Sequence record: NC_031047.1
Length of the DNA stretch: 64,000 nt
Origin: Escherichia phage HY03
Reading direction: 5' to 3' (one strand)
In this document: positions 1 through 64,000 of the stretch, piece after piece
Layout of the letters: every line of letters starts with the position of its first letter
How positions within the stretch are numbered: the first letter of the stretch is position 1
Made by a program: the position numbers and the translations under genes
The notes under the pieces: generated by a model
Told to the model about the DNA's origin: nothing
Databases searched by the model: none
What the model saw: only the letters and a program-made list of their open reading frames with translations

Positions 1-8334: not shown

Positions 8335-8628
8335 ATGAAAAAATTTGTTTTTGCTGCAATTTTTGCTTTAGCTTCTTGTGCTGCTCAGCCTGCTATGGCA
8401 GGTTATGATAAAGATTTGTGCGAATGGTCTATGACTGCGGATCAGACTGAGGTTGAAACTCAAATTGAAGCAGATATTATGAATATCGTTGAGCGTGATC
8501 GTCCTGAAATGAAAGCTGAAGTGCAAAAACAGCTTAAGTCTGGTGGTGTAATGCAGTATAATTATGTTCTGTATTGCGATAAAAACTTTAATAATAAAAA
8601 TATCATCGCTGAAGTGGTAGGTGAATAA
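8335..8628 (+). CDS. sp: Spackle-like periplasmic protein (signal peptide)
   Basis: MKKFVFAAIFALASCAAQPAMAGYDKDLCEW matches my recollection of T4 Sp; SD GGAG. Confidence 0.6.
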   Translation: MKKFVFAAIFALASCAAQPAMAGYDKDLCEWSMTADQTEVETQIEADIMNIVERDRPEMKAEVQKQLKSGGVMQYNYVLYCDKNFNNKNIIAEVVGE

Positions 8629-8640
8629 TTAGAGGTTAAT

Positions 8641-8997
8641 ATGTATAGTTCTGAATTTTCATATTTAAAAATGGAAAAAATTTCATACGATTTTATAGAT
8701 GAAAAGGTTTATTACAGTTTCCATGAGCCGCGTTTTAATAGTGAGGTTGGGTTTATTGTAGTAAAAGATAATTTTATTTTAAAAATATATTCAGCATTAA
8801 AGGATTTTCACTACGAAAATATTAACCTAAAATTTGATAAAGAAAACGTTCGTAATTGTGCAGTAACAATTACAGGAAATAAAGGCACATGTGTTATGCT
8901 ATCTGATGAAATTAATGATTTGCTAAATGATGCCGAAAAGGTTGCTATTCCATCTATTGATGACCAAATTTTTAATGCTTTTATGAATAGAGGTTAA
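8641..8997 (+). CDS. Hypothetical protein
   Basis: ORF track; SD AGAGG. Confidence 0.45.
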   Translation: MYSSEFSYLKMEKISYDFIDEKVYYSFHEPRFNSEVGFIVVKDNFILKIYSALKDFHYENINLKFDKENVRNCAVTITGNKGTCVMLSDEINDLLNDAEKVAIPSIDDQIFNAFMNRG

Positions 8998-8998
8998 T

Positions 8999-9163
8999 AT
9001 GAAAACATTTAAAGAATTTATCAAAGAAGATATGGTCGCTGGAGATTCAGGTGGTAATCCTGAAAATATCTCTACTGGAACAACATCAGGCGCTGTAGTA
9101 AATAAAGGTCCTGAACAGATTCCTAAAAAGAAAAAAGAGGAATCTAAAGAAAAAGAAGAGTAA
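8999..9163 (+). CDS. Small hypothetical protein (54 aa, Lys/Glu-rich C-terminus)
   Basis: Read from sequence; below ORF-track cutoff. Confidence 0.3.
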   Translation: MKTFKEFIKEDMVAGDSGGNPENISTGTTSGAVVNKGPEQIPKKKKEESKEKEE

Positions 9164-9165
9164 AA

Positions 9166-10194
9166 ATGTCATCAATACCTTGGATTGATAATGAGTTTGC
9201 ATACCGTGCATTAGCTCATTTACCTAAATTCACACAAGTAAATAATAGTTCAACTTTTAAATTGCGGTTTAGATGCCCTGTTTGTGGAGATTCAAAAACC
9301 GACCAAAATAAAGCCCGTGGATGGTATTATGGTGATAATAATGAAGGAAATATTCATTGTTATAACTGTAACTATCATGCACCAATCGGAATATATTTAA
9401 AGGAGTTTGAACCCGATTTATATCGTGAGTATATCTTTGAAATAAGAAAAGAAAAAGGTAAAAGTCGTCCAGTAGAAAAACCTAAAGAACTTCCTAAACA
9501 ACCTGAGAAGAAAATAATTAAATCTCTTCCGTCATGTGTTAGATTAGATAAACTGGCGGAAGACCATCCAATTATAAAATATGTAAAAGCTCGTTGTATT
9601 CCAAAGGATAAATGGAAATATCTTTGGTTTACAACTGAATGGCCTAAATTGGTTAATAGCATAGCACCGGGAACATATAAAAAGGAAATTTCTGAGCCTC
9701 GTCTTGTTATTCCAATTTATAATGCTAATGGAAAAGCTGAGTCTTTTCAAGGACGTGCATTAAAGAAAGATGCTCCTCAAAAATATATCACCATCAAAGC
9801 TTATCCTGAGGCAACAAAAATCTATGGAGTCGAACGAGTTAAAGATGGTGATGTATATGTTCTAGAAGGACCTATAGATTCACTTTTTATTGAAAATGGT
9901 ATAGCTATTACGGGTGGTCAATTAGACCTAGAAGTTGTTCCATTTAAAGATAGACGAGTGTGGGTTTTAGATAATGAACCTCGTCACCCTGACACTATCA
10001 AACGAATGACTAAATTAGTTGATGCAGGAGAAAGGGTTATGTTTTGGGATAAATCTCCCTGGAAATCAAAAGATGTTAATGATATGATTAGAAAGGAAGG
10101 TGCAACCCCTGAACAAATTATGGAATATATGAAAAATAATATTGCACAGGGGTTGATGGCTAAAATGCGGCTATCTAAATATGCTAAGATTTAA
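9166..10194 (+). CDS. 61: DNA primase gp61 (zinc-ribbon plus TOPRIM-like)
   Basis: 342 aa; CPVCGDSKTDQNKARGWYY...HCYNCNYH zinc finger. Confidence 0.85.
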   Translation: MSSIPWIDNEFAYRALAHLPKFTQVNNSSTFKLRFRCPVCGDSKTDQNKARGWYYGDNNEGNIHCYNCNYHAPIGIYLKEFEPDLYREYIFEIRKEKGKSRPVEKPKELPKQPEKKIIKSLPSCVRLDKLAEDHPIIKYVKARCIPKDKWKYLWFTTEWPKLVNSIAPGTYKKEISEPRLVIPIYNANGKAESFQGRALKKDAPQKYITIKAYPEATKIYGVERVKDGDVYVLEGPIDSLFIENGIAITGGQLDLEVVPFKDRRVWVLDNEPRHPDTIKRMTKLVDAGERVMFWDKSPWKSKDVNDMIRKEGATPEQIMEYMKNNIAQGLMAKMRLSKYAKI

Positions 10195-10391
10195 ATTAAC
10201 CCAACTAAAGCAAATGCTAAATCTACGAATGTATCAAGAGTAACTACTGGAATACTAACGCCATGAGCAATAGCAACTGGCGATAAAACAAAATTCCAAA
10301 GTAAAATTCCTATCATAGCAGAAATAGTAAAAGCTATGCGCCTTTTATTACCTTTGATGGCATTAACAAGTGCCATTAATTTTTGTACCAT
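10191..10391 (-). CDS. Small two-helix membrane protein encoded opposite to the surrounding early genes
   Basis: 66 aa; strong SD AAGGAGG 4 nt before ATG on the minus strand; lies in an otherwise non-coding gap; stop overlaps gene 61 stop. Confidence 0.45.
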   Translation of the reverse strand: MVQKLMALVNAIKGNKRRIAFTISAMIGILLWNFVLSPVAIAHGVSIPVVTLDTFVDLAFALVGLI

Positions 10392-10426
10392 ATGTCCTCC
10401 TTTAAATTAATATTTATCATAAATTT

Positions 10427-10456
10427 GTTTACTTTCTCAGCTTGTTATGATATTAT
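10427..10456 (+). promoter_or_regulatory. T4-type early promoter
   Basis: GTTTACT ... 17 bp ... TATTAT; approximate. Confidence 0.4.
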
Positions 10457-10478
10457 AAAATAAATTGCTGAGGATGAT

Positions 10479-11821
<1,343 letters not shown>

Positions 11822-11822
11822 T

Positions 11823-11847
11823 TGCTTACATATTCAAATGATATAAT
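11823..11847 (+). promoter_or_regulatory. Candidate MotA-box middle promoter (TTGCTTACA ... TATAAT)
   Basis: Motif seen upstream of gene 56; approximate. Confidence 0.3.
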
Positions 11848-11881
11848 TATTTAACTTATTAATGAATTGAAAGGAAAAATA

Positions 11882-12400
11882 ATGGCTTACTTTAACGAAT
11901 GTAGTCAACTGATCGAAGGCGCTGATAAAGCTCAAAATGAATACTGGGATATTCTTGGTGATGAAAAAGACCCGCTGCAGGTAATGCTTGACATGCAGAA
12001 ATCTCTGCAGATTCGTTTAGCTAAAGATAAACCTGAATATAACCGTCATCCTGATGATTTGGCTACCGCAGGTGAAGTTGTTGATTGGCTGCGCAATCAG
12101 AAAGACTATATTGATGATGAATTCCGCGAACTTCTGACTTCTCTTGGTGGTATGAGCAATGGCGAAAAAGATGCATCTGCTGTATGGAAACCTTGGAAGT
12201 CGCAGCATGGTGAACGCCGTGAAACTCTGATTACTGATTTGTCTCCACAAGACCAATTGGAAATTAAATTTGAAATGATTGATATTCTCCATTTCGTTCT
12301 GAACATGTTCCAAGGTCTTGGTCTTACAGCAGAAGAAATTTTTAAACTTTATTATCTGAAAAATGCTGAAAACTTTGCTCGTCAAGACCGAGGTTATTAA
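11882..12400 (+). CDS. 56: dCTP pyrophosphatase gp56 (MazG-like)
   Basis: ORF track 11867..12400; ATG at 11882 with AAGGA SD. Confidence 0.7.
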   Translation: MAYFNECSQLIEGADKAQNEYWDILGDEKDPLQVMLDMQKSLQIRLAKDKPEYNRHPDDLATAGEVVDWLRNQKDYIDDEFRELLTSLGGMSNGEKDASAVWKPWKSQHGERRETLITDLSPQDQLEIKFEMIDILHFVLNMFQGLGLTAEEIFKLYYLKNAENFARQDRGY

Positions 12401-12600
12401 TGGCTCGTTTAAATAAACGTCAACTTAAGAAAGCCCACAAGAAACGTATTGACCAGCTATTTAAAAATTATGACAAGGAGCTCACATACGAGCTCTTATC
12501 TAATCAGCTCCACAAAGCTTACACAATTAAAACTGGACATATACAATTAGGTAAGGTGCATGAAGAAGCCTTAAAATTAATTATAGAGCATTCAAAATGA
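12400..12600 (+). CDS. Hypothetical basic protein
   Basis: ORF track. Confidence 0.4.
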   Translation: MARLNKRQLKKAHKKRIDQLFKNYDKELTYELLSNQLHKAYTIKTGHIQLGKVHEEALKLIIEHSK

Positions 12601-12806
12601 AATTTGATTTTTATGCATGGCAAAAAGCCGGGAGACCGGCTAGTCGAGCATTTGGTTCTGATGGATATAATATTAGAGCTCATTGGAAGTTTAATGCTCC
12701 AGCCGATTATTCTCCGGTAATTATTAACGGTGATGTTGTTATATTAACTAAAATTGGGTATTTTAACGTTCCGCAAGAATTTATTATAAATAATCATGTA
12801 ATTTAA
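12597..12806 (+). CDS. Hypothetical protein
   Basis: ORF track. Confidence 0.4.
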   Translation: MKFDFYAWQKAGRPASRAFGSDGYNIRAHWKFNAPADYSPVIINGDVVILTKIGYFNVPQEFIINNHVI

Positions 12807-12822
12807 ATAAAAGGAGAATTAC

Positions 12823-13065
12823 ATGGCTAGTACTCGCGGTTATGTTAATATTAAAACATTTGAGCAGAAATTAGATGGAAATAAGAAAATTGAAGGAAAG
12901 GAAATTTCTGTAGCTTTCCCTCTTTATTCTGACGTTCATAAAATTTCTGGTGCTCATTACCAGACATTCCCTTCAGAAAAAGCAGCATACACTACTGTGT
13001 ATGAAGAAAATCAACGTGATGCATGGATTACTGCAAACGAAGATTTGTGGAAAGTAACTGGTTAA
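12823..13065 (+). CDS. soc: Small outer capsid protein Soc
   Basis: 80 aa; MASTRGYVNIKTFEQKLDG matches my recollection of T4 Soc; AAGGAG SD. Confidence 0.7.
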   Translation: MASTRGYVNIKTFEQKLDGNKKIEGKEISVAFPLYSDVHKISGAHYQTFPSEKAAYTTVYEENQRDAWITANEDLWKVTG

Positions 13066-13073
13066 TAATTCAA

Positions 13074-13097
13074 GGACTCCTTCGGGAGTCCTTTTTT
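13074..13097 (+). terminator. Rho-independent terminator (ggactcc-UUCG-ggagtcc plus T6)
   Basis: Seen in sequence just after soc. Confidence 0.6.
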
Positions 13098-13107
13098 CAT
13101 TTTACCG

Positions 13108-13137
13108 GTTTACTTTCCAAAATGAGTATGGTATAAT
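13108..13137 (+). promoter_or_regulatory. T4-type early promoter
   Basis: GTTTACT ... TATAAT; approximate. Confidence 0.4.
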
Positions 13138-13163
13138 AGAATTATCTTATAGAGGAGAGCACT

Positions 13164-13370
13164 ATGTTAAATCGCTGGATTAAACCGAATGAAGATTTAG
13201 ATATTATCATTTCACGACATGTAATGAAAAAATATGAACTGCAGCCATGGTCTACAGAAGTTGTTGTGCATTCATTTATGATGTACGCAGATGGTTCTGT
13301 CGAATTTAATGCAGAGATTCGATATGATTATGGTGAGAAGCAAGTTGAATTCAAGAGAGGCTTTTTGTAA
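13164..13370 (+). CDS. Hypothetical protein
   Basis: ORF track. Confidence 0.4.
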   Translation: MLNRWIKPNEDLDIIISRHVMKKYELQPWSTEVVVHSFMMYADGSVEFNAEIRYDYGEKQVEFKRGFL

Positions 13371-13711
13371 TGTTTATCTTTAATTGGTTTAAAAGTTTCT
13401 TTACGGATTTTTTCTCTACAGCTCCTGGAGAAGGTTTAGTTCCTATTTCAAACGACTACCTTCCTTTAACTGTAGTTGAATATGTTTATATGGGAGATGG
13501 AACAGTAGAAGCAGTTACTATGACTTATGAAGAAGCCCAAGAATATTATAAAAATCCTTGGCGTTGGTCAGTACCTACTACATCATCTAATGCACAGAAT
13601 ACACAGTCTAGTTCTGACTCATATGACACTAATGTTCCTGTTCATGTATGGGCGGGCGATTCATGTGGAAGTTCTTGTGATTCTAGTTGTTCATCTACAT
13701 CTTGTGATTGA
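13370..13711 (+). CDS. Hypothetical protein with Cys/Ser-rich C-terminal tail
   Basis: ORF track; C-terminus [17 protein letters not shown]. Confidence 0.4.
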
Positions 13712-14205
13712 GGAAAATTATGGAAGCGATTTTGTTTGAAATGTATATTAGCAGTAATAGTATGTCGTTTGTCAAGGATGTTCCAATTACCGTAGCAGTA
13801 ATGATTGATAAAAGATATGATAATAACATGTATCTAGTAGAAGATTTTATTTCAATGCCAGTTCCAGAAGATGTTGAAATAAAACTTAAAAAGATCGGAA
13901 TTATTGAAACTGTACGAAATTCTCCATTTATGTCAATTCAAGCATTTACTAAATCTAACTATATTGATGTTGCTGAAGCATATTATAATAATAAACCGTT
14001 ATCCTTCTATTCATATGATTCAATATATGATTGGAAAATAGATAAAGGAAATAAATTTATAATTACGGACGAAAGCGCGCTATCATATTTTATTACCTCT
14101 TTATGGAATAATTTAAATCCAAATTTGCTAAAAATTCATAAATTTAACGATGCTCCTACTATTGTTTTAGGTAAAATAAATGAAAGCTTTCAAGAAGATT
14201 CTTGA
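13708..14205 (+). CDS. Hypothetical protein
   Basis: ORF track. Confidence 0.45.
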
Positions 14206-14383
14206 ATGGTTCAATAGACCAAACTCAATGTACATTGATGATGGTTGGGTTGAACAGGCAAATAAAGAAATGCAGAACGAATCGGAAGAATGGATGAAAT
14301 CAATGATTAGTGCTGAGAAAGAAAAGAAATTAGAACGCTCAGCGCTTAAATTGATGAGAGACATCTATGGGGATAAATCGTGA
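14180..14383 (+). CDS. Hypothetical protein
   Basis: ORF track. Confidence 0.3.
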
Positions 14384-14391
14384 ACAGAGAT

Positions 14392-14544
14392 ATGACGTTA
14401 GAAGAGGCCAAGGCTAAAGCAAATGAAGCACTGGATTTGCTTCTTAAAATTGGCAGTAAAATGATGGAAGAAAATGAGAAATATATCCAGGAAAACAAAA
14501 TTCCCGATGGTCCATTAGTAGGCAAAAGGAAATCACATGATTGA
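14392..14544 (+). CDS. Small hypothetical protein (50 aa)
   Basis: Read from sequence; weak SD. Confidence 0.25.
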
Positions 14545-15007
14545 AGTAGCAAAACACTATTCAATAGAATTTATGTCTAAAGAAGGTAAATCAGTAAATA
14601 CGCTTGATAAAAATTGCTCATTGATTATTCCTTTAGCAGAAAATCCGGATATTTTAATTAAAGATATAAAAGAAAGAAAATATCCAGAAAATATTATTCT
14701 AATTATAAAGCATACTGAAGATATTTTGCAGAATACTGATTCACCGTTTTCTTCTTCTGAAGCTTTAACTATTAAAGGCTATAAAAGAGCTCATGAATAT
14801 GGTCTTTTTGACCTGTTTGAAGACGATAAAGTTAAATTAGCGAGTCAACCTTCTAAAAGTAAAACATTCATTATTGAAGATATTAAAGATATAAATGCAT
14901 TTGTTAGGATGGTCTGGGCTCATTTTGATGTTGGACTACGCTGGAGAATGTCCGAAGAAGAAAGAAAGATTGCTGAAGCTAATCGTCATTTTGGTTTTTA
15001 TCGCTAG
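14537..15007 (+). CDS. Hypothetical protein
   Basis: ORF track. Confidence 0.45.
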
Positions 15008-15015
15008 GAATTAAT

Positions 15016-15198
15016 ATGGATTTATTTGAGATGTTAGAAGATAATCATTCTACGAATAACCAGAATGATTCTAGTGATTATAAGAAAGAGTACCGTATAG
15101 TATTACAGAATTATGGAATTGAAGCCCCAGATGCTCTTCTAGAAGAACTAGCTTCATACCATCTTGACCCTCCGCCTTGGGCTCCCTGGGCAAAATAA
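15016..15198 (+). CDS. Hypothetical acidic protein
   Basis: ORF track. Confidence 0.35.
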   Translation: MDLFEMLEDNHSTNNQNDSSDYKKEYRIVLQNYGIEAPDALLEELASYHLDPPPWAPWAK

Positions 15199-15209
15199 TT
15201 CAAAAAGTT

Positions 15210-15239
15210 GTTTACTTTCCTTTCTAACGATGATATGAT
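15210..15239 (+). promoter_or_regulatory. T4-type early promoter
   Basis: GTTTACT ... TATGAT; approximate. Confidence 0.35.
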
Positions 15240-15265
15240 AGCTTCTGAAGTATACGGAGGCTATC

Positions 15266-15889
15266 ATGATTATTAATCTTGCAGATGTTGAACAGTTATC
15301 TATAAAAGCTGAAAGCGTTGATTTTCAATATGATATGTATAAAAAAGTCTGTGAAAAATTTACTGACTTTGAGCAGTCAATTCTTTGGCAGTGTATGGAA
15401 GCCAAAAAGAATGAAGCTCTTCATCGGCAATTGAATAAAATCATTAAAAAGCATTTAACTAAATCACCATATCAGTTATATCGTGGTATATCAAAATCAA
15501 CAGAAGAACTTATTAAAGATTTACAAGTTGGAGAAGTGTTTTCAACGAACAGGGTAGATTCATTTACTACTAGTTTGCACACAGCATGTGGTTTTTCTTA
15601 TGTTGAGTATTTCACTGAAATAATATTTCGCTTAAAAACTGATAAAGCTTTTAATTATTCTGACCATATCAGCGACATTATACTTTCTTCTCCTAATACT
15701 GAGTTTAAGTATACATATGAAGATACTGATGGATTAGATTCAGAACGTACTGATAACTTAATGATGATTGTGCGTGAACAAGAATGGATGATTCCAATTG
15801 GAAAGTATAGAATAACTTCTATTTCAAAAGAAAAATTACACGATTCATTTGGAACATTTAAAGTGTATGATATTGAGGTAGTTGAATGA
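15266..15889 (+). CDS. modB: ADP-ribosyltransferase (Mod family, ModB-like by position)
   Basis: 207 aa; R-S-E type motifs LYRGIS ... REQEWMIPIG; tandem paralog of next gene. Confidence 0.5.
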   Translation: MIINLADVEQLSIKAESVDFQYDMYKKVCEKFTDFEQSILWQCMEAKKNEALHRQLNKIIKKHLTKSPYQLYRGISKSTEELIKDLQVGEVFSTNRVDSFTTSLHTACGFSYVEYFTEIIFRLKTDKAFNYSDHISDIILSSPNTEFKYTYEDTDGLDSERTDNLMMIVREQEWMIPIGKYRITSISKEKLHDSFGTFKVYDIEVVE

Positions 15890-16488
15890 AATATTCAGCA
15901 ATGCAATTAAAAGATTTTAAAATCAAATCAATGGATGCATCGGTGCGTGCTTCTATTCGTGAAGAATTACTTTCTGAAGGATTTAATTTATCTGAAATTG
16001 AACTTTTAATTCATTGTATTACTAATAAGCCAGACGATCATTCTTGGTTAAATGAAATAATCAAATCTCGTTTGGTTCCAAACGATAAACCTCTTTGGAG
16101 AGGTGTTCCAGTTGAGACTAAACAGGTGTTAAATCAAGGAATTGATATTATTACATTTGATAAAGTAGTATCAGCTTCATATGATAAAAATATAGCTCTA
16201 CATTTTGCTTCCGGTTTAGAGTATAACACACAAGTTATTTTTGAATTCAAAGCTCCTATGGTATTCAATTTCCAGGAGTATGCTATAAAAGCTCTACGCT
16301 GTAAAGAATATAGTCCAAGTTTTAAGTTTCCGGATAGCCATCGTTATCGTAATATGGAATTAGTTTCAGATGAACAAGAAGTAATGATACCAGCTGGAAG
16401 TGTATTTAGAATTGCAGATAGATATGAGTACAAAAAGTATTCAACATATACTATCTATACTCTTGATTTTGAAGGATTTAATCTATAA
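15886..16488 (+). CDS. modA: ADP-ribosyltransferase (Mod family, ModA-like by position)
   Basis: 200 aa; LWRGVP ... EQEVMIPAG. Confidence 0.5.
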   Translation: MKYSAMQLKDFKIKSMDASVRASIREELLSEGFNLSEIELLIHCITNKPDDHSWLNEIIKSRLVPNDKPLWRGVPVETKQVLNQGIDIITFDKVVSASYDKNIALHFASGLEYNTQVIFEFKAPMVFNFQEYAIKALRCKEYSPSFKFPDSHRYRNMELVSDEQEVMIPAGSVFRIADRYEYKKYSTYTIYTLDFEGFNL

Positions 16489-16544
16489 TGGAAGGACTTA
16501 GATTCATTATACCATGAAAGTTTTAAAGCATTTTTCATAAAGTT

Positions 16545-16574
16545 GTTTACAAGCTGAAGTAAAAATGTTATAGT
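16545..16574 (+). promoter_or_regulatory. T4-type early promoter
   Basis: GTTTACA ... TATAGT; approximate. Confidence 0.4.
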
Positions 16575-16604
16575 ATAAGTAGTTAACCCGTCCGTGAGAA
16601 AAAT

Positions 16605-17351
16605 ATGAAGCTGTCTAATAACCAAATTCGTAAAATTAAACGTCGTCTAGAGCATACTCAGGCATCTGCAAAAAGACGTTCTAAAGATTTTAACTTAGAC
16701 TTCAATTACATTAAGAACATTTTAGATCAAAAAGTTTGTGCTTACTCGGGAGAACCTTTTGATAATCGTATTGAAGGAGAGAAATTATCGTTAGAACGTT
16801 TTGATAATAACGTTGGATACATTAAAGGGAATGTTATTGCAGTAAAGAAAAAGTATAATACATTTCGTTCTGATTATACTTTAGAAGAGTTGATTGAAAA
16901 GCGTGATTTATTTGCTTTGCGAATTGGTCGTTCATCTGCGAAAAAAGTTCATAAACTAAATTTAGATGAAAAGAAATGGGCTAAAATCAAAAAGACTTAT
17001 AATCAAATTAAAGCTATACAGAAAAAACGTGAAAACCGAATTGAACACATTTCTCAGCTTTCTAAATCAAAACAGACCTCTGACATTAAGCTAAGAATTA
17101 TAGCACTTAAAGCACGTATTGATGGTTCTCGCATAGCAGAAGGCGCTGAAGTTGTTAAATTGAACGTTCTTCTTAAAGGCTCGGATTGGAAAATTGTGAA
17201 AAAGCTGTCAGAAGCAGAAATGCAATATGATATGTGTGATAAAATTATTCAAGGTGTAGAGCGGTATCAAAATTTGTCTTTTATTGATAAACTTAAACTG
17301 AAAAGAGGATACCCGCTAAATTGTTCAATTTTTAAACTTATCCGAGGATAA
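16605..17351 (+). CDS. Hypothetical protein in the srd position; degenerate HNH-like segment
   Basis: 248 aa; CAYSG ... SLERFDNNVGYIKGNVIAV resembles an HNH core lacking the catalytic His; assignment uncertain. Confidence 0.4.
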   Translation: MKLSNNQIRKIKRRLEHTQASAKRRSKDFNLDFNYIKNILDQKVCAYSGEPFDNRIEGEKLSLERFDNNVGYIKGNVIAVKKKYNTFRSDYTLEELIEKRDLFALRIGRSSAKKVHKLNLDEKKWAKIKKTYNQIKAIQKKRENRIEHISQLSKSKQTSDIKLRIIALKARIDGSRIAEGAEVVKLNVLLKGSDWKIVKKLSEAEMQYDMCDKIIQGVERYQNLSFIDKLKLKRGYPLNCSIFKLIRG

Positions 17352-17352
17352 T

Positions 17353-17664
17353 ATGGTTTATGTATATGCGATAGTTTACCGAGACAAAGACGGATTTACG
17401 GCGCCAGTTCCACTTGATGAACATCGTCCTGCTGTATTTTTTGAATGGAAGATTGCTGATAAAGTATTTACCACTCTTAAAGAGCAGTATCGACTAGCTT
17501 TAGGTAAAGGAATTCCAAGATTAGTTGAGACTCCACGTAAATTTTGGTTTAATAAAATAGAAGTTAAACATGTTAAGCCTGATGTAGATACACAAAGATT
17601 ATATCAACGAATTCTAGATACTGGGCGTATTGTTAGTATTCCAATTGCAGGGACTTTCCGATGA
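17353..17664 (+). CDS. Hypothetical protein (dda.1 position)
   Basis: ORF track. Confidence 0.4.
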   Translation: MVYVYAIVYRDKDGFTAPVPLDEHRPAVFFEWKIADKVFTTLKEQYRLALGKGIPRLVETPRKFWFNKIEVKHVKPDVDTQRLYQRILDTGRIVSIPIAGTFR

Positions 17665-18980
17665 CATTTGATGATTTGACAGAAGGCCAGAAAAATGCCT
17701 TTAACATCGTTATGAGGGCTATTAAAGAAAAGAAACATCATGTAACTATTAATGGACCTGCTGGTACCGGTAAGACTACTCTTACTAAGTTCATCATTGA
17801 AGCTTTAATATCTACGGGTGAAACTGGTATTATTTTAGCAGCTCCTACTCATGCAGCTAAAAAGATTCTTTCAAAACTATCAGGGAAAGAAGCAAGTACT
17901 ATTCATAGCATTCTTAAAATTAACCCAGTAACATATGAAGAAAATGTCCTCTTTGAGCAGAAGGAAGTACCAGATTTAGCTAAATGCAGGGTATTAATCT
18001 GCGATGAAGTGTCAATGTATGATAGAAAGCTATTTAAAATTCTGCTTTCAACTATTCCACCTTGGTGTACTATAATTGGAATAGGGGATAATAAGCAAAT
18101 TAGACCTGTTGACCCAGGAGAAAACACTGCTTATATCAGTCCATTCTTTACACACAAAGATTTTTATCAGTGTGAACTCACTGAAGTTAAACGCAGTAAT
18201 GCTCCTATTATTGATGTAGCTACTGACGTTCGCAACGGTAAGTGGATTTATAATAAAATTGTTGACGGGCATGGAGTACGTGGATTTACTGGTGATACCG
18301 CTTTACGCGATTTTATGGTAAATTATTTTTCAATCGTCAAATCTCTAGATGATTTGTTTGAAAATCGTGTAATGGCATTTACGAATAAATCTGTTGATAA
18401 GTTAAATAGCATTATTCGTAAAAAGATTTTTGAAACTGATAAAGATTTTATTGTCGGTGAAATTATTGTAATGCAGGAACCATTAATTAAAACATATAAA
18501 ATTGATGGAAAGCCTGTGTCAGAAATTATTTTTAATAACGGACAATTAGTTCGTATTATAGAAGCAGAGTATACATCAACATTTGTTAAAGCTCGTGGTG
18601 TTTCTGGAGAATATCTAATTCGTCATTGGGATTTAACAGTAGAAACTTACGGCGATGATGAATATTATCGTGAAAAGATTAAAATAATTTCATCTGATGA
18701 AGAGCTGTATAAGTTTAACTTATTTTTAGGTAAAACTGCAGAAACTTACAAAAATTGGAATAAAGGTGGAAAAGCTCCGTGGAGTGATTTTTGGGATGCT
18801 AAATCACAGTTTAGTAAAGTGAAAGCACTTCCTGCATCAACATTCCATAAAGCTCAGGGTATGTCTGTAGACCGTGCTTTCATTTATACGCCTTGTATTC
18901 ATTATGCAGATGCTGAATTGGCCCAACAACTTCTTTATGTTGGTGTTACCCGTGGTCGTTATGATGTATTTTATGTATGA
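17661..18980 (+). CDS. dda: Dda DNA helicase (SF1B)
   Basis: 439 aa; Walker A GPAGTGKTT. Confidence 0.85.
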   Translation: MTFDDLTEGQKNAFNIVMRAIKEKKHHVTINGPAGTGKTTLTKFIIEALISTGETGIILAAPTHAAKKILSKLSGKEASTIHSILKINPVTYEENVLFEQKEVPDLAKCRVLICDEVSMYDRKLFKILLSTIPPWCTIIGIGDNKQIRPVDPGENTAYISPFFTHKDFYQCELTEVKRSNAPIIDVATDVRNGKWIYNKIVDGHGVRGFTGDTALRDFMVNYFSIVKSLDDLFENRVMAFTNKSVDKLNSIIRKKIFETDKDFIVGEIIVMQEPLIKTYKIDGKPVSEIIFNNGQLVRIIEAEYTSTFVKARGVSGEYLIRHWDLTVETYGDDEYYREKIKIISSDEELYKFNLFLGKTAETYKNWNKGGKAPWSDFWDAKSQFSKVKALPASTFHKAQGMSVDRAFIYTPCIHYADAELAQQLLYVGVTRGRYDVFYV

Positions 18981-19001
18981 TTAAATTTGAGGAAGCTATT
19001 C

Positions 19002-19247
19002 GTGGAAATAACTAAAGATCAGTTTTATCTTCTTCAAGATAAAGTTAGCGAAATTTATGAAATTGCTCATGGTAAAAATCGTAAAACTGTAAAAATTGAA
19101 TCTAGTAAGTTGATGCTTCAATTAGAAGAAATTGAACGAGATTTAATTGCGTTAGAATTCTTTTGTGGTGAAGTGAAAACTGTTACAATTAATGATTATG
19201 TTTTAGGCGAAATTAGCTATCTTTATGAGGCGGTTATTAATGATTGA
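19002..19247 (+). CDS. Hypothetical protein (tandem paralog 1)
   Basis: ORF track 18987..19247; likely GTG start at 19002 after GAGGAAG. Confidence 0.35.
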   Translation: MEITKDQFYLLQDKVSEIYEIAHGKNRKTVKIESSKLMLQLEEIERDLIALEFFCGEVKTVTINDYVLGEISYLYEAVIND

Positions 19248-19482
19248 ATTAAGTTGGTGGCAGTTTAAATCTCTTATAACAAATGTTAAAGATGTCATTG
19301 AAGAAAATCCAGGTCCTGAAAATATTACTATTCGCGAAAAAGCTTCAAAGATAGTATACAGTCTTGAAGAGATACAAAAAGACATTGAATCTGTGGCAAA
19401 ATTTATTGATGAGCCCATTAATAAAGTTTATATTCAAGACTATACTGTAGGTCAAATTCGCGATTTAGCAAGGAAAATTTAA
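19240..19482 (+). CDS. Hypothetical protein (tandem paralog 2)
   Basis: ORF track 19225..19482; ATG at 19240 has SD GAGG; shares EEIxxDI ... xDYxxGxI motif with previous ORF. Confidence 0.35.
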   Translation: MIELSWWQFKSLITNVKDVIEENPGPENITIREKASKIVYSLEEIQKDIESVAKFIDEPINKVYIQDYTVGQIRDLARKI

Positions 19483-20165
19483 TGTTTGATTTTATTATAG
19501 ATTTTGAAACAATGGGAAGTGGTGAAAAGGCAGCTGTTATTGATTTGGCTGTTATTGCCTTTGACCCTAATCCAGAAGTAGTTGAAACATTTGATGAATT
19601 AGTTTCACGTGGCATTAAAATCAAATTTGATTTAAAAAGCCAAAAAGGACATCGTCTTTTTACTAAAAGCACTATTGAATGGTGGAAAAATCAGTCTCCT
19701 GAAGCTCGAAAAAATATTGCACCATCAGATGAAGATGTAAGCACCATTGATGGTATTGCAAAATTTAATGATTACATCAATGCACATAACATCGATCCTT
19801 GGAAATCTCAAGGCTGGTGCCGTGGAATGTCGTTTGATTTTCCAATTTTAGTCGATCTCATTCGCGATATTCAACGTCTTAACGGCGTTTCCGAGAATGA
19901 GCTTGATACATTTAAGTTAGAACCGTGTAAATTTTGGAATCAGCGTGATATTCGTACCAGAATTGAAGCGCTTCTACTTGTTCGTGATATGACCACGTGT
20001 CCCCTTCCAAAGGGAACTTTAGATGGATTTGTTGCGCATAATTCTATTCATGACTGTGCGAAAGACATCCTGATGATGAAGTATGCTTTGCGATACGCTA
20101 TGGGTCTTGAAGATGCTCCGTCAGAGGAAGATTGCGATCCTCTGTCTCTTCCAACAAAACGATAA
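19482..20165 (+). CDS. dexA: Exonuclease A (DnaQ-like 3'-5' exonuclease)
   Basis: 227 aa; DFETMGSGE exo I motif. Confidence 0.75.
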   Translation: MFDFIIDFETMGSGEKAAVIDLAVIAFDPNPEVVETFDELVSRGIKIKFDLKSQKGHRLFTKSTIEWWKNQSPEARKNIAPSDEDVSTIDGIAKFNDYINAHNIDPWKSQGWCRGMSFDFPILVDLIRDIQRLNGVSENELDTFKLEPCKFWNQRDIRTRIEALLLVRDMTTCPLPKGTLDGFVAHNSIHDCAKDILMMKYALRYAMGLEDAPSEEDCDPLSLPTKR

Positions 20166-20171
20166 AAAGTT

Positions 20172-20201
20172 GTTTACTTCCTCGGTTAGTTGTGGTATTA
20201 T
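20172..20201 (+). promoter_or_regulatory. T4-type early promoter
   Basis: GTTTACT ... TGTGGTATTAT; approximate. Confidence 0.4.
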
Positions 20202-20228
20202 AACACCATAGCTACTGAGGATAATAAA

Positions 20229-20729
20229 ATGAAAATTTATCGTGTTGAATCATCGTTTAGTATTCTTAATAATGAAGATGCTATAACAATACGTCGAAAT
20301 CTTTGTGTTCAAATAACGCCGTACAGGAGTATAATAGATTCATGGAGCGAAGAGTGGCTATTACACGTAGGTTATGACAGACCTAATTTTATGCATCATA
20401 GCGATAATAATAAAAGAATTCCTTTACCACACGAAGACAAATTATTAGTTAAAAACGCTAATATAGCAATTAATACTAAGTTCAAGAAAGATTATGTTGG
20501 AGTAGAATATCATATTCCAGGATGGTTTATAGCTCTTTATCATTTTGCTTTCGCTAGTGAATATGATATGATGAGATGGTTCACACGAGAAGAGCGTGAA
20601 GAATTATCTTCTAAAGGATTTTATCTTGCTGTATACGAAGTGCCAGATGACCAAGTTATCATTGGCGGACATCAAGTAATGTTCCGTAAATCCCATGCTG
20701 AACTTATAGATTTTATTGAAATGAGATAA
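20229..20729 (+). CDS. Hypothetical protein
   Basis: ORF track 20190..20729; ATG at 20229 with GAGG SD; the upstream extension overlaps the promoter. Confidence 0.45.
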   Translation: MKIYRVESSFSILNNEDAITIRRNLCVQITPYRSIIDSWSEEWLLHVGYDRPNFMHHSDNNKRIPLPHEDKLLVKNANIAINTKFKKDYVGVEYHIPGWFIALYHFAFASEYDMMRWFTREEREELSSKGFYLAVYEVPDDQVIIGGHQVMFRKSHAELIDFIEMR

Positions 20730-20731
20730 TT

Positions 20732-21271
20732 ATGAAATTTAATTATAATCCTGAATACACACCAAATCCGGTAGCTAAACTGATTGATTTTGATGTTGTA
20801 AGCACTTATGTATGCCCTGTTAAACCACTGGAAATTAAGGAACCTACTATGACTACCGCTATTGAAATCGGCAAAATCTACAAACTGGTTGAAACTGAAA
20901 TTAAAACTAATGCCTTGATTTCTGGTCATAAAACTCTGACTGATGTTTTTGGCGAAGGCGAGTTTGTGGTTAAAAGTTTTTCAAAAAGTAATTGGTATGA
21001 TAAGAATAAAGCTTACGTGATTCGAGCACAACGCTTAGATAATGATGAAGTAATTAAAACTATAGTCTTTGAAGCAGAGCTTATCCTCTTCCAAGAATGC
21101 GATCCTACTGACCTTTTGACTCGTGCTGTAGCTATCAAGACACCATTTATTTCGGTCTGTGGTTGGGTAACAGACCAGTGGATTGAAGATGGTGTTGAAC
21201 TCCTGAACGTTGTTCATGCAGGTGATTTTAGCGTAGTACCTCGTAGTGCAGTAGTAGCTATTTTGAATTAA
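20732..21271 (+). CDS. Hypothetical protein (paralog A)
   Basis: ORF track; C-terminus VTDQWIEDGVELLNVV. Confidence 0.45.
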   Translation: MKFNYNPEYTPNPVAKLIDFDVVSTYVCPVKPLEIKEPTMTTAIEIGKIYKLVETEIKTNALISGHKTLTDVFGEGEFVVKSFSKSNWYDKNKAYVIRAQRLDNDEVIKTIVFEAELILFQECDPTDLLTRAVAIKTPFISVCGWVTDQWIEDGVELLNVVHAGDFSVVPRSAVVAILN

Positions 21272-21273
21272 TA

Positions 21274-21303
21274 GTTTACAAACTCTTGGGACCAGAGTAT
21301 AAT
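21274..21303 (+). promoter_or_regulatory. T4-type early promoter
   Basis: GTTTACA ... TATAAT; approximate. Confidence 0.4.
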
Positions 21304-21347
21304 GGTCCTGTGGAGTATAAAATCTTTTTAACAAGTGAGAGATAACT

Positions 21348-21845
21348 ATGATTATTAATATTGGTGAAATTGCTCGTGTATCTGATAAATCCCGTTCTAA
21401 AGCAGCAGGAAAATTGGTTGAAATTGTAAGCATTCAGCTTAAACACGGTGTTAAAGATGAAGATTCTGAAGTAAAAGTGCGTATCATTCCTAAAGATGGA
21501 AAGTCTAAACCCCAGTTTGGCTATGTTCGTGCGAAATTTCTTGAGTCTGCGTTTTTGAAAGCTGTTCCTGCTAAAGGAATTGAAACGATTGATACTTCGC
21601 ATGTAGGTGTAGACTTTAAGTGGAAACTCGGTCAAGCTATTAAGTTCGTCGCTCCTTATGAATTTGAATTTACTGAAGATGAGGAAGGGGTTGTTCAAAA
21701 ACGCCGTACTCGTGCTATGTGCGCATACATTACCGATCAGTGGGTAGAAGATGGTGTTAAGCTGTACAACGCGGTATTTTTAGGAACATACAAAGTCATT
21801 CCTGAAAGTTGGATTAAACACTATAGCAAAGCTCGCTGTGCATAA
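21348..21845 (+). CDS. Hypothetical protein (paralog B of 20732..21271)
   Basis: ORF track; C-terminus ITDQWVEDGVKLYNAV. Confidence 0.45.
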   Translation: MIINIGEIARVSDKSRSKAAGKLVEIVSIQLKHGVKDEDSEVKVRIIPKDGKSKPQFGYVRAKFLESAFLKAVPAKGIETIDTSHVGVDFKWKLGQAIKFVAPYEFEFTEDEEGVVQKRRTRAMCAYITDQWVEDGVKLYNAVFLGTYKVIPESWIKHYSKARCA

Positions 21846-22016
21846 AGTTTAAAATTTTTTCATAAAACTATATACATCAGTAGTTGATTATGGTACTATA
21901 TCAATATCAACTACTGATACAGAAAACAACTTGGAGAATAAAATGGAAATTCGCCAAAGGTGCTGATACTCTTCTGAAACGCATCGCTCCAATGTTTAAT
22001 TAATGAGGAAATTGTA

Positions 22017-22232
22017 ATGAAACGTAAAATTGTTCAGAATTGCACTAATGATGAATTTGAAGATGTATTATTCGATCCAGATTTGGTAGTAGTTCAAAAG
22101 GAACATACTAGCAAGTTTACTCACTTGACTTCTGTTTATGTGTATGAGAAAGTCGGTGATAAACAACCAATTTATGGTGTATTTCGTGAAATTACTGAAA
22201 ATGGCACAACTTATTGGAAGGAAATTTATTAA
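22017..22232 (+). CDS. Hypothetical protein (71 aa)
   Basis: ORF track. Confidence 0.4.
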
Positions 22233-22645
22233 TGGCTATTAAATTTGAAGTTAATAAATGGTATCAATTCAAAAATAAACAAGCTCAAGAAAATTTTATT
22301 AAAGACCATACTGATAACGGAATCTATGCGCGGCGTTTAGGTATGGAACCTTTTAAAATTTTAGATGTTGACTATTACGGGCGTCCTACTAAAATTGTGA
22401 CATCTACTGGCATAGTTGGATATTCATCACGAGGTACAGTCATTGACGAAAACTTTATCTGGCTTTCTAGCAACGAAGCCGAGTTCTTTAATGAAGTGGA
22501 AAATCCATATCAGGCTGCTGAAGAGCAGGAAGACCCTGCACCAGTAACTGAACCATCTGAATTCCCGGTAATGAAAGTTACTATTGAAAATAATGAACAA
22601 GCATGGTCCTTGTATCAGATGTTGAAAGCTCACTTTAAGGAATAA
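22232..22645 (+). CDS. Hypothetical protein (goF position)
   Basis: ORF track 22214..22645; ATG at 22232 overlaps previous stop. Confidence 0.4.
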
Positions 22646-22647
22646 TT

Positions 22648-22824
22648 ATGCCGCTTTATGATTATAAATGTCAATCCAAAGACTGTGCAAAAGAATACGA
22701 AAAAATCAAGAAAATTTCTGAAAGAGATACTGATGTATGTCCTGATTGTCATCGGATTGCTATTCGGTTAGTTTCCGCTCCTAAGCATGTGAACGGTGGA
22801 TTTTACGACTTACTTAAAGGGTAA
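22648..22824 (+). CDS. Small zinc-ribbon protein (CxxxxC ... CxxC)
   Basis: 58 aa read from sequence: YKCQSKDC ... CPDCH. Confidence 0.35.
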   Translation: MPLYDYKCQSKDCAKEYEKIKKISERDTDVCPDCHRIAIRLVSAPKHVNGGFYDLLKG

Positions 22825-22826
22825 TT

Positions 22827-23084
22827 ATGAAATATGTTAATCGTTCTATCGCAGCATTAGTATTAGCAGTGTCTTTAGTAGGATGTACTGATGCTGATAA
22901 TGCAACCAAAGTTTTGTCTTCAAGCGGTTTTACTAATATTGAAATCACTGGATATAATTGGTTCGGTTGCTCTGAAAATGATTTCCAGCATACTGGATTT
23001 CGTGCTATTGGGACCTACTGGGCAGAAAGTAGAAGGAACAGTATGTTCTGGACTATTCTTCAAGGATTCGACTATCCGTTTTAA
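22827..23084 (+). CDS. Putative lipoprotein (LVGC lipobox)
   Basis: ORF track; N-terminus MKYVNRSIAALVLAVSLVGC. Confidence 0.5.
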   Translation: MKYVNRSIAALVLAVSLVGCTDADNATKVLSSSGFTNIEITGYNWFGCSENDFQHTGFRAIGTYWAESRRNSMFWTILQGFDYPF

Positions 23085-23087
23085 ATA

Positions 23088-23105
23088 AAAGGCCTTCGGG
23101 CCTTT
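23088..23105 (+). terminator. Hairpin aaaggcc-UUCG-ggccttt (terminator-like)
   Basis: Seen in sequence; T-run interrupted. Confidence 0.4.
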
Positions 23106-23157
23106 AGCTTTATGATTACCGGAGTATAATATTCCCGAAACCAAACGAGGATAAGTG

Positions 23158-24708
23158 ATGATTAAGAATGAAATTAAAATTCTGAGCGATATTGAACATA
23201 TCAAAAAGCGTAGCGGCATGTACATTGGCTCTTCTGCTAATGAAATGCATGAGCGCTTTCTGTTTGGTAAATGGGAAAGTGTTCAGTATGTACCTGGTCT
23301 TGTTAAGCTTATTGATGAAATTATCGATAACTCAGTAGATGAAGGTATTCGTACTAAGTTTAAATTCGCAAATAAAATTAATGTTACTATTAAAAACAAT
23401 CAAGTAACAGTTGAAGATAACGGTCGCGGTATTCCACAGGCGATGGTTAAAACACCTACCGGTGAAGAAATTCCTGGTCCTGTTGCTGCGTGGACTATTC
23501 CAAAAGCAGGTGGTAACTTCGGTGATGATAAAGAACGCGTCACTGGCGGTATGAATGGTGTTGGTTCTAGTTTGACAAACATTTTTTCTGTGATGTTTGT
23601 CGGTGAAACTGGTGATGGTCAAAATAATATTGTAGTTCGTTGTTCAAATGGCATGGAAAATAAATCATGGGAAGATATTCCCGGAAAATGGAAAGGAACT
23701 CGTGTTACTTTCATTCCTGATTTTATGTCATTTGAAACTAATGAGTTGTCCCAAGTTTATCTTGACATTACATTAGATCGTCTCCAGACACTTGCTGTTG
23801 TTTATCCTGATATTCAATTTACCTTTAATGGTAAAAAGGTTCAGGGCAATTTTAAGAAATATGCACGCCAATATGATGAACATGCTATCGTTCAAGAACA
23901 AGAAAATTGTTCTATTGCGGTCGGTCGTTCACCGGATGGTTTTCGTCAATTAACATACGTCAATAACATTCACACTAAGAATGGTGGTCATCACATTGAC
24001 TGTGTTATGGATGATATTTGTGAAGACCTTATTCCACAAATCAAACGTAAGTTCAAAATTGATGTAACTAAAGCACGTGTCAAAGAATGTTTGACTATCG
24101 TTATGTTTGTTCGTGATATGAAAAACATGCGATTTGATTCTCAAACTAAAGAACGACTTACTTCTCCTTTTGGTGAAATTCGTAGTCATATTCAACTTGA
24201 TGCTAAAAAGATTTCACGTGCTATTTTAAATAATGAAGCAATTTTAATGCCGATTATTGAAGCTGCTTTGGCTCGTAAATTGGCGGCAGAAAAAGCAGCA
24301 GAAACTAAAGCAGCTAAAAAGGCTTCTAAAGCTAAGGTTCATAAACATATTAAAGCGAATCTTTGCGGTAAAGATGCTGACACTACTCTTTTCTTGACTG
24401 AGGGTGATTCGGCTATCGGATATCTTATTGATGTTCGTGATAAAGAACTTCACGGCGGTTATCCATTGCGTGGTAAAGTTCTTAATAGCTGGGGTATGTC
24501 ATATGCTGATATGCTTAAAAACAAAGAACTATTTGATATTTGCGCAATCACTGGATTAGTTCTTGGTGAAAAAGCGTTTGAAGAAAAAGAAGACGGTGAG
24601 TGGTTTACTCTCGAACTAAATGGTGATACAATTATTGTAAATGAAAATGATGAAGTACAGATTAATGGTAAATGGATAACAGTAGGTGAATTACGAAAAA
24701 ATCTATAA
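23158..24708 (+). CDS. 39: DNA topoisomerase II large subunit gp39 (GyrB-like ATPase)
   Basis: ORF track 23155..24708; MIKNEIKILSDIEHIKKRSGMYIGS; GHKL ATPase motifs. Confidence 0.85.
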   Translation: MIKNEIKILSDIEHIKKRSGMYIGSSANEMHERFLFGKWESVQYVPGLVKLIDEIIDNSVDEGIRTKFKFANKINVTIKNNQVTVEDNGRGIPQAMVKTPTGEEIPGPVAAWTIPKAGGNFGDDKERVTGGMNGVGSSLTNIFSVMFVGETGDGQNNIVVRCSNGMENKSWEDIPGKWKGTRVTFIPDFMSFETNELSQVYLDITLDRLQTLAVVYPDIQFTFNGKKVQGNFKKYARQYDEHAIVQEQENCSIAVGRSPDGFRQLTYVNNIHTKNGGHHIDCVMDDICEDLIPQIKRKFKIDVTKARVKECLTIVMFVRDMKNMRFDSQTKERLTSPFGEIRSHIQLDAKKISRAILNNEAILMPIIEAALARKLAAEKAAETKAAKKASKAKVHKHIKANLCGKDADTTLFLTEGDSAIGYLIDVRDKELHGGYPLRGKVLNSWGMSYADMLKNKELFDICAITGLVLGEKAFEEKEDGEWFTLELNGDTIIVNENDEVQINGKWITVGELRKNL

Positions 24709-25504
24709 TGACTTAATAGCGCGGGGTAAAACTCGCGTTTCTAAATTTAAAGGTGAAATTCACCATATCCTTCCAAGATCAATGGGAGGTTCTGATGATA
24801 AAGAAAATTTGGTAAAACTGACTTTTCGTGAACACTTTTTAGCACATTTTCTACTATATAAAATTCATCGTAATCGTGAAATGGCATATGCGATGAATAG
24901 AATGTTAAACACTGAAAAATATTTACGTTCTAGTAAATTATATGAAATTGCTAGAATTTACCATCAAAGAGCAGTATCTGAATGGTCAAAAAACTTTATG
25001 AAAGATAAAGTTTTAATGAGAAGTATTAAATCGGGTAAATGCGCCTTATTAATTAAAGGATCATTTAACCCAAAGGAATGGTGCGGTGTTAATAAAGGTG
25101 TTAAGCTTCCTGGAATTAAAGGCATGACATGCTTTAAAAATGAAAAAGGCGAAGTTTTTCGTCTTCATGTTAATGATCCACGCATTAAAGCTGAAAAATT
25201 AGTTGGTATTGGAAATACTGTTGCTGCTACTGCAAAAGCAGCTGAACTTGAAAAAGCGAAACCATGGTATAATAAATCAGCGACAAATCCAGAGGCTGTA
25301 AAATTAATACCAAATTTATATGAATGGTACGTCACGAAATATGACCCCGATCATTATAAACGAACGGGAGTTGCTAAATGGAAATCAGTTAATAATATAA
25401 CTGTGAATTCAAAATTATTCGGCCGAGCATTTAATGAATTTAAACGCGGCTGGATTCCTGATGAAAAGTTCTACGAGGTGTATAATGAAATTTGTAAAAA
25501 TTGA
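24686..25504 (+). CDS. mobA: HNH homing endonuclease (MobA-like), GTG start overlapping the end of gene 39
   Basis: 272 aa; HHILPRSMGGSDDKENLVKLTFREH HNH core; N-terminus parallels the mobE-like ORF at 57655. Confidence 0.65.
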   Translation: MNYEKIYNDLIARGKTRVSKFKGEIHHILPRSMGGSDDKENLVKLTFREHFLAHFLLYKIHRNREMAYAMNRMLNTEKYLRSSKLYEIARIYHQRAVSEWSKNFMKDKVLMRSIKSGKCALLIKGSFNPKEWCGVNKGVKLPGIKGMTCFKNEKGEVFRLHVNDPRIKAEKLVGIGNTVAATAKAAELEKAKPWYNKSATNPEAVKLIPNLYEWYVTKYDPDHYKRTGVAKWKSVNNITVNSKLFGRAFNEFKRGWIPDEKFYEVYNEICKN

Positions 25505-26017
25505 TTCTTCTAGCATTGATATGAAAAAATATAAATCGCAGAACAATGTCCGTCGTTCTATTAAATCCTCTTCAATGAACTATGCGAATGTCGCTATTAT
25601 GACAGACGCAGATCACGATGGATAGCCTTCGGGCTATCTATAGAAATACCTCATAATTAAGAGATTATTGGATTAGGTTCTATTTATCCTTCTCTGCTCG
25701 GATTTTTTAGTAATTGGCCAGAATTGTTTGAGCAAGGACGAATTCGTTTTGTCAAAACTCCTGTAATCATCGCTCAGGTCGGTAAAAAACAAGAATGGTT
25801 TTATACAGTCGCTGAATATGAGAGTGCCAAAGATGCTCTACCTAAACATAGCATCCGTTATATTAAAGGACTTGGTTCTTTGGAAAAATCTGAATATCGT
25901 GAGATGATTCAAAACCCAGTATATGATGTTGTTAAACTTCCTGAGAATTGGAAAGAGCTTTTTGAAATGCTCATGGGAGATAATGCTGACCTTCGTAAAG
26001 AATGGATGAGCCAGTAG
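25485..26017 (+). CDS. 60: Topoisomerase II subunit gp60, translated with a 50-nt ribosomal bypass (codons 1-46 at 25485..25622, resumes 25673..26017)
   Basis: MKFVKIDSS ... DADHDG-GGA-UAG, hairpin, landing GGA, then LGSIYPSLLGFFSNWPELFEQGRIRF in frame; matches the established T4 gene 60 bypass. Confidence 0.85.
25623..25672 (+). other. Gene 60 coding gap (translational bypass element: UAG stop, UUCG-loop hairpin, landing GGA)
   Basis: Sequence tagccttcgggctatctatagaaatacctcataattaagagattattgga seen directly. Confidence 0.85.
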
Positions 26018-26046
26018 TTTACTTTACCACAAGGATGTGGTATAAT
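26017..26046 (+). promoter_or_regulatory. T4-type early promoter
   Basis: GTTTACT ... 17 bp ... TATAAT; approximate. Confidence 0.45.
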
Positions 26047-26071
26047 TAATTGGGCAAATGAGGATATTGAA

Positions 26072-26275
26072 ATGAAATCATATAGAGTAAATTTAGAACT
26101 TTTTGATAAAGCAGTTCATCGAGAATATAGAATCATTCAACGCTTTTTCGATATGGGAGAAGCCGAAGAATTTAAAAACCGCTTTAAGGATATTAGAGAT
26201 AAAATTCAATCCGACACCGCAACTAAAGATGAACTACTAGAAGTTGCTGAAGTTATTAAACGCAATATGAATTAA
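26072..26275 (+). CDS. Hypothetical protein (rIIA.1 position)
   Basis: ORF track. Confidence 0.45.
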
Positions 26276-26285
26276 TGAGGAAATT

Positions 26286-28463
26286 ATGATTATCACCACT
26301 GAAAAAGAAACAATTCTTGGTAATGGTTCTAAATCAAAAGCATTTAGCATCACAGCATCTCCTAAAGTATTTAAAATTCTGTCATCTGATTTGTATACAA
26401 ACAAAATTCGCGCAGTAGTCCGTGAATTAATTACTAACATGATTGATGCTCATGCACTTAATGGAAATCCTGAAAAATTTATTATACAAGTTCCTGGACG
26501 TTTAGACCCACGATTTGTTTGTCGAGATTTTGGTCCGGGTATGAGTGATTTTGATATTCAAGGTGATGATAATTCTCCTGGTCTGTATAATTCATACTTC
26601 AGTTCATCTAAGGCTGAATCTAACGATTTCATTGGCGGATTTGGTTTAGGTTCTAAATCTCCATTTAGTTATACTGATACATTTAGTATTACTTCGTATC
26701 ATAAAGGTGAAATTCGTGGTTATGTAGCTTACATGGATGGTGATGGTCCACAGATTAAACCTACATTCGTAAAAGAAATGGGTCCAGATGATAAAACTGG
26801 TATTGAAATCGTAGTTCCAGTTGAAGAAAAAGACTTTAGAAACTTTGCTTATGAAGTTTCTTATATCATGCGACCGTTCAAAGATTTGGCTATCATTAAT
26901 GGTCTTGACCGCGAAATTGATTATTTTCCGGATTTTGATGACTATTACGGTGTAAATCCAGAAAGATACTGGCCAGATCGTGGTGGATTGTATGCTATCT
27001 ATGGTGGTATTGTTTATCCTATTGATGGTGTTATTAGAGACCGTAACTGGCTAAGCATTCGCAATGAAGTGAATTACATTAAGTTTCCAATGGGTTCACT
27101 TGATATTGCTCCATCACGTGAAGCTCTTTCATTGGATGATCGTACTCGTAAAAATATTATTGAACGAGTTAAAGAGCTTAGTGAGAAAGCATTTAATGAA
27201 GATGTAAAACGATTTAAAGAATCTACATCTCCTCGTCACACATACCGTGAATTGATGAAGATGGGGTATTCTGCTCGAGATTATATGATTAGTAATTCAG
27301 TCAAATTCACGACTAAAAATCTGTCATATAAAAAGATGCAGAGCATGTTTGAACCTGACAGTAAGTTATGCAATGCAGGGGTTGTGTATGAAGTAAATCT
27401 TGACCCTCGACTGAAACGCATTAAGCAAAGTCATGAAACTTCAGCCGTCGCATCAAGTTATCGTCTGTTTGGTATTAATACAACAAAAATTAATATCGTT
27501 ATTGATGATATTAAAAATCGTGTTAATATTGTTCGTGGATTAGCACATGCGTTAGATGATAGTGAATTTAATAACACTTTAAATATTCATCACAATGAGC
27601 GTCTTCTGTTTATTAATCCAGAAGTAGAATCGCAGATTGATTTACTCCCTGATATTATGGCGATGTTTGAAAGTGATGAAGTTAACATTCATTATTTGTC
27701 AGAAATCGAAGCTTTAGTTAAAAGCTATATTCCAAAGGTAGTTAAAAGTAAAGCTCCTCGTCCTAAAGCTGCTACAGCATTTAAGTTTGAAATTAAAGAC
27801 GGGCGCTGGGAAAAAGAGGAATTATTTACGCTCACATCAGAAGCAGATGAAATTACTGGTTATGTAGCGTATATGCATCGTTCTGATATTTTCTCTATGG
27901 ATGGTACTACATCTCTTTGTCATCCATCTATGAATATTTTGATTCGTATGGCTAATCTTATTGGCATTAATGAATTTTATGTTATTCGTCCGCTTTTACA
28001 GAAAAAGGTAAAAGAACTCGGTCAGTGCCAATGTATTTTTGAAACTTTGCGTGATTTATATGTAGATGCTTTTGATGATGTAGATTATGATAAGTACGTA
28101 GGTTATTCAAGTTCAGCTCAACGATATATTGATAAAATTATCAAGTATCCTGAGTTAGATTTTATGATGAAGTACTTCAGTACAGATGAAGTTTCTGAAG
28201 AATATACACGACTCGCTAATATAGTTAGTTCATTGCGCGGTGTATATTTTAATGGTGGAAAAGATACCATTGGTCATGACATCTGGACAGTAACTAATCT
28301 TTTTGATGTATTATCAAATAATGCTTCAAAAAACAGTGATAAAATGGTTGCTGAGTTTACCAAGAAATTCCGCATTGTTTCCGACTTCATCGGTTATCGC
28401 AACTCTTTAAGTGATGATGAAGTTTCTCAAATCGCTAAAACTATGAAGGCCCTTGCGGCCTAA
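26286..28463 (+). CDS. rIIA: rIIA protein
   Basis: 725 aa; GHKL-like N-terminal ATPase motif region; size and position as T4 rIIA. Confidence 0.85.
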
Positions 28464-28474
28464 TAAGGAAAATT

Positions 28475-29413
28475 ATGTACAATATTAAATGCCTGACCAA
28501 AAACGAACAAGCTGAAATTGTTAAACTGTATTCAAGCGGTAATTATACCCAACAGGAATTGGCTGATTGGCAAGGTGTATCGGTTGACACAATCCGTCGT
28601 GTTTTGAAAAATGCTGAAGAAGCTAAACACCCTAAAGTTACTATTAGCGGTGACATTACAGTTGAAGTTAAGAGTGATGTAGCTATTGCTCCAGTTGCTA
28701 AATCTGACATTATTTGGAATGCATCTAAAAAATTCATTTCAATTACTGTTGACGGTGTAACTTATAACGCAACTCCTAATACTCATTCAAACTTCCAGGA
28801 AATTCTTAATCTGCTTGTAGCGGATAAGCTGGAAGAAGCAGCACAAAAAATTAATGTTCGTCGCGCCGTTGAAAAATATATTTCCGGCGATGTTCGAATT
28901 GAAGGTGGAAGCTTGTTCTATCAAAATATCGAATTGCGGTCTGGTTTGGTTGATCGTATTCTTGACTCGATGGAAAAAGGCGAAAACTTTGAATTTTATT
29001 TTCCGTTCTTGGAAAATCTGCTGGAAAACCCAAGCCAAAAAGCGGTATCTCGACTCTTTGATTTCTTGGTAGCAAACGATATTGAAATTACAGAAGATGG
29101 TTACTTCTATGCTTGGAAAGTAGTTCGCAGCAATTACTTTGACTGTCACTCAAACACCTTTGATAACAGTCCTGGTAAAGTAGTTAAAATGCCACGTACT
29201 CGTGTGAATGACGATGATACACAAACTTGTTCTCGTGGTCTGCATGTGTGTTCTAAATCTTATATTCGTCACTTTGGCAGTTCAACCAGTCGAGTTGTAA
29301 AAGTTAAAGTACATCCGCGTGATGTAGTATCAATTCCGATTGATTACAACGATGCTAAAATGCGTACCTGCCAATACGAAGTAGTTGAAGACGTTACTGA
29401 ACAATTTAGATAA
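28475..29413 (+). CDS. rIIB: rIIB protein
   Basis: 312 aa directly downstream of rIIA. Confidence 0.85.
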   Translation: MYNIKCLTKNEQAEIVKLYSSGNYTQQELADWQGVSVDTIRRVLKNAEEAKHPKVTISGDITVEVKSDVAIAPVAKSDIIWNASKKFISITVDGVTYNATPNTHSNFQEILNLLVADKLEEAAQKINVRRAVEKYISGDVRIEGGSLFYQNIELRSGLVDRILDSMEKGENFEFYFPFLENLLENPSQKAVSRLFDFLVANDIEITEDGYFYAWKVVRSNYFDCHSNTFDNSPGKVVKMPRTRVNDDDTQTCSRGLHVCSKSYIRHFGSSTSRVVKVKVHPRDVVSIPIDYNDAKMRTCQYEVVEDVTEQFR

Positions 29414-29445
29414 GGGCTTCGGCCCTTATCACATTAAGGAAAATT

Positions 29446-29640
29446 ATGTTAGGTTATCAAGCACGAGTAAAAGAAGAATACGACCAATTAATGCTCAAAA
29501 TTAATGCACTGAGCAAATTTTTAGAAAGTACAAAGTTTCTAACGATTAATGAAGTTGAGCAAGAACTGTTGTTTTCGCAGTTTATCTCAATGAAATCTTA
29601 TGCAGAGTGTTTAGAGAAAAGAATCGCACAATTCAAATAA
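29446..29640 (+). CDS. Hypothetical protein
   Basis: ORF track; flanked by UUCG hairpins. Confidence 0.4.
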   Translation: MLGYQARVKEEYDQLMLKINALSKFLESTKFLTINEVEQELLFSQFISMKSYAECLEKRIAQFK

Positions 29641-29644
29641 AGTA

Positions 29645-29667
29645 AAGGGCTTCGGCCCTTTTGTTTT
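29645..29667 (+). terminator. Rho-independent terminator (aagggc-UUCG-gccctt plus T-rich)
   Basis: Seen in sequence. Confidence 0.55.
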
Positions 29668-29726
29668 AAGAGAAACTATGATTTATTATATGAATATCAG
29701 TGATTCCGACGTAAAAGGAAAGTTTA

Positions 29727-30284
29727 ATGCAGAAAACGAATCCGGGTTTACAGAGACTATTTCAGATTCCGACATTTACCCTATCGAACAGTGACTTGAC
29801 TAGTGAAATGAAGGTCAAAATTGCTGATACTGCAAGATACTCTTTAAAACAAAACCCGAACCAGGATAAAGCAGAAGTTATTGAAAGATGCCGTATCGCG
29901 GTGTACGCAGAGTTTTTTGTAGCAGATTGGCTAAGCGGGTATGTTAACAAAGGTCAAGAAGATGTCGATGATCCGTACACATATGCATGGGATGTATTGG
30001 CGCATCCAAGATACTGCGGGCTTCGTGTAGAAGTTAAGACACACCAAACTGACTCACGTTGGATTTCTGTAACAACAGGATGCAGCGGAGAGTATCCATA
30101 CGGTTCTGGAATAAATCTAGGGCCCATTCTGAATCATCAGGTCGCTGACTGTATAATTATATTCAACACTAAAGAAATTCATCCAGGTGTCATCCAGTAC
30201 ACTCCGAAGTTCATCGGTGATAGAGAAGACCTTCGTAAGGTTGTAAGAAAAAGCAACTACAACGGATGGTATCTTTCCATTTAA
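29727..30284 (+). CDS. denB: DenB-like endonuclease IV (by position and size)
   Basis: 185 aa downstream of rIIB. Confidence 0.5.
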   Translation: MQKTNPGLQRLFQIPTFTLSNSDLTSEMKVKIADTARYSLKQNPNQDKAEVIERCRIAVYAEFFVADWLSGYVNKGQEDVDDPYTYAWDVLAHPRYCGLRVEVKTHQTDSRWISVTTGCSGEYPYGSGINLGPILNHQVADCIIIFNTKEIHPGVIQYTPKFIGDREDLRKVVRKSNYNGWYLSI

Positions 30285-30300
30285 AAATTTTCACAAAACA

Positions 30301-30330
30301 GTTTACATACCACAAGGACTGTGGTACTAT
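30301..30330 (+). promoter_or_regulatory. T4-type early promoter
   Basis: GTTTACA ... GTGGTACTAT. Confidence 0.5.
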
Positions 30331-30357
30331 ACAACTATCAGCTACGGAGGAGTAAAA

Positions 30358-30621
30358 ATGAAATTTAAATTCTTTTATGTTAAACATAAAATCACAGGTG
30401 AATTTGTTTATGTACAATATTCTGAAATTGACGATGCAACATCATTTATTTCATTGGGATTGTCTAAATATGAATCAGACCAACCATATCTTACTGATAA
30501 ATTGCAACAAGAGCGTTTGTTGAATGGTGATTTAAACAATTCTTGGGAAGTTCTTATTTACGATGATTTAAAGAAAGCTATTAAAGAAAATAATCTTGAA
30601 ATCATTGAGATTGAACTATGA
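30358..30621 (+). CDS. Hypothetical protein
   Basis: ORF track. Confidence 0.4.
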   Translation: MKFKFFYVKHKITGEFVYVQYSEIDDATSFISLGLSKYESDQPYLTDKLQQERLLNGDLNNSWEVLIYDDLKKAIKENNLEIIEIEL

Positions 30622-30806
30622 GTTCATTATGGTGGTGTTTTGTTTGGTTAATTAGTATTCCAATAATTTGTTTAACATTTACTTTTGTGATGAGGTTATT
30701 ATGAAAATTTTGAATTCTGTACTTATTGCGTGTGCGTGGTGGGTTGCGCAAGTTTCGGCGGTAGTAGTTGGTATTCACATTTATTACGAATATTTTTAAA
30801 AAAGTT

Positions 30807-30836
30807 GTTTACAAGACTGTTCCTCTGTGGTATTAT
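30807..30836 (+). promoter_or_regulatory. T4-type early promoter
   Basis: GTTTACA ... GTGGTATTAT. Confidence 0.5.
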
Positions 30837-30864
30837 TATCCTATCAACTACGGAGGAACAGAAA

Positions 30865-30978
30865 ATGAAAAAGATTATTAAAGCTATATGGAATGTAGTT
30901 ATAATACTAGTAGTTTTGAGTATATTCCCAATCGTTTTAATGATTGATGTATTAAACGCTTACTTTGGATTTATGTGA
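30865..30978 (+). CDS. Small hydrophobic peptide (37 aa)
   Basis: ORF track 30730..30978; ATG at 30865 after GGAGGA. Confidence 0.3.
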   Translation: MKKIIKAIWNVVIILVVLSIFPIVLMIDVLNAYFGFM

Positions 30979-30985
30979 GGAAAAT

Positions 30986-31183
30986 ATGAAGCGTAAACGC
31001 AGTGCTTTTACATTTATGGAATGGTTTTTCGATAATATTTTTCCGGCTTTATTCATTTTCATGTTGATTTTCGCCTTGGGTTCAGTTGTAGTTGGAATCT
31101 ATTTGATGACAGTAGTCGGAATTGATATTCATCAAAATGGTTTAAAATCTGTGGTTGAAACAATTTGGAATGGTGTAAAATGA
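30986..31183 (+). CDS. Small membrane protein (65 aa)
   Basis: ORF track 30965..31183; ATG at 30986 after GAGG. Confidence 0.35.
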   Translation: MKRKRSAFTFMEWFFDNIFPALFIFMLIFALGSVVVGIYLMTVVGIDIHQNGLKSVVETIWNGVK

Positions 31184-31298
31184 TGAATTTACTAAACATT
31201 TGGTTTTATATTCTTATGTTTTACATTGGTGCAAATTTCCCATATTGGATGGGATGGTCAACAACTGCATTTGGATTTTATACTCCCTGAGGTGAATT

Positions 31299-31514
31299 AT
31301 GAAAATTTTTAAAGATGTAAAAGTTGGTGAAATTTTCTGTTTAGATAACGGTGATCAGTTAATTCGTATTTCACCTCTTAAGAGCACTAACGAGAAACCG
31401 ACAGTTAATGCTACTTTAGCAAATAACAGTAATGAACGTTTCTGTATTGAAAATGATACTGAAACTTATACCGTAGAAGAATTCTGGGAATTGAGCGTCG
31501 ACTGCGACGAGTAA
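31299..31514 (+). CDS. Hypothetical protein
   Basis: ORF track. Confidence 0.4.
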   Translation: MKIFKDVKVGEIFCLDNGDQLIRISPLKSTNEKPTVNATLANNSNERFCIENDTETYTVEEFWELSVDCDE

Positions 31515-31574
31515 TTTAATGGCCGTGTGTATTCATGCGGCCTTGGAGTAGAAAATAATTTAGAGGAAATTAAT

Positions 31575-32033
31575 ATGAAATATATGACTGTTACTGATCT
31601 GAATAATGCAGGCGCAACTGTTATTGGTACAATCAAGAACGGTGAATGGTTTTTGGGAGTTCCACATAAAGATATTTTATCTAAACCTGGATTTTACTTT
31701 TTAGTAAGTAAATTAGATGGTCGTCCATTTAGTAATCCATGTGTGTCTGCACGATTTTATGTAGGTAATCAGCGTTCTAAGCAAGGATTCAGTGCGGTTT
31801 TAAGTCATATTCGCCAGCGTCGATCTCAGCTTGCGCGTACTATTGCAAATAACAATGTTCCATACACGGTATTTTATCTACCTGCTTCTAAGATGAAACC
31901 TCTGACGACGGGATTTGGAAAAGGTCAGTTAGCTTTAGCGTTTACTCGTAATCATCATTCTGAGTATCAAACGCTTGAAGAAATGAATCGTATGTTGGCT
32001 GATAATTTTAAATTTGTTTTGCAGGCATATTAA
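31575..32033 (+). CDS. ndd: Nucleoid disruption protein Ndd
   Basis: ORF track 31527..32033; [21 protein letters not shown] matches my recollection of T4 Ndd. Confidence 0.7.
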
Positions 32034-32113
32034 TGAGCAATTTCCATAACGAACATGTGATGCAGTTCTATCGTAACAATCTTAAAACTAAAGGCGTCTT
32101 CGGACGCCAGTGA
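32033..32113 (+). CDS. stp: Stp peptide (26 aa), activator of the host anticodon nuclease in T4
   Basis: [26 protein letters not shown] read from sequence; ATG overlaps ndd stop. Confidence 0.7.
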
Positions 32114-32120
32114 GGAAAAT

Positions 32121-32276
32121 ATGAATATTGCGAAACTATTAGGAGTTATTTCATTTATTTGTTGGATAGTAGCATGTGTTTTAACTATCTGTATCGATGC
32201 TAGCAGTGTGTTTTCACAAGCTTTAGCCCAGGGTATGTGTGCATATTTAACATTTGCGTTGTTATCTAATGATTAA
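32121..32276 (+). CDS. ac: Small membrane protein (51 aa), Ac-like by position
   Basis: MNIAKLLGVISFICWIVACVL... read from sequence; GAGGAAAA SD. Confidence 0.45.
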   Translation: MNIAKLLGVISFICWIVACVLTICIDASSVFSQALAQGMCAYLTFALLSND

Positions 32277-32413
32277 GAAAATCTTGGGCTACTCGGTAGC
32301 CCTTGCTGCTTTATTGGTAGCACTATATTATGGAGTAATGTTCGGATTAATTCAAGTCGTGCTTTTCATTTCTGATGTTATTATGGCACTACATTCACTA
32401 GTATGGTAAATTT

Positions 32414-33742
32414 ATGCAACTGAATAATCGCGATTTAAAAAGTATCATTGATAATGAAGCATTGGCTTATGCTATGTACACGGTTGAAAATCGTGCTATT
32501 CCAAATATGATTGATGGATTTAAGCCAGTTCAACGATTTGTTATTGCTCGAGCTCTTGATTTGGCGCGAGGAAATAAAGATAAGTTTCACAAACTCGCTT
32601 CTATTGCAGGTGGTGTAGCTGACCTTGGATATCATCATGGTGAAAACTCTGCGCAAGACGCGGGGGCTTTGATGGCTAATACTTGGAATAATAACTTTCC
32701 TCTGTTAGACGGTCAAGGAAACTTTGGTTCTCGTACTGTCCAAAAGGCAGCAGCAAGTCGTTATATTTTTGCTCGTGTAAGTAAAAATTTCTATAACGTA
32801 TATAAAGATACTGAATATGCTCCAGTACATCAAGATAAAGAACACATTCCGCCTGCTTTCTATTTGCCTGTTATTCCTACTGTTCTTCTTAATGGCGTTT
32901 CCGGTATTGCAACTGGTTATGCAACTTACATTCTTCCTCATAGTGTTTCTTCTGTTAAGAAAGCTGTACTGCAAGCTCTTCAAGGAAAGAAAGTAACTAA
33001 ACCGAAGGTAGAATTCCCAGAATTTCGTGGTGAAGTCGTTGAAATTGATGGGCAATATGAAATTCGTGGAACATATAAGTTTACTTCACGAACTCAAATG
33101 CATATCACTGAGATTCCATATAAGTATGATCGTGAAACTTATGTGAGTAAAATCTTAGACCCGCTTGAAGATAAAGGCTTCATTACATGGGATGATGCTT
33201 GTGGTGAGCATGGCTTTGGCTTCAAAGTTAAATTCCGAAAAGAATACTCTTTGAGCGATAATGAAGAAGAACGCCATGCAAAAATCATGAAAGACTTCGG
33301 GTTGATTGAGCGTCGTTCCCAAAATATTACCGTTATTAATGAGAAAGGAAAGCTGCAAGTTTACGATAACGTAGTTGATTTAATCAAAGACTTCGTTGAA
33401 GTTCGTAAAACTTATGTCCAAAAACGAATTGATAACAAAATCAAAGAAACTGAATCAGCATTTCGTTTAGCCTTTGCCAAGGCACATTTCATTAAGAAAG
33501 TAATTTCAGGTGAAATTGTTGTGCAAGGTAAAACTCGCAAAGAACTGACCGAAGAACTTTCTAAAATTGATATGTATTCTTCTTATGTTGATAAACTAGT
33601 CGGAATGAATATTTTTCATATGACTTCCGACGAAGCAAAGAAACTTGCTGAAGAAGCTAAAGCTAAGAAAGAAGAAAACGAATATTGGAAAACTACTGAT
33701 GTAGTTACAGAATACACCAAAGATTTAGAGGAAATCAAATGA
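32414..33742 (+). CDS. 52: DNA topoisomerase II medium subunit gp52 (GyrA-like)
   Basis: 442 aa; MQLNNRDLKSIIDNEALAYAMYTVENRAIPNMIDGFKPVQRFV. Confidence 0.9.
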   Translation: MQLNNRDLKSIIDNEALAYAMYTVENRAIPNMIDGFKPVQRFVIARALDLARGNKDKFHKLASIAGGVADLGYHHGENSAQDAGALMANTWNNNFPLLDGQGNFGSRTVQKAAASRYIFARVSKNFYNVYKDTEYAPVHQDKEHIPPAFYLPVIPTVLLNGVSGIATGYATYILPHSVSSVKKAVLQALQGKKVTKPKVEFPEFRGEVVEIDGQYEIRGTYKFTSRTQMHITEIPYKYDRETYVSKILDPLEDKGFITWDDACGEHGFGFKVKFRKEYSLSDNEEERHAKIMKDFGLIERRSQNITVINEKGKLQVYDNVVDLIKDFVEVRKTYVQKRIDNKIKETESAFRLAFAKAHFIKKVISGEIVVQGKTRKELTEELSKIDMYSSYVDKLVGMNIFHMTSDEAKKLAEEAKAKKEENEYWKTTDVVTEYTKDLEEIK

Positions 33743-33888
33743 GTCCATTCATAGGTATTACAAGCGCTGCATTAGTATCTGGTGGCATTTTACTGGCGGG
33801 TTTAGGTGTTGTTCCAGCTGTAGCAGGAGGTCTTCTTGCGTTCGGAATTCAACGTGTTATCATGATAGTTATCACAGTCATGCAGTAA
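33739..33888 (+). CDS. Small hydrophobic protein (49 aa)
   Basis: Read from sequence; ATG overlaps gp52 stop. Confidence 0.3.
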   Translation: MSPFIGITSAALVSGGILLAGLGVVPAVAGGLLAFGIQRVIMIVITVMQ

Positions 33889-33893
33889 TTTTA

Positions 33894-33920
33894 GGGAGAG
33901 CCGAGGCTCTCCCTTTTTTA
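33894..33920 (+). terminator. Rho-independent terminator (gggagag..ctctccc plus T6)
   Basis: Seen in sequence. Confidence 0.6.
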
Positions 33921-33943
33921 TTTTAAAATTTTTTCACAAAACG

Positions 33944-33973
33944 GTTTACAACCAAAGCATACTGTGGTACTAT
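33944..33973 (+). promoter_or_regulatory. T4-type early promoter
   Basis: GTTTACA ... GTGGTACTAT. Confidence 0.5.
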
Positions 33974-34014
33974 ACAACTATCAACTACTGATACAGAATT
34001 ACGGAGATTAGAAA

Positions 34015-34650
34015 ATGTCTAAAGTAACTTACATCATCAAAGCTTCTAACGATGTTCTGAATGAAAAAACTGCTGCGATTTTAATTACCATTGCTAAGAA
34101 AGATTTCATTACAGCTGCAGAAGTTCGTAAGGTGCATCCAGATTTAGGTAACGCAGTAGTTAATAGTAATATTGGGGTATTGATTAAAAAAGGCCTGGTG
34201 GAGAAATCTGGTGATGGATTAATCATTACTGGTGAAGCTCAGGATATTATTTCAAATGCAGCAACTTTATATGCACAGGAAAATGCTCCTGAACTACTGA
34301 AAAAACGAGCAACTCGTAAAGCTCGCGAAATTACTTCTGATATGGAAGAAGATAAAGACCTCATGTTAAAACTTTTAGATGAAAATGGATTTGTTCTTAA
34401 AAAGGTTGAAACTTATCGTAGTAACTATCTTGCTATTTTAGAAAAACGCACTCACGGAATTCGTAATTTTGAAATTAACAACAATGGAAATATGCGAATT
34501 TTTGGATACAAAATGATGGAACATCATATTCAGAAATTTACTGATATTGGAATGTCATGTAAAATCGCTAAAAATGGTAATGTGTATCTTGACATTAAAC
34601 GCTCAGCAGAAAACATTGAAGCTGTAATCACCGTAGCATCTGAACTGTGA
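34015..34650 (+). CDS. motA: MotA middle-transcription activator
   Basis: 211 aa; sequence matches my recollection of T4 MotA. Confidence 0.8.
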   Translation: MSKVTYIIKASNDVLNEKTAAILITIAKKDFITAAEVRKVHPDLGNAVVNSNIGVLIKKGLVEKSGDGLIITGEAQDIISNAATLYAQENAPELLKKRATRKAREITSDMEEDKDLMLKLLDENGFVLKKVETYRSNYLAILEKRTHGIRNFEINNNGNMRIFGYKMMEHHIQKFTDIGMSCKIAKNGNVYLDIKRSAENIEAVITVASEL

Positions 34651-34660
34651 GGAATAAATA

Positions 34661-34990
34661 ATGAACAAGTTAGAAATTGTTAATGAACTTCGTCGTTGCG
34701 CAGAACCTACTCAAGAGGGTTGGGATATTTGGTACCATGGAGCTTATCTTGGAACTATCGTAAAGATTAAGACTGGTAAATACATGATTATTCGTGAAAG
34801 TAAAGATGCTCCAGTAGGTATTCGCAATAATTTTATGGCAGCGATAAGTTCATTTACAGATGCAGCTTACGAAATTTACCTTGCTGATTATAAAGAATTC
34901 CAGGAATCTCAACCAGTTATTCGCTCAATTGGTGTTAACAAAGCTCAACAGAAAACTTTATGGCAACGTATTAAAGGATGGTTTAAATGA
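34661..34990 (+). CDS. Hypothetical protein
   Basis: ORF track. Confidence 0.45.
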   Translation: MNKLEIVNELRRCAEPTQEGWDIWYHGAYLGTIVKIKTGKYMIIRESKDAPVGIRNNFMAAISSFTDAAYEIYLADYKEFQESQPVIRSIGVNKAQQKTLWQRIKGWFK

Positions 34991-35138
34991 AAACATTTAA
35001 AATTGTCGTAGAATTTTATAACGACGAAGGTGTAGTCCATCTTAAAGCGGCCAACCAGTTTGATGCGGTAAGAGTATATTGTCAATGCTTTGAAAGTTCT
35101 AAACAAGCTATAAAAATTAAAAGTGTTGAGGAAACCAA

Positions 35139-35606
35139 ATGAAAACCTTCAAAGAGCGTCTTGAATTATTAGACCTGGCTTTATTACGTGAAACTCCAGA
35201 AAGTCTAGCAGCTAAATTACAGGCCTATGGCGACTACACCGAATATACGGAAGAGGATGTTTTAGAAGAGGTTCCTGAAATCTGTTGGCAAGTAGCTCAT
35301 TGGAACAATAATGAAAAATATCAACGTCGAATTGTGTGTGCAGCCAACCGCTTTAAGTTAAAAGATGGTGGGACTCTGGTTATTCCTGACGTTCGTCATT
35401 ATTCTAAAGATATGGCAGAAGTGCTCGACCAGGTAAGTGATAAACTTGTGTCGGACCATGTTTGCGGTGAAGACCAAGGGTTTATTGACCAATATAGTAA
35501 TTATTGGACACGTGAAGAAGCAATGATTATTGCAACTTACGCTGGACAAGTACGTATTGAACGCGGTGGTAGTGAAAAAGAACTTTACTCTGAGGACCTT
35601 TACTAA
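35139..35606 (+). CDS. Hypothetical protein
   Basis: ORF track. Confidence 0.45.
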
Positions 35607-35902
35607 TGAATATTAAAAAGTTTCAAATTGATGGAATTACTAATCAAATCCAGGCATTGGAATATGCCAATAAAATGATGTCAACTAATTGGGGAATTTA
35701 TGCTAATGAACCTGCATTTCAGTTTTGTGATATGGAATTAACTAAAAAGCTCGTAGGAAAAGATTATGTATGTCCATTTAGTTCCCCAATAAATGGAATG
35801 CTAAAACCTGCTTTACGTGATCTTTATATTGCGATGAACGAAGAGATGATAAAAAAGCTAAAACGTCAACTGAAGGTGATTCAATTTGGCCAGGGAAATT
35901 AA
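35606..35902 (+). CDS. Hypothetical protein
   Basis: ORF track; followed by an overlapping ORF (35886..36104) without an obvious ATG. Confidence 0.4.
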   Translation: MNIKKFQIDGITNQIQALEYANKMMSTNWGIYANEPAFQFCDMELTKKLVGKDYVCPFSSPINGMLKPALRDLYIAMNEEMIKKLKRQLKVIQFGQGN

Positions 35903-36187
35903 TTCAAAATCCGATTATTTTAATTCTCTCAATGATAAAGATAAAAATCTAATACGGCATTTTATTGTTGAGATGGGATATACTGATACACGTGATTTAA
36001 GAGAACATATATTTGAATGTGGTGTAGCTAAAAAGTTTTCATTCACGTGCAAATGTTTAAGAGAGGTGATTCAGCACTATGAACAATTTAGTCGCAAAAC
36101 ATAATTTTAATAAAGCTTCTGTTCATAAAGATAAGAAGAAAGCGTTTAAAGAATCTAATCGCAAACAGAAACATAAGGGGAAGGTCT

Positions 36188-36466
36188 ATGATTATTGATT
36201 CTCAATCTGTAGTTCAATATACAATCAAAATTGACATTCTAGAAAAGCTATATAAGTTTCTACCAAATCTATATCACTCAATTGTCAATGAATTAGTTGA
36301 AGAACTACATCTTGAGAATAATGATTTCTTGGTTGGAACTTATAAAGATAACTCAAAGGCGGGGTATTTTTACGTAATTCCAGCTCCAGGAAAAAGTATT
36401 GATGATGTATTAAAAACTATAATGATTTATGTCCATGATTACGAAATTGAAGATTATTTCGAATGA
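36188..36466 (+). CDS. arn: Arn-like acidic protein (by position and size)
   Basis: 92 aa immediately upstream of asiA. Confidence 0.45.
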   Translation: MIIDSQSVVQYTIKIDILEKLYKFLPNLYHSIVNELVEELHLENNDFLVGTYKDNSKAGYFYVIPAPGKSIDDVLKTIMIYVHDYEIEDYFE

Positions 36467-36627
36467 GTCATAATCTTGAAAAGGTAATCGAGCATAATGT
36501 AGCTCAGGAACGTGAGTCGTTCAAGGAATTCGTAGAAAAAATTTTTGAAGAAAATAACACAGACCAGTTTACAAATCAAGTGTCTGATGATATTATAATA
36601 AAGTCAGCTAATTGAGTGGTATAGTTA

Positions 36628-36900
36628 ATGAATAAAAACATTGATACAGTTCGTGAAATTATTACTGTTGCATCTATTTTGATTAAATTTTCCAGAGAAG
36701 ATATTGTTGAGAATCGTGCTATTTTTATTGCATTTCTGAATGAGATTGGAGTAACGCATGAAGGTAGAAAGTTAAATCAGAATTCATTCCGTAAAATTGT
36801 TTCTGAATTAACCCAAGAAGATAAGAAAACCCTCATCGACGAATTCAACGAGGGTTTTGAGGGTGTATATCGATATCTAGAGATGTATACGAACAAATAA
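36628..36900 (+). CDS. asiA: Anti-sigma-70 factor AsiA
   Basis: 90 aa; MNKNIDTVREIITVASILIKFSREDIVENRA matches my recollection of T4 AsiA. Confidence 0.85.
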   Translation: MNKNIDTVREIITVASILIKFSREDIVENRAIFIAFLNEIGVTHEGRKLNQNSFRKIVSELTQEDKKTLIDEFNEGFEGVYRYLEMYTNK

Positions 36901-37557
36901 TTATTTAGCCCTTCCTAATATTCTGGCCGCCTGAGCACATATTGATTCAAGGCGGTCATTACTTATATGATCATTTCTATACCAGTACATGGTTATTGTT
37001 CCAGCATAGATATTATCCAAATTGAAATATGGACAACTGTACATGTAGTTTATTTCGGGAGTAGGCTTTTTAGTTGGTAAAAAAGCAAATTTTGAGTCGG
37101 AATAATAATGACGTCCATTTAAATGAACTGCATATTCATCCATAGTTTTATCAACAGGATATCCTCCAAGTGATTTTTCGCTTATTGTTGAAGGTAATTT
37201 TCCTTCATATGCTATAATATCAACAAAATAGTTTAAGTTTTTAGGGCGGAAAGAATACACCGCACTAAAGTCTGCCTCAGATGATATGTGAACTATCTGG
37301 AGTTGTTCCAGGGCGACAGATTCAAAGCGTGCATTTCTTTCCTTTTCAATAATTTCACTGTATGTTTCATACTTTGATTGCTTATAGTACTCAAAGAAAC
37401 TATCTCCCCTATACCAAACAATCGCCATCATAAATAAAAGAATTACGACAGCTACTCGGGAAGCAAGAACCTTCCCGGTAGCGTTATCTTTGAACAAGCG
37501 ATCTAGAATACCCAACAGAATATCAGAGGGCGAAAATGATATTCTAGGTGCTGCCAT
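36901..37557 (-). CDS. t: Holin T
   Basis: 218 aa; MAAPRISFSPSDIL... single N-terminal TM plus large periplasmic domain. Confidence 0.85.
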   Translation of the reverse strand: MAAPRISFSPSDILLGILDRLFKDNATGKVLASRVAVVILLFMMAIVWYRGDSFFEYYKQSKYETYSEIIEKERNARFESVALEQLQIVHISSEADFSAVYSFRPKNLNYFVDIIAYEGKLPSTISEKSLGGYPVDKTMDEYAVHLNGRHYYSDSKFAFLPTKKPTPEINYMYSCPYFNLDNIYAGTITMYWYRNDHISNDRLESICAQAARILGRAK

Positions 37558-37587
37558 AGACCCTCCTTTTAAGGATATTTATTCAAA

Positions 37588-38382
37588 TTATACTCTTGGA
37601 CCATATATTGCTCCAACATTTTGCCATGTTGGAGCTGATCCTATAACAGCATATCCGGCAGCGCCACCAGCTCCAACTTTTAGAACTTTACCGCCATCAT
37701 GCCAGGCATTTTGTCCATTTGCGCCAGCATCACCACCCTGGCCAGAGTGAGCATTACCATAATTATAACCACCTCCTGGGCCATCATAAGAAGCTGCGCC
37801 ACCGGAATAACCTCCGCCTCCTCCTGGGCCAAATGGTCTTCCTCCACCGCCACCAATATCTTGCCACCTTGCGCCAGAGTGAGGACGATAAGCGATACCG
37901 CCACCACCGCCACCACCGCCACAAATTACTCCACCATTATTAATTCTTAATCGACCACCAATGTCATTTTGAATACAATGTCCACCCTGTTGACCATTAC
38001 CATCTCCACCAGAATGAGTCCATCCACCTTGTCCACCTCTGCCCCACATATGAGCTCCACCGCTAATATTCAACTGAACATATTCATTTGGTGTATCTCC
38101 ATACATGAAGAATAAAGGAACATCTCTAGAATATGATACCAAATTTCCTGTGATATTAAACACTATAGGTGCACTACCTGCCTCAAAACATCTATCTCGG
38201 AACCATTGACCATTAAAGTTATGGTCTGCTCCAAGTGTATGAATTACTTCAACAGATCGACCTATCATATTACTCATCCAAAACGGAATTCCCATTCTCA
38301 ATCTCTGCGCGGCACCACCCATCCAAGGGTCTCCAGTTTGTACCCTCGCAGACGATCCTACCCACGGTCCTGTTACTGCCAT
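37588..38382 (-). CDS. 38: Tail fibre adhesin gp38, T2-type with glycine-rich motifs
   Basis: ORF track 37588..38394; ATG at 38382 after GGAGG; poly-Gly runs (GGGGGGG) separating variable segments. Confidence 0.8.
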
Positions 38383-38413
38383 ATAAACCTCCAAGGGGCC
38401 GAAGCCCCTCTTA

Positions 38414-41400
38414 TTATTTTAACAACGATTTAACTAATGCTTTAAGTTCTTCGATTTCTGATTTAAGTTCTGCAATTTCTGCAGTATGCTCATTGATTGC
38501 AGCTGTATTTAAACCAATTACACCGTTATAGTTCAAACGAAGTAAAGCTTCACCATCCGGGTCACCTTCAACTAATTCAGGCAAAATAGCTTGAACTTCT
38601 TGAGCTATCAAACCAGCGTTAGGTTCCCATTTCTGATTACCTTCTTCATCTGTTCCACGTTTCTGCATATAAGTGTAACCGTTAATTTTAGAAAGCTTCT
38701 GAGAAGCATTTTCAAATTTAACGAGGTCTTTTTTAACGCGAATATCAGAACGGACATAAACATCACGGACAAACGTTGAATAGCTGTCATTCGCCTGGAC
38801 TAGATGACCGTGAGAAATAATCGCTTTATCAACTTCGGTCCACAAACCACCATGACTTCCCCATAGTCCTGAGTGTTCTTGATACATCGTACCCCATGAT
38901 GCAATATGCTGTCCGTTAGCAAACATGTTAATACGACCATCACCACCATGAACTAATCCGGTATCATTATCACCAATAACAAGACATGGTCCAGTCCATG
39001 CAGGGTCACCTCCACCAGCTGATAATCTTGCTCCAGTTTGAACCATGTTAGGAGCATACAGAACTCCATCGTGGTGGAATTCATATATAGCTTGCGGGTC
39101 AGAACCATTTTCCTGGTTACCTACACGAATAATACCTTGTGCCCATTTGTTAGTGATACGGCGCATACCAAAATCTACACCAGATACGTATCCTTCATTC
39201 GTAATAACAGATTTTCCTTTGATAATTGGATAATAACTATCATTACCGACGTAGCCAAAATCCACAAATATCGGAGCTTCTTGACGCCATTGACTTCCCC
39301 AATCGCCAGCTTGGTGCGCAGTCCAGTATGCTCCATTTATATAAAGACGATCCCTATTAAAATTAAAAGTAGCAGACCCTTGAGGAGATAAAGCAATTTC
39401 TCCGACCTCATTAATGTTAACACCGCTGTTAGTTTGGAAACTGTAAAATGATATAGTATTATCGGCGCCGCCGTTACCAACATACCAGTTATCAACGCCT
39501 GCTTTTTGTCCTTTCATATAACCGGATTCGCTTGCAGCACTATTAATAACAATAACATCCGAGTTGGCATTAAGAGTTAAACGGCCTGTCATTGTATCGC
39601 CTTCTTTCGAAACACGAGTCGCAATAGCATCGCGAATATTTGTAATGTCTCCTGCTGCAGTAAACGTTTTCCAGATATCAGACCAGATGTTACCATTGCG
39701 AGCAATAGTAGCTTCGCCGCCGCCGACAGAAACGTTATCTGGGAAGTTAACAGTACCGTCTTGATTAAAACGAGACGTATGGCCTTGTGAACCATCTTCT
39801 TTCAGATGATGAATAACGAATGTACCAGAATTAATTTCAGTACCTAAAGACCAAACTGCTTTACCATTTAAGAATTTCTGTTTAACAATAGGATAATATT
39901 TGCTTACAGCATCATCATCAATTTCCTGGAAAATAGGAGCCGCTTGAGCATATTGAACGGCATAACCTCCAGCCCCAGCTCCATGACCAGCAAATTTAAT
40001 ATAGCCATTTGCTGCGAACGTATTGTAACTTGATTGTAAATCTGGAATAGTAACTTTACCAGTATCTAAAGCCATACTAAACGGGCGAAGTGGACCGATA
40101 TCGCCGTGTTTACCTTCACCGTAAGCAGTTGGAATAATATGAAGACTGCCTTCTGAACGTCTAAAAATGGCTCCATAATCTGCATTCCAAATGCGAAGAC
40201 CATTTACAGCATTTGTCGCGATTTCACCGGCTGCGCTGATTGTACCGTCAAATGTAGCATTTTTTACTACTGTCAAGTTTTCATTAACAATCTGGGTGCC
40301 ATTTATAACCGATTCGACTTTACCTGCAGTTGTTCGTTGAATATAACTCATCCAGCTAGTTGCATCAGAAATTTCCATGACATTTTTGCGATTACCTTCG
40401 CTAGGATTAATAAATGTATTACCCCACACAGAAATTGTCATGTTATCCACAGAACTACTACCTGTTGTGTTACCTCTAAACATCAGCGTAGAAGAATTAT
40501 TACGACCATCAATATTAACAGAACCACCAATAACGTCAATATTACCAGGAGTAACTAACAAACCGCCGTGAGTATTAATGTTTGTGACACCTTTACCGCG
40601 GAAATAGTGATGATATCTACCGCCTTGATAATATCCCAAAAGAGTCTGACCATCTCCAAACGCGTTATTATCATGATATGTAACAACAGTAGCGAGAGCA
40701 TAGTTTTCAGTAGGAGGAGTAGTTAAATCGGTTCCATTGGTAGAATATCCAGCTACAAATTTTCTTAGGCTAGTTGTTTCGCTAGGGCTAAATAAAAATG
40801 TTTTCGTTCCATTATTGACGCTGAAATAATATCCATCCTGGTGCCATTTAAATCCAGTATCATTATCCCCTAAAGCAATACTAGATGGTCCTAGTATTGA
40901 ATAATCTTTATTGCCAGGTGTTAAACCGATAGAAATTGAGTGACTCGATTTAATTCCGCCGCTCCATGTAAATGACCAAAGATAAGCGTCTAGCCCATCT
41001 CCGCTGTACCAAGTTATTCCATCATTATCTTTAACTTCATGGAAAATGCCAGAACCGACTGCATTACGCATGACACGGAGATGATTAATAGCAGTAGTGC
41101 TTTCAGACAGTGGAACATTATCTGCCATCGAATAAATGTCATAATCACCTGTAGATTTATTATTAGTAATGACTTTGTTGGTCAAAATCTGAGGAGTTGA
41201 CATAGATTTCCATGCTGATACTTCAGGTGAAGTAAATAGGCCACTACCTGAAAATGCATAAGTGCTTTCGCTACCAGCGGCGTAGTCTTGAACCCTGATA
41301 TTAAGTACTTGTGTAGTTAAACCGTCATTAGCAGGAGAAAAAATAATACCGCGTTCACGGTCGGCGGAATCATGAAAACGAACGTGTGCCGTTCCTGAAC

Positions 41401-41743
41401 TTTTTGTAATAAGTTCTCCACCCTCAGTCATAATCTGCCCGGCGGCAATAATATCGCGAGTTACTCGAGCAATACCAGTTAAATTAAAATTACCTGTCTG
41501 AGTGAAAGTGCCATTTAAAGTATAATCACCAGTTTGATTATAGTTTCCTTTATGAATAACATTTCCGTCAATACTACCGCCCTTAGCAAAACCCAGATCA
41601 ATGATATTTCCTTGGTCATCTTTAGTAAAAAGTACGCGGTCTTTTAAATTTATAGCCAATTCACCTTCGGCTAATACTGAAGCGGCAGGACGTGCTCCTG
41701 CGGTTTTGCTTCTTTTAAATTGTATTTGTTTTAAAGTAGCCAT
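38414..41743 (-). CDS. 37: Long tail fibre distal subunit gp37
   Basis: 1109 aa; N-terminus [13 protein letters not shown]; C-terminal SDIRVKKDL ... coiled-coil tail. Confidence 0.9.
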
Positions 41744-41751
41744 AAGTCCTC

Positions 41752-42408
41752 TTAATAATAGCCGAAATCTTGAACAGAATCCTTAATAACAATTTGATCA
41801 AATCGTGGAACATGTGAGGGTTGAGATGCAGGATTCTGTGAAAAAAGGTTTGGCGCAGTTAAATTTCCTGTCATAGTATCTCCAGAGCGTAATACTCTAG
41901 AGTTTGCGTTTGCTGTAACAATATTTATTGCTCCATCAACATAATCTTTCCGTGTAAGGTCATAATTATTTACTGGTGATAATGAAGTTGCGCGTATTTG
42001 TGATGCCTCAATTACACCCTTTGAGCTAATATCTCCATTTCGCGTGTTAATTACTACAGTTCTACCCGCTGAACCCTGTGATGATTTAAAACCAATACCA
42101 TACCACGAAACAATATCCATATTTGTAGTATCATACGTGGCATTATCACCAGGACCAGCAAAAATACCATTGTCACCTGACCCTGCACCAGGAACAGTCA
42201 TTCCTTTATTAAAAATTACTTTATTTAAATATGTACCACCATTAGCTTTAGAAACGAAATCGTTATCAGTTGCCTGTGGTTTATTATATTCTGAATATAT
42301 TTTAAATGATTTATAGAGTACATCGTCACCGGCTGGATTCAATGGAAAATTTCCTTGATGCCAAATGACAGAGCCTCCAGTTGTTGAACCTACTTTTAAA
42401 TCAGCCAT
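41752..42408 (-). CDS. 36: Long tail fibre subunit gp36
   Basis: 218 aa; MADLKVGSTTGGSVIWHQGNF. Confidence 0.85.
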   Translation of the reverse strand: MADLKVGSTTGGSVIWHQGNFPLNPAGDDVLYKSFKIYSEYNKPQATDNDFVSKANGGTYLNKVIFNKGMTVPGAGSGDNGIFAGPGDNATYDTTNMDIVSWYGIGFKSSQGSAGRTVVINTRNGDISSKGVIEASQIRATSLSPVNNYDLTRKDYVDGAINIVTANANSRVLRSGDTMTGNLTAPNLFSQNPASQPSHVPRFDQIVIKDSVQDFGYY

Positions 42409-42431
42409 TGTATGCCCCTTTATTTTAATAG

Positions 42432-42439
42432 TATTTATA
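42432..42439 (-). promoter_or_regulatory. T4 late promoter TATAAATA (minus strand) upstream of gene 36
   Basis: tatttata on the + strand about 25 nt upstream of the gene 36 start. Confidence 0.5.
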
Positions 42440-42440
42440 A

Positions 42441-42465
42441 AGAAAAAGGGAACCCGAAGGCTCCC
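42441..42465 (-). terminator. Hairpin with UUCG loop plus U-run after gene 35 (minus strand)
   Basis: Seen in sequence; one G-U pair in the stem. Confidence 0.4.
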
Positions 42466-42470
42466 TCAAT

Positions 42471-43586
42471 TTAAACTTCTCTAAATTCTTGTCCAAACAC
42501 TTTACCAGTTTTAGACGATGCTTGCGTAGGAAGTACCATTATATCCGGAGGTGAAGCAGATTCACAGACATAATTAACTCGAATACCATTGACGCCAAAC
42601 TCAGCAGGTTTTGAAATTCCGCCATTTCTTGATACTTCAGAAAAGCTTAAATTTCTCATGCCGCCTTGACCAGCTTGAGCAGTTCTTTGTGCATATATCG
42701 TAAATCCTACTGCATTTTCAGGAACAACTACATAGTCTTCCTTTAATTCCCATGACTCAGCTTGTCCAGTAAACTCAGCATGTGTTGAAGAAATATATCC
42801 ATTCGATTCATCATAAAAACGGATAGATATATTTGTAGTTCCAAGCGCAAGTAAATCGGCATCAGCATATAACTGTGCTTTAAGATAAAGAACATCGCCA
42901 GGAATTAAATTATAATCAGATAATTTACTTATCGCGGATGAAGTTGGTAAACGCGCAATTTCGTTATTAGTTCCACCAACCGCTGACATAAACTGCTCAA
43001 CGCTTTCATATGTTCTTCTTGGAAACCCGGTAGCTCCTACATCTTCTAAACTGTCAAATACAACATCCAAAATAGTTTGATAATCATCTGTGCTTTTTCT
43101 ATTACTCAGTTTAACATGCTCTAATGCGATAGCTCTTTTAGAAGAAGTATAAAAAGCAGCATATGATACGTCGAATCTTGACAATATAGAATCAGATGGA
43201 AAAGCAGACGTTCCTGCTCCCCTTAACCAAGATACTACTTCAGGAGGAAAATTAACCTTTCCGCTAGTTAATATAGCAACAAGTCTATTGCTTGAAATAG
43301 AATTCATGAAACTAACAAAAGCAGCTGATGTAGTATCATTTGAAGTCGAAAAAGCATATGACTTACTATCAACTAATGCTCCGGTGGAAGGGTCAAAAAC
43401 TCTTAAATGAAGTCCTGCGCTAAATGTTTGACTTCCGACAGGATTATCCTGAAATTTAACGTATGGTCCTGCTGTAGAAAGCGGGCAAGAACCCGCTATG
43501 CTTATTTTATATCTTACTGAATTGCTTTCCGATAAAAATGGCGTTTGGACATATCCTTGTCCAAACTCTGCCATAAATTTTTCCAT
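42471..43586 (-). CDS. 35: Long tail fibre hinge subunit gp35
   Basis: 371 aa; position between 34 and 36. Confidence 0.85.
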   Translation of the reverse strand: MEKFMAEFGQGYVQTPFLSESNSVRYKISIAGSCPLSTAGPYVKFQDNPVGSQTFSAGLHLRVFDPSTGALVDSKSYAFSTSNDTTSAAFVSFMNSISSNRLVAILTSGKVNFPPEVVSWLRGAGTSAFPSDSILSRFDVSYAAFYTSSKRAIALEHVKLSNRKSTDDYQTILDVVFDSLEDVGATGFPRRTYESVEQFMSAVGGTNNEIARLPTSSAISKLSDYNLIPGDVLYLKAQLYADADLLALGTTNISIRFYDESNGYISSTHAEFTGQAESWELKEDYVVVPENAVGFTIYAQRTAQAGQGGMRNLSFSEVSRNGGISKPAEFGVNGIRVNYVCESASPPDIMVLPTQASSKTGKVFGQEFREV

Positions 43587-43594
43587 AATACCTC

Positions 43595-46500
43595 TTATTC
43601 AACCCATTCAAATTTAACCGTTTTATTCACTGGGTCAGGAATAATGCGAACATTACCAATTCGTAAGAAATCACGAATAGTAAGATTACCCATTATAGCA
43701 TTATCAGATGGTAAAGCACCGATATCAGATGGTTGTGGAGGGTTACCTCCATCAAATACCTGAACAAAACTTGACCAAGAGTTTTTGGTTTTCTGCCATG
43801 TACGTGTCCAGCGAGTGGTACGCGCTTCTGGCGTCGTTGGATAAGTAATCCAATCTTGGTAAAGCGAATCAAGTGTATTACCAAACTGAGTCAATGTACC
43901 AGGAGATTTAACCTCTTCACCACGTTCTAAGTATGGAAGTCCAGTCACTTCATTAGTTTTTTCAACCATTTTAAAATAACCCGGGAACTGGTTATAAGTG
44001 GCTGAATCGTTAATATCAATTGACCAGAATCCTACAGTTTCAGATGTTGGTGCACGGGTGTATAAATCAGATGTTTTAGTACCCTGAGAACGAATTCTCG
44101 AGTTAACAGTCAAACCGCCTGAATTTATAGTAGCACCTTTGGCAATGATTAAGCTTTCACCAATTGTAACCTGACCAGATTGATTATTAATTGATAATGG
44201 ACGTAATCCATTAAATCCACCAGTCTGATCGCCAGATGCAGTAAGCATAAAATAGGTGTTAGCAGCATCATTACGAATAAAGAATCCATAATCACCGTTT
44301 ATTGCTCTAAAAGCATTCGACGATTTACTGATAAATTCGCCATTAGCAGTAACTGAACTACCGAATGTTGCAACGCCATTCGCATTCAATGTTCCTGAAG
44401 CATTCACATTTATCGGTGTTACTGTACCATTGATATTAAATGTTATATTACCAGCTTTATTGCGCTGAGAATAAAAGTGACTAGACGTTTCATCACTAAC
44501 TTCAAATACGGTAGAACGTGTTGTGTCCGATTCACCACTGAATTGATTTCCCCACACTCTGACTGTCATCGTTTGAGCCGGATTCGTTCCAGTTTGAGGT
44601 CCTTTCTCAAAAATCAGACGAGTTGCTGTTCCAGTATTAGAAATGGTTAGTGTACTATTTGCTGAAACTGATCCACCGAACGTAGCAGTACTAGATGATA
44701 CAAGAGGGGCACTCAGATTCGTTTGTTGGGTTAAGGTTAGTGAACCATTAACCGTTTGTGCAATATCCCTACGAATGAACTGAGATGAATCTAGACCATC
44801 CAGTAAATTACTATCTACAGCTTTTGCTTTTAACGGCAAATAATTTGCTAATACACGGTTTAATTCATATGGTGATACTGCATAGCTATTTTTCTCATAC
44901 AGTTCTAAATCTTGGGTAGAACCGACTGTATCATTACCAACGAATGTAATTGAACCAGATGAAGTTTTAACAAAGCCCCTTATCGCAGTAGTCGCTGCCC
45001 AAGTAGGTTCACTCTGCGCAATCCATTTTAAATTTTTTGGAGATACAGCAGTATTTGCTGATGTTCCAGTCACAGTTTCAGACTGAGTTGCAACTTTAAT
45101 AACACCTTCTTGCGCTTCAGTAGATTTAGTACCTAAAAGCTTTTTAGGAGTTATTAAAACATTATCTAATGTTCCTGCAGCAGCTTCGACCTGTGTAGCT
45201 ACACGAAGTGTACCACGTTGTGTCTCATTTGCTTCAAGAATATTAAGGGTATAATGGTCCCAGAGAGTTCCTGATTCAACTAATCCAGATAGAGCAACAA
45301 CAGAAGTACGATCAGTACTGTTAAATCTAGTTTTAATTTTTAATGGTGTAGAGATACGAGTATCGTCGACGCCTGCGTCGAATTCAACTTGCGTAGCAAT
45401 TTCAGCTATACCACTTAAACTTTCAGTTGCTCTACGGTCATTTAAAGTTTTAGGAGTGACTGCACGAGTATAATCAGTTCCTGTATTAACTTCACTTTGC
45501 GTAGCAATTTCAATTAAACCAATTCTTGCATCAGTTGATGTCTTTTTATGTAACGTTTCTGGCGTTACAACCGCATTTGCCCATCCTTCTTGGCTTTGTC
45601 CAGCAATTACTTCACTTTCAACTGCTAAAATTACTGCACCTTGTTGCGTTGGAGTAGCTTTATACTGATCCAGTGCTTTAGGCGAAACAACTAAATTATT
45701 AGTATTTTTATTATAAACATTTGTACCATTTAATTCACGACTAGAGGCTGGAGTAGCACCTGCAGTAGATACAAAAGTTACAATACCAGATAATGACTCA
45801 GAACCTTGACGAGCTTGAAGCTTTTTAGGAGTGATGATTGTAGTATCATCAGTACCTGTATTAGTTTCCTGCTGCGTAGCAATTTCAGCAACACCTCTGC
45901 GAGTTTCTGTAGCAGTTCTTTCATTCAGCTTTTTAGGAGTGATGATAAGGTCATCAGCAAAAGAGAATGTAGTGTTCTGATTTACTTGAGCAGTAGTTGC
46001 TATTCTTGCGATACCTCTACGAGTTTCTGTAGCAGTACGGTTAGCTAATGTTTCTGGAGTAATTGCTAATTCTTTTTGTGGAGAATTTTCTAAATCGACG
46101 TTAGCTTGGGCTTGTGTAGCTAAAGCAATTACGCCTAATCTTGCTCTAGTAGAATCATTTAAAGAGTCTACTCTTTCAACTGTTGGAACGTTTTGTTGTA
46201 CAACCCAATATTTTCCATCAGAATCTTCTATATAAGCAAGCTGTAAAACTGGAACATAATTAGTTTCGCCGTTAAAAACTAATTCTTGAACAGTCACCCA
46301 TTCAGCTTCAGGTGGATATTCTGAGCGTTTTGGGAATTGCAGCAATTGAACTGAAGAAGCAATTTTATCTTCACCGGCAGCTTTGATTTTAACTGTTTGG
46401 CCTTTTCTCATGTAATTCATGGAAATTTTAACAGTATCACCAACAGAAATATCAGTCGGAAGCTGAAGTTCAATTGTCTGAGCTGTTCCGTTATTCGCAC

Positions 46501-47464
46501 CAAATACCATAACTTCTTCATTTGGACGAATATTAGAATTAGTCGTTATAATGCGTAAACGCGCTTTACTATCCCCGTCAAACAATCTCCACAATTTCTC
46601 ATTATCATCAAACATTAAGAAACCGTCAATCGTTGTACGGCCTTCAATGGAATGAGTTCCAACTTCTTGTATTGAAGTCGTTTCATCGTATGTAGTAACA
46701 ATTGTATGATAAAGCGGATTTAGTTTATCTAAATCGACGAAATTAATAATATCGCCATGATTAGCAAATCTTGGAAGTTTAACATTAATTGGTGCAGCAG
46801 AAGTAAATCTACGTACGATAAAATCGTTTGATTGCGCTTGATAGAGACTCGCAGGCGTTACAACTACAGCTTCTCTACTATAATCAGCGACATACATTTG
46901 CCACAGACGATTACTAAAAATTAAAACTAGCTGTGACTTTGGATGAGTCATTAGTACTGAACGTACCTGTTCACCTCTAAAGTTTACAATACTTTGCACT
47001 GGAGCTACAATTAAAACTTGGTTAACACCAGGTTTTCCTCCAATGTCTTGGAGAACGATAGTATCTCCATCAATTGGGGAAGATGGTAAAGTAAATGTAA
47101 TGTCATTACCAGCTGCAGTATCAACTGAAATTGATTCGCCTGACTTTAATTGATAAGGTCCTGATGAAACAGTTGTCCAATTAGCATCAGTACGTAATGC
47201 TCTCCAACGTACGCTATTAAAAGCTCCTGCTGGTTTTGGAATATCATTTATAGCAGCCCAAAAGCGGTTATCATAAATGATTACAAAATCTTTTAAATAT
47301 CCACGAGTTGGATCATATTGTTGAACTGTGTTTTCTTGAATTAAGTAATCAACGTTAACACCGTCAGTTCCTACGGTACGATCAGCTAAAGCTACGTTGA
47401 TTATTTTATCGCCACCTGCGTCCAGACCGTCTTCTGCTCTGAACTTTCTTTTAATCTCGGCCAT
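43595..47464 (-). CDS. 34: Long tail fibre proximal subunit gp34
   Basis: 1289 aa; MAEIKRKFRAEDGLDAGGDKIINVALADR. Confidence 0.9.
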   Translation of the reverse strand: MAEIKRKFRAEDGLDAGGDKIINVALADRTVGTDGVNVDYLIQENTVQQYDPTRGYLKDFVIIYDNRFWAAINDIPKPAGAFNSVRWRALRTDANWTTVSSGPYQLKSGESISVDTAAGNDITFTLPSSPIDGDTIVLQDIGGKPGVNQVLIVAPVQSIVNFRGEQVRSVLMTHPKSQLVLIFSNRLWQMYVADYSREAVVVTPASLYQAQSNDFIVRRFTSAAPINVKLPRFANHGDIINFVDLDKLNPLYHTIVTTYDETTSIQEVGTHSIEGRTTIDGFLMFDDNEKLWRLFDGDSKARLRIITTNSNIRPNEEVMVFGANNGTAQTIELQLPTDISVGDTVKISMNYMRKGQTVKIKAAGEDKIASSVQLLQFPKRSEYPPEAEWVTVQELVFNGETNYVPVLQLAYIEDSDGKYWVVQQNVPTVERVDSLNDSTRARLGVIALATQAQANVDLENSPQKELAITPETLANRTATETRRGIARIATTAQVNQNTTFSFADDLIITPKKLNERTATETRRGVAEIATQQETNTGTDDTTIITPKKLQARQGSESLSGIVTFVSTAGATPASSRELNGTNVYNKNTNNLVVSPKALDQYKATPTQQGAVILAVESEVIAGQSQEGWANAVVTPETLHKKTSTDARIGLIEIATQSEVNTGTDYTRAVTPKTLNDRRATESLSGIAEIATQVEFDAGVDDTRISTPLKIKTRFNSTDRTSVVALSGLVESGTLWDHYTLNILEANETQRGTLRVATQVEAAAGTLDNVLITPKKLLGTKSTEAQEGVIKVATQSETVTGTSANTAVSPKNLKWIAQSEPTWAATTAIRGFVKTSSGSITFVGNDTVGSTQDLELYEKNSYAVSPYELNRVLANYLPLKAKAVDSNLLDGLDSSQFIRRDIAQTVNGSLTLTQQTNLSAPLVSSSTATFGGSVSANSTLTISNTGTATRLIFEKGPQTGTNPAQTMTVRVWGNQFSGESDTTRSTVFEVSDETSSHFYSQRNKAGNITFNINGTVTPINVNASGTLNANGVATFGSSVTANGEFISKSSNAFRAINGDYGFFIRNDAANTYFMLTASGDQTGGFNGLRPLSINNQSGQVTIGESLIIAKGATINSGGLTVNSRIRSQGTKTSDLYTRAPTSETVGFWSIDINDSATYNQFPGYFKMVEKTNEVTGLPYLERGEEVKSPGTLTQFGNTLDSLYQDWITYPTTPEARTTRWTRTWQKTKNSWSSFVQVFDGGNPPQPSDIGALPSDNAIMGNLTIRDFLRIGNVRIIPDPVNKTVKFEWVE

Positions 47465-47498
47465 TCTCCCGGGCTCCTATTGTGTTTTCAATAATAAG

Positions 47499-47506
47499 TA
47501 TTTATA
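47499..47506 (-). promoter_or_regulatory. T4 late promoter TATAAATA (minus strand) upstream of gene 34
   Basis: tatttata on the + strand about 35 nt upstream of the gene 34 ATG. Confidence 0.55.
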
Positions 47507-47509
47507 CTT

Positions 47510-47539
47510 GTTTACTTTAAGATTTGGATAGTATATAAT
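47510..47539 (+). promoter_or_regulatory. T4-type early promoter for rnh
   Basis: GTTTACT ... 17 bp ... TATAAT. Confidence 0.45.
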
Positions 47540-47568
47540 AGAAATCTCACTAATTGAACGAGGTTCAT

Positions 47569-48486
47569 ATGGATTTAGAAATGATGCTGGATGAAGATTA
47601 CAAAGAAGGAATCTGCTTAATTGACTTTAGTCAAATTGCGCTTTCAACTGCTTTGGTAAACTTTCCAGATAAAGAAAAAATTAATTTATCAATGGTTCGT
47701 CATTTGATATTGAACTCAATTAAGTTTAATGTCAAAAAAGCAAAAACGCTTGGATACACTAAAATTGTACTGTGTATTGATAACGCGAAATCTGGATACT
47801 GGCGTCGTGATTTTGCTTATTATTATAAGAAAAACCGTGGAAAAGCACGAGAAGAATCTACTTGGGACTGGGAAGGTTATTTTGAATCCAGCCATAAAGT
47901 TATAGATGAATTGAAAGCTTATATGCCATACATCGTTATGGATATTGATAAGTATGAAGCAGATGACCATATTGCTGTTCTTGTTAAAAAGTTCTCTTTA
48001 GAAGGACATAAGATTTTAATCATTTCGTCGGATGGTGACTTTACCCAACTTCACAAATATCCAAATGTTAAGCAATGGTCACCGATGCACAAGAAATGGG
48101 TTAAAATTAAAAGCGGTTCTGCTGAAATTGACTGTATGACTAAAATCCTTAAAGGCGACAAAAAGGATAACGTTGCTTCAGTTAAAGTACGATCTGACTT
48201 TTGGTTTACCAGAGTTGAAGGTGAACGAACTCCTTCAATGAAAACCTCTATTGTTGAAGCTATTGCTAATGACCGTGAGCAAGCTAAGGTGCTTCTCACC
48301 GAATCTGAATATAATCGATACAAAGAAAATTTAGTTCTAATTGATTTTGATTATATTCCTGATAATATTGCTTCAAACATTGTGAATTACTATAATTCAT
48401 ATAAATTACCACCGCGTGGCAAAATTTATTCATATTTTGTAAAAGCGGGTCTTTCTAAATTAACTAATAGCATTAATGAATTTTGA
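47569..48486 (+). CDS. rnh: RNase H / 5'-3' flap exonuclease
   Basis: ORF track 47554..48486; ATG at 47569 after GAGG gives 305 aa; MDLEMMLDEDYKEGICLIDFSQ. Confidence 0.85.
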   Translation: MDLEMMLDEDYKEGICLIDFSQIALSTALVNFPDKEKINLSMVRHLILNSIKFNVKKAKTLGYTKIVLCIDNAKSGYWRRDFAYYYKKNRGKAREESTWDWEGYFESSHKVIDELKAYMPYIVMDIDKYEADDHIAVLVKKFSLEGHKILIISSDGDFTQLHKYPNVKQWSPMHKKWVKIKSGSAEIDCMTKILKGDKKDNVASVKVRSDFWFTRVEGERTPSMKTSIVEAIANDREQAKVLLTESEYNRYKENLVLIDFDYIPDNIASNIVNYYNSYKLPPRGKIYSYFVKAGLSKLTNSINEF

Positions 48487-48494
48487 GGTGAATA

Positions 48495-48764
48495 ATGGCT
48501 AAAAAAGAAATGGTTGAATTTGATGAAGCTATCCATGGCGAAGACTTGGCTAAATTTATTAAAGAAGCATCTGATCATAAACTGAAAATTTCCGGTTATA
48601 ATGAACTGATTAAAGATATTCGAATTCGTGCCAAAGATGAACTTGGTGTTGATGGTAAGATGTTTAATCGTCTATTAGCTTTGTATCATAAAGATAATCG
48701 TGATGTGTTTGAAGCTGAAACTGAAGAGGTAGTTGAACTTTATGACACAGTTTTCTCTAAATGA
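48495..48764 (+). CDS. dsbA: DsbA-like late-promoter dsDNA-binding protein
   Basis: 89 aa between rnh and 33. Confidence 0.55.
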   Translation: MAKKEMVEFDEAIHGEDLAKFIKEASDHKLKISGYNELIKDIRIRAKDELGVDGKMFNRLLALYHKDNRDVFEAETEEVVELYDTVFSK

Positions 48765-49080
48765 TATTCGCCCGGTCGATGAGGCCGGGCTTTCAGAAAA
48801 AGAACTTTCAATTAAGAAAGAAAAGGATGAAATTGCAAAGCTTCTTGACCGCCAAGAAAATGGATTTATTATTGAAAAAATGGTAGAAGAGTTTGGAATG
48901 AGTTATCTTGAAGCTACAACAGCATTCTTAGAAGAAAATTCTATTCCTGAAACTCAATTTGCTAAATTTATTCCTTCGGGTATAATTGAAAAAATTCAGT
49001 CAGAAGCTATCGACGAAAATCTTTTACGTCCTTCTGTTGTTCGTTGTGAAAAAACTAATACATTAGATTTTCTGCTATGA
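48742..49080 (+). CDS. 33: Late transcription co-activator gp33
   Basis: ORF track 48733..49080; 112 aa from the ATG at 48742. Confidence 0.55.
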   Translation: MTQFSLNDIRPVDEAGLSEKELSIKKEKDEIAKLLDRQENGFIIEKMVEEFGMSYLEATTAFLEENSIPETQFAKFIPSGIIEKIQSEAIDENLLRPSVVRCEKTNTLDFLL

Positions 49081-49730
49081 TTAAACTCCGCATGCCTGCT
49101 GGTGGTGAAAGATATATTGATGGTAAATCAGTTTATAAATTATACTTAATGATAAAACAACACATGAATGGAAAGTATGATGTAATTAAGTATAATTGGT
49201 GCATGCGGGTGTCTGATGCCGCTTATCAAAAGCGAAGGGATAAGTATTTTTTCCAGAAGTTATCAGAAAAATATAAATTAAAGGAACTTGCTTTAATCTT
49301 TATAAGCAATCTTGTTGCTAACCAAGATGCTTGGATTGGTGACATCTCTGACGCTGATGCACTTGTGTTTTATCGTGAATATATCGGACGCTTAAAGCAA
49401 ATTAAATTTAAGTTTGAAGAAGATATTCGCAACATTTATTATTTTAGTAAAAAAGTTGAAGTTTCTGCTTTTAAAGAAATCTTTGAGTATAATCCAAAAG
49501 TTCAGTCGAGTTATATTTTTAAACTACTTCAATCGAATATAATTTCGTTTGAGACGTTTATCTTGCTTGATTCATTTTTAAATATAATTGATAAACACGA
49601 TGAACAGACTGATAATTTAGTCTGGAATAATTATTCTATAAAGTTAAAGGCTTATAGAAAAATTTTAAATATTGATTCACAGGAAGCTAAAAAAGTTTTT
49701 ATTGAAACTGTGAAATCTTGTAAGTATTAA
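49077..49730 (+). CDS. 59: Helicase loader gp59
   Basis: 217 aa upstream of gene 32. Confidence 0.8.
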   Translation: MIKLRMPAGGERYIDGKSVYKLYLMIKQHMNGKYDVIKYNWCMRVSDAAYQKRRDKYFFQKLSEKYKLKELALIFISNLVANQDAWIGDISDADALVFYREYIGRLKQIKFKFEEDIRNIYYFSKKVEVSAFKEIFEYNPKVQSSYIFKLLQSNIISFETFILLDSFLNIIDKHDEQTDNLVWNNYSIKLKAYRKILNIDSQEAKKVFIETVKSCKY

Positions 49731-49738
49731 TTGCTTAT

Positions 49739-49746
49739 TATAAATA
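49739..49746 (+). promoter_or_regulatory. Late promoter TATAAATA upstream of gene 32 (a TTGCTTAT MotA-like box lies just 5')
   Basis: Seen in sequence. Confidence 0.45.
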
Positions 49747-49763
49747 GATTATAATTATCTCAC

Positions 49764-49830
49764 TGACCAGCTATGAGGTCATACATCGTCATAGCACCAA
49801 CTGTTAATTAAATTAAATTAAATTAAATTA
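49764..49830 (+). promoter_or_regulatory. Gene 32 translational operator: H-type pseudoknot (49764..49795) plus (UUAAA)n repeats (49806..49830)
   Basis: ugacc/ggtca and gctatga/tcatagc pairings and 5x aatta repeat seen; matches the known gp32 autoregulatory site. Confidence 0.7.
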
Positions 49831-49843
49831 AAAGGAAATAAAA

Positions 49844-50752
49844 ATGTTTAAACGTAAATCTACTGCTGAACTCGCTGCACAAATGGCTAAACTGGCTGGA
49901 AATAAAGGTGGTTTTTCTTCTGAAGATAAAGGCGAGTGGAAACTGAAACTCGATAATGCGGGTAACGGTCAAGCAGTAATTCGTTTTCTTCCGTCTAAAA
50001 ATGATGAACAGGCACCATTCGCAATTCTTGTAAATCACGGTTTCAAGAAAAACGGTAAATGGTATATTGAAACATGTTCATCTACCCACGGTGATTACGA
50101 TTCTTGTCCAGTATGTCAGTACATCAGTAAAAATGATTTGTACAACACTGACAATAAAGAGTACAGTCTTGTTAAACGTAAAACTTCTTACTGGGCTAAC
50201 ATTCTTGTAGTAAAAGACCCAGCTGCTCCAGAAAACGAAGGTAAAGTATTTAAATACCGTTTCGGTAAGAAAATCTGGGATAAAATCAACGCGATGATTG
50301 CAGTTGATGTTGAAATGGGTGAAACTCCGGTTGATGTAACTTGTCCGTGGGAAGGTGCTAACTTTGTACTGAAAGTTAAACAAGTTTCTGGTTTTAGTAA
50401 CTACGACGAATCTAAATTCCTGAATCAATCTGCGATTCCAAACATTGATGATGAATCTTTCCAGAAAGAACTGTTCGAACAAATGGTTGACCTTTCTGAA
50501 ATGACTTCTAAAGATAAATTCAAATCGTTTGAAGAACTGAGCACTAAGTTCAGTCAAGTTATGGGAACTGCTGCTATGGGTGGTGCCGCAGCAACTGCCG
50601 CTAAGAAAGCTGATAAAGTTGCTGATGATTTGGATGCATTCAATGTTGATGACTTCAAAACAAAAACTGAAGATGATTTTATGAGCTCAAGCTCTGGTAG
50701 TTCATCTAGTGCTGATGACACGGACCTGGATGACCTTTTGAATGACCTTTAA
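49844..50752 (+). CDS. 32: Single-stranded DNA-binding protein gp32
   Basis: 302 aa; [50 protein letters not shown]; acidic C-terminus. Confidence 0.9.
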
Positions 50753-50774
50753 CAGATTATATTACTAATTAATT

Positions 50775-50800
50775 GGGGACCCTAGAGGTCCCCTTTTTTA
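50775..50800 (+). terminator. Rho-independent terminator (ggggacc-ctaga-ggtcccc plus T6)
   Basis: Seen in sequence. Confidence 0.6.
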
Positions 50801-50825
50801 TTTCAAAAATTTTTTTCACAAAACT

Positions 50826-50855
50826 GTTTACATCCTTGTCCTTCCATGGTACTAT
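50826..50855 (+). promoter_or_regulatory. T4-type early promoter
   Basis: GTTTACA ... ATGGTACTAT. Confidence 0.5.
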
Positions 50856-50898
50856 ACAACTATCGGCAATACTGCTGATGATTAAAGAGGAAAATAAT

Positions 50899-51126
50899 AT
50901 GGCTAAAGTTGATATTGACATCGTTGATTTTGAATATATTGAAGAGATTATTCGTAATCGTTATCCTGAACTTAGTACCACAAGCGTGCAAGATTCTAAG
51001 TTTTGGAGTATTCAAATCGTTATTAAAGGTCCTCTTGAAGACCTCACCCTCTTTATGGCTAATGAATATTGCGATGGCATGGATTCTGAAGACGCAGAAT
51101 TTTACATGGGACTGATTGAACAATAA
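50899..51126 (+). CDS. Hypothetical acidic protein (75 aa)
   Basis: ORF track 50773..51126; ATG at 50899 after AGAGGA; the upstream part overlaps terminator and promoter. Confidence 0.4.
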
Positions 51127-51172
51127 TTATCAAGGGGCTATTTGATAGCCCCGTTAAAATGAGGAAATCAAA

Positions 51173-51559
51173 GTGGAAGTTGGAAAAACTTATATCATTA
51201 ACCCTTTATTTAAAAATGACTTTGCTAACGAGTGCCGTTGCAATGTAATGATGCTAAATTTAATAGAGAAGCACGGACCTAGTTTTGTTGTAGATGAAAT
51301 GGAAAGTGATGATTGTGCTGGTGAATGTGTGGTACGTGTAACTATGGAAGATGGTACTGAATACATGGCGGGTGGCCCACTTGAGACGTATTTTGAGATT
51401 TACTCTGAAGAATTCAAATACTTTACTGAGGTAACTTTAGAAAAGCCTCAATCCGCTAATGAAGGTATAGTTTCTGGCGTAACAAAAATTCACTGCATTG
51501 TTGACGAAAATAATGTAGACGAAATCATTGAACTTTTGCGAAAAACTTTTAAGGCCTAA
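51173..51559 (+). CDS. Hypothetical protein
   Basis: ORF track; GTG start after GAGGAAA. Confidence 0.4.
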   Translation: MEVGKTYIINPLFKNDFANECRCNVMMLNLIEKHGPSFVVDEMESDDCAGECVVRVTMEDGTEYMAGGPLETYFEIYSEEFKYFTEVTLEKPQSANEGIVSGVTKIHCIVDENNVDEIIELLRKTFKA

Positions 51560-51560
51560 T

Positions 51561-51821
51561 ATGACTAAAGATGATTTCCTGGATGCGGTAGAAAAAGCTA
51601 GTGAGAAATTTGAAGTGATGGGTGTACGGGTCCATAAAGACAGAAATTACGGACTCGATATTCAAACGTATTCGTTATGGCTTGTGGGTGAACACAGTCT
51701 TGTAACCAGTTTAGTTATGGGTGTCGATACCTATCCTCTATTAGTTAAGTTCAGAAGTATGGAAAAGGCTACTAAAGAAATGATTAAGCTTGGTAAGTGG
51801 CTCGATAAAATTCAAAAATAA
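51561..51821 (+). CDS. Hypothetical protein
   Basis: ORF track 51528..51821; ATG at 51561. Confidence 0.4.
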   Translation: MTKDDFLDAVEKASEKFEVMGVRVHKDRNYGLDIQTYSLWLVGEHSLVTSLVMGVDTYPLLVKFRSMEKATKEMIKLGKWLDKIQK

Positions 51822-51823
51822 TT

Positions 51824-51853
51824 GTTTACAGCAGGGTAGTAGTGTGATACTAT
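51824..51853 (+). promoter_or_regulatory. T4-type early promoter
   Basis: GTTTACA ... TGATACTAT. Confidence 0.45.
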
Positions 51854-51881
51854 TACCCTATCAACTACTGAGGAGAATAAA

Positions 51882-52124
51882 ATGAGATTACAACGCCAGA
51901 GCATCAAAGATTCAGAAGTTAGAGGTAAATGGTATTTTAATATCATCGGTAAAGATTCTGAACTTGTTGAAAAAGCTGAACATCTTTTACGTGATATGGG
52001 ATGGGAAGATGAATGCGATGGATGTCCTCTTTATGAAGACGGAGAAAGCGCAGGATTCTGGATTTACCATTCTGACGTTGAACAGTTTAAAGCTGATTGG
52101 AAAATTGTGAAAAAGTCTGTTTAA
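51882..52124 (+). CDS. Hypothetical protein
   Basis: ORF track. Confidence 0.4.
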   Translation: MRLQRQSIKDSEVRGKWYFNIIGKDSELVEKAEHLLRDMGWEDECDGCPLYEDGESAGFWIYHSDVEQFKADWKIVKKSV

Positions 52125-52134
52125 GGAAAATAAT

Positions 52135-53506
<1,372 letters not shown>

Positions 53507-54522
53507 TAATTGAGGCCTGAGTATAAGGTGACTTATACTTGTAATCTATCTAAACGGGGAACCTCTCTAGTAGACAATCCCGTGCTAAATTGTAGGACTG
53601 CCCTTTAATAAATACTTCTATATTTAAAGAGGTATTTATGAAAAGCGGAATTTATCAGATTAAAAATACTTTAAACAATAAAGTATATGTAGGAAGTGCT
53701 AAAGATTTTGAAAAGAGATGGAAGAGGCATTTTAAAGATTTAGAAAAAGGATGCCATTCTTCTATAAAGCTTCAGAGGTCTTTTAACAAACATGGTAATG
53801 TGTTTGAATGTTCTATTTTGGAAGAAATTCCATATGAGAAAGATTTGATTATTGAACGAGAAAATTTTTGGATTAAAGAGCTTAATTCTAAAATTAATGG
53901 ATACAATATTGCTGACGCAACGTTTGGTGATACATGTTCTACGCATCCATTAAAAGAAGAAATTATTAAGAAACGTTCTGAAACTGTTAAAGCTAAGATG
54001 CTTAAACTTGGACCTGATGGTCGGAAAGCTCTTTACAGTAAACCCGGAAGTAAAAACGGGCGTTGGAATCCAGAAACCCATAAGTTTTGTAAGTGCGGTG
54101 TTCGCATACAAACTTCTGCTTATACTTGTAGTAAATGCAGAAATCGTTCAGGTGAAAATAATTCATTCTTTAATCATAAGCATTCAGACATAACTAAATC
54201 TAAAATATCAGAAAAGATGAAAGGTAAAAAGCCTAGTAATATTAAAAAGATTTCATGTGATGGGGTTATTTTTGATTGTGCAGCAGATGCAGCTAGACAT
54301 TTTAAAATTTCGTCTGGATTAGTTACTTATCGTGTAAAATCTGATAAATGGAATTGGTTCTACATAAATGCCTAACGACTATCCCTTTGGGGAGTAGGGT
54401 CAAGTGACTCGAAACGATAGACAACTTGCTTTAACAAGTTGGAGATATAGTCTGATCTGCATGGTGACATGCAGCTGGATATAATTCCGGGGTAAGATTA
54501 ACGACCTTATCTGAACATAATG
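53507..54522 (+). mobile_element. Group I intron in td (1016 nt) carrying a GIY-YIG endonuclease ORF
   Basis: Exon 1 ends with U; intron begins TAATTGAGGCCTGAG and ends ...ATAATG; exons rejoin to DVFLG|LPFNIASYA. Confidence 0.85.
53638..54375 (+). CDS. Intron-encoded GIY-YIG homing endonuclease (I-TevI-like)
   Basis: 245 aa; MKSGIYQIKNTLNNKVYVGSAKDFEKRWKRHF; zinc finger and DNA-binding C-terminus; start codon abuts a hairpin. Confidence 0.85.
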   Translation: MKSGIYQIKNTLNNKVYVGSAKDFEKRWKRHFKDLEKGCHSSIKLQRSFNKHGNVFECSILEEIPYEKDLIIERENFWIKELNSKINGYNIADATFGDTCSTHPLKEEIIKKRSETVKAKMLKLGPDGRKALYSKPGSKNGRWNPETHKFCKCGVRIQTSAYTCSKCRNRSGENNSFFNHKHSDITKSKISEKMKGKKPSNIKKISCDGVIFDCAADAARHFKISSGLVTYRVKSDKWNWFYINA

Positions 54523-54834
54523 CTTCCATTCAACATTGCATCATATGCTGCGTTAGTTCATATTGTAGCTAAGATGTGTAATCTTATTCCGGGAGATTTG
54601 ATATTTTCCGGTGGTAATACTCATATCTATATGAATCACGTAGAACAATGTAAAGAAATTTTACGTCGTGAACCTATGGATTTATGCGAATTGCAATTAA
54701 AATTTCCAGATGAATTTGATGAATGGGGCACAGAATCGCAGGTATTTTGGTTGAGTCAATTCGCAAAGCCGCATAATTTTGTTCTTAACAACTATGTATC
54801 TCACCCGCCAATTAAAGGAAAGATGGCGGTATAA
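54523..54834 (+). CDS. td: Thymidylate synthase exon 2
   Basis: LPFNIASYAALVHIVAKMCNL...; exon 1 plus exon 2 give 286 aa. Confidence 0.85.
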   Translation, partial: LPFNIASYAALVHIVAKMCNLIPGDLIFSGGNTHIYMNHVEQCKEILRREPMDLCELQLKFPDEFDEWGTESQVFWLSQFAKPHNFVLNNYVSHPPIKGKMAV

Positions 54835-54845
54835 TTTTAATTTAA

Positions 54846-55121
54846 TTGCGAGGATATATGATTTTACGATTTAAAGATACTTCTGGTGTAGTTCTTTTTA
54901 CACTTCCTAATCCAAGTGAGTTAGAAGTTCCAGGACCAAATCAGCCTATTATCATTTATGGCAAAAAATATTATACTCATAAAATGACTCGTGAGTATTT
55001 TGATAATAAAATTTCCACAGTTAAAACTTCTTCTGATTGTTATTATGATATTACTGTTTTAACGGAAGAACAATATGAACACCTACAACCGCGCGGGCCG
55101 TCTATGCCGGGTAGTGAATAA
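54846..55121 (+). CDS. Hypothetical protein
   Basis: ORF track. Confidence 0.4.
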
Positions 55122-55400
55122 ATACAAATCCGACTTTGATGTTAATATTCACCGTGGTACATTTAGAGCCTTTACGTCGGTAAAGATGCTGGCAGCCGGG
55201 AGGCTGCCATTGAATTATTCAAAAAAGATTTTATACGTCGAATTAAATCCGGAGAAATAACTAAAGAACATTTAGAGCCTTTACGTGGAATGAGGCTAGG
55301 ATGCACATGTAAACCAAAGCCGTGTCATGGTGATATAATAGCTCATATAGTTAACCGATTGTTTAAAGACGATTTTCAAGTTGAGGACTTATGCAATTAA
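55075..55400 (+). pseudogene. DUF4326-like gene apparently disrupted by a frameshift (N-terminal part in one frame, remainder in another)
   Basis: [17 protein letters not shown] in the ORF-track frame; ...VGKDAGSREAAIELF...LGCTCKPKPCHGDII in a second frame with no start codon; family recalled from memory. Confidence 0.35.
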
Positions 55401-57655
55401 TTAATGTTATCAAAAGTAGTGGTGTTTCTCAGAGCTTTGACCCGCAAAAAATTATTAAAGTTTTATCTTGGGCAGCTGAAGGAACATCAGTAGATCCTTA
55501 TGAATTATATGAAAATATTAAATCTTATCTCCGTGATGGAATGACAACTGATGATATTCAGACTATTGTCATTAAGGCTGCTGCAAATTCTATTTCAGTT
55601 GAAGAGCCTGATTACCAATATGTAGCCGCTCGCTGTTTAATGTTTGCTCTTCGTAAGCATGTTTATGGGCAGTATGAACCACGTTCATTTATTGACCATA
55701 TTTCTTATTGTGTAAATGCAGGTAAATATGACCCTGAATTGTTGTCAAAATATTCTGCAGAAGAAATTACATTTTTAGAATCAAAAATTAAGCACGAGCG
55801 GGATATGGAATTTACTTATTCCGGGGCGATGCAATTAAAAGAAAAATATCTAGTTAAAGATAAAACCACTGGTCAAATTTATGAAACTCCGCAGTTTGCA
55901 TTTATGACTATTGGAATGGCACTGCATCAAGATGAACCTGTTGATAGATTAAAACATGTTATCCGTTTTTATGAAGCAGTATCTACTCGACAGATTTCAT
56001 TGCCAACTCCTATTATGGCTGGTTGTCGTACTCCTACTCGACAGTTCAGTTCATGCGTTGTTATTGAGGCAGGAGATTCGCTGAAGTCTATCAATAAGGC
56101 TTCTGCTTCAATTGTTGAATATATCTCCAAACGAGCTGGAATCGGCATTAACGTTGGTATGATTCGTGCCGAAGGTTCTAAGATTGGCATGGGTGAAGTA
56201 CGCCATACTGGTGTTATTCCTTTTTGGAAACATTTTCAGACTGCTGTTAAATCATGCTCACAGGGTGGAATTCGTGGCGGCGCTGCTACTGCTTATTATC
56301 CTATTTGGCATTTGGAAGTTGAAAATCTTCTCGTTTTGAAAAATAACAAAGGCGTAGAAGAAAACCGCATCCGTCATATGGATTATAGTGTTCAGCTGAA
56401 TGATTTGATGATGGAACGATTCGGAAAGAATGATTATATTACTTTGTTCAGTCCGCATGAAATGGGTGGCGAGCTTTATTATTCTTATTTTAAAGACCAA
56501 GACCGTTTCCGTGAATTATACGAAGCAGCAGAAAAAGACCCTAATATTCGTAAAAAGCGTATTAAAGCCCGTGAACTATTTGAATTGCTCATGACTGAAC
56601 GTTCAGGGACAGCAAGGATTTATGTACAGTTCATTGATAATACGAATAACTATACTCCGTTTATTCGTGAAAAGGCACCTATTCGTCAGAGTAACTTGTG
56701 CTGTGAAATTGCTATTCCAACAAATGATGTGAATAGCCCTGATGCTGAAATTGGATTGTGTACTCTCTCTGCATTCGTACTGGATAATTTTGACTGGCAA
56801 GACCAAGATAAAATTAATGAATTGGCAGAAGTCCAAGTTCGTGCTCTTGATAATCTTTTGGATTACCAAGGATATCCAGTTCCTGAAGCAGAAAAAGCTA
56901 AAAAGCGTCGTAACCTCGGTGTAGGTGTTACCAACTATGCAGCTTGGCTGGCAAGTAACTTTGCTTCTTATGAAGATGCTAACGATTTAACACATGAACT
57001 ATTTGAGAGATTACAGTATGGACTCATTAAAGCATCCATTAAGCTCGCCAAAGAAAAAGGACCTTGCGAATATTATTCAGACACTCGTTGGTCTCGAGGC
57101 GAATTACCTATCGACTGGTACAATAAAAAGATTGACCAAATCGCAGCTCCAAAATACGTTTGTGACTGGTCGGCGCTGCGGGAAGACCTTAAGCTCTTTG
57201 GCATCCGTAATAGCACATTATCAGCACTTATGCCATGTGAGTCATCTTCCCAAGTTTCTAACAGTACAAATGGTATCGAGCCTCCACGTGGACCAGTCTC
57301 TGTTAAAGAATCAAAAGAGGGCTCCTTTAATCAAGTCGTGCCCAATATTGAGCATAACATAGACCTTTACGACTATACATGGAAATTAGCTAAGAAAGGT
57401 AATAAACCTTATCTTACGCAGGTAGCTATTATGCTGAAATGGGTATGTCAATCAGCTTCAGCGAATACATATTATGACCCGCAGATTTTTCCAAAAGGAA
57501 AGGTTCCAATGTCTGTAATGATTGATGACCTTTTGTATTTTTGGTATTTTGGCGGAAAAAATTTCTATTATCATAATACTCGTGATGGTTCCGGTACTGA
57601 TGATTACGAAATAGAAACTCCAAAAGCCGATGATTGCGCAGCGTGTAAATTGTAA
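55391..57655 (+). CDS. nrdA: Ribonucleotide reductase large subunit NrdA
   Basis: 754 aa; ATP-cone N-terminus; class I RNR motifs. Confidence 0.9.
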   Translation: MQLINVIKSSGVSQSFDPQKIIKVLSWAAEGTSVDPYELYENIKSYLRDGMTTDDIQTIVIKAAANSISVEEPDYQYVAARCLMFALRKHVYGQYEPRSFIDHISYCVNAGKYDPELLSKYSAEEITFLESKIKHERDMEFTYSGAMQLKEKYLVKDKTTGQIYETPQFAFMTIGMALHQDEPVDRLKHVIRFYEAVSTRQISLPTPIMAGCRTPTRQFSSCVVIEAGDSLKSINKASASIVEYISKRAGIGINVGMIRAEGSKIGMGEVRHTGVIPFWKHFQTAVKSCSQGGIRGGAATAYYPIWHLEVENLLVLKNNKGVEENRIRHMDYSVQLNDLMMERFGKNDYITLFSPHEMGGELYYSYFKDQDRFRELYEAAEKDPNIRKKRIKARELFELLMTERSGTARIYVQFIDNTNNYTPFIREKAPIRQSNLCCEIAIPTNDVNSPDAEIGLCTLSAFVLDNFDWQDQDKINELAEVQVRALDNLLDYQGYPVPEAEKAKKRRNLGVGVTNYAAWLASNFASYEDANDLTHELFERLQYGLIKASIKLAKEKGPCEYYSDTRWSRGELPIDWYNKKIDQIAAPKYVCDWSALREDLKLFGIRNSTLSALMPCESSSQVSNSTNGIEPPRGPVSVKESKEGSFNQVVPNIEHNIDLYDYTWKLAKKGNKPYLTQVAIMLKWVCQSASANTYYDPQIFPKGKVPMSVMIDDLLYFWYFGGKNFYYHNTRDGSGTDDYEIETPKADDCAACKL

Positions 57656-58296
57656 TGAATTATCAAAAAATCTATAATGACCTAATTTCCCGAGCTCAGG
57701 CTCGGGAATCTTTATCAGAATATAAAGAGACACATCATATAATCCCTAGATGTATGGGAGGTTCTGATGATAAGGAAAATTTAGTTGAATTAACAGGTAG
57801 AGAGCATTTTATAGCGCATTGGCTTTTATGTAAAATATATGACACTCCAGGATTAAAGAAAGCTTTTGGTTTAATGTGCTTGACTGGTAAAAATCGCTCA
57901 TATAAAATTTCTTCTCAACTATACGAATTAGGTAGACGACGTTTGTCTGAAGCTGCTATAGGACGTGAAGTTTCTACAGAAACCAGAGAAAAGATAAGTA
58001 GAGCTCTTAAAGGAAGGAAATTTACTAAAGAGCATTTAGCTCGCATGAGAAAACCTAAAACTGAAGAAGCTAAAAAGAATATAGCTGCTGCTAAAGTCGG
58101 CGTGCTTAATCCAATGTATGGTACAATCTCTCCAACGAGAGATGTTCCTCATACTAAAGAAACTCGCGATTTGATTTCTTTGAGAACTAAACAAGGTGCA
58201 GAGTATCCGCCGTGTCCGCATTGTGGAAAGAAAGTTAATAAAGGTAATGCTTTAAGATGGCATTATGATAAATGTAAATTTAAGGATTCTAAATGA
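57655..58296 (+). CDS. mobE: Free-standing HNH homing endonuclease (MobE-like) between nrdA and nrdB
   Basis: 213 aa; HHIIPRCMGGSDDKENLVELTGREH; CPHCGKK...WHYDKCK zinc finger. Confidence 0.7.
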   Translation: MNYQKIYNDLISRAQARESLSEYKETHHIIPRCMGGSDDKENLVELTGREHFIAHWLLCKIYDTPGLKKAFGLMCLTGKNRSYKISSQLYELGRRRLSEAAIGREVSTETREKISRALKGRKFTKEHLARMRKPKTEEAKKNIAAAKVGVLNPMYGTISPTRDVPHTKETRDLISLRTKQGAEYPPCPHCGKKVNKGNALRWHYDKCKFKDSK

Positions 58297-58968
58297 GTAC
58301 AGTTTTTAATACATCACCTGTTAATATTTTGACTGAGCCGATGTTTTTTGGTTCTGGATTGGGTTTAGCTCGATATGATATTCAACGGCATCGAGTATTT
58401 GAAGAACTTATTGAGAAGTCTTTGTCATTTTTCTGGCGTCCTGAAGAAGTAAACTTGATGATGGATGCTGCACAATTTAACAAGCTTCCTCAGTATCAGC
58501 AGAATATTTTTACTAACAACTTGAAGTATCAATCACTTCTAGATAGCATTCAGGGTCGTGCACCGTCTGCTGTACTTATGTCATTAATTTCAGACCCAAG
58601 TCTTGATACATGGGTTGCTACATGGACTTTTAGTGAAACTATTCACAGTCGTTCATATACTCATATCATGCGAAATCTTTATACTGATCCATCGAAGGTA
58701 TTTGATGAGATTGTACTAGATGAAGCTATCATGAAACGTGCTGAATCTATCGGTCGCTATTATGATGATGTTCTGACTAAAACCCGTGAATGGGAAAATG
58801 CTAAAGAATTTACAGAACTAGCTAAAGAATCTCCTGATGCTGTTTTTCGTTTAAATCGAGCTATTAAACAAGAAGCCGAAGCTAAACGAGCACTAATGAA
58901 ATCTCTTTACCTTTGCCTTCATGTAATCAATGCATTGGAAGCTATTCGTTTTTATGTATCTTTCGCGT
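58293..58968 (+). CDS. nrdB: Ribonucleotide reductase small subunit NrdB exon 1
   Basis: Ends ...EAIRFYVSFA plus the first nucleotide of a Cys codon; in-frame TAA follows. Confidence 0.8.
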
Positions 58969-59081
58969 AAAATGCGCCTTTAAGCAGTAATGCTTATCGA
59001 AAACTCCTTTAATTGCTGGAAAATCCAGAAATGGAAAACTAGCAGCCAAGGTTTTGCTTGCACCTTTAATTAGTATAATAT

Positions 59082-59089
59082 TATAAATA
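59082..59089 (+). promoter_or_regulatory. Late promoter TATAAATA upstream of the intron endonuclease ORF
   Basis: Perfect octamer about 30 nt upstream of the ORF start. Confidence 0.45.
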
Positions 59090-59119
59090 TGATGATTATA
59101 CTTTTAAGAGGATGCACAA

Positions 59120-59929
59120 TTGAATTATAGAAAAATTTGGATAGATGCTAACGGACCGATACCTAAAGATTCTGATGGAAGAACGTATGAAATCCATCAT
59201 AAAGATGGTAACCGTGAAAATAATGATTTAGATAATTTGATGTGTCTTTCTATACAGGAACATTATGATATACATTTAGCTCAAAAAGATTACCAGGCAT
59301 GTCACGCTATAAAGCTTAGAATGAAATATTCTCCTGAAGAAATTTCTGAATTAGCTTCTAAAGCTGCAAAATCTAGAGAAATCCAGGTTTTTAATATCCC
59401 TGAAGTGAGAGCTAAAAATATTGCCTCTATTAAATCTAAGATAGAAAACGGTACATTTCATCTTTTAAGTGGTGAAATACAACGTAAATCTAATTTAAAT
59501 CGGGTTGCATTAGGTATACATAATTTTCAACAAGCTGAGCATATTACAAAAGTTAAAGAACGTAATATTGCAGCTATAAAAGAAGGTACTCATGCATTTT
59601 GCGGTGGTAAAATGCAGTCAGAAACTCAGTCAAAACGAGTAAATGACGGTTCACATCATTTCTTATCAGAAGACCATAAGAAAAGAACATCAGCAAAAAC
59701 ATTAGAAATGGTTAAGAACGGGACCCATCCTGCACAAAAAGAAATCACATGTGATTTCTGTGGTCACACTGGTAAAGGTCCTGGATTTTATCTAAAACAT
59801 AATGACAGATGTAAATTAAATCCAAATAGAATTCAATTGAATTGTCCATATTGTGATAAGAAAGATTTATCACCATCAACATATAAACGATGGCACGGCG
59901 ACAATTGCAAAACAAGGTTCAACGACTAG
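59120..59929 (+). CDS. Intron-encoded HNH homing endonuclease (I-TevIII-like), TTG start
   Basis: 269 aa; EIHHKDGNRENNDLDNLMCLSIQEH HNH core; several CxxC zinc motifs. Confidence 0.75.
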   Translation: MNYRKIWIDANGPIPKDSDGRTYEIHHKDGNRENNDLDNLMCLSIQEHYDIHLAQKDYQACHAIKLRMKYSPEEISELASKAAKSREIQVFNIPEVRAKNIASIKSKIENGTFHLLSGEIQRKSNLNRVALGIHNFQQAEHITKVKERNIAAIKEGTHAFCGGKMQSETQSKRVNDGSHHFLSEDHKKRTSAKTLEMVKNGTHPAQKEITCDFCGHTGKGPGFYLKHNDRCKLNPNRIQLNCPYCDKKDLSPSTYKRWHGDNCKTRFND

Positions 59930-60064
59930 TCTTCGGACGTAGGGTCAAGCGACTCGAAATGGGGAGAATCCCTCCGGGATTGTGATATAGTCTGGACTGC
60001 ATGGTAACATGCAGCAGTTCATAAGAGAACGGGTTGAGAATTAGCGAGCTCAATCGAACATACG

Positions 60065-60567
60065 GTACCTTTAACTTCCATAAGAACATGGAAATCATGG
60101 AAGGTAATGCCAAGATTATGAAGTTCATTGCACGTGATGAGCAGCTTCACCTTAAAGGCACCCAATATATTATTCGTCAACTTCAATCCGGTACTGATGG
60201 CGATGAATGGGTTAAAATTGCTCAAGAGTGTGAACAAGAAGCAGTTGATATTTTCATGGAAGTTAACCGCCAAGAAAAAGATTGGGCAGTTCATTTATTT
60301 AAAGATGGTGATGTTCCTGGATTAAATACAAATAGCATGTGGAGCTTTATTGATTACTTAACTGTATCTCGTATGAAACAGTGCGGTCTTCCATGCCCAA
60401 TTACCGATGCTCCGGTTAAACATCCATATCCTTGGATTCGTGAATACCTTAATTCTGATAATGTTCAATCCGCGCCACAAGAAGTAGAACTGTCATCTTA
60501 CCTTGTTGCACAGATTGATAATGATGTTGATGATAAAGTTATGATGAGTTTTAAAAAATACTTTTAA
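60065..60567 (+). CDS. nrdB: Ribonucleotide reductase small subunit NrdB exon 2
   Basis: ...TFNFHKNMEIMEGNAKIMKFIARDEQLHL; RNR R2 C-terminus. Confidence 0.8.
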
Positions 60568-60571
60568 GGAG

Positions 60572-60594
60572 TGGGCCGCAAGGCCCATTTTATT
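60572..60594 (+). terminator. Hairpin tgggcc-GCAA-ggccca plus T-rich run between nrdB and denA
   Basis: Seen in sequence; may also act as a split ribosome binding site (see findings). Confidence 0.4.
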
Positions 60595-62182
<1,588 letters not shown>

Positions 62183-62185
62183 GCT

Positions 62186-62215
62186 GTTTACAAGTCCCTC
62201 GTGTTGTGTTATAGT
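62186..62215 (+). promoter_or_regulatory. T4-type early promoter
   Basis: GTTTACA ... TATAGT. Confidence 0.45.
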
Positions 62216-62243
62216 AGACTTACTGACATAACATGAGGACTTT

Positions 62244-62750
62244 ATGATGGATTTACAACTTATTACTACTGAAATGGTCGTTGAAGCATACGGTGATACT
62301 ACAGATGGGATTTCTGTATTCAAAGGAAATCGTCGAGTTGGATATATCACTGATCTTAAGAAAGATTTAGCTAAGCAAGTCAAGCGGAAAACGACCATTA
62401 AAGAATATCGAAATCATCGTCTTGAGCAAGCCCGTGATATGCTTCCTGATGCGGTTGAAGAGATGAAAGTCTTTTTAGAAAATCAACTCGCTAAGTATGA
62501 TTGTGAAGTGTTCATTAATCAGACTCAACCTAATGTTCATATCAATAGCTGTAAATGCTATATCATCGTTAATCCTTTGACGGGAAAACACCGCCTTGGG
62601 GTTAGTAATCCAAATCGTAGTGCATCGGATATGGCAGAAGATGTTGAGGCATGCTTTAAAATTTCTAAATCTCCAGCTGAACATCATATTTTAATTAACG
62701 GTCTTTCTCAAGACGATATTGTAGAGGTTATTAAAACTTTATGCATGTAA
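62244..62750 (+). CDS. alc: Alc-like protein (by position and size)
   Basis: 168 aa downstream of rnlA. Confidence 0.45.
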   Translation: MMDLQLITTEMVVEAYGDTTDGISVFKGNRRVGYITDLKKDLAKQVKRKTTIKEYRNHRLEQARDMLPDAVEEMKVFLENQLAKYDCEVFINQTQPNVHINSCKCYIIVNPLTGKHRLGVSNPNRSASDMAEDVEACFKISKSPAEHHILINGLSQDDIVEVIKTLCM

Positions 62751-63094
62751 GTAATTTTACAGCTGGATTGCTATTACTTGTAATAGCATTGGGCGGAACA
62801 TCTATTATTTTAAAAAATAAGGTAGAAAGATTAGAAACATCAGTTACTGAAATTACAAAAACAGCCAATGAAAACGCCTTAGCATTAAATAATTTGCGAA
62901 TTCAGTATAATTATATTGATGCGATGAATAATAAAAATCGTGAGGCAATTGCTGCTATTGAGCGTGAAAATGAAAAACTGCGCAAAGACGCAAAGAAGGC
63001 GGATGTGGTGGCTCATAAGCCAGGATTGGTTGAAAAACAAATCAACAACTCCTTCAACAAGTTCGCAGAAGACATCCAGGACCTTTCTAAATGA
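62741..63094 (+). CDS. Membrane-anchored coiled-coil protein
   Basis: ORF track; N-terminal TM helix. Confidence 0.4.
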   Translation: MHVSNFTAGLLLLVIALGGTSIILKNKVERLETSVTEITKTANENALALNNLRIQYNYIDAMNNKNREAIAAIERENEKLRKDAKKADVVAHKPGLVEKQINNSFNKFAEDIQDLSK

Positions 63095-63390
63095 TTAAAC
63101 TATCAGCAGTAATATTATCTATTGGTCTTCTAGTTGGTTGTTCGACAAAGCCTCTAGAAGTAAAGAAAGAAACAGTTCATCCTAATTGGCCTGTACAAAT
63201 AAAGTCATATGATGAAGCTAAACTATCTTGGCAAGTTAAAGTTATCGATGGTAAAGCTTGGGTCGGTATGCCATTTGAAGATTCCCAGGAATTTCGTATT
63301 TGGCTTAATGATGTAAAACGATATGTACATGACCAGAAAACTATGATATGTTATTATCGTCAAGAGTTAAAAGAGGATAAATGTAAATGA
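63091..63390 (+). CDS. Putative lipoprotein (LVGC lipobox)
   Basis: ORF track; MIKLSAVILSIGLLVGCSTK. Confidence 0.45.
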   Translation: MIKLSAVILSIGLLVGCSTKPLEVKKETVHPNWPVQIKSYDEAKLSWQVKVIDGKAWVGMPFEDSQEFRIWLNDVKRYVHDQKTMICYYRQELKEDKCK

Positions 63391-63617
63391 TTTCACGGCA
63401 TCAATTTGAACATCTCAAAGGATTGATTTATGAATCCGAGATGGCTGCAATGATTTATGGACGCCAGATTCAGCGGTTAGAATCTTTACCTCCAACTAAT
63501 GATGTTTTATTAGCTCAATCACGTGCTAATCTCAAAAATGAATATCAAAATAAGTGGGGTAAAGCATCTAAAGACCTACATGATTATATTCAATCATTGG
63601 TTGAGAAAAATAAATGA
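63387..63617 (+). CDS. Hypothetical protein
   Basis: ORF track. Confidence 0.4.
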   Translation: MISRHQFEHLKGLIYESEMAAMIYGRQIQRLESLPPTNDVLLAQSRANLKNEYQNKWGKASKDLHDYIQSLVEKNK

Positions 63618-63916
63618 AAACTCTTCTAGAACGTTATATTGAATGCTCAGACCGTTACATTGATGTATGTCATGAAAGTGCATCAAGCATTAGCGAAGAC
63701 ATTGAACATGCTAAAGCTTTAGATGATGCTAGTAAAGCCCTGCGAAAAGAAGCGAAAGCTCGTGGGCTTGATATGTATCAGCTTAAAAATCACATGATAA
63801 AATTTATTTCATCCAATGTTCGGAGTAAATCAGTGAATCAATCAACAGCTGAATTATACAAAGGACGGCGTGAGCATAATATTCGTATTCTTGAAGTTTT
63901 CTTAGGAATTAAATGA
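63614..63916 (+). CDS. Hypothetical protein
   Basis: ORF track. Confidence 0.4.
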   Translation: MKTLLERYIECSDRYIDVCHESASSISEDIEHAKALDDASKALRKEAKARGLDMYQLKNHMIKFISSNVRSKSVNQSTAELYKGRREHNIRILEVFLGIK

Positions 63917-64000
63917 TGAAAAAGATTATTTTGACTATTGGCTGTCCTGGTTCTGGTAAGAGCACTTGGGCTCGTGAATTTATTGCTAAAAATCCAGGGT
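63916..64000 (+). CDS. pseT: Polynucleotide kinase/phosphatase PseT, N-terminal fragment (runs off the window)
   Basis: MKKIILTIGCPGSGKSTWAREFIAKNPG with Walker A; truncated by the window edge. Confidence 0.7.
   Translation, partial: MKKIILTIGCPGSGKSTWAREFIAKNPG

Follow-up and report, generated by a model that had tools for sequence, protein, structure and literature searches.

Within the window, by which we mean the whole stretch of DNA analysed here (64,000 nucleotides of Escherichia phage HY03, sequence record NC_031047.1), the genes from sp to soc all lie on the plus strand, and one small ORF between gene 61 and the next plus-strand unit is read in the opposite direction. This raises the questions of whether the ORF is a gene, when it would be expressed and what its product could do. 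A sequence-only reading of the region had described it as a 66-aa ORF on the minus strand, lying opposite to its co-directional neighbours in an interval free of plus-strand ORFs, with a strong Shine-Dalgarno (SD) sequence 4 nt from the start codon, a near-consensus late-promoter octamer about 20 nt upstream and a stop codon overlapping that of gene 61. All of these elements were found. The features of the locus are listed below; the strand of the window is the reverse complement of the customary T4 map orientation.

8641-8997, plus strand: 61.2-like ORF, the second of two hypothetical ORFs (SG1 annotation)
9166-10194, plus strand: gene 61, DNA primase, the convergent neighbour (ORF list, annotation)
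10191-10391, minus strand: 66-aa CDS for a predicted small membrane protein (ORF list; KMC28_gp105 of phage SG1; PHROG 2024)
10354-10384, plus strand: hairpin (10354-10379) and T-run, probable intrinsic terminator of the gene 61 transcript (terminator scan, RNAfold)
10396-10402, minus strand: SD sequence AAGGAGG, read on the reverse complement and followed by the 4-nt spacer ACAT and the ATG
10411-10418, minus strand: late-promoter-like box GATAAATA, with 19 nt between box and ATG
10428-10456, plus strand: early-type promoter-like site TTTACT-17-TATTAT with TG, a consensus match only, in a region where the number of such matches equals the chance expectation
10479-11042, plus strand: 187-aa ORF, restriction-endonuclease-like
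11042-11821, plus strand: dam (annotation)

The plus-strand order is sp, two hypothetical ORFs, 61.1, 61, the 187-aa ORF, dam, 56 and soc, and sp is about 1.5 kb from the minus-strand ORF. The start codon of the latter is the reverse complement of 10389-10391. Its stop codon (10191-10193) and the TAA of gene 61 (10192-10194) share 2 nt, and the window ORF list contains no plus-strand ORF of at least 30 aa across 10195-10391. The end coordinate that had been given for the locus, 10410, falls just short of the late-promoter-like box. The early-type site at 10428-10456 marks the upstream limit of the control region of the small gene; this promoter-like site would serve the next plus-strand unit, composed of the 187-aa ORF and dam.

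The length of the ORF alone is not beyond chance, and spurious ORFs of 66-122 aa are also present in the same 4 kb. Its significance comes from conservation and from the rarity of the heptamer ATAAATA, not from length. The 401 bases around the ORF are 100% identical to those of Salmonella phage SG1 (Tequatrovirus, NC_054936) and 94-98% identical to those of many T-even phages, T2 included. Between the ORFs of SG1 and T4 there are 16 differences, distributed as 3, 2 and 11 over codon positions 1, 2 and 3, and comparison of SG1 with each other Tequatrovirus gave dN/dS values of 0.12-0.21 (NG86). When all six frames were compared, only the frame of the minus-strand ORF had 0 stops, and mean dN divided by mean dS was also lowest in it (0.15). 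In the RB69-like and VR7-like orthologues the synonymous sites are saturated, yet the proteins have 65 aa and are 46-54% identical. In addition, the protein was matched by tblastn in 691 phage records, with a coverage of at least 80% in 684 of them. The codon-position bias, the six-frame result and the frame that stays open despite saturated synonymous sites indicate that the minus-strand ORF truly codes for a protein and that purifying selection acts on it. A non-coding reading was rejected on the codon-position bias and the six-frame comparison.

The gene belongs to a family of small proteins that has already been catalogued. The window protein matches the profile phrog_2024 with an E value of 1.9e-30, residues 2-66 aligning to profile positions 1-65 of 65, and all five relatives compared with the same profile (QL01, NM4.3, PEi20, LAL003 and VR7) match it as well, with E values from 4e-15 to 6e-28. 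By this full-length match and its convergent position on gene 61, the ORF is a member of PHROG 2024, with identical length, motif and gene 61 convergence. A comparison of the gene 61-dam interval across T-even phages had been proposed in the sequence-only reading; it revealed that the orthologous ORF is kept and converges on gene 61. In seven genera examined directly, orthologues of 61-66 aa lie on the strand opposite to gene 61 and run towards it, ending at its 3' end or a few bases away. The arrangement was found in SG1, T2, T4, RB69, phiC120, VR7, QL01, NM4.3, PEi20, LAL003 and metagenomic contigs. Members from VR7 and Klebsiella phages were used as queries in the family searches, and the following orthologues were recorded outside the Tequatroviruses.

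Mosigvirus: RB69ORF029w and phiC120
Gaprivervirus: VR7ORF033w
Dhakavirus: QL01 gp028
Moonvirus: NM4.3, Moon and Merlin
Kanagawavirus: PEi20 (unannotated)
Jiaodavirus: LAL003 and over 100 Klebsiella phages
Salmonella phage S16 group: S16, STML-198 and Melville (tblastn; in or beside the annotated primase gene)
Metagenomic contigs: L014 and L017

Upstream of the gene, the neighbour changes from lineage to lineage (the 187-aa ORF, dam, gene 56 and a MazG-like gene were encountered), and thus the gene keeps a fixed place at the end of gene 61 whatever precedes it. When 1.84 billion representative proteins were searched exhaustively with an HMM, the 6 matches obtained were all family members. A profile search of 5.8 billion proteins gave 125 matches; the 120 listed have 41-73 aa, nearly all of them 61-69, the long contigs among these 120 are of T4 size (about 160-175 kb), and no Pfam domain or credible name was found among these 120 of the 125. 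Taken together, the profile, HMM and tblastn searches place the family in T4-like phages of Enterobacterales only.

The gene is therefore not new but a conserved hypothetical, catalogued as PHROG 2024 and RB69ORF029w and annotated in SG1 (hypothetical protein KMC28_gp105) and in many relatives; VR7ORF033w and 'RB32 ORF030w' are further designations of PHROG 2024 members. The literature searched, a T4 omics paper included, contained no mention of the minus-strand ORF or of these designations. Trypsin would release a single convenient peptide, LMALVNAIK, and leave a hydrophobic one of 48 residues, and this may account for any absence of the protein from proteomes. In T4 the ORF is intact at 17738-17938, with 66 aa, 92% identity to SG1, and AAGGAGG and GATAAATA upstream. 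T4 is the reference phage of the family, yet both of its reference records (NC_000866.4 and AF158101.6) leave the ORF unannotated, while some newer T4 records annotate it. The interest of the gene is modest and lies in this omission, in its conservation across the T4-like phages examined, where it is kept, with late-gene signals, in essentially every phage of Enterobacterales among them, and in its overlap with the probable gene 61 terminator. If the ORF were added to the T4 gene list, geneticists would have a small, well-defined and probably non-essential target in which to look for effects on lysis timing, lysis inhibition, burst size or host range. Otherwise it is one more conserved hypothetical membrane micro-protein, with no pointer to a new kind of system.

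The signals in front of the ORF point to late expression. T4 late promoters consist of the octamer TATAAATA at about -10, without a -35 element, and of 50 tabulated promoters 32 are perfect, 9 have an A at -13 and most of the rest deviate at one position (PMC2988020). The box GATAAATA agrees with this gp55 consensus at 7 of 8 positions, -13 being the exception, and it is likewise a box of the TATAAATA type with no -35 element. The first base of the box departs from TATAAATA in every lineage. In Tequatro-, Mosig-, Gapriver-, Dhaka-, Kanagawa- and Jiaodavirus, NATAAATA is present 12-22 nt upstream of the ORF; it is retained in eight different upstream contexts, with flanks that are unrelated between groups. 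The boxes and their distances to the ATG are given below.

SG1, T2 and T4: GATAAATA, 19-21 nt
Dam-less Tequatroviruses, RB69 group, L014 and QL01: AATAAATA, 21-22 nt
VR7, PEi20 and LAL003: CATAAATA, 12-16 nt
L017: TATTAATA, not exact, 14 nt
NM4.3: ATTAAATA, not exact, 15 nt

The exact heptamer is thus absent in two lineages, L017 (TATTAATA) and NM4.3 (ATTAAATA). A strong GGAG(G) sequence is located 4-7 nt from the ATG in every lineage examined. ATAAATA occurs 16 times in the window when both strands are counted (128 kb in total), against 38 +/- 6 expected from dinucleotide-preserving shuffles, and for 8 of these 16 an ORF of 35 codons or more begins 18-37 nt downstream. Such depletion and placement argue that the heptamer is avoided except where it is used. 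One of the 16 copies is that at 10411-10417 on the minus strand, which sits exactly where a late promoter would be predicted. The minus-strand gene is very probably transcribed late in infection. A sigma-70 or early promoter for the minus strand was also considered and discarded, the only candidate being a weak site, matched at 9 of 12 positions and located about 83 nt ahead of the ATG; sigma-70-like matches in the region are no commoner than in shuffles.

The product of the gene is very probably located in the membrane. Two hydrophobic helices had been claimed. AlphaFold2, run on a six-sequence alignment, predicts helices at residues 2-12, 16-42 and 52-65 (pLDDT 72.6), so that two helices are recovered at 16-42 and 52-65, but of these only the first counts as a membrane span. 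Each of the 11 diverse members compared has one 19-residue window with a hydrophobicity sum near 0 kcal/mol, while the best C-terminal windows of the same length reach +5 to +11 kcal/mol in all 11; the scale was used with no position weighting, and the single-span call is therefore approximate. Across the family there are 4-6 Lys/Arg residues in the N-terminal segments and 0-1 in the C-terminal segments. The C-terminal segments are net negative or neutral except in the second VR7 copy, which is probably decaying. Following the positive-inside rule, the protein most likely has a cytoplasmic N-terminus, one span and about 24 C-terminal residues outside.

Family variation bears on the same question. 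The window protein ends in ...DLAFALVGLI, and in other genera the C-terminal segment extends only 17-18 residues past P48 and carries D, E, H or R. A second transmembrane span was rejected on hydrophobicity and on this variation; the single-pass reading is probably the best one and the two-span reading probably wrong. As an alternative topology, the protein may form a helical hairpin within an oligomer. Residues W32, N33, P38, G44 and P48 are invariant in the family and A40 is nearly so, giving the conserved pattern W-N-x4-P-x-A-x3-G-x3-P, and position 53 is acidic in all copies but one, which is probably decaying. The invariant Asn in the span beside a Pro/Gly turn hints at a specific contact between helices, be it between copies of the protein or with a partner.

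Searches for a function gave no lead. The sequence-only reading had pointed to toxins, holin-like proteins or exclusion factors, and no functional match of any kind was obtained from Pfam, NCBIfam, PHROGs, PDB sequences or BFVD folds. The Pfam scan (E up to 1) gave only a sub-threshold hit to DUF6124 at E 0.054, NCBIfam gave no match to the small protein, the best E value in the PDB sequence profile search was 0.22 and Foldseek against BFVD retrieved family members only. Two names carried by orthologues were set aside. The label 'Holin' (UniRef, 63-aa orthologue, phage OE5505) is unreviewed, and 'putative head morphogenesis protein' (T6, T2) is found in a T6 record whose transferred notes are visibly unreliable, a dCTPase being noted there as 'similar to ... 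ferredoxin'.

The explanation that we favor overall, with good confidence, is that of a genuine T-even gene under late gp55-type transcription, whose product would be a single-pass modulator of the envelope in the inner membrane. We infer its late timing, topology and mode of action as follows. Transcription would start late from the gp55-type promoter variant GATAAATA at 10411-10418, giving an mRNA leader of roughly 13-15 nt that bears the strong SD. Residues 1-18, amphipathic and with five Lys/Arg, would remain in the cytoplasm, and residues from about 19 to 42 would form the single transmembrane helix with the invariant W32-N33 and P38. A40, G44 and P48 may then make a conserved turn at the periplasmic surface, followed by a short amphipathic helix (residues 52-65) whose acidic face carries D53 and D57 and which would sit on or within the outer leaflet. 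Since no enzymatic or pore-like features were detected, the product would most likely use its transmembrane helix and periplasmic turn to bind another protein of the envelope, and it would then modulate a late envelope event.

A mechanism of this type is known from the T4 antiholin RI, a membrane-anchored protein with a periplasmic C-terminal domain that acts by binding holin T. Like RI, the small protein is predicted to have an N-terminal hydrophobic anchor and a periplasmic C-terminal part. However, the signal-anchor of RI can be released and its periplasmic domain is globular, with about 70 residues, against only about 24 that the small protein would expose to the periplasm, and no sequence similarity between the two was detected. 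Our preferred guess, a tentative one, is that the late event is lysis timing or lysis inhibition, because this is the usual job of most late small phage membrane proteins. Membrane-bound assembly may be a further alternative. Near-universal retention and low dN/dS favor a housekeeping role over one in an arms race.

The last point also weighs on the possibility that the product protects the infected cell, through late superinfection exclusion or anti-defence or as a block on incoming phage at the inner membrane. This reading agrees with a small, predicted inner-membrane protein with a conserved motif facing the periplasm, with a family confined to T4-like Enterobacterales phages, as expected of a function specific to the host envelope, and with a locus that also holds sp (spackle) and 61.2, the latter a match to the AdfA anti-DarT family in the Pfam scan. 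We consider it unlikely. The exclusion genes known from T4, imm and sp, are early genes of the plus strand, whereas the small gene lies on the minus strand with a late-type box only, its sole sigma-70-like match being the weak one already mentioned. Genes in an arms race are usually patchy, unlike a gene with near-universal retention and a dN/dS of about 0.15. Imm and Sp resemble the small protein in being small T-even envelope proteins, but Imm spans the membrane twice and Sp is secreted into the periplasm, whereas a single span is predicted here, and the Pfam scan (E up to 1) detected no similarity to the Imm or Spackle families. Pfam T4_Spackle was found in neighboring genes.

A pore-forming or membrane-damaging protein is a weaker candidate still, and we give it a low probability. 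The product would then be a holin, a pinholin-like effector or a small toxin, with two oligomerizing helices and an Asp-lined channel. Class II holins and pinholins, such as S68 of phage 21, have two spans and a charged C-terminus and are encoded in lysis cassettes. The small protein shares with them its length, its hydrophobicity and its presumed late expression, since 66 aa and two hydrophobic helices recall this class and a late-type promoter box would suit a lysis effector; the invariant Asn in the transmembrane helix could, moreover, drive oligomerization. However, it lacks two true spans, a charged cytoplasmic C-terminus and a place in a lysis cassette. In no member is the second segment predicted to cross the membrane (+5 to +11 kcal/mol), and in other genera it contains E, H and R and ends 17-18 residues past P48; the protein finishes in ...VGLI with no charged cytoplasmic tail; and the gene is remote from the lysis genes, its neighbors being the primase gene, the restriction-endonuclease-like ORF, dam and gene 56, in annotated surroundings of replication and nucleotide metabolism. 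The holin-like role that had been suggested earlier therefore failed on each feature of small two-span holins that was tested, namely a second span, C-terminal Lys/Arg and lysis-gene neighbors. The UniRef entry of 63 aa named 'Holin' counts for little, as the name is unreviewed and the same ORF is called 'putative head morphogenesis protein' elsewhere, and no holin family in Pfam, NCBIfam or PHROGs matched. In addition, T4-type phages already possess a defined holin (T), antiholins (RI and RIII) and spanins.

The DNA of the ORF seems to have a second use on its other strand. A terminator-like hairpin of 11 bp followed by TTTTTG lies within codons 3-13 of the minus-strand ORF, about 160 nt past the gene 61 stop and directly ahead of the next promoter. 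The U-run derives from the Gln-Lys codons (CAA AAA) in the N-terminus of the small protein. RNAfold predicted the same hairpin in SG1, T4 and the dam-less Tequatrovirus L010, and hairpins with U-rich tracts at roughly matching places in L014, NM4.3 and QL01. In the record of Yersinia phage fPS-2, the terminator annotated by its authors covers the first 49 nt of the orthologous ORF. The plus-strand face of the ORF thus appears to carry the gene 61 terminator, and the ORF extends from the gene 61 stop to this probable terminator, which may be the reason that the two genes have never come apart. There is some chance, well short of even, that the gene is an overlooked universal part of T-even late envelope biology that doubles as terminator of the primase transcript; if so, it could be a tuner of lysis timing under holin/antiholin control or an inner-membrane anchor for a late assembly step.

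The hairpin, the missing annotation in both T4 reference records and the lack of an own-strand terminator are what one would expect if the ORF were untranslated and conserved as the 3' UTR and terminator of gene 61 or as a late RNA antisense to its end, but this is very improbable, given that substitutions pile up at third codon positions with the lowest dN/dS in the ORF frame, that a frame of 61-66 codons with conserved residues stays open where synonymous sites are saturated, that a strong and well-spaced SD is kept everywhere, and that a non-coding element would not keep W-N-x4-P-x-A-x3-G-x3-P. On the strand of the ORF itself, a scan reaching back to 9600 detected no terminator-like site past the minus-strand stop, and consequently the late transcript of the favored gene would run antisense into gene 61. 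In L017 a clear bidirectional hairpin is located between both stops instead. The hairpin in the window begins 12 nt past the minus-strand ATG and could reduce translation.

The 187-aa ORF on the upstream side showed some features of its own. Its stop overlaps the dam start, and D73, E86 and K88 are invariant in a seven-sequence alignment. There is a weak Pfam match to DpnII, under the curated cut-off. About 150 Tequatrovirus records contain the ORF, T2 among them, and T4 keeps only a C-terminal stub of it.

The late-promoter heptamer ATAAATA is strongly depleted in the window, where 16 copies were counted on both strands over the whole length while shuffled sequences gave 38 +/- 6, and all shuffles exceeded the observed count. 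For half of the copies, an ORF of 35 codons or more begins 18-37 nt downstream. This depletion and placement suggest selection against stray late promoters. In the box upstream of the small minus-strand ORF, the base preceding the heptamer is G, A or C, and never T, wherever the lineage retains ATAAATA (upstream boxes of the compared sequences L001-L022). Such a base composition could reflect selection for a weak late promoter, but this signal is marginal because non-T first bases are also common in the other ORF-preceding boxes of the window (4 of 8).

The small ORF has an intact orthologue in T4 at 17738-17938 (+ strand of the record; 3239-3439 of L003, the T4 segment compared here), where the Shine-Dalgarno sequence and GATAAATA are both present. 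Neither of the two T4 reference records checked, NC_000866.4 and AF158101.6, carries an annotation for it, and both give the 309 bp dam-61 gap as empty. Names were found in other public records. The small ORF is called 'putative head morphogenesis protein' in phage T6 (L025, 916-1101) and in T2 AP018813, and 'Holin' in the UniRef entry for phage OE5505; both names are misleading. The notes of the T6 record, in which the dCTPase is marked as similar to ferredoxin, are evidently a product of unreliable similarity transfer.

Two hairpins were located around the 3' end of gene 61, one in the window and one in the metagenomic contig L017:
10354-10384, + strand: hairpin and T-run resembling a terminator of the gene 61 transcript, within the stretch that encodes codons 3-13 of the small ORF on the minus strand
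L017 3195-3225: bidirectional hairpin rich in GC (CTAGGGCTTGTCCCTAG, then ATTTT), placed precisely between the stop codons of gene 61 and the small gene, which converge on each other

The U-run of the first site derives from Gln-Lys codons of the small ORF on the opposite strand. A comparable arrangement was found in T4 and in several other genera, and the record of phage fPS-2 has a terminator annotated at the corresponding place. The bidirectional hairpin was seen in one metagenomic relative, and no hairpin of this kind is present between the small-gene and gene 61 stops in SG1 (the Salmonella phage to which the window was assigned) and T4.

Phage VR7 harbors a further copy of the small gene:
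L005 (phage VR7) 1701-1970: second small-gene copy, unannotated, directly after VR7ORF033w and before gene 61

This copy is of the Dhakavirus type, its N-terminus and span closely resembling those of QL01 gp028. Its open frame continues for 89 codons into gene 61, and for this reason the copy may be decaying.

Another ORF of the window gave a Pfam match:
8641-8997, + strand: gene 61.2-like ORF, 118-aa product

Two ORFs in SG1 take the place of the single gene 61.2 of T4. The product matches the Pfam family AdfA (anti-DarT factor A, PF23813) with an E value of 2.3e-8 and 34.1 bits against a cut-off of 27, the match being limited to the C-terminal half of the profile.

What the first reader, a model, noticed from the sequence alone, without database searches (positions are those of the whole stretch)
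24686..26017. mobA-like HNH endonuclease plus gene 60 with the 50-nt translational bypass element
The topoisomerase large subunit is split after gp39. Downstream come an HNH endonuclease ORF (GTG start overlapping the gp39 stop) and gene 60, whose reading frame is interrupted after codon 46 (GGA) by UAG, a UUCG-loop hairpin and 47 further nt, resuming at a matching GGA. The sequence matches the classic T4 gene 60 ribosome-hopping element as I recall it. Its presence in a genome that otherwise differs from T4 (glycosyltransferase, gp38, nrdB intron) fits the idea that mobA plus the bypass element is a mobile cassette.
Basis: partly seen in the sequence, partly recalled or inferred. Interest (0 to 1): 0.55.

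Follow-up and report, generated by a model that had tools for sequence, protein, structure and literature searches.

The report
T4-type mobA and gene 60 bypass cassette
This is a near-exact copy of the textbook phage T4 cassette, a homing-endonuclease gene plus the 50-base stretch that ribosomes hop over in topoisomerase gene 60, so it is real but already well described.

Summary
The window is a T4-like phage (Tequatrovirus). Its exact gp39 and MobA proteins are already in NCBI under Escherichia phage HY03.

Compared with an unsplit gene 39 (phage HP3), the topoisomerase II large-subunit gene is interrupted by a 1106-nt element at 24576..25681. The element replaces 64 nt of the host gene and contributes:
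- a 43-aa C-terminal tail on gp39;
- an intact 272-aa HNH endonuclease gene, mobA (GTG 24686..25504);
- the first 46 codons of gene 60 (25485..25622);
- the 50-nt coding gap (25623..25672).

The gap has a take-off GGA, an in-frame UAG, a UUCG-loop hairpin, a GAG 6 nt before the landing site and a matching landing GGA. Its sequence is identical to T4. The joined protein (…DADHDG-LGSIYPS…) is collinear with unsplit homologues.

About 8% (40) of roughly 496 close relatives in the phage collection carry the cassette, all at 97–99.4% identity. The nearest relatives of the flanking DNA mostly lack it, which fits homing.

All of this matches published work (Huang 1988; Bonocora 2011; Manning & Atkins 2022). 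The only differences from T4 are V11I and L18S in the nascent peptide, both shared with phage HY01, and V12A in MobA. Already known; low interest.

The parts
23158..24708 (+). Gene 39, the N-terminal part of the topoisomerase II large subunit (516 aa). Positions 23158-24575 are host-derived (aa 1-473). Positions 24576-24708 are the element-encoded 43-aa C-terminal extension (FEEKEDGEWF...GELRKNL).
   Evidence: ORF list; Pfam HATPase_c and DNA_gyraseB; 4 aa differences from T4T gp39; the exact protein is recorded for Escherichia phage HY03; boundary set by alignment to unsplit HP3 gene 39.
24576..25681 (+). The complete MobA mobile element, 1106 nt. It replaces 64 nt of the unsplit gene (HP3 gene 39 nt 1419-1482), a net insertion of 1042 nt.
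   Evidence: Identity to unsplit HP3 gene 39 stops after 24575 and resumes at 25682. Length, the 64-nt replacement and the extra 9 nt after the landing codon match the published clade 1 description. GC is 33% against 36-37% in the flanks.
24686..25504 (+). mobA, an intact 272-aa free-standing HNH homing endonuclease gene with a GTG start. The HNH region is around residues 24-54 (HHILPRSMGGSDDKENLVKLTFREHFLAH).
   Evidence: phrog_655 homing endonuclease, E 1.8e-57; weak Pfam HNH hit; 2 aa differences from T4T MobA and 1 from JEP6. The N-terminus aligns from residue 1 with the ATG-initiated MobE of the same window (57% identity over 95 aa), which supports the GTG start. The internal GTG used in the JEP6 annotation is GCG here.
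25485..25622 (+). Gene 60 segment 1, codons 1-46 (MKFVKIDSSSIDMKKYKSQNNVRRSIKSSSMNYANVAIMTDADHDG). This is the nascent-peptide signal. The last 16 codons (25575-25622) are the element's own copy of the replaced topoisomerase segment (HomR).
   Evidence: V11I and L18S relative to T4 are both shared with HY01 and JEP6. Y16, Q19, V22 and R24 are conserved across six cassette lineages, and position 18 is L, S or A. HomR is 40/56 nt identical to the HP3 host sequence.
25583..25610 (+). Predicted 5' stem-loop upstream of the take-off site.
   Evidence: RNAfold prediction. The sequence is identical to T4 across 25551-25746. The role is taken from the literature.
25618..25641 (+). Take-off stem-loop: a 10-bp stem with a UUCG tetraloop (25628-25631). 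It contains the take-off GGA (25620-25622) and the in-frame UAG (25623-25625) in its 5' arm.
   Evidence: Folding gives -14.7 kcal/mol for the hairpin. Across six distinct cassettes 95.8% of cells pair, 4 pairs have compensatory changes, and the slid controls pair at 17-42%.
25623..25672 (+). The 50-nt coding gap that ribosomes bypass. It includes a Shine-Dalgarno-like GAG at 25661-25663, 6 nt 5' of the landing GGA at 25670-25672.
   Evidence: Identical to the T4 gap. Stops in all frames and a frame shift. Annotated as the bypass region in the T4, T4T and HY01 records.
25673..26017 (+). Gene 60 segment 2, codons 47-160 plus the stop codon. The first 9 nt (25673-25681) still belong to the element. 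The rest is the host topoisomerase C-terminal part.
   Evidence: Collinear with the unsplit HP3 protein (...DADHDGLGSIYPSLLGFF...). Pfam TOPRIM_C. phrog_543 alignment is continuous across the junction.
25692..25736 (+). Predicted stem-loop 3' of the landing site, in the region of the published 3' SL (forward slippage barrier).
   Evidence: RNAfold prediction only. Sequence identical to T4 up to 25746. Role from the literature.

Best explanation
This is a clade 1 (T4-type) copy of the MobA mobile element, sitting in the topoisomerase II large-subunit gene of a T4-like coliphage.

The 1106-nt element splits the gene into gene 39 and gene 60. It supplies the new C-terminal tail of gp39, the HNH homing endonuclease MobA, and the new N-terminus of gp60. 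It also carries its own diverged copy of the 64 nt it replaced, and the 50-nt coding gap.

Mechanism, inferred from sequence identity to the experimentally studied T4 element:
1. Ribosomes translate 46 codons of gene 60.
2. [quoted passage not shown]
3. Peptidyl-tRNA(Gly) detaches and the ribosome slides over 50 nt.
4. [quoted passage not shown] This yields a 160-aa gp60 that assembles with gp39 and gp52.

At the DNA level, MobA nicks unsplit gene 39 of a co-infecting relative, and repair copies the cassette in. The 50-nt insert disrupts the MobA target, so a carrier phage is immune to its own nuclease.

Shown here: the anatomy, the boundaries, the intact ORFs, the collinearity of the joined protein, covariation in the hairpin and the patchy distribution. 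Inferred from the literature: the bypassing itself, MobA activity and the immunity function.
For: - The gap and 196 nt around it are identical to T4. The whole cassette is 98.4% identical to T4T and 99.4% to HY01 and JEP6.
- The element boundaries 24576/25681, the 1106-nt length, the 64 nt replaced, the 43-aa C-terminal tail, the 46-aa N-terminal segment, the 9 extra nt after the landing codon and HomR at 71% identity all match the published description of the element.
- MobA is an intact 272-aa HNH protein.
- The joined gp60 is collinear with unsplit homologues.
- The take-off hairpin shows compensatory changes across Escherichia, Proteus, Salmonella, Shewanella and Acinetobacter phage cassettes. 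These include covariation of the third base of the take-off codon with its pairing partner. [quoted passage not shown]
- 40 records carry the cassette out of about 496 Tequatrovirus-level matches to gene 39.
- The closest relatives of the upstream flank are unsplit (RB14, RB32, RB33 and others). Relatives of the downstream flank are a mix of carriers and non-carriers.
- The mechanism and the homing experiments are summarised.
Against: - No experiment on this allele exists.
- The nascent peptide differs from T4 at V11I and L18S. Position 18 varies naturally (L, S or A), so an effect on efficiency is unlikely but untested.
- The excess identity of the cassette over its flanks is modest (about 99% against about 97%). 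T-even genomes are mosaics, so ordinary recombination could contribute to the patchy distribution.
- The mobA GTG start has only a weak Shine-Dalgarno sequence.
Confidence: 0.96

Rival explanations
1. The cassette is an immobile relic. It is inherited vertically and shuffled only by general recombination, and MobA is no longer an active homing enzyme in this phage. Bypassing still operates, because topoisomerase needs it.
For: - The literature reports endonuclease decay or loss in some carriers while the bypass is kept.
- The T4 reference record shows mobA broken into fragments.
- The identity excess of the cassette over its flanks is small.
Against: - The ORF is full length, with only 1-2 aa differences from the T4T, HY01 and JEP6 alleles.
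- The HNH motif is intact, and the N-terminus is conserved with MobE.
- Cassette copies in different Tequatrovirus species are 97.7-99.4% identical, while the nearest flank relatives lack the cassette.
Confidence: 0.1
2. Gene 60 is not decoded by bypassing. Either the two segments are made as separate polypeptides, or the 50 nt are removed from the RNA before translation.
For: Some automated annotations of related phages call two separate small ORFs (JEP6, S16, KARL-1).
Against: - The landing frame is open only from 25661, and the first possible in-frame start after the gap is a TTG at 25724.
- The 17 codons before that TTG (LGSIYPSLLGFFSNWPE) are identical in protein sequence to unsplit homologues, so they are translated.
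- The matched GGA codons, the stop, the hairpin and the internal GAG are conserved or co-vary across distant cassettes.
- Published work on the identical T4 sequence shows the gap stays in the mRNA and is bypassed.
Confidence: 0.01
3. The interruption is a sequencing or assembly artefact.
For: None found here. The old T4 reference does carry 11 single-base insertions in mobA that are absent from T4T, HY01 and this window, which shows that such errors can occur in this region.
Against: The same 50-nt gap and the same element boundaries occur in 40 independent records. The exact MobA and gp39 proteins are found independently in NCBI.
Confidence: 0.005

Closest known systems
Phage T4 gene 60 programmed translational bypass ('hop'; Huang et al. 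1988, Weiss et al. 1990, cited)
   Same: The 50-nt gap is identical. So are the take-off and landing GGA, the UAG, the UUCG hairpin, the GAG 6 nt before landing, and the predicted 5' and 3' stem-loop sequences (25551-25746 identical to T4). The junction is the same, between Gly46 and Leu47.
   Different: There are two substitutions in the nascent peptide (V11I, L18S) and one silent change at 25550. The genome background is not T4: it has a T2-type gp38, another glycosyltransferase and a different set of homing endonuclease genes.
MobA mobile element, clade 1 (Bonocora et al. 2011 PNAS; Manning & Atkins 2022 bioRxiv 10.1101/2022.08.31.505936; exemplar phage HY01)
   Same: Same insertion site, 1106-nt length, 64 nt replaced, 43-aa C-terminal tail, 272-aa MobA, 46-aa N-terminal segment with HomR, and 9 nt of element after the landing codon. 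Only 7 nt differ from HY01 over the whole element.
   Different: HY01 and JEP6 carry two gap substitutions (25639 U>C, 25642 A>U) that lengthen the hairpin (-20.2 against -14.7 kcal/mol). The window keeps the T4 version. MobA has V12A, which removes an internal GTG.
MobE and other free-standing HNH Mob endonucleases of T4-like phages
   Same: The N-terminal HNH domain is 57% identical to the MobE encoded in the same window (57655..58296). Both are free-standing homing endonuclease genes next to their target gene.
   Different: MobE sits between nrdA and nrdB. It does not split a reading frame and needs no recoding signal.
'byp' bypass inserts in Magnusiomyces capitatus mitochondria (Lang et al. 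2014, cited)
   Same: They work alike: matched take-off and landing codons, a slow-to-decode codon after take-off, a hairpin, and inserts of mobile origin.
   Different: There is no sequence relationship and no associated endonuclease. Many copies occur per genome, and the translation system is eukaryotic-organellar.

Membership tests
T4 gene 60 translational bypass element | [quoted passage not shown] | tested here: met
   GGA at 25620-25622 and GGA at 25670-25672. The gap 25623-25672 is 50 nt and identical to T4.
T4 gene 60 translational bypass element | [quoted passage not shown] | tested here: met
   UAG at 25623-25625. There are further stops in all frames of the gap.
T4 gene 60 translational bypass element | Take-off stem-loop with a stable tetraloop, with the take-off codon in the 5' arm | tested here: met
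   10-bp stem and UUCG loop at 25618-25641. Covariation across six cassettes: 4 compensatory pairs, 95.8% of cells paired.
T4 gene 60 translational bypass element | Nascent-peptide signal in codons ~14-46 (Y16, Q19, V22, R24, T40 and others) | tested here: met
   KYKSQNNVRRSIKSSS...MTDADHDG. All residues listed as conserved are present. L18S lies at a naturally variable position.
T4 gene 60 translational bypass element | Shine-Dalgarno-like GAG 5-7 nt 5' of the landing codon, in an AU-rich context | tested here: met
   GAG at 25661-25663, then AUUAUU, then GGA. Criterion taken.
T4 gene 60 translational bypass element | The joined product is collinear with the unsplit topoisomerase large subunit | tested here: met
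   ...AIMTDADHDG|LGSIYPSLLG... equals the HP3 unsplit protein. The phrog_543 alignment is continuous across the junction.
T4 gene 60 translational bypass element | Ribosomes actually bypass the gap, giving a full-length gp60 product | not testable with these tools
   Inferred from identity with the experimentally studied T4 sequence.
MobA mobile element (HNH homing cassette in the Topo II large-subunit gene) | Insertion at the conserved site in the Toprim region (RB14 nt 1399-1419), replacing 55-75 nt; element length 1097-1106 nt | tested here: met
   The break falls after HP3 nt 1418 (aa 473). 64 nt are replaced and the element is 1106 nt (criteria).
MobA mobile element (HNH homing cassette in the Topo II large-subunit gene) | In-frame C-terminal extension on ORF1, and an N-terminal extension with HomR on ORF2, both overlapping the endonuclease ORF out of frame | tested here: met
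   The C-terminal extension is 43 aa and the N-terminal extension 46 aa. The overlaps are 20 nt (before the gene 39 stop codon) and 20 nt. HomR is 71% identical to the host sequence.
MobA mobile element (HNH homing cassette in the Topo II large-subunit gene) | Encodes an HNH-family endonuclease of 269-279 aa | tested here: met
   272-aa intact ORF. phrog_655 E 1.8e-57. The Pfam HNH hit is weak and below the curated cut-off (20.1 against 21.4 bits). 99% identical to T4T MobA.
MobA mobile element (HNH homing cassette in the Topo II large-subunit gene) | Patchy presence among very close relatives that otherwise have an unsplit gene | tested here: met
   40 carriers among about 496 close gene 39 matches. 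The nearest relatives of the upstream flank are unsplit.
MobA mobile element (HNH homing cassette in the Topo II large-subunit gene) | MobA nicks the unsplit target, the cassette is copied in, and the gap protects the carrier | not testable with these tools
   Known from Bonocora et al. 2011 as summarised. The paper itself could not be opened.

The most novel reading that the evidence does not exclude
The most novel reading still open is that this phage is a natural recipient of the cassette. It has a T2/T6-like background: a T2-type gp38 adhesin, a non-T4 glycosyltransferase, and no segA, segF or segG. It would then be a field counterpart of the laboratory T4 x T2 homing cross.

Its allele would also be an intermediate not present in the phage collection searched, combining an HY01-type nascent peptide (I11, S18) with the T4-type, weaker take-off hairpin. 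Bypass efficiency could then differ measurably from both T4 and HY01.
Probability: 0.3. Interest if true: 0.2.

Novelty: already known. Interest (0 to 1): 0.1.

Why it matters
It adds little new biology. The element, its decoding mechanism, its mobility and its distribution in T4 relatives are all published, and these exact proteins are already deposited for phage HY03.

It has two practical uses:
- Annotation. Gene 60 must be written as a two-segment join. Several public records of related phages instead split it into unrelated small ORFs.
- A natural allele series. T4, this window and HY01 differ at nascent-peptide residues 11 and 18 and in hairpin strength, which could be used to measure how these signals tune bypass efficiency.

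Tried and rejected
- An exact scan of IMG/VR with the 19-nt take-off hairpin core found four contigs. All are an unrelated intergenic hairpin in another phage, with no topoisomerase context. They were dropped as chance hairpin identity.
- Rfam has no family for this element. The only hit in 24400-26300 was a sub-threshold sRNA match on the other strand.
- The first global MAFFT alignment against the unsplit gene misplaced the 3' junction. Exact-seed anchoring also failed because of SNPs. Local pairwise alignment then gave clean boundaries.
- The primary paper (Bonocora 2011) is not held under its DOI or PMC id. Its results are cited only through later papers.
- Promoter scans (sigma-70-like, T4 late TATAAATA, MotA box) gave nothing above chance inside the cassette.
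- Minus-strand ORFs in the region are at most 56 aa and were not pursued.
- I considered whether the L18S change breaks the nascent-peptide signal. I rejected this because position 18 is L, S or A in natural cassettes while the key residues are kept.
Full report
**What is there.** The region was read directly and its ORFs listed.
- Gene 39 (23158..24708, 516 aa) has the ATPase and gyrase-B domains of a type II topoisomerase large subunit.
- An ORF starting with GTG at 24686 runs to 25504 (272 aa). It overlaps the last 23 nt of gene 39 in another frame.
- Gene 60 starts at ATG 25485, behind a GAGG Shine-Dalgarno sequence, and overlaps the end of the 272-aa ORF by 20 nt.
- After 46 codons the frame reaches GGA (25620-25622) and then UAG (25623-25625).
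- The stretch 25618-25641 folds into a 10-bp hairpin with a UUCG loop.
- A second GGA lies at 25670-25672, and the topoisomerase frame resumes at 25673.
- The gap 25623..25672 is exactly 50 nt. It shifts the frame and has stops in all three frames.

**Identity with T4.** The 1501 nt around the finding are 98.6% identical to modern T4 sequences and 99.3% to phage HY01. In a three-way alignment, the gap and the whole stretch 25551-25746 are identical to the T4 reference. That stretch covers the published 5' stem-loop, the take-off stem-loop, the internal GAG, the landing site and the 3' stem-loop region. The only differences from T4 in gene 60 segment 1 are V11I, L18S and one silent change. HY01 and JEP6 share all three. 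HY01 and JEP6 also carry two gap substitutions that extend the hairpin (-20.2 against -14.7 kcal/mol). The window keeps the T4 state at both positions.

**Where the window comes from.** No record in the phage collection has exactly this allele; the best match has 2 mismatches in 216 nt. However, the exact MobA and gp39 proteins are on record in NCBI for Escherichia phage HY03. The window is therefore very probably that phage or a near-identical one. The collection searched does not contain it: the best 25-kb match is JEP6 at 96.3%.

**Boundaries of the insert.** Phage HP3 has an unsplit 605-aa gene 39. Local alignment shows that identity with the window ends after 24575 and resumes at 25682. 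The element is thus 24576..25681, 1106 nt. It replaces 64 nt of the unsplit gene (HP3 nt 1419-1482). In order, the element carries:
- a 43-aa in-frame tail for gp39;
- mobA;
- the 30-aa unique N-terminus of gp60;
- a 16-codon diverged copy of the replaced topoisomerase segment (71% nt identity, same protein motif NxAIMTDADHDG);
- the 50-nt gap;
- 9 more nt after the landing codon.

Each of these numbers matches the description of the MobA element in Manning & Atkins 2022. That paper gives 1097-1106 nt, 64 nt deleted in the HY01 example, a 43-aa C-terminal and a 46-aa N-terminal extension, 9 extra nt in clade 1 and HomR at 67-81% identity.

**The proteins.**
- MobA matches a phage homing-endonuclease family over its full length (phrog_655, E 1.8e-57).
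- It carries an HNH motif, with a weak Pfam hit below the curated cut-off.
- It differs from T4T MobA at 2 residues and from JEP6 MobA at 1.
- Its N-terminus aligns from residue 1 with the ATG-initiated MobE encoded elsewhere in the window (57% identity over 95 aa). This supports the GTG at 24686 as the real start.
- The alternative internal GTG used in the JEP6 annotation is GCG here.

The conceptually joined 160-aa gp60 matches the gp60 family end to end. It also aligns without interruption across the junction to unsplit large subunits. The residues on either side of the junction equal the HP3 protein.

**Independent support that the RNA signals are selected.** I fetched divergent cassettes from phages of Proteus, Salmonella (S16), Shewanella and Acinetobacter. 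All of them keep:
- a stop codon right after the take-off codon;
- a stable four-base loop (UUCG, or UUAG in the Shewanella phage Thanatos-1) closing a hairpin that contains the take-off codon;
- a take-off and a landing codon read by the same tRNA;
- the conserved nascent-peptide residues Y16, Q19, V22 and R24.

On an alignment of six distinct hairpins, 95.8% of cells pair and 4 of 12 pairs show compensatory double changes. One of these involves the third base of the take-off codon. Partners slid by 1 to 3 columns pair at only 17-42%. Position 18 of the peptide is L, S or A in nature, so the L18S change here is unlikely to matter.

**Mobility.**
- In the phage collection, 40 records carry the cassette, all at 97.0-99.4% identity. 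About 496 records match gene 39 at 95% identity or more.
- The cassette in the window is 98.4-99.4% identical to the copies in T4T, HY01 and JEP6. The adjacent host part of gene 39 is 96.7-97.5% identical to those carriers, and equally close (96.7%) to cassette-free HP3.
- The 18 best database matches to the upstream flank all have unsplit genes (RB14, RB32, RB33 and others). Only 2 of the top 60 are carriers.
- The downstream flank's best matches are a mixture of carriers and non-carriers.

Presence of the cassette therefore does not track the flanks, as expected for a homing element. In these mosaic genomes, ordinary recombination cannot be excluded as a contributor.

The rest of the window confirms that the genome is not T4:
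- the segA/beta-gt region is replaced by another glycosyltransferase;
- segF and segG are absent;
- gp38 is the T2-type adhesin;
- the nrdB intron holds a full-length endonuclease ORF.

**Mechanism.**
- Shown here: the anatomy, the boundaries, the intact ORFs, collinearity, covariation and distribution.
- Taken from experiments on the identical T4 sequence: the nascent peptide, the UAG and the A-site hairpin stall the ribosome at Gly46; peptidyl-tRNA detaches; the ribosome slides 50 nt; the internal GAG pairs with 16S rRNA; and the tRNA re-pairs at the landing GGA with roughly 50% efficiency.
- Also from the literature: MobA nicks unsplit gene 39 of a co-infecting phage and the cassette is copied in, while the 50-nt insert protects the carrier from its own nuclease.

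**Comparison with what is known, and verdict.** This is the T4 gene 60 bypass inside a clade 1 MobA element. Every defining feature that can be tested in silico is met. It is already known in kind and in detail, and even this copy is already deposited. Interest is low. The remaining value is correct annotation and a small natural allele series for studying bypass efficiency.

**Dead ends.** These were the IMG/VR hairpin scan, Rfam, the promoter scans and the unavailable primary paper.

Noticed in passing
window 3514..5999 (+): uvsX, the RecA-like recombinase gene, is broken into two ORFs that look like the two halves of a split intein, with a free-standing endonuclease gene between them:
- ORF 3514..4443 is the UvsX N-terminal part and ends in a Hint-like segment (CVIAGTKIQMSDG...).
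- ORF 4487..5209 is a 240-aa protein with a NUMOD3 motif.
- ORF 5352..5999 starts with an intein C-terminal splicing motif (...GIVTHN|T) and continues as the UvsX C-terminal domain.

This is the 'fractured gene' arrangement of Dassa et al. 2009. Only 7 of 473 matching phage records hold most of this stretch (ELT1 at 100%, pSe_SNUABM_01 at 99.9%), and they annotate it merely as two recombination proteins plus an endonuclease. The one literature search run here found no paper describing a fractured uvsX.
   Followed up: partly
window 59120..59929 (+), inside the nrdB intron (nrdB exons about 58293..58970 and 60034..60567): The nrdB intron holds a full-length 269-aa HNH_3 endonuclease ORF. T4 has only the truncated I-TevIII, and the window has about 477 nt more than T4 at this point.
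   Followed up: partly
window 1956..3436 (+): The T4 segA/beta-glucosyltransferase region is replaced. In its place are a 213-aa ORF with no Pfam hit, whose N-terminus (KKWYIGSHDG) suggests a possible GIY-YIG-type endonuclease, and a 280-aa glycosyltransferase of the TET-associated (TAGT) family.
   Followed up: partly
window 12360..12785 and 49728..49767: The homing endonuclease genes segF (between genes 56 and soc) and segG (between genes 32 and 59) of T4 are absent. mobA, mobE (57655..58296) and the td intron region are present. The set of homing endonuclease genes is therefore a different mix from T4.
   Followed up: no
window 37588..41743 (-): gp38 is a 268-aa glycine-rich T2-type adhesin rather than the T4-type assembly chaperone, and the distal part of gp37 has no T4 match.
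   Followed up: no
L001 (NC_000866.4 T4 reference) against window 24818..25025: The T4 reference record has 11 scattered single-base insertions in mobA relative to this window and HY01; T4T mobA matches the window's ORF length. These insertions break mobA into 'mobA pseudogene' and '60.1'. Most other T4 records span the same 1501 nt as the window. This looks like sequencing errors in the reference, rather than a truly decayed gene in all T4 stocks. One T4 record (MT984581) does annotate a split mobA.
   Followed up: partly
L006-L009 (IMG/VR contigs), e.g. L006:13159-13177: The 19-nt core of the take-off hairpin (GGATAGCCTTCGGGCTATC) occurs identically in an intergenic position of an unrelated phage lineage in IMG/VR, with no topoisomerase context. 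It is probably just a stable UUCG hairpin.
   Followed up: yes
hit H39, PQ349265.1 Escherichia phage CJY920, 53156-55570: In this cassette-bearing phage the 1501-nt query maps in two pieces spread over 2415 nt. That suggests a further insertion of about 900 nt close to the cassette.
   Followed up: no

Follow-up and report, generated by a model that had tools for sequence, protein, structure and literature searches.

The T2-type long tail fibre distal tip of Escherichia phage HY03: gp38 adhesin, gp37 chaperone domain, intercistronic hairpin and a predicted receptor

Genes and features at the locus

The 64,000 nucleotides of Escherichia phage HY03 that we analyzed (NC_031047.1; hereafter, the window) include, on the minus strand, the two genes that encode the distal end of the long tail fibre. 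Gene 37 is followed by an intergenic gap of 31 nt that contains an RNA hairpin, then by gene 38 and, directly downstream, by the holin gene t. The features that enter the analysis, all on the minus strand, are listed below in the direction of transcription.

38414-41743, minus: gene 37, whole gene, 1109 aa
38750..41743, minus: gp37 minus its chaperone domain (mature part), aa 1-998, making up the shaft of the distal half-fibre; its last residues are the predicted docking surface for gp38 (Pfam, homology)
38417..38749, minus: C-terminal intramolecular chaperone (IMC) domain of gp37, aa 999-1109, 111 aa (Pfam PF13884 Peptidase_S74)
38393..38410, minus: C(UUCG)G tetraloop hairpin, GAGGGGC-UUCG-GCCCCUU, loop at 38403-38400 (folding, covariation)
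38388..38392, minus: Shine-Dalgarno sequence of gene 38, GGAGG, 2 nt past the hairpin and 5 nt ahead of the ATG (direct reading; conserved in relatives)
37588..38382, minus: gene 38, encoding the T2/S16-type receptor-recognising adhesin gp38, 264 aa plus stop (Pfam, PDB, AF2)
38263..38382, minus: N-terminal attachment domain of gp38, aa 1-40, with Trp7, Trp20 and Trp35, of PP01/wV7-like subtype (Pfam Gp38_N, aa 1-40)
37591..38046, minus: receptor-binding region of gp38, aa 113-264, in which hypervariable loops are interspersed with glycine-rich motifs; RB32/ELT1-type (identities)
37897..37920, minus: run of eight glycines (G8), aa 155-162, central among the glycine-rich motifs (aligns with S16 151-GGGGGGGG-158)
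36901..37557, minus: holin gene t (Pfam Phage_holin_T, 1.8e-116)

The placement of gene 38 straight after gene 37 and before t is common to T2, T6, PP01, RB32, and S16, and the order 37-38-t was the same in all relatives that we examined. An earlier note on this DNA had given gp38 a length of 264 aa, and reading the minus strand from the ATG (37588-38382) bears this out. A TTG start in the open reading frame list (38394), four codons upstream of the ATG, spans the Shine-Dalgarno sequence and is used by no homolog; we rejected it. Also rejected were plus-strand frames within gene 38 (e.g., 37490-37750 and 37699-37950), which are rich in Pro, Thr, Ala, His, and Arg and are mirror images of a GGN-rich coding strand.

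The receptor-binding module as a whole is already known. Both proteins are annotated in RefSeq and are exact, full-length matches to products of Escherichia phage HY03, with gp38 corresponding to AKJ72878.1 / YP_009284209.1 ("tail fiber protein; host specificity") and gp37 to AKJ72879.1 / YP_009284210.1 ("long tail fiber protein distal subunit"). Likewise, T2-type adhesins, IMC processing of gp37, and CUUCGG hairpins have each been established before. What our analysis adds is a receptor prediction (OmpA), the mosaic structure of the tip with respect to PP01 and RB32, and the placement of the hairpin as one of nine in the window. GenBank also has the name "putative distal long tail fiber assembly catalyst", a misnomer in the T4 style.

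The gp38 adhesin and the gp37 tail

We hold with high confidence that the HY03 module is a T2-type distal tip, made up of a gp38 adhesin, a self-cleaving gp37, and an intercistronic hairpin, and working by the mechanism that we propose below. The assignment of gp38 starts from two Pfam families, PF05268 GP38 (1.8e-68, 231.1 bits) and PF21721 Gp38_N (8.6e-21, 74.1 bits), each with a cut-off of 25; like the 47.7 bits of the gp37 Peptidase_S74 match, these scores exceed the curated cut-offs and are hence not due to chance. A search of NCBIfam with gp38 and gp37 gave zero matches. Among solved structures, gp38 matched the binding domain of PP01 gp38 (9V85, 1.8e-73) and S16 gp38 (6F45_D, 9.5e-50), and no others. 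Its AF2 model (pLDDT 84.9) resembled the same two structures (TM 0.72-0.85 and E 4e-26 for 9V85; TM 0.77-0.82 for 6F45_D), beyond which the fold search returned nothing at E<1. The predicted fold is a beta-helix with a polyglycine-II sandwich. At the N terminus, W7, W20, and W35 were invariant in all 11 adhesins that we aligned; in a larger set of 23, W7 and W20 were invariant and W35 nearly so (at least 90%). They correspond to the three tryptophan "prongs" of S16 gp38 (PMC6851490).

The tail of gp37 carries the signature of a self-cleaving chaperone. Residues 999-1058 of 1109 match Peptidase_S74 (47.7 bits; cut-off 22), and the protein also matches Pfam Gp34_trimer and gp37_trimer. The ten letters that the earlier note singled out lie at aa 998-1007 and include an S-D-x-R-x-K motif, with the codon for Ser999 at 38749-38747 and Lys1004 five residues further on; all 12 T2-type gp37 tails that we aligned keep the S, D, R, and K of this motif unchanged. 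The HY03 sequence DVYVR^SDIRVKK aligns with the autocleavage site of S16, DLNVS^SDRRIKK, for which both the cut and a 113-residue IMC have been published (PMC7917993). By this alignment, HY03 gp37 is predicted to be cleaved between Arg998 and Ser999, with the release of 111 residues. Proteolytic processing is also on record for gp37 of T2 and T6 (PMC3157838, citing Drexler 1986). The C-terminal 190 aa match S16 gp37 (6F45_A) at 1.7e-41, and a profile of the tail reaches the ICA of MYRF (7DC3, 1.3e-10), a tail fibre (8JOV, 4.3e-8), and the GA-1 neck appendage (3GUD, 1.4e-3). In the last ~30 residues (a stretch of 28 letters), a/d heptad spacing can be made out by eye, and a poor single-sequence AF2 model of the tail (pLDDT 52.9) draws one long C-terminal helix, the only part with moderate confidence. 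The chaperone-like motif that the earlier note had read from the letters was upheld, and a coiled-coil ending fits the sequence; the note's estimate of roughly 130 aa gives way to 111 aa counted from Ser999.

The gp37-gp38 tip complex of phage S16 (PDB 6F45) is built in the same way, sharing with HY03 the IMC autocleavage site (...S^SDRRIKK), the three-Trp domain, the beta-helix, and the polyglycine-II sandwich with its G8 helix (PMC6851490; PMC7917993). The two phages are 50% identical in gp38 and 47% identical in the gp37 tail, and they differ in the residue that precedes the cleavage serine, which is Arg in HY03 and Ser in S16. More distantly, the Peptidase_S74 IMC domains of the K1F endosialidase, the T5 L-shaped fibre, the GA-1 neck appendage, and the MYRF ICA share with HY03 gp37 the Ser/Lys dyad, placement at the C terminus of a fibre trimer, and a helical ending. 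In T2-type fibres, however, what is exposed when the IMC is removed is not simply the receptor-binding tip but the site at which another protein, the adhesin, docks.

An argument could be made for an arrangement like that of T4, in which gp38 serves as an assembly chaperone only and is absent from virions, while an intact gp37 C terminus binds the receptor. HY03 has the same gene order, 37-38-t, and the same intergenic hairpin as T4. Yet gp38 bears no similarity to T4 gp38 (BLASTP E 0.73), which itself fits no Pfam family at E <= 0.01, the adhesin models included, and HY03 gp38 instead matches solved fibre-tip adhesins. Furthermore, T4 gp37 contains Collar and Phage_fiber repeats and has no S74 domain, while HY03 gp37, homologous to T4 gp37 across aa 1-646, diverges beyond that point and ends in the S74 domain that is common to gp37 of T2, T6, and S16. 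These observations leave the T4-type arrangement exceedingly improbable, and they agree with the original reading of gp38 as a T2/T6-type adhesin and not a T4 chaperone. No result of the analysis spoke against the assignment of the module to the T2 type.

Under the T2-type reading, assembly may proceed as follows. Trimerization of gp37 would be aided by its own C-terminal IMC domain (aa 999-1109), after which the Ser999/Lys1004 dyad would cut the Arg998-Ser999 bond. The 111 residues beyond the cut would leave, and the docking surface would be laid bare. A single gp38 monomer would insert its three-helix N-terminal domain (Trp7, Trp20, and Trp35) into the trimeric end of gp37 and so become part of the virion. 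Five hypervariable loops, held on its polyglycine-II scaffold, would then face an outer-membrane protein, making gp38 the determinant of the primary receptor.

Mosaic structure of the tip and the predicted receptor

Comparison of the parts shows that the HY03 tip is a mosaic, in which a PP01-like gp37 tip and gp38 N terminus are joined to an RB32-like binding domain. PP01 resembles HY03 in having a gp37 of 1109 aa, with 87% identity over its C-terminal 160 aa, in an identical intergenic region, in the gp38 N terminus (34/40), and in the beta-helix core (67/72). The resemblance to PP01, whose receptor is OmpC (PMC12892980), ends at the hypervariable loops (82/155). The pattern for RB32 is different: both its attachment domain at the gp38 N terminus and its gp37 tip resemble T6 (22/42 identity to HY03 in the attachment domain; ~57% at the DNA level), not PP01 as in HY03. 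The subtype of the gp38 N terminus tracks that of the gp37 tip, a pairing that matches the lock-and-key rule published for these two parts (PMC3157838).

The receptor-binding region of gp38 is built on glycine. The residue makes up 26.5% of the protein and 36% of aa 110-264, and the GC content of the region is 50.7%, compared with 35.3% for the window. Runs of seven or more glycines, as the earlier note had it, describe only the G8 run (155-162); the other runs are shorter, namely, G5 (177-181), G5 (187-191), and G3 (203-205). In S16, residues 151-158 align with G8 and form helix 3 of the polyglycine sandwich (PMC6851490). When adhesins are aligned, the glycine positions stay unchanged, and it is the stretches separating them that differ.

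It is in these variable segments that HY03 resembles adhesins with an experimentally assigned receptor. Over aa 113-264, gp38 is identical to ELT1 at 152/152 positions, to RB32 and wV7 at 150/152, to AV119 at 144/152, and to FL08 at 143/152; identity is lower to PP01 (82/155), T6 (90/158), and T2 (71/156). The characteristic long first loop (12 letters) is the same in HY03, in RB32, and in the "type 1" adhesins of AV119 and FL08. RB32 uses OmpA together with LPS (PMC3157838), and both AV119 and FL08 use OmpA (PMC12032242). Given a binding domain that agrees with RB32 at 150/152 positions and with AV119 at 144/152, we predict that HY03 gp38 recognizes OmpA, with some dependence on LPS. The loop difference between HY03 and RB32, R172K, falls at a position that is K, N, or R across adhesins of the group (R in HY03, K in RB32, N in AV119 and FL08), and variants with K or N use OmpA. 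By analogy with these near-identical published adhesins (PMC3157838; PMC12032242), the suggestion that host range is likely set by gp38 appears well founded.

A different receptor for the same module is unlikely, though the chance is not negligible. OmpC, which PP01 and S16 use, would be one candidate, and the O157-phage relatives wV7 and KIT03 might hint at it; Tsx, FadL, or OmpF would be others. The PP01-like gp38 N terminus and gp37 tip are in keeping with this alternative, and single loop substitutions are able to switch receptors, as with Q206L in a hypervariable loop, which changes OmpF to OmpW (bioRxiv 10.64898/2026.04.02.716166). Our literature search found no published receptor for HY03 itself. 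Still, swap experiments map specificity to the C-terminal segment of gp38 (PMC3157838), and it is precisely this part, aa 113-264, that departs from PP01 and nearly coincides with the OmpA-dependent RB32 and AV119. Not all OmpA binders look alike, since the loops of M1 and Mi, the OmpA-binding comparators that surfaced in the homolog search (K3 and Ox2 adhesins were absent from its results), are unlike those of HY03; OmpA binders therefore comprise more than one loop type. For OmpA as the predicted receptor, the practical value lies in a specific, testable claim about HY03, that of a "type 1" broad-range adhesin. More generally, the tip offers a clean example of cassette mosaicism, combining a PP01-type docking pair with an RB32-type binding domain, which could be useful for host-range engineering.

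The intercistronic hairpin

Nine intercistronic CUUCGG hairpins lie within the window, among them the one that separates gene 37 from gene 38. The 37/38 hairpin folds at -13.0 kcal/mol (z = -2.76), accounts for 83% of the ensemble, and was equaled by 1 of 200 shuffles. Since the 18-nt hairpin alone is significant and its 91-nt context is not (z = -0.01), there is no larger RNA structure. The hairpin occurs at the equivalent position in T2, T4, T6/RB32, PP01, and S16, where S16 has another stem and loop (GAGCC-UACG-GGCUC) that still pairs. It was also found in 19 of 20 IMG/VR loci with ATG-GC as the first letters of gene 38; the remaining one, L028, has no intergenic gap. Five of the seven stem pairs were changed on both sides with 92.9% of cells paired, against at most 70% in slid controls, and the covariation score was reached by 0 of 500 shuffles, in an alignment hand-trimmed around the loop, which favors the structure. 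A search of Rfam (E <= 1) identified no family at the hairpin and two chance-level matches elsewhere in the sequence searched.

These properties point to a stable RNA structure of the classic T4 kind. The intercistronic hairpins of T4 (Tuerk et al. 1988, as summarised in PMC4371310) share with the HY03 copy the C(UUCG)G loop and closing pair, a G+C-rich stem, the intergenic location, and the sense orientation. The HY03 copy does not differ from them in kind, and the 37/38 junction of T4 itself contains such a hairpin. The conserved hairpin that had been noted here is real, but it is not specific to the T2-type module: all T-evens, including T4, have it where gene 37 ends. Its putative function is most likely that of a barrier to mRNA decay and a folding insulator that frees the adjacent ribosome-binding site of gene 38.

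Another explanation is that the hairpin is a terminator, either attenuating transcription on the sense strand, with lower output of gene 38 than of gene 37, or stopping early-direction read-through from asiA on the opposite strand. A consensus scan called a terminator-like site, on the plus strand only (38394-38409, then CTTATTATTT); the same hairpin is annotated as a "putative transcriptional terminator" in phage WFK; and a distant locus (L030) has a classic hairpin and U-run ahead of gene 38. On the sense strand of HY03, however, the stem is followed by UU and then by the Shine-Dalgarno sequence GGAGG, without the U run of a canonical intrinsic terminator, while the truly terminator-like hairpin between genes 35 and 36 is followed by UUUUUCUU. 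As judged by eye, the T-richness of the plus strand is not kept in T4 or T2, and it consists mostly of stop and lysine codons. The hairpin is not a strong terminator, and we regard the termination reading as rather doubtful. Genes 36, 37, 38, and probably t are transcribed on the minus strand, beginning at the late promoter TATAAATA (42439-42432). This promoter lies upstream of gene 36 only, with no further exact copy of TATAAATA between it and t, including the 37/38 gap.

A more speculative role, to which we give little credence, is that the hairpin tunes the output ratio of genes 37 and 38. The ratio in question could be three gp37 chains per gp38 in T2-type phages, or catalytic amounts of chaperone in T4, and it could be set by partial termination or by differential mRNA decay upstream versus downstream of the hairpin. 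Because the flanking DNA is conserved across subtypes, the hairpin might perhaps also mark a preferred recombination boundary for adhesin cassettes, an idea that we put at the same low level. All T-even phages examined have retained the hairpin in this position, regardless of the kind of gene 38 that follows.

Proteins of the fibre tip

The window belongs to a Tequatrovirus; of the records in the phage collection, JEP6 comes closest (96.5% over 16 kb). The ORF list and the sequence place the late tail-fibre genes on the minus strand. In the fibre region, the Pfam scan covered only gp37, gp38, and the product of t; genes 34, 35, 36, and asiA are named from their order and length relative to T4 and T2.

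43595-47464, minus strand: gene 34
42471-43586, minus strand: gene 35
41752-42408, minus strand: gene 36
38414-41743, minus strand: gene 37 (1109 aa)
37588-38382, minus strand: gene 38 (264 aa counted from ATG)
36901-37557, minus strand: holin gene t
36628-36900, plus strand: asiA, convergent

By exact look-up, gp38 is identical to AKJ72878.1 of Escherichia phage HY03 (RefSeq name, "tail fiber protein; host specificity") and gp37 to AKJ72879.1 ("long tail fiber protein distal subunit"). The fibre-tip module is textbook T2-type biology that is already known and annotated for HY03, and the observation and interpretation of the earlier note, taken together, were essentially right.

That gp38 is an adhesin of the T2/S16 type and not the T4 chaperone, as had been proposed, is borne out by several lines of evidence. 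It matches the Pfam families GP38 (1.8e-68) and Gp38_N (8.6e-21), and its only two PDB matches are 9V85, the receptor-binding domain of PP01 gp38 (1.8e-73), and 6F45_D, the gp38 of S16 (9.5e-50). With 23 homologs as input, AlphaFold2 gave a model (pLDDT 84.9) that retrieved the same two entries (TM 0.72-0.85), with no other entry at E < 1 in that structure search. Comparison with the T4 gp38 chaperone revealed no similarity (E 0.73); T4 gp38 itself fits no Pfam family at E <= 0.01, the adhesin models included. Glycine makes up 26.5% of gp38 and 36% of aa 110-264. The segmented glycine-rich architecture is real, but the description of runs of seven or more holds for G8 (155-162) alone, the others being G5 (177-181), G5 (187-191), and G3 (203-205). 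Furthermore, Trp7, Trp20, and Trp35 are invariant among 11 adhesins, and in a wider set (n = 23) W7 and W20 remain so and W35 nearly so. In S16, the same three tryptophans dock gp38 onto the gp37 trimer (PMC6851490).

Opposite gene 38, several plus-strand ORFs of 46 to 86 aa (37490-38115) encode Pro/Thr/Ala/His/Arg-rich peptides. We rejected them as artefacts that mirror the GGN-rich strand coding for glycine, where GC is 50.7% vs 35.3% for the window.

In gp37, the chaperone-like domain with the SD-x-R-x-K motif was found as described, although the stretch that starts at Ser999 counts 111 residues to the C-terminus, vs the roughly 130 noted earlier. The motif segment spans aa 998-1007 (Ser999 codon, 38749-38747; Lys1004 five residues on), and Pfam Peptidase_S74 ("chaperone of endosialidase") covers aa 999-1058, scoring 47.7 bits where the cut-off is 22. 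A single-sequence structure model of the domain was of low quality (pLDDT 52.9). The same family occupies the equivalent position in T2, T6, and S16, whereas T4 gp37 carries Collar and Phage_fiber repeats in its place, and its homology to HY03 gp37 is confined to aa 1-646. The motif residues S, D, R, and K do not vary across 12 aligned T2-type gp37 tails, and a profile of this alignment matches the MYRF intramolecular chaperone 7DC3 (1.3e-10), 8JOV, a tail fibre (4.3e-8), and 3GUD, the chaperone domain of the GA-1 neck appendage (1.4e-3). S16 gp37 is cleaved at DLNVS^SDRRIKK, releasing 113 residues (PMC7917993). Because HY03 DVYVR^SDIRVKK aligns with this site, a cut is predicted between Arg998 and Ser999. 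T2 and T6 gp37 have been known since 1986 to be proteolytically processed before gp38 caps them (PMC3157838, citing Drexler et al.). In the IMG/VR genome L017 (IMGVR_UViG_2974741249_000001), the gene 37 frame is broken in the chaperone-domain region, at a GAAACGCTGGAACTGACG stretch about 490 nt before gene 38; the tail is otherwise near-identical, and the break reflects a frameshift or else an error in sequencing.

Mosaic structure and receptor prediction

In a DNA identity scan, the final ~400 nt of gene 37, the gap between the genes, and the initial ~130 nt of gene 38 resemble PP01/ELT1 (90% or more) and match RB32 at only ~57%. Gene 38 turns RB32-like (88-100%) at about 38250 and stays so up to its stop, and PP01 identity is down to 48-62% past about 38080. 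Two recombination boundaries fall within gene 38:

about 38260-38230, minus strand: RB32 identity, ~60% before, climbs to 87-97% as the conserved beta-helix core begins
about 38080, minus strand: PP01 identity goes down from 95% to 55% at the onset of the variable loops

The gp38 attachment domain thus moves together with the gp37 tip, the lock-and-key pairing described in PMC3157838, and exchange of the binding domain has taken place through the conserved beta-helix segment.

In a segment-wise comparison, the receptor-binding region (aa 113-264) is identical to that of ELT1 (152/152) and nearly so to those of RB32 and wV7 (150/152), AV119 (144/152), and FL08 (143/152). Identities are 82/155 with PP01 (OmpC), 90/158 with T6 (Tsx), and 71/156 with T2. 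RB32 requires OmpA and is affected by LPS composition, and its gp38 C-terminal segment, when moved, carries receptor specificity along (PMC3157838). AV119 and FL08 have "type 1" broad-range adhesins that are OmpA dependent (PMC12032242). Because of this near-identity to OmpA-using phages, we consider OmpA the probable primary receptor of HY03 gp38, with good confidence, bearing in mind that one loop substitution can switch receptor (bioRxiv 10.64898/2026.04.02.716166). At loop position 172, HY03 has R where RB32 has K and AV119 has N. OmpA is used by M1 and FL18 as well, yet their loops are unlike those of HY03; OmpA binders are therefore not one sequence class.

Intercistronic hairpins and transcription

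The 31-nt gap between genes 37 and 38 reads TAA-GAGGGGC-UUCG-GCCCCUU-GGAGG-UUUAU-AUG. Gene 37 is closed by two consecutive in-frame TAA codons (38416-38411, minus strand); the second, part of an A-rich run before the hairpin, is common to PP01, ELT1, FL08, WFK, and AV119. The window has nine C(UUCG)G hairpins whose stems measure 6-10 bp; each lies in a gap between ORFs and has the sense orientation of its neighbouring genes:

6037-6056, plus strand
13072-13093, plus strand
23088-23105, plus strand
25618-25641, plus strand
29409-29430, plus strand
29644-29661, plus strand
32093-32108, plus strand
42467-42446, minus strand
38410-38393, minus strand: 37/38 hairpin (7 bp, UUCG loop, Shine-Dalgarno 2 nt later)

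With stems of at least 5 bp there are 14, vs 3.5 expected from shuffles (maximum 9 in 200). They are the classic T4 intercistronic CUUCGG hairpins (PMC4371310).

The conserved hairpin claimed between genes 37 and 38 was recovered, with covariation. It occurs at the equivalent position in T2, T4, PP01, wV7, AV119, T6/RB32 (UUU loop), and S16 (UACG loop), and in 19 of 20 IMG/VR loci whose gene 38 starts ATG-GC; the exception, L028, is without an intergenic gap. Stems vary (GGGGC/GCCCC, GGGCC/GGCCC, GAGCC/GGCUC, AGAGGGC/GCCCUCU). In a comparison of ten distinct versions with a tetraloop, pairing holds in 92.9% of cells and both sides are altered in 5/7 pairs, in an alignment hand-trimmed around the loop, which favours structure. 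None of 500 shuffles reached the covariation score, and sliding the partner lowered pairing to <=70%. Folded alone, the hairpin has -13.0 kcal/mol (z -2.76); no Rfam family matches it. Only two U follow the stem before the ribosome-binding site, which argues for a stable intercistronic element, probably a decay barrier or folding insulator, and makes a terminator at this place unlikely.

Elsewhere, the junction differs. In L030 (IMGVR_UViG_2974573495_000001), a distant relative, 646 nt separate the genes; this insert holds a sigma-70-like TTGACA...TATAAT together with a small ORF and ends in a classic hairpin and U-run terminator. In L034, another distant relative, gene 37 runs directly up to gene 38 without a hairpin.

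The fibre operon contains only one exact late promoter, TATAAATA, at 42439-42432 (minus strand) before gene 36. Given this sole promoter, translation of gene 38 most likely uses a 36-37-38 transcript. In the gene 35/36 gap (42473-42409, minus strand), a hairpin with a U-run, which resembles a genuine terminator, precedes the promoter: GAGGGAGCC-UUCG-GGUUCCCUU leads into UUUUUCUU, and the promoter comes next, an arrangement that looks like a terminator-promoter pair starting this late transcript. In the gene 38/t gap, AATAAATA (37583-37576, minus strand) has one mismatch to the late-promoter consensus, and the t start codon (37557) follows 18 nt downstream. At the corresponding place in T4, an exact TATAAATA overlaps the gene 38 stop. 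Finally, a 14-bp palindromic hairpin with a T-rich tail (36858-36826, minus strand), in the 3' end of convergent asiA and 43 nt downstream of t, may terminate the late fibre/holin transcript.

Follow-up and report, generated by a model that had tools for sequence, protein, structure and literature searches.

How a gene that is one intact open reading frame (ORF) in bacteriophage T4 came to be divided between two reading frames, with a 19-bp exact direct repeat inside it, is the question raised by a short interval upstream of nrdA in Escherichia phage HY03. The whole stretch of DNA analyzed (64 kb, hereafter the window) is a Tequatrovirus (T4-type) genome, in which td exon 1, an intron with I-TevI, td exon 2, nrdA.2, a broken nrdA.1, and nrdA follow one another. 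The 245-aa I-TevI ORF (53638-54375) lies inside the td intron (53510-54519) and is followed by td exon 2 (54520-54834), by nrdA.2 (54858-55121, plus strand), which encodes an intact, full-length DUF5496 protein (Pfam PF17600, E 2.5e-57) and matches T4 nrdA.2 in position, and, beyond the interval in question, by an intact nrdA (55391-57655, plus strand). The nrdA.2–nrdA.1–nrdA synteny of Tequatrovirus is kept in the window. The original prediction had placed the broken gene between td and nrdA, which is correct for the region, but td is not its immediate neighbor, as nrdA.2 intervenes. A 581-nt query around the gene matched 512 phage records, the best being Salmonella phage SG1 (99.5%) and Escherichia phage JEP6 (99.3%).

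The td group I intron is putatively assigned by homology with the T4 annotation; an Rfam scan of 52900-55500 returned nothing at gathering score, this intron included, a miss that is assumed to be due to the interrupting I-TevI ORF. The intron is absent from phages RB32 and PD112 and present, with I-TevI, in all five phages that carry the altered nrdA.1 allele described below. Within td exon 2, the block at 54720-54831 is strongly mosaic (an alignment of 10 phages has 55 variable columns per 100 nt there), includes a 3-nt indel at 54763-54765, and shows haplotype-sharing patterns unlike those of the adjacent blocks; lying near the I-TevI homing site, it was possibly shaped by co-conversion.

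The remnants of nrdA.1

In T4, nrdA.1 (NP_049846) is a single intact ORF of 108 aa at the same position as the window's gene, and its product aligns with the Pfam DUF4326 profile (PF14216) over positions 1-81 of 82 (E 5.5e-22, 78.7 bits). The two copies share their place between nrdA.2 and nrdA, the 47-nt overlap of the nrdA.1 start by the 3' end of nrdA.2, the ATGCAATTAA overlap of the nrdA.1 stop with the nrdA start, and more than 95% nucleotide identity outside a short patch, whereas the window copy differs by an 8-nt to 7-nt replacement at 55165-55171, the absence of WGN, a broken frame, and a premature TAG. DUF4326 is predicted to be a rhodanese-phosphatase-superfamily enzyme acting on ADP-ribose-derivative phosphates in NAD+/ADPr conflict systems (Iyer, Burroughs, Aravind; PMC7824862, PMC9503650), and the T4 orthologue shares with these proteins the full-length domain and the conserved Cys/His motif CxCxPxxCHGD. 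By full-text search, just two papers name the gene itself. An AF2 model of an intact orthologue (pLDDT 86, pTM 0.79) had no confident structural neighbor when compared with the PDB by Foldseek (E > 2), and the weak hits obtained are compatible with an ADPr-related role and prove nothing.

In the window, the N-terminal part of the gene is found in a 61-aa ORF with an ATG start (55075-55260, plus strand), comprising 30 native residues and then 31 out-of-frame codons that read RAFTSVKMLAAGRLPLNYSKKILYVELNPEK. This ORF is 100% identical to HY03_0257 (YP_009284229.1), annotated as a hypothetical protein, and an exact-protein look-up of it on contigs returned no match. The rest of the domain lies in the frame of 55077, which runs through WYI, a stop codon, SLYVGKDAGSREAAIELF, CTCKPKPCHGDII, and LCN to a stop ending at 55400; in full, WYI and its stop are followed by SLYVGKDAGSREAAIELFKKDFIRRIKSGEITKEHLEPLRGMRLGCTCKPKPCHGDIIAHIVNRLFKDDFQVEDLCN and a terminal stop that overlaps the nrdA start. 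The C-terminal remnant (55167-55400, plus strand, 77 codons and a stop) is in the native frame, keeps CTCKPKPCHGD, and carries RLGCTCKPKPCHGD, which agrees with the motif RLGCxCxPxxCHGD. A profile search of both frames, as the original prediction had proposed, matched this downstream frame to PF14216 positions 27-81 (E 7.3e-15, 55.8 bits, above the gathering cut-off of 25) and the upstream ORF, through its residues 2-30 only, to the N-terminal part of PHROG 464. The two-frame DUF4326 gene that had been described, with its N-terminus in the ORF at 55075-55260 and the rest in a startless frame, is borne out.

No ATG, GTG or TTG occurs in the native frame after the TAG and before 55290, where the first native-frame ATG opens a 36-aa ORF (55290-55400, plus strand, beginning MRLGCTCKPKPCHGD) that has kept the CxCxPxxCHGD motif and nothing more, and is probably not a functional unit. 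Native residues 31-72 are encoded by no initiated ORF, and no single uninterrupted ORF covers the DUF4326 domain, which is split between the frames of 55075 and 55077. Because the domain is divided in this way, a TAG stands at 55164-55166 and no start codon precedes 55290, the nrdA.1 locus would appear to be a pseudogene of the DUF4326 family, with presumable loss of function, rather than a functional member; the pseudogene had been offered earlier as one alternative, and it is the reading adopted here, with the domain split and the C-terminal remnant devoid of a start codon. The expression of nrdA should be untouched by the lesion, and no polar effect would be expected, because nrdA has its own ribosome-binding site, GAGGA at 55383-55387.

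The N-terminal extension of nrdA.1 (55078-55094) is hypervariable, reads MPNYHRAGRL in some phages, and shares its DNA with the 3' end of nrdA.2. In RB32, the nrdA.1 start is annotated at a downstream GTG, and many homologues begin just before CRVVNKY. On these grounds, the true nrdA.1 start codon is uncertain. The 3' two-thirds of nrdA.1 together with the nrdA start (55172-55419) show very low nucleotide diversity: in an alignment of 10 phages, only 2, 1, and 4 columns vary in the three 100-nt bins over 55220-55519. The corresponding figures per 100 nt are 8-17 for nrdA.2 and the nrdA.1 5' end, 4-11 for nrdA, and as many as 55 for td exon 2. A recent sweep or constraint at the nucleotide level, such as an RNA or regulatory signal for nrdA, could account for this low diversity. 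Almost no further decay is seen in the 3' 250 nt of the broken gene, frameshifted alleles included, so that either the event is recent or the stretch is conserved for another reason.

Origin of the converted tract

The window was aligned at the nucleotide level with RB32, T4, and NBG2, in which nrdA.1 is uninterrupted and the upstream site unconverted, and with four phages that share the altered allele, SG1, pSe_SNUABM_01, ELT1, and JEP6; a comparison of this kind had been suggested for the same interval at the outset. At the recipient site, the three intact phages have ACATTTTGGGG(A/G)AATTACGT, i.e. the arms ACATTT and TTACGT around a core that is TGGGGAAA in T4 and NBG2 (encoding T F W G N Y V) and TGGGGGAA in RB32. 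Between the same arms, the core is AGAGCCT in the window, SG1, pSe_SNUABM_01, and ELT1, and AGAGTCT in JEP6, which carries one later substitution inside the patch. The downstream site has the arms around AGAGCCT, encoding H L E P L R, in every phage examined. The converted tract, AGAGCCT at 55165-55171, replaces the ancestral 8-nt TGGGG(A/G)AA with a net loss of 1 nt and destroys the W-G-N codons; five substitutions and a 1-nt deletion fall within 8 nt, each of them toward the downstream sequence, and yield 19/19 identity between the two sites. As a result, the WGN motif is lost, the frame is shifted by -1, and a new TAG is made on the plus strand in the native (C-terminal) frame at 55164-55166, the translation being WYI-stop-SLYVGK.

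There are exactly two copies of the 19-mer ACATTTAGAGCCTTTACGT in the 64-kb window, 109 nt apart as first reported, at 55159-55177 (the recipient copy, consisting of the two arms and the converted core) and at 55268-55286 (the donor copy, encoding HLEPLR in the native frame). No third copy was found in the window with up to 2 mismatches allowed, and 100 shuffles gave 0 matches, 0 being expected by chance. The donor site is identical in all 10 phages aligned, with one substitution adjoining it in the window. T4, RB32, and NBG2 have both arms at each of the two sites, and this ancestral repeat is imperfect (6+8+6 upstream, a 7-nt core downstream), having become a perfect 19-mer in the window.

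The polarity of the change was taken from an alignment of 22 homologues (45-94% identity) from T4-like phages of Escherichia, Serratia, Pectobacterium, Acinetobacter, Providencia, Yersinia, and Aeromonas and from metagenomic sequences, in which R27, G28, G32, and N33 are invariant and T29 and W31 at least 90% conserved. WGN being conserved across these homologues, the T4 sequence represents the ancestral state, from which the patch has taken away a core motif. Where the family has RG(T)xWGN, the window reads RGTFRAF. The loss of a WGNPF segment had been predicted; the loss itself stands, whereas the exact motif does not, since it is FWGNY in the T4 group and WGNP(F/Y) in the wider family. Likewise, of the 'local duplication or conversion' put forward to explain the repeat, the comparison of intact and patched relatives upholds conversion and rejects duplication, because no DNA was added.

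It is highly probable, judging from the alignments, that nrdA.1 was inactivated by one templated complex mutation, copied from a nearby direct-repeat donor through a double template switch. The substrate would have been the ancestral imperfect repeat, with the arms ACATTT and TTACGT around TGGGGAAA upstream and around AGAGCCT 109 nt downstream. Most likely, the growing 3' end, having copied the upstream ACATTT, re-paired with the downstream copy; AGAGCCT and TTACGT would then have been copied at the downstream site, and a switch back through the second arm would have returned synthesis to the upstream site, turning 8 nt into 7 nt and leaving a perfect 19-bp repeat and a pseudogene. Had the second switch failed, a 109-nt deletion would have been left. 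The signs by which a templated mutation is recognized are present at this locus, namely clustered changes that all convert toward a nearby repeat, pre-existing identical flanking arms, and an unchanged donor with polarity given by outgroups. It is very improbable that the patch was instead brought in from a divergent phage allele by recombination, with the gene's own downstream site playing no part as donor. An import would suit the high mosaicism of the region and the occurrence of the patch on at least two flanking haplotypes; however, AGAGCCT is found at the recipient site of an intact gene in 0 of about 520 related records, WGN is kept at the recipient position in all 22 family members, and the source would need to match the local donor at 7/7 positions and in both arms, and to break the frame.

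Templated mutation was defined experimentally in T4, in the quasi-palindrome and strand-switch models of Ripley, and templated mutagenesis from imperfect direct or inverted repeats was reportedly documented in T4 by Schultz and Drake in 2008. The T4 laboratory mutations and the window case share clustered changes, short identical arms, an unchanged donor, and the same organism group. The laboratory mutants were selected in rII or other reporter genes, whereas the allele described here segregates naturally in wild isolates and affects a non-reporter accessory gene, and its mechanism is deduced rather than observed.

Preference for a replicative template switch over other forms of short-patch conversion is likewise a matter of deduction from the footprint, as the same one would be expected from a misaligned heteroduplex that was repaired, or from short-patch gene conversion in the course of recombination-dependent replication. 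The arms speak against UvsX-type homologous pairing and favor primer relocation, because they are only 6 nt long; such relocation may have taken place during recombination-dependent or break-repair synthesis. The td intron with I-TevI lies about 0.65 kb upstream of the patch in each of the five carriers, and a link between the patch and homing-associated repair is a speculation. The perfect 19-bp repeat should now serve as a substrate for a 109-bp deletion; no such deletion between the two 19-mers was present in 488 matching records.

Frameshifting and split-gene alternatives

A -1 frameshift near 55165 had been raised as the other alternative, beside a pseudogene. It is excluded by the TAG at 55164-55166, which closes the target frame, and no slippery site is found there. 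Where the two frames overlap, the sole canonical -1 site is the heptamer A_AAA_AAG at 55221-55227 (plus strand), which fits the pattern X_XXY_YYZ in phase with the ORF starting at 55075 and stands in the slippery phase of this 61-aa ORF because of the 1-nt loss alone. When a -1 shift was simulated at this site, the native frame was regained and a 108-aa product obtained, and in the ENA contig P0077 (1346 nt), G3 and A7 together leave an ORF of full length in which the same 19 codons are translated in the alternative frame. Programmed -1 frameshifting, or transcriptional slippage on the A-run, could in this way restore a full-length functional protein of 108 aa, but there is only a slim chance that it does: the product would still be devoid of WGN, with 21 unrelated residues in place of FWGNYVGKDAGSREAAIELF, and the two-frame arrangement, shared by about 1% of relatives (6/524 records), is not conserved.

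The dnaX frameshift site offers a direct comparison, having the identical heptamer in the correct phase between overlapping frames. An SD-like element is spaced by 10-14 nt from the heptamer in dnaX. In the window, the SD-like GGGAGG ends 17 nt upstream of the heptamer, outside this spacing, and no hairpin starts 5-8 nt 3' of it, so that neither a well-spaced 5' SD nor a stimulatory 3' structure was found at the heptamer; in contrast to dnaX, conservation and restoration of the domain are also missing. The phase of the heptamer is best taken as a by-product of the frameshift and not as a recoding signal, although some low-level slippage may occur. The sole strong hairpin of the region, a perfect one of 8 bp, UGGCAGCC-GGGA-GGCUGCCA, lies upstream of the heptamer at 55190-55209, within the nrdA.1 coding sequence and flanked by the two repeat copies; it is the dominant element of the fold predicted for the region (z = -2.3).

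A split gene, whose N- and C-terminal pieces are translated separately and act together, has very little in its favor as a probability. Both pieces are open, and the 36-aa ORF from the ATG at 55290 contains CxCxPxxCHGD; against this, WGN is in neither piece, the absence of a native-frame start codon over 55167-55290 leaves native residues 31-72 uncovered, and about 95% of relatives keep a single ORF. A two-frame arrangement conserved among related phages, with both ORFs initiated, had been named in the original prediction as a finding that would refute it, and most relatives have one intact ORF instead.

Carriers of the patch and other broken alleles

A 66-nt query across the patch identified the patch allele in 6 of 524 related records, which amount to four phages in addition to the window, namely SG1 and pSe_SNUABM_01 (one GenBank and one RefSeq record each), ELT1, and JEP6. 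The carriers are independent isolates from Salmonella and E. coli, obtained in different laboratories. The patch allele is inherited and is not a sequencing error, because the same allele is present in independent phages and the change is no homopolymer error. Other apparent frameshifts in nrdA.1 do sit in homopolymers and could be errors, as in PD112 with its G5 and A5 runs, yet the chance of an artefact of sequencing or assembly in a single genome is negligible for the patch, a complex replacement of 8 nt by 7 nt with no homopolymer length error, seen in independently sequenced phages, namely SG1, pSe_SNUABM_01, and ELT1, which have it in identical form, and JEP6, in which one further base is substituted. 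No patch allele was found in IMG/VR, JGI metagenomes or GTDB genomes, where the intact allele itself gave just 5 IMG/VR hits, so that this search is uninformative on frequency.

On the left flank (up to 55087), the window, SG1, and JEP6 have a haplotype unlike that of pSe_SNUABM_01 and ELT1, and on the right flank (from 55489) ELT1 groups with SG1 and pSe_SNUABM_01 does not. These flanking haplotypes show recombination on both sides of the patch and fit either a single or a multiple origin; a single origin followed by crossovers on either side is the simplest reading in such mosaic phages.

Several other lesions split or shift the gene. An A6 to A7 change, in the A6 run within the heptamer at 55221-55227, splits nrdA.1 in Lutter, CHD2BS1, G3G6, G3G7, PM105, PM123, PM133, PM136, and Ec_MI-02, the A7 allele having been verified in Lutter (L010, 351-422). 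A G4 to G3 change in G2540-3 (L009) gives another 61-aa ORF, PD112 (L008) has the G5 and A5 runs already mentioned, ECO07P4 has a shifted nrdA.1 C-terminus, and metagenomic clusters hold further variants. Frameshift-variant NrdA.1 proteins include P0003, P0028, P0045, and P0073-P0078, of which P0077 is a 'compensated' G3 and A7 combination. Sequencing errors may account for some of the homopolymer cases. By a tally of alleles in the phage collection, roughly 3-5% of records have a broken nrdA.1, through at least three independent lesions, and about 95-99% of relatives have an intact single ORF. This distribution, mostly intact and repeatedly broken, is that of an accessory gene whose usefulness is conditional. 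The patch allele together with the independent A-run and G-run frameshifts indicates that nrdA.1, and with it DUF4326, would not be needed for plaques to form on common hosts belonging to Escherichia and Salmonella, a dispensability that fits a conditional, possibly counter-defense role rather than one in nucleotide metabolism, despite the name and position of the gene.

It is also conceivable, although unlikely, that the pair of repeat sites in nrdA.1 is a recurrent hotspot of templated mutation, that loss of DUF4326 is favored on some hosts, and that nrdA.1 is a contingency-like counter-defense gene. Repeated origin of the patch would then explain the differing haplotypes of SG1, JEP6, and the window on the one hand and of pSe_SNUABM_01 and ELT1 on the other; nrdA.1 would be switched off by three slippage or templating routes (patch, G-run, and A-run), and the in-phase A_AAA_AAG could permit low-level read-through.

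Whether it arose once or repeatedly, the locus is of a kind already known, a pseudogene of a known family produced by a known mutational mechanism, while no earlier description appears to exist of this particular allele or of how it arose. It would provide a clean natural footprint of a donor-templated complex mutation in the phage group where laboratory mutants defined the mechanism, and suggests that templated events play a part in the loss of genes from wild T4-like phages; in phylogenies, such events can pass for several independent substitutions. For annotation, the 61-aa 'hypothetical protein' of HY03 is to be read as an nrdA.1 remnant and is due a pseudogene flag, and the same applies to the unannotated gap in SG1, JEP6, pSe_SNUABM_01, and ELT1, where nrdA.1 remnants lie.

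What the first reader, a model, noticed from the sequence alone, without database searches (positions are those of the whole stretch)
58969..60064. nrdB group I intron with an intact 269-aa HNH endonuclease and its own late promoter
nrdB is interrupted by about 1096 nt. The inferred splice (exon 1 ends in U at 58968, intron ends in G at 60064) restores FYVSFA-C-TFNFHK, matching the conserved R2 sequence. The intron ORF is full length with an HNH core, uses a TTG start after AAGAGG, and is preceded by a perfect TATAAATA. In T4 the nrdB intron ORF is truncated, so this phage carries the intact form.
Basis: partly seen in the sequence, partly recalled or inferred. Interest (0 to 1): 0.4.

Follow-up and report, generated by a model that had tools for sequence, protein, structure and literature searches.

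The report
RB3-type nrdB intron with intact I-TevIII

Summary
nrdB is split at 58968|58969 and 60064|60065 by a 1096-nt insertion. Joining the exons gives a 392-aa NrdB that is 96% identical, without gaps, to an intron-less phage allele. The insertion is the T-even nrdB group I intron (subgroup IA architecture). T4's 598-nt intron aligns with it end to end. All 71 base pairs of a P1-P9.2 model are kept in five haplotypes, four of them through compensatory changes. Natural ORF-less relatives score above Rfam's group I cut-off. The window's own copy scores below it, because about 850 nt sit in the P6a loop. The 269-aa ORF (59120-59929; TTG start, 8 nt after AAGAGG) is 97% identical to the biochemically characterised I-TevIII of phage RB3 and keeps all catalytic and zinc-finger residues. 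T4 lacks 59184-59674, a frameshifting 491-nt deletion. TATAAATA is at 59082-59089, but the motif alone is not above chance. It sits in the loop of a hairpin that sequesters the ribosome-binding site, next to a middle-promoter-like site, which is the published arrangement. Eighty-nine phage records carry the full-length ORF. Verdict: correct but already known, low interest.

The parts
58293..58968 (+). nrdB exon 1 (codons 1-225 plus the first base of Cys226). Its last four bases, GCGU (58965-58968), form the exon strand of P1.
   Evidence: ORF list; Pfam Ribonuc_red_sm profile 9-143; alignment with intron-less fPS-90.
58969..60064 (+). Group I intron, 1096 nt, IA-type architecture. It begins AAAAUGCGC and ends in the terminal G60064.
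   Evidence: T4's 598-nt intron aligns from first to last base. Rfam RF00028 partial hits at 59774-60014 (35.6 bits, E 4.6e-7) and 59014-59053. ORF-less homologues score 68.6 and 57.9 bits against a cut-off of 50. The 71-pair model is 100% paired.
58974..58977 (+). Internal guide sequence GCGC. It pairs with exon GCGU 58965-58968 (P1), with U58968-G58974 as the wobble pair at the 5' splice site.
   Evidence: Read from the sequence; MFE fold of the ORF-less construct; invariant in 5 haplotypes.
58981..59057 (+). 5' half of the core: P2 58981-58996 (GUAA loop), P3 5' strand 59004-59008, P4 59014-59019/59039-59044, P5 59024-59035 (GAAA loop in this phage), P6 5' strand 59046-59047, P6a 5' strand 59051-59057.
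   Evidence: Compensatory changes in P2 (two pairs) and P5 (one pair).
59058..59906 (+). Insertion in the P6a loop. It carries the expression signals and most of the endonuclease ORF.
   Evidence: This is the stretch absent or reduced in CE1 (304-nt intron), SG1 (420 nt) and T4 (598 nt).
59053..59079 (+). Middle-promoter-like site: MotA-box-like TTTGCTTGC (59053-59061), 12-nt spacer, -10 TATAAT (59074-59079). The operator-like T-GCACCTTTAA (59059-59069) copies the exon junction of the intron-less allele.
   Evidence: Sequence. fPS-2 annotates a 'predicted middle promoter' at the homologous place. Review PMC2988022 reports middle and late promoters mapped by primer extension and a putative operator. 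The consensus used for the MotA box is from my own knowledge.
59082..59089 (+). T4 late-promoter motif TATAAATA, in the loop of the hairpin that sequesters the ribosome-binding site.
   Evidence: Kept in RB3, T4, GBLB and S16. Degenerate in ORF-less CE1 (TATAAATG) and lost in SG1.
59059..59116 (+). RNA hairpin whose 3' arm contains the Shine-Dalgarno AAGAGG (59106-59111). Transcripts started at the late promoter would lack the 5' arm.
   Evidence: Fold gives -17.5 kcal/mol, z = -5.5, 0 of 200 shuffles as stable. The 59095-59162 segment is unstructured. The RB3 equivalent gives -14.9 kcal/mol, z = -4.1.
59120..59929 (+). I-TevIII homing endonuclease gene: 269 aa, TTG start, TAG stop. HNH residues H26, H27, N39, H48. 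Zinc fingers C211-C231 and C242-C263. The last 23 nt overlap P6a 3', P6 3', J6/7 and P7 5'.
   Evidence: 262/269 identical to RB3 I-TevIII; residues; phrog_12324, 1-269/269, 636.8 bits.
59907..60064 (+). 3' half of the core: P6a 3' 59907-59913, P6 3' 59916-59917, P7 5' 59924-59928, P7.1 59929-59938 (UUCG loop), P7.2 59942-59955, P3 3' 59962-59966, P8 59967-59981, P7 3' 59988-59992, P9 59997-60014 (GUAA loop), P9.1 60017-60030, P9.2 60032-60055, terminal G 60064.
   Evidence: Rfam alignment; fold; pair counts, with a compensatory change in P9.
60065..60570 (+). nrdB exon 2, including the stop codon TAA at 60568-60570.

Best explanation
This is the full-length ('RB3-type') version of the T-even phage nrdB group I intron.

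Splicing. After transcription of nrdB, the intron RNA folds into a group I ribozyme (P1-P9.2 with the IA-specific P7.1 and P7.2). It removes itself by the usual two transesterifications, at U58968 (paired to G58974 in P1) and after G60064. This joins GCG U|GU ACC and restores Cys226 and a complete R2 protein.

Endonuclease. The loop of P6a holds an independent gene cassette for the HNH homing endonuclease I-TevIII. [quoted passage not shown] Double-strand-break repair then copies the intron into the cut allele.

Expression control. Translation of the endonuclease is inferred to be held back until late in infection. In nrdB pre-mRNA and in middle transcripts, the Shine-Dalgarno sequence is buried in a hairpin. 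Transcripts begun at the TATAAATA late promoter, which lies inside that hairpin's loop, lack the 5' arm and can be translated from the TTG codon.

What is shown here: the anatomy, the homology, the conservation of the RNA structure, and the intactness of the ORF and its key residues. What is inferred from the T4 and RB3 literature: actual splicing, cleavage, homing and the timing of expression.
For: - Splice sites: the exact insertion point is fixed against the intron-less fPS-90 allele. The spliced protein is 96% identical to it without gaps and gives a single Pfam R2 domain.
- Intron identity: megablast of 58969-60064 finds 83 phage records covering at least 80% at 89-96% identity. T4 (AF158101) matches base 1 to base 1096 over exactly 598 nt.
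- Ribozyme: RF00028 scores 35.6 bits (E 4.6e-7) on the 3' core of the window. The natural ORF-less homologues CE1 and SG1 score 68.6 and 57.9 bits, above the cut-off of 50, and they share the window's core. For the 71-pair model, 100% of cells are paired against 33-41% when partners are slid, with 4 pairs changed on both sides.
- Endonuclease: 262/269 identical to RB3 I-TevIII. H26, H27, N39, H48, C211, C214, C242 and C245 are all present; these are the residues shown by mutagenesis to be needed for cleavage or for zinc and DNA binding (PMC1865063). phrog_12324 matches full length.
- Regulation: hairpin z = -5.5. Published mapping of middle and late promoters and of ribosome-binding-site sequestration exists for the three T4 intron ORFs (PMC2988022).
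- T4 truncation: the 491-nt gap at 59184-59674, and the T4 annotation 'I-TevIII homing endonuclease (defective)'.
Against: - The window's own intron does not reach Rfam's gathering score (35.6 against 50). I attribute this to the roughly 850-nt insertion in P6a.
- The five core haplotypes are 97% identical, so covariation rests on only four pairs.
- TATAAATA is not enriched in the window (6 found against 10.6 expected).
- The protein differs from the assayed RB3 enzyme at 7 positions (D23Y, I90V, D117S, A143T, V159A, I217T, A265T), whose effects are untested.
- This phage has a 6-nt insertion in the hairpin loop between the promoter region and the ribosome-binding site, whose effect on expression is unknown.
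- No RNA or enzymatic data exist for this phage.
Confidence: 0.96

Rival explanations
1. The intron splices, but the endonuclease is no longer active or the intron no longer homes in this phage. It would be an intact-looking but functionally decaying copy, on the path that led to the T4, SG1 and CE1 versions.
For: Degenerate versions are common: T4 (598 nt), SG1 (420 nt) and CE1 (304 nt). The window has seven amino-acid differences from the assayed RB3 enzyme. It also has a 6-nt insertion in the regulatory hairpin loop.
Against: The ORF is full length, with no frameshift or stop. All eight residues shown by mutagenesis to be essential are present. Most of the substitutions seen here, for example Y23, recur in other full-length copies. 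The Shine-Dalgarno sequence, start codon, late-promoter motif and hairpin are all intact.
Confidence: 0.1
2. The splice sites lie elsewhere, shifted by one or a few bases, and the reader's junction is only one of several that keep the reading frame.
For: No RNA data exist for this phage. P1 is short (4-5 bp) and P10 is weak (2 bp), so structure alone constrains the sites only moderately.
Against: Only the 58968|60065 junction reproduces the Cys codon and the exact length of the intron-less alleles. It also places a U-G wobble at the 5' site and a G at the intron's 3' end, as group I chemistry requires. T4's published 598-nt intron corresponds base for base to these ends.
Confidence: 0.02
3. 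The ORF is expressed mainly by read-through or from the middle promoter rather than from 'its own late promoter', and the TATAAATA is a chance match in AT-rich DNA.
For: TATAAATA is not over-represented in the window. A good middle-promoter-like site lies 8 nt upstream of it, and fPS-2's annotators called only that one.
Against: The motif is conserved in all copies with an ORF and eroded in copies that lost the ORF. Its position inside the hairpin loop is exactly what the late-transcript unmasking model needs. Primer extension mapped both middle and late starts for the T4 intron ORFs (PMC2988022).
Confidence: 0.1

Closest known systems
Phage RB3 nrdB intron and I-TevIII (Eddy and Gold 1991; Robbins et al. 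2007, PMC1865063; GenBank KM606994)
   Same: Same gene and same insertion site. Same architecture: the ORF sits in the P6a loop, starts at TTG after AAGAGG, and its 3' end overlaps P7. The ORF is 269 aa and 97% identical at the protein level, with about 95% DNA identity over the intron.
   Different: 1096 nt against 1091 nt. The window has a 6-nt insertion in the loop of the ribosome-binding-site hairpin. P2 is AAGCA/UGCUU instead of AAACG/CGUUU. P5 has an extra A-U pair and a GAAA tetraloop instead of UUUAUA. P9 is of the T4 type. There are seven amino-acid substitutions.
Phage T4 nrdB intron with defective I-TevIII (AF158101)
   Same: Same intron and splice sites. The 3' core is identical in sequence, and the promoters, hairpin and start region are the same.
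   Different: T4 lacks window 59184-59674 (491 nt, frameshifting). This removes the HNH domain and leaves a 97-aa ORF with the zinc fingers only. Mobility of the T4 copy depends on MobE acting in trans (PMC2790892).
Further-eroded natural versions: Salmonella phage SG1 (420 nt) and Escherichia phage CE1 (304 nt)
   Same: Same core and same splice sites. SG1 shares the window's P2 and P5 variants and the exon base C58964.
   Different: The ORF is almost or entirely gone and the late-promoter motif is lost or degenerate. Because the insertion is short, these copies pass Rfam's group I threshold.
T4 td intron / I-TevI and nrdD intron / I-TevII
   Same: The same logic of a phage group I intron carrying a homing endonuclease with middle and late promoters, a sequestered ribosome-binding site and a putative operator that resembles the homing site (PMC2988022).
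   Different: Those enzymes are monomeric GIY-YIG proteins. I-TevIII is an HNH enzyme that cuts as a dimer and uses its zinc fingers for DNA binding (PMC1865063).

Membership tests
Group I intron (Rfam RF00028; IA-type as in the T4 introns) | 5' splice site follows a U that forms a U-G wobble with the internal guide sequence in P1 | tested here: met
   U58968-G58974, flanked by G58967-C58975, C58966-G58976 and G58965-C58977. Predicted by the MFE fold and invariant in 5 haplotypes.
Group I intron (Rfam RF00028; IA-type as in the T4 introns) | Intron ends in G (the terminal, omega G) | tested here: met
   G60064. The boundary is fixed by alignment with an intron-less allele.
Group I intron (Rfam RF00028; IA-type as in the T4 introns) | Conserved core helices P3-P8, including the P3/P7 pseudoknot | tested here: met
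   All helices were located. 71 of 71 pairs are standard in all five haplotypes, against 33-41% for slid controls. There are 4 compensatory pairs, but P3, P4, P7 and P8 are invariant and so say nothing either way. Rfam consensus stretches GUUCAACGACUA and GAUAUAGUCU are matched.
Group I intron (Rfam RF00028; IA-type as in the T4 introns) | Score at or above Rfam's gathering threshold (50 bits) | tested here: inconclusive
   The window itself gets no hit at gathering, and 35.6 bits (E 4.6e-7) with the permissive search. T4's copy gives 35.7 bits. The ORF-less homologues with the same core score 68.6 (CE1) and 57.9 (SG1). The shortfall tracks the size of the P6a insertion.
Group I intron (Rfam RF00028; IA-type as in the T4 introns) | Extra helices P7.1 and P7.2 between P7 and P3', typical of subgroup IA | tested here: met
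   P7.1 at 59929-59938 (cUUCGg loop) and P7.2 at 59942-59955, both in the MFE fold and fully paired. The assignment of these helices to subgroup IA is from my own knowledge.
Group I intron (Rfam RF00028; IA-type as in the T4 introns) | Self-splicing with guanosine cofactor | not testable with these tools
   Known for the T4 copy from the literature (recalled, and implied in PMC1865063 and PMC2988022). Not measured for this phage.
I-TevIII (HNH homing endonuclease of the nrdB intron) | HNH catalytic motif with H26, H27, N39, H48 | tested here: met
   All four residues are present. Pfam HNH_3 scores 48.8 bits against a cut-off of 24.8. The mutagenesis is in PMC1865063.
I-TevIII (HNH homing endonuclease of the nrdB intron) | Two C-terminal CX2CX12-13HX3C zinc fingers (C211/C214 and C242/C245) | tested here: met
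   CDFCGHTGKGPGFYLKHNDRC starts at residue 211 and CPYCDKKDLSPSTYKRWHGDNC at residue 242.
I-TevIII (HNH homing endonuclease of the nrdB intron) | Full-length orthology to the characterised RB3 protein, encoded at the same place in the same intron | tested here: met
   262/269 identical with no gaps. phrog_12324 matches 1-269 of 269 at 636.8 bits. Same position in the alignment.
I-TevIII (HNH homing endonuclease of the nrdB intron) | [quoted passage not shown] | not testable with these tools
   Shown for RB3 (PMC1865063). Not measured here.
T4 late promoter | TATAAATA at about -10, no -35 element, with a late transcript start a few bases downstream | tested here: inconclusive
   The motif is present at 59082-59089 and conserved in ORF-bearing copies. 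It is not above chance frequency in the window. The transcript start cannot be tested here. Mapping for the T4 intron ORFs is reported in PMC2988022.

The most novel reading that the evidence does not exclude
The most novel reading not excluded is that this copy is a fresh recombinant that records a natural homing or recombination event. Three observations point that way. The 5' core (the P2 and P5 variants) is of the SG1 type, while the 3' core is of the T4 type. Exon 1, up to 4 nt from the intron, carries the haplotype of an intron-less allele (fPS-90-like). The only intron-linked exon differences, G58967 and T60066, are the bases that pair in P1 and P10. If this reading is true, the window would give an unusually short co-conversion tract, with its end near the I-TevIII cut site. 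It would also be an example of exon bases co-adapted to the ribozyme travelling with the intron.
Probability: 0.35. Interest if true: 0.2.

Novelty: already known. Interest (0 to 1): 0.1.

Why it matters
It matters little as a discovery. [quoted passage not shown] Many of those genomes mis-annotate it as two nrdB fragments plus a 'hypothetical protein'. The practical value is in annotation. In this window nrdB should be called as one spliced gene, join(58293..58968, 60065..60570). The ORF 59120-59929 should be called I-TevIII, with a TTG start. The small natural variants (a GAAA tetraloop in P5, compensatory changes in P2, a 6-nt insertion in the regulatory hairpin loop) add a few data points to the comparative structure of a well-studied ribozyme.

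Tried and rejected
- Whole-window Rfam scan at gathering thresholds found nothing. This was not evidence against an intron: the permissive scan and the ORF-less homologues explained the miss.
- The sigma-70 promoter and terminator scan of 58200-60700 gave no more promoter-like sites than shuffles and no terminator. It is uninformative because T4 middle and late promoters are not of that type.
- I considered that the ATG at 59112 might be the true start. It abuts the Shine-Dalgarno sequence, is out of frame, and stops after three codons (ATG CAC AAT TGA), so I rejected it. The RB3 record also uses the TTG.
- I considered a splice junction shifted by one base. It would give Gly instead of the Cys found in intron-less alleles, so I rejected it.
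- I tried to read Sandegren et al. 2005 (PMC1275590) to check whether the gene between nrdA and nrdB is hef rather than mobE. The paper is not held. By sequence the gene is an HNH MobE-like gene.
- The Pfam FlgM hit in I-TevIII residues 74-120 (26.7 bits against a cut-off of 25) falls in the linker region. I treated it as a compositional match and did not pursue it.

Full report
**1. The observation**

The region reads as the first-stage reader described.
- An ORF that starts at 58293 matches the N-terminal half of the ribonucleotide reductase small chain (Pfam PF00268, profile positions 9-143). It stops at a TAA that begins with T58968.
- A second ORF fragment, ending at 60567, matches profile positions 171-271.
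- Between them lies a 269-codon ORF (59120-59929) with an HNH_3 domain at residues 4-48 (48.8 bits, cut-off 24.8).
- Joining 58293-58968 to 60065-60570 keeps the frame and yields a 392-aa protein with ...AIRFYVSFACTFNFHKNMEIM... at the junction.
- That protein gives one uninterrupted R2 domain match (profile 9-271, 127.7 bits).
- It is 377/392 identical, without a single gap, to the NrdB of Yersinia phage fPS-90, whose gene is uninterrupted.
- In the DNA alignment the intron-less allele reads TTCGCAT|GCACC where the window reads TTCGCGT|[1096 nt]|GTACC. The boundaries 58968|58969 and 60064|60065 are therefore exact.
- A one-base shift would replace the conserved Cys by Gly.

**2. What the insertion is**

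Megablast of 58969-60064 against 50,697 phage records gives these results.
- It finds 189 records, 83 of which cover at least 80% of the query at 89-96% identity.
- Among them are RB3, RB5 and RB6, where the region is annotated as nrdB (a two-piece CDS) with I-TevIII inside.
- Phage T4 matches from query base 1 to base 1096 but over only 598 nt, the length of T4's nrdB intron. T4's ORF is annotated 'I-TevIII homing endonuclease (defective)'.

The alignment shows that T4 lacks window 59184-59674, which is 491 nt and so shifts the frame. This removes the HNH domain, as stated by Robbins et al. 2007 (PMC1865063).

The window comes from a Tequatrovirus, 95-97% identical to phages ELT1, JEP6 and SG1 over the 18 kb upstream.

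**3. The ribozyme**

Rfam results:
- The whole-window scan at gathering thresholds found nothing.
- A permissive scan found RF00028 (group I intron) at 59774-60014 with 35.6 bits (E 4.6e-7), and a weak second piece at 59014-59053.
- T4's copy behaves the same way, at 35.7 bits.

The reason is the large insertion. Two natural relatives that have lost most or all of the ORF score above the 50-bit cut-off: Escherichia phage CE1 (304-nt intron) at 68.6 bits and Salmonella phage SG1 (420 nt) at 57.9 bits. SG1's 5' core is identical to the window's.

I located every helix in the window:

| Helix | Window coordinates | Note |
|---|---|---|
| P1 | 58965-58968 with 58974-58977 | U58968-G58974 at the splice site |
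| P2 | 58981-58996 | |
| P3 | 59004-59008 with 59962-59966 | |
| P4 | 59014-59019 with 59039-59044 | |
| P5 | 59024-59035 | |
| P6 | 59046-59047 with 59916-59917 | |
| P6a | 59051-59057 with 59907-59913 | |
| P7 | 59924-59928 with 59988-59992 | |
| P7.1 | 59929-59938 | |
| P7.2 | 59942-59955 | |
| P8 | 59967-59981 | |
| P9 | 59997-60014 | |
| P9.1 | 60017-60030 | |
| P9.2 | 60032-60055 | |
| Terminal G | 60064 | |

An MFE fold of the ORF-less construct reproduces all helices except the P3/P7 pseudoknot.

I tested the model on an alignment of the five distinct core haplotypes: window, T4, RB3, SG1 and S16.
- All 354 cells of the 71 pairs are standard pairs. When the 3' partners are slid by 1-3 columns, only 33-41% are.
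- Four pairs change on both sides: two in P2, one in P5 and one in P9.
- Four more pairs change on one side through G-U.
- The haplotypes are 97% identical, so this is modest covariation. The catalytic helices P3, P4, P7 and P8 are invariant and therefore uninformative.

The ORF and its signals occupy the P6a loop (59058-59906). The last 23 nt of the ORF run through P6a 3', P6 3', J6/7 and into P7, and the TAG stop (59927-59929) spans the junction of P7 and P7.1.

**4. The endonuclease**

- The 269-aa product is 262/269 identical, without gaps, to RB3 I-TevIII.
- It matches the 269-position PHROG 12324 ('intron-like DNA endonuclease') end to end with 636.8 bits.
- The RB3 record annotates the CDS from the same TTG.
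- The Shine-Dalgarno AAGAGG is at 59106-59111, 8 nt before the TTG.
- The ATG at 59112 is out of frame and stops after three codons.
- H26, H27, N39 and H48 are present. Alanine substitutions at these positions abolish cleavage but not binding. The cysteines C211, C214, C242 and C245 of the two CX2CX12-13HX3C zinc fingers, needed for zinc and DNA binding, are also present (PMC1865063).
[quoted passage not shown] In window coordinates those cuts fall about 58952-58954.
- tblastn finds the full-length protein in 89 phage records, mostly at 95-98% identity, and truncated versions in the T4 group.

**5. Expression signals**

- TATAAATA is at 59082-59089. The motif occurs 6 times in the window against 10.6 expected, so by itself it proves nothing.
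- It lies in the loop of a hairpin (59059-59116; -17.5 kcal/mol, z = -5.5, none of 200 shuffles as stable) whose 3' arm contains the Shine-Dalgarno sequence.
- An RNA starting about 59095, where a late transcript would begin, is unstructured. The RB3 hairpin behaves alike (z = -4.1).
- Upstream there is a middle-promoter-like site: TTTGCTTGC at 59053-59061, 12 nt, then TATAAT at 59074-59079. fPS-2's annotators called this site.
- T-GCACCTTTAA at 59059-59069 repeats the exon junction of the intron-less allele. This is the putative operator described in the review by Edgell and colleagues.
- That review states that middle and late promoters of all three T4 intron ORFs were mapped by primer extension, and that ribosome-binding-site sequestration restricts translation to late transcripts (PMC2988022).
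- The late-promoter motif is kept in copies with an ORF (RB3, T4, GBLB, S16). It is degenerate in CE1 and lost in SG1.
- So 'its own late promoter' is right but incomplete.

**6. Differences from the reference copies**

Relative to RB3 and T4, the window has:
- a 6-nt insertion in the hairpin loop;
- a P2 with two compensatory pair changes;
- a P5 with a GAAA tetraloop. This and the P2 variant are shared with SG1;
- a T4-type P9;
- seven amino-acid substitutions relative to RB3.

None of these touches a known essential element.

**7. Verdict**

The element is the RB3-type nrdB intron with I-TevIII, already described (Eddy and Gold 1991, cited in PMC1865063) and widespread in sequenced T4-like phages. 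Many of those records still annotate it as two nrdB fragments and a hypothetical protein.

- Novelty: already known.
- Interest: low, about 0.1.
- Splicing, cleavage, homing and late expression are inferred from T4 and RB3 experiments and were not measured for this phage.

Noticed in passing
window 57655-58296 (+): A free-standing HNH homing-endonuclease gene (213 aa) sits between nrdA and nrdB, sharing ATGA overlaps with both. Its first 100 aa are 66% identical to RB3 MobE. The C-terminal half is unrelated to MobE: it has a NUMOD3 motif and a CX2CX13HX3C finger that resembles the second zinc finger of I-TevIII (13/28 identical). This looks like a swap of DNA-binding modules. About 35 phage records carry this version at 95% identity or more.
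   Followed up: partly
window 58909-58968 (end of nrdB exon 1): In the last 60 nt of exon 1 the window differs from intron-less fPS-90 at only 2 sites, but from the RB3/T4/GBLB/CE1 intron-bearing alleles at 10 sites (58913-58937 and 58964). SG1, which shares the window's 5' intron variants, differs at 7 sites, all upstream of 58935. This mosaic suggests a recombination or co-conversion end point between 58934 and 58964, which spans the I-TevIII cut site.
   Followed up: partly
window 58967 and 60066: The only exon bases that separate the intron-less fPS-90 allele from the nine intron-bearing alleles compared (including the window) next to the insertion site are G58967 (A in fPS-90) and T60066 (C in fPS-90). 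Both are synonymous. G58967 pairs with C58975 in P1, and U60066 could pair with A58972 in a 2-bp P10. These exon bases therefore appear co-adapted to the ribozyme.
   Followed up: partly
window 59082-59095: There is a 6-nt insertion relative to RB3, T4 and GBLB in the loop of the hairpin that sequesters the ribosome-binding site (GTATAATATTATAAATATGATGATTATAC against GTATAATATAAATATGATTATAC). It lengthens the stem and makes the fold slightly more stable (-17.5 against -14.9 kcal/mol). S16 has a related 3-nt version.
   Followed up: partly
window 59112-59123: An out-of-frame mini-ORF, ATG CAC AAT TGA, starts right after the Shine-Dalgarno sequence, and its stop overlaps the TTG start codon of I-TevIII. 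It is conserved in RB3, T4 and GBLB. Any role in start-site choice is unknown.
   Followed up: no
L006 (phage CE1) 301-604 and L007 (phage SG1) 301-720: These are natural ORF-less or nearly ORF-less versions of the same intron (304 and 420 nt). They form a decay series with T4 (598 nt) and the full-length form (1089-1096 nt). In CE1 the exon 2 fragment is annotated as 'major capsid protein', an obvious annotation error.
   Followed up: partly
window 60571-60596 and 60571/60586-61005 (+): A GC-rich hairpin, TGGGCC-GCAA-GGCCCA, followed by TTTTATT lies directly after the nrdB stop codon. fPS-2 and fPS-90 annotate a terminator at the homologous place, but the simple terminator scan did not flag it. 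It overlaps the start of denA (endonuclease II; GIY-YIG, phrog_1111).
   Followed up: no
phage records listed: Many GenBank T4-like genomes annotate this locus as two separate 'ribonucleotide reductase beta subunit' CDSs plus a 'hypothetical protein', rather than as one spliced nrdB with I-TevIII.
   Followed up: no
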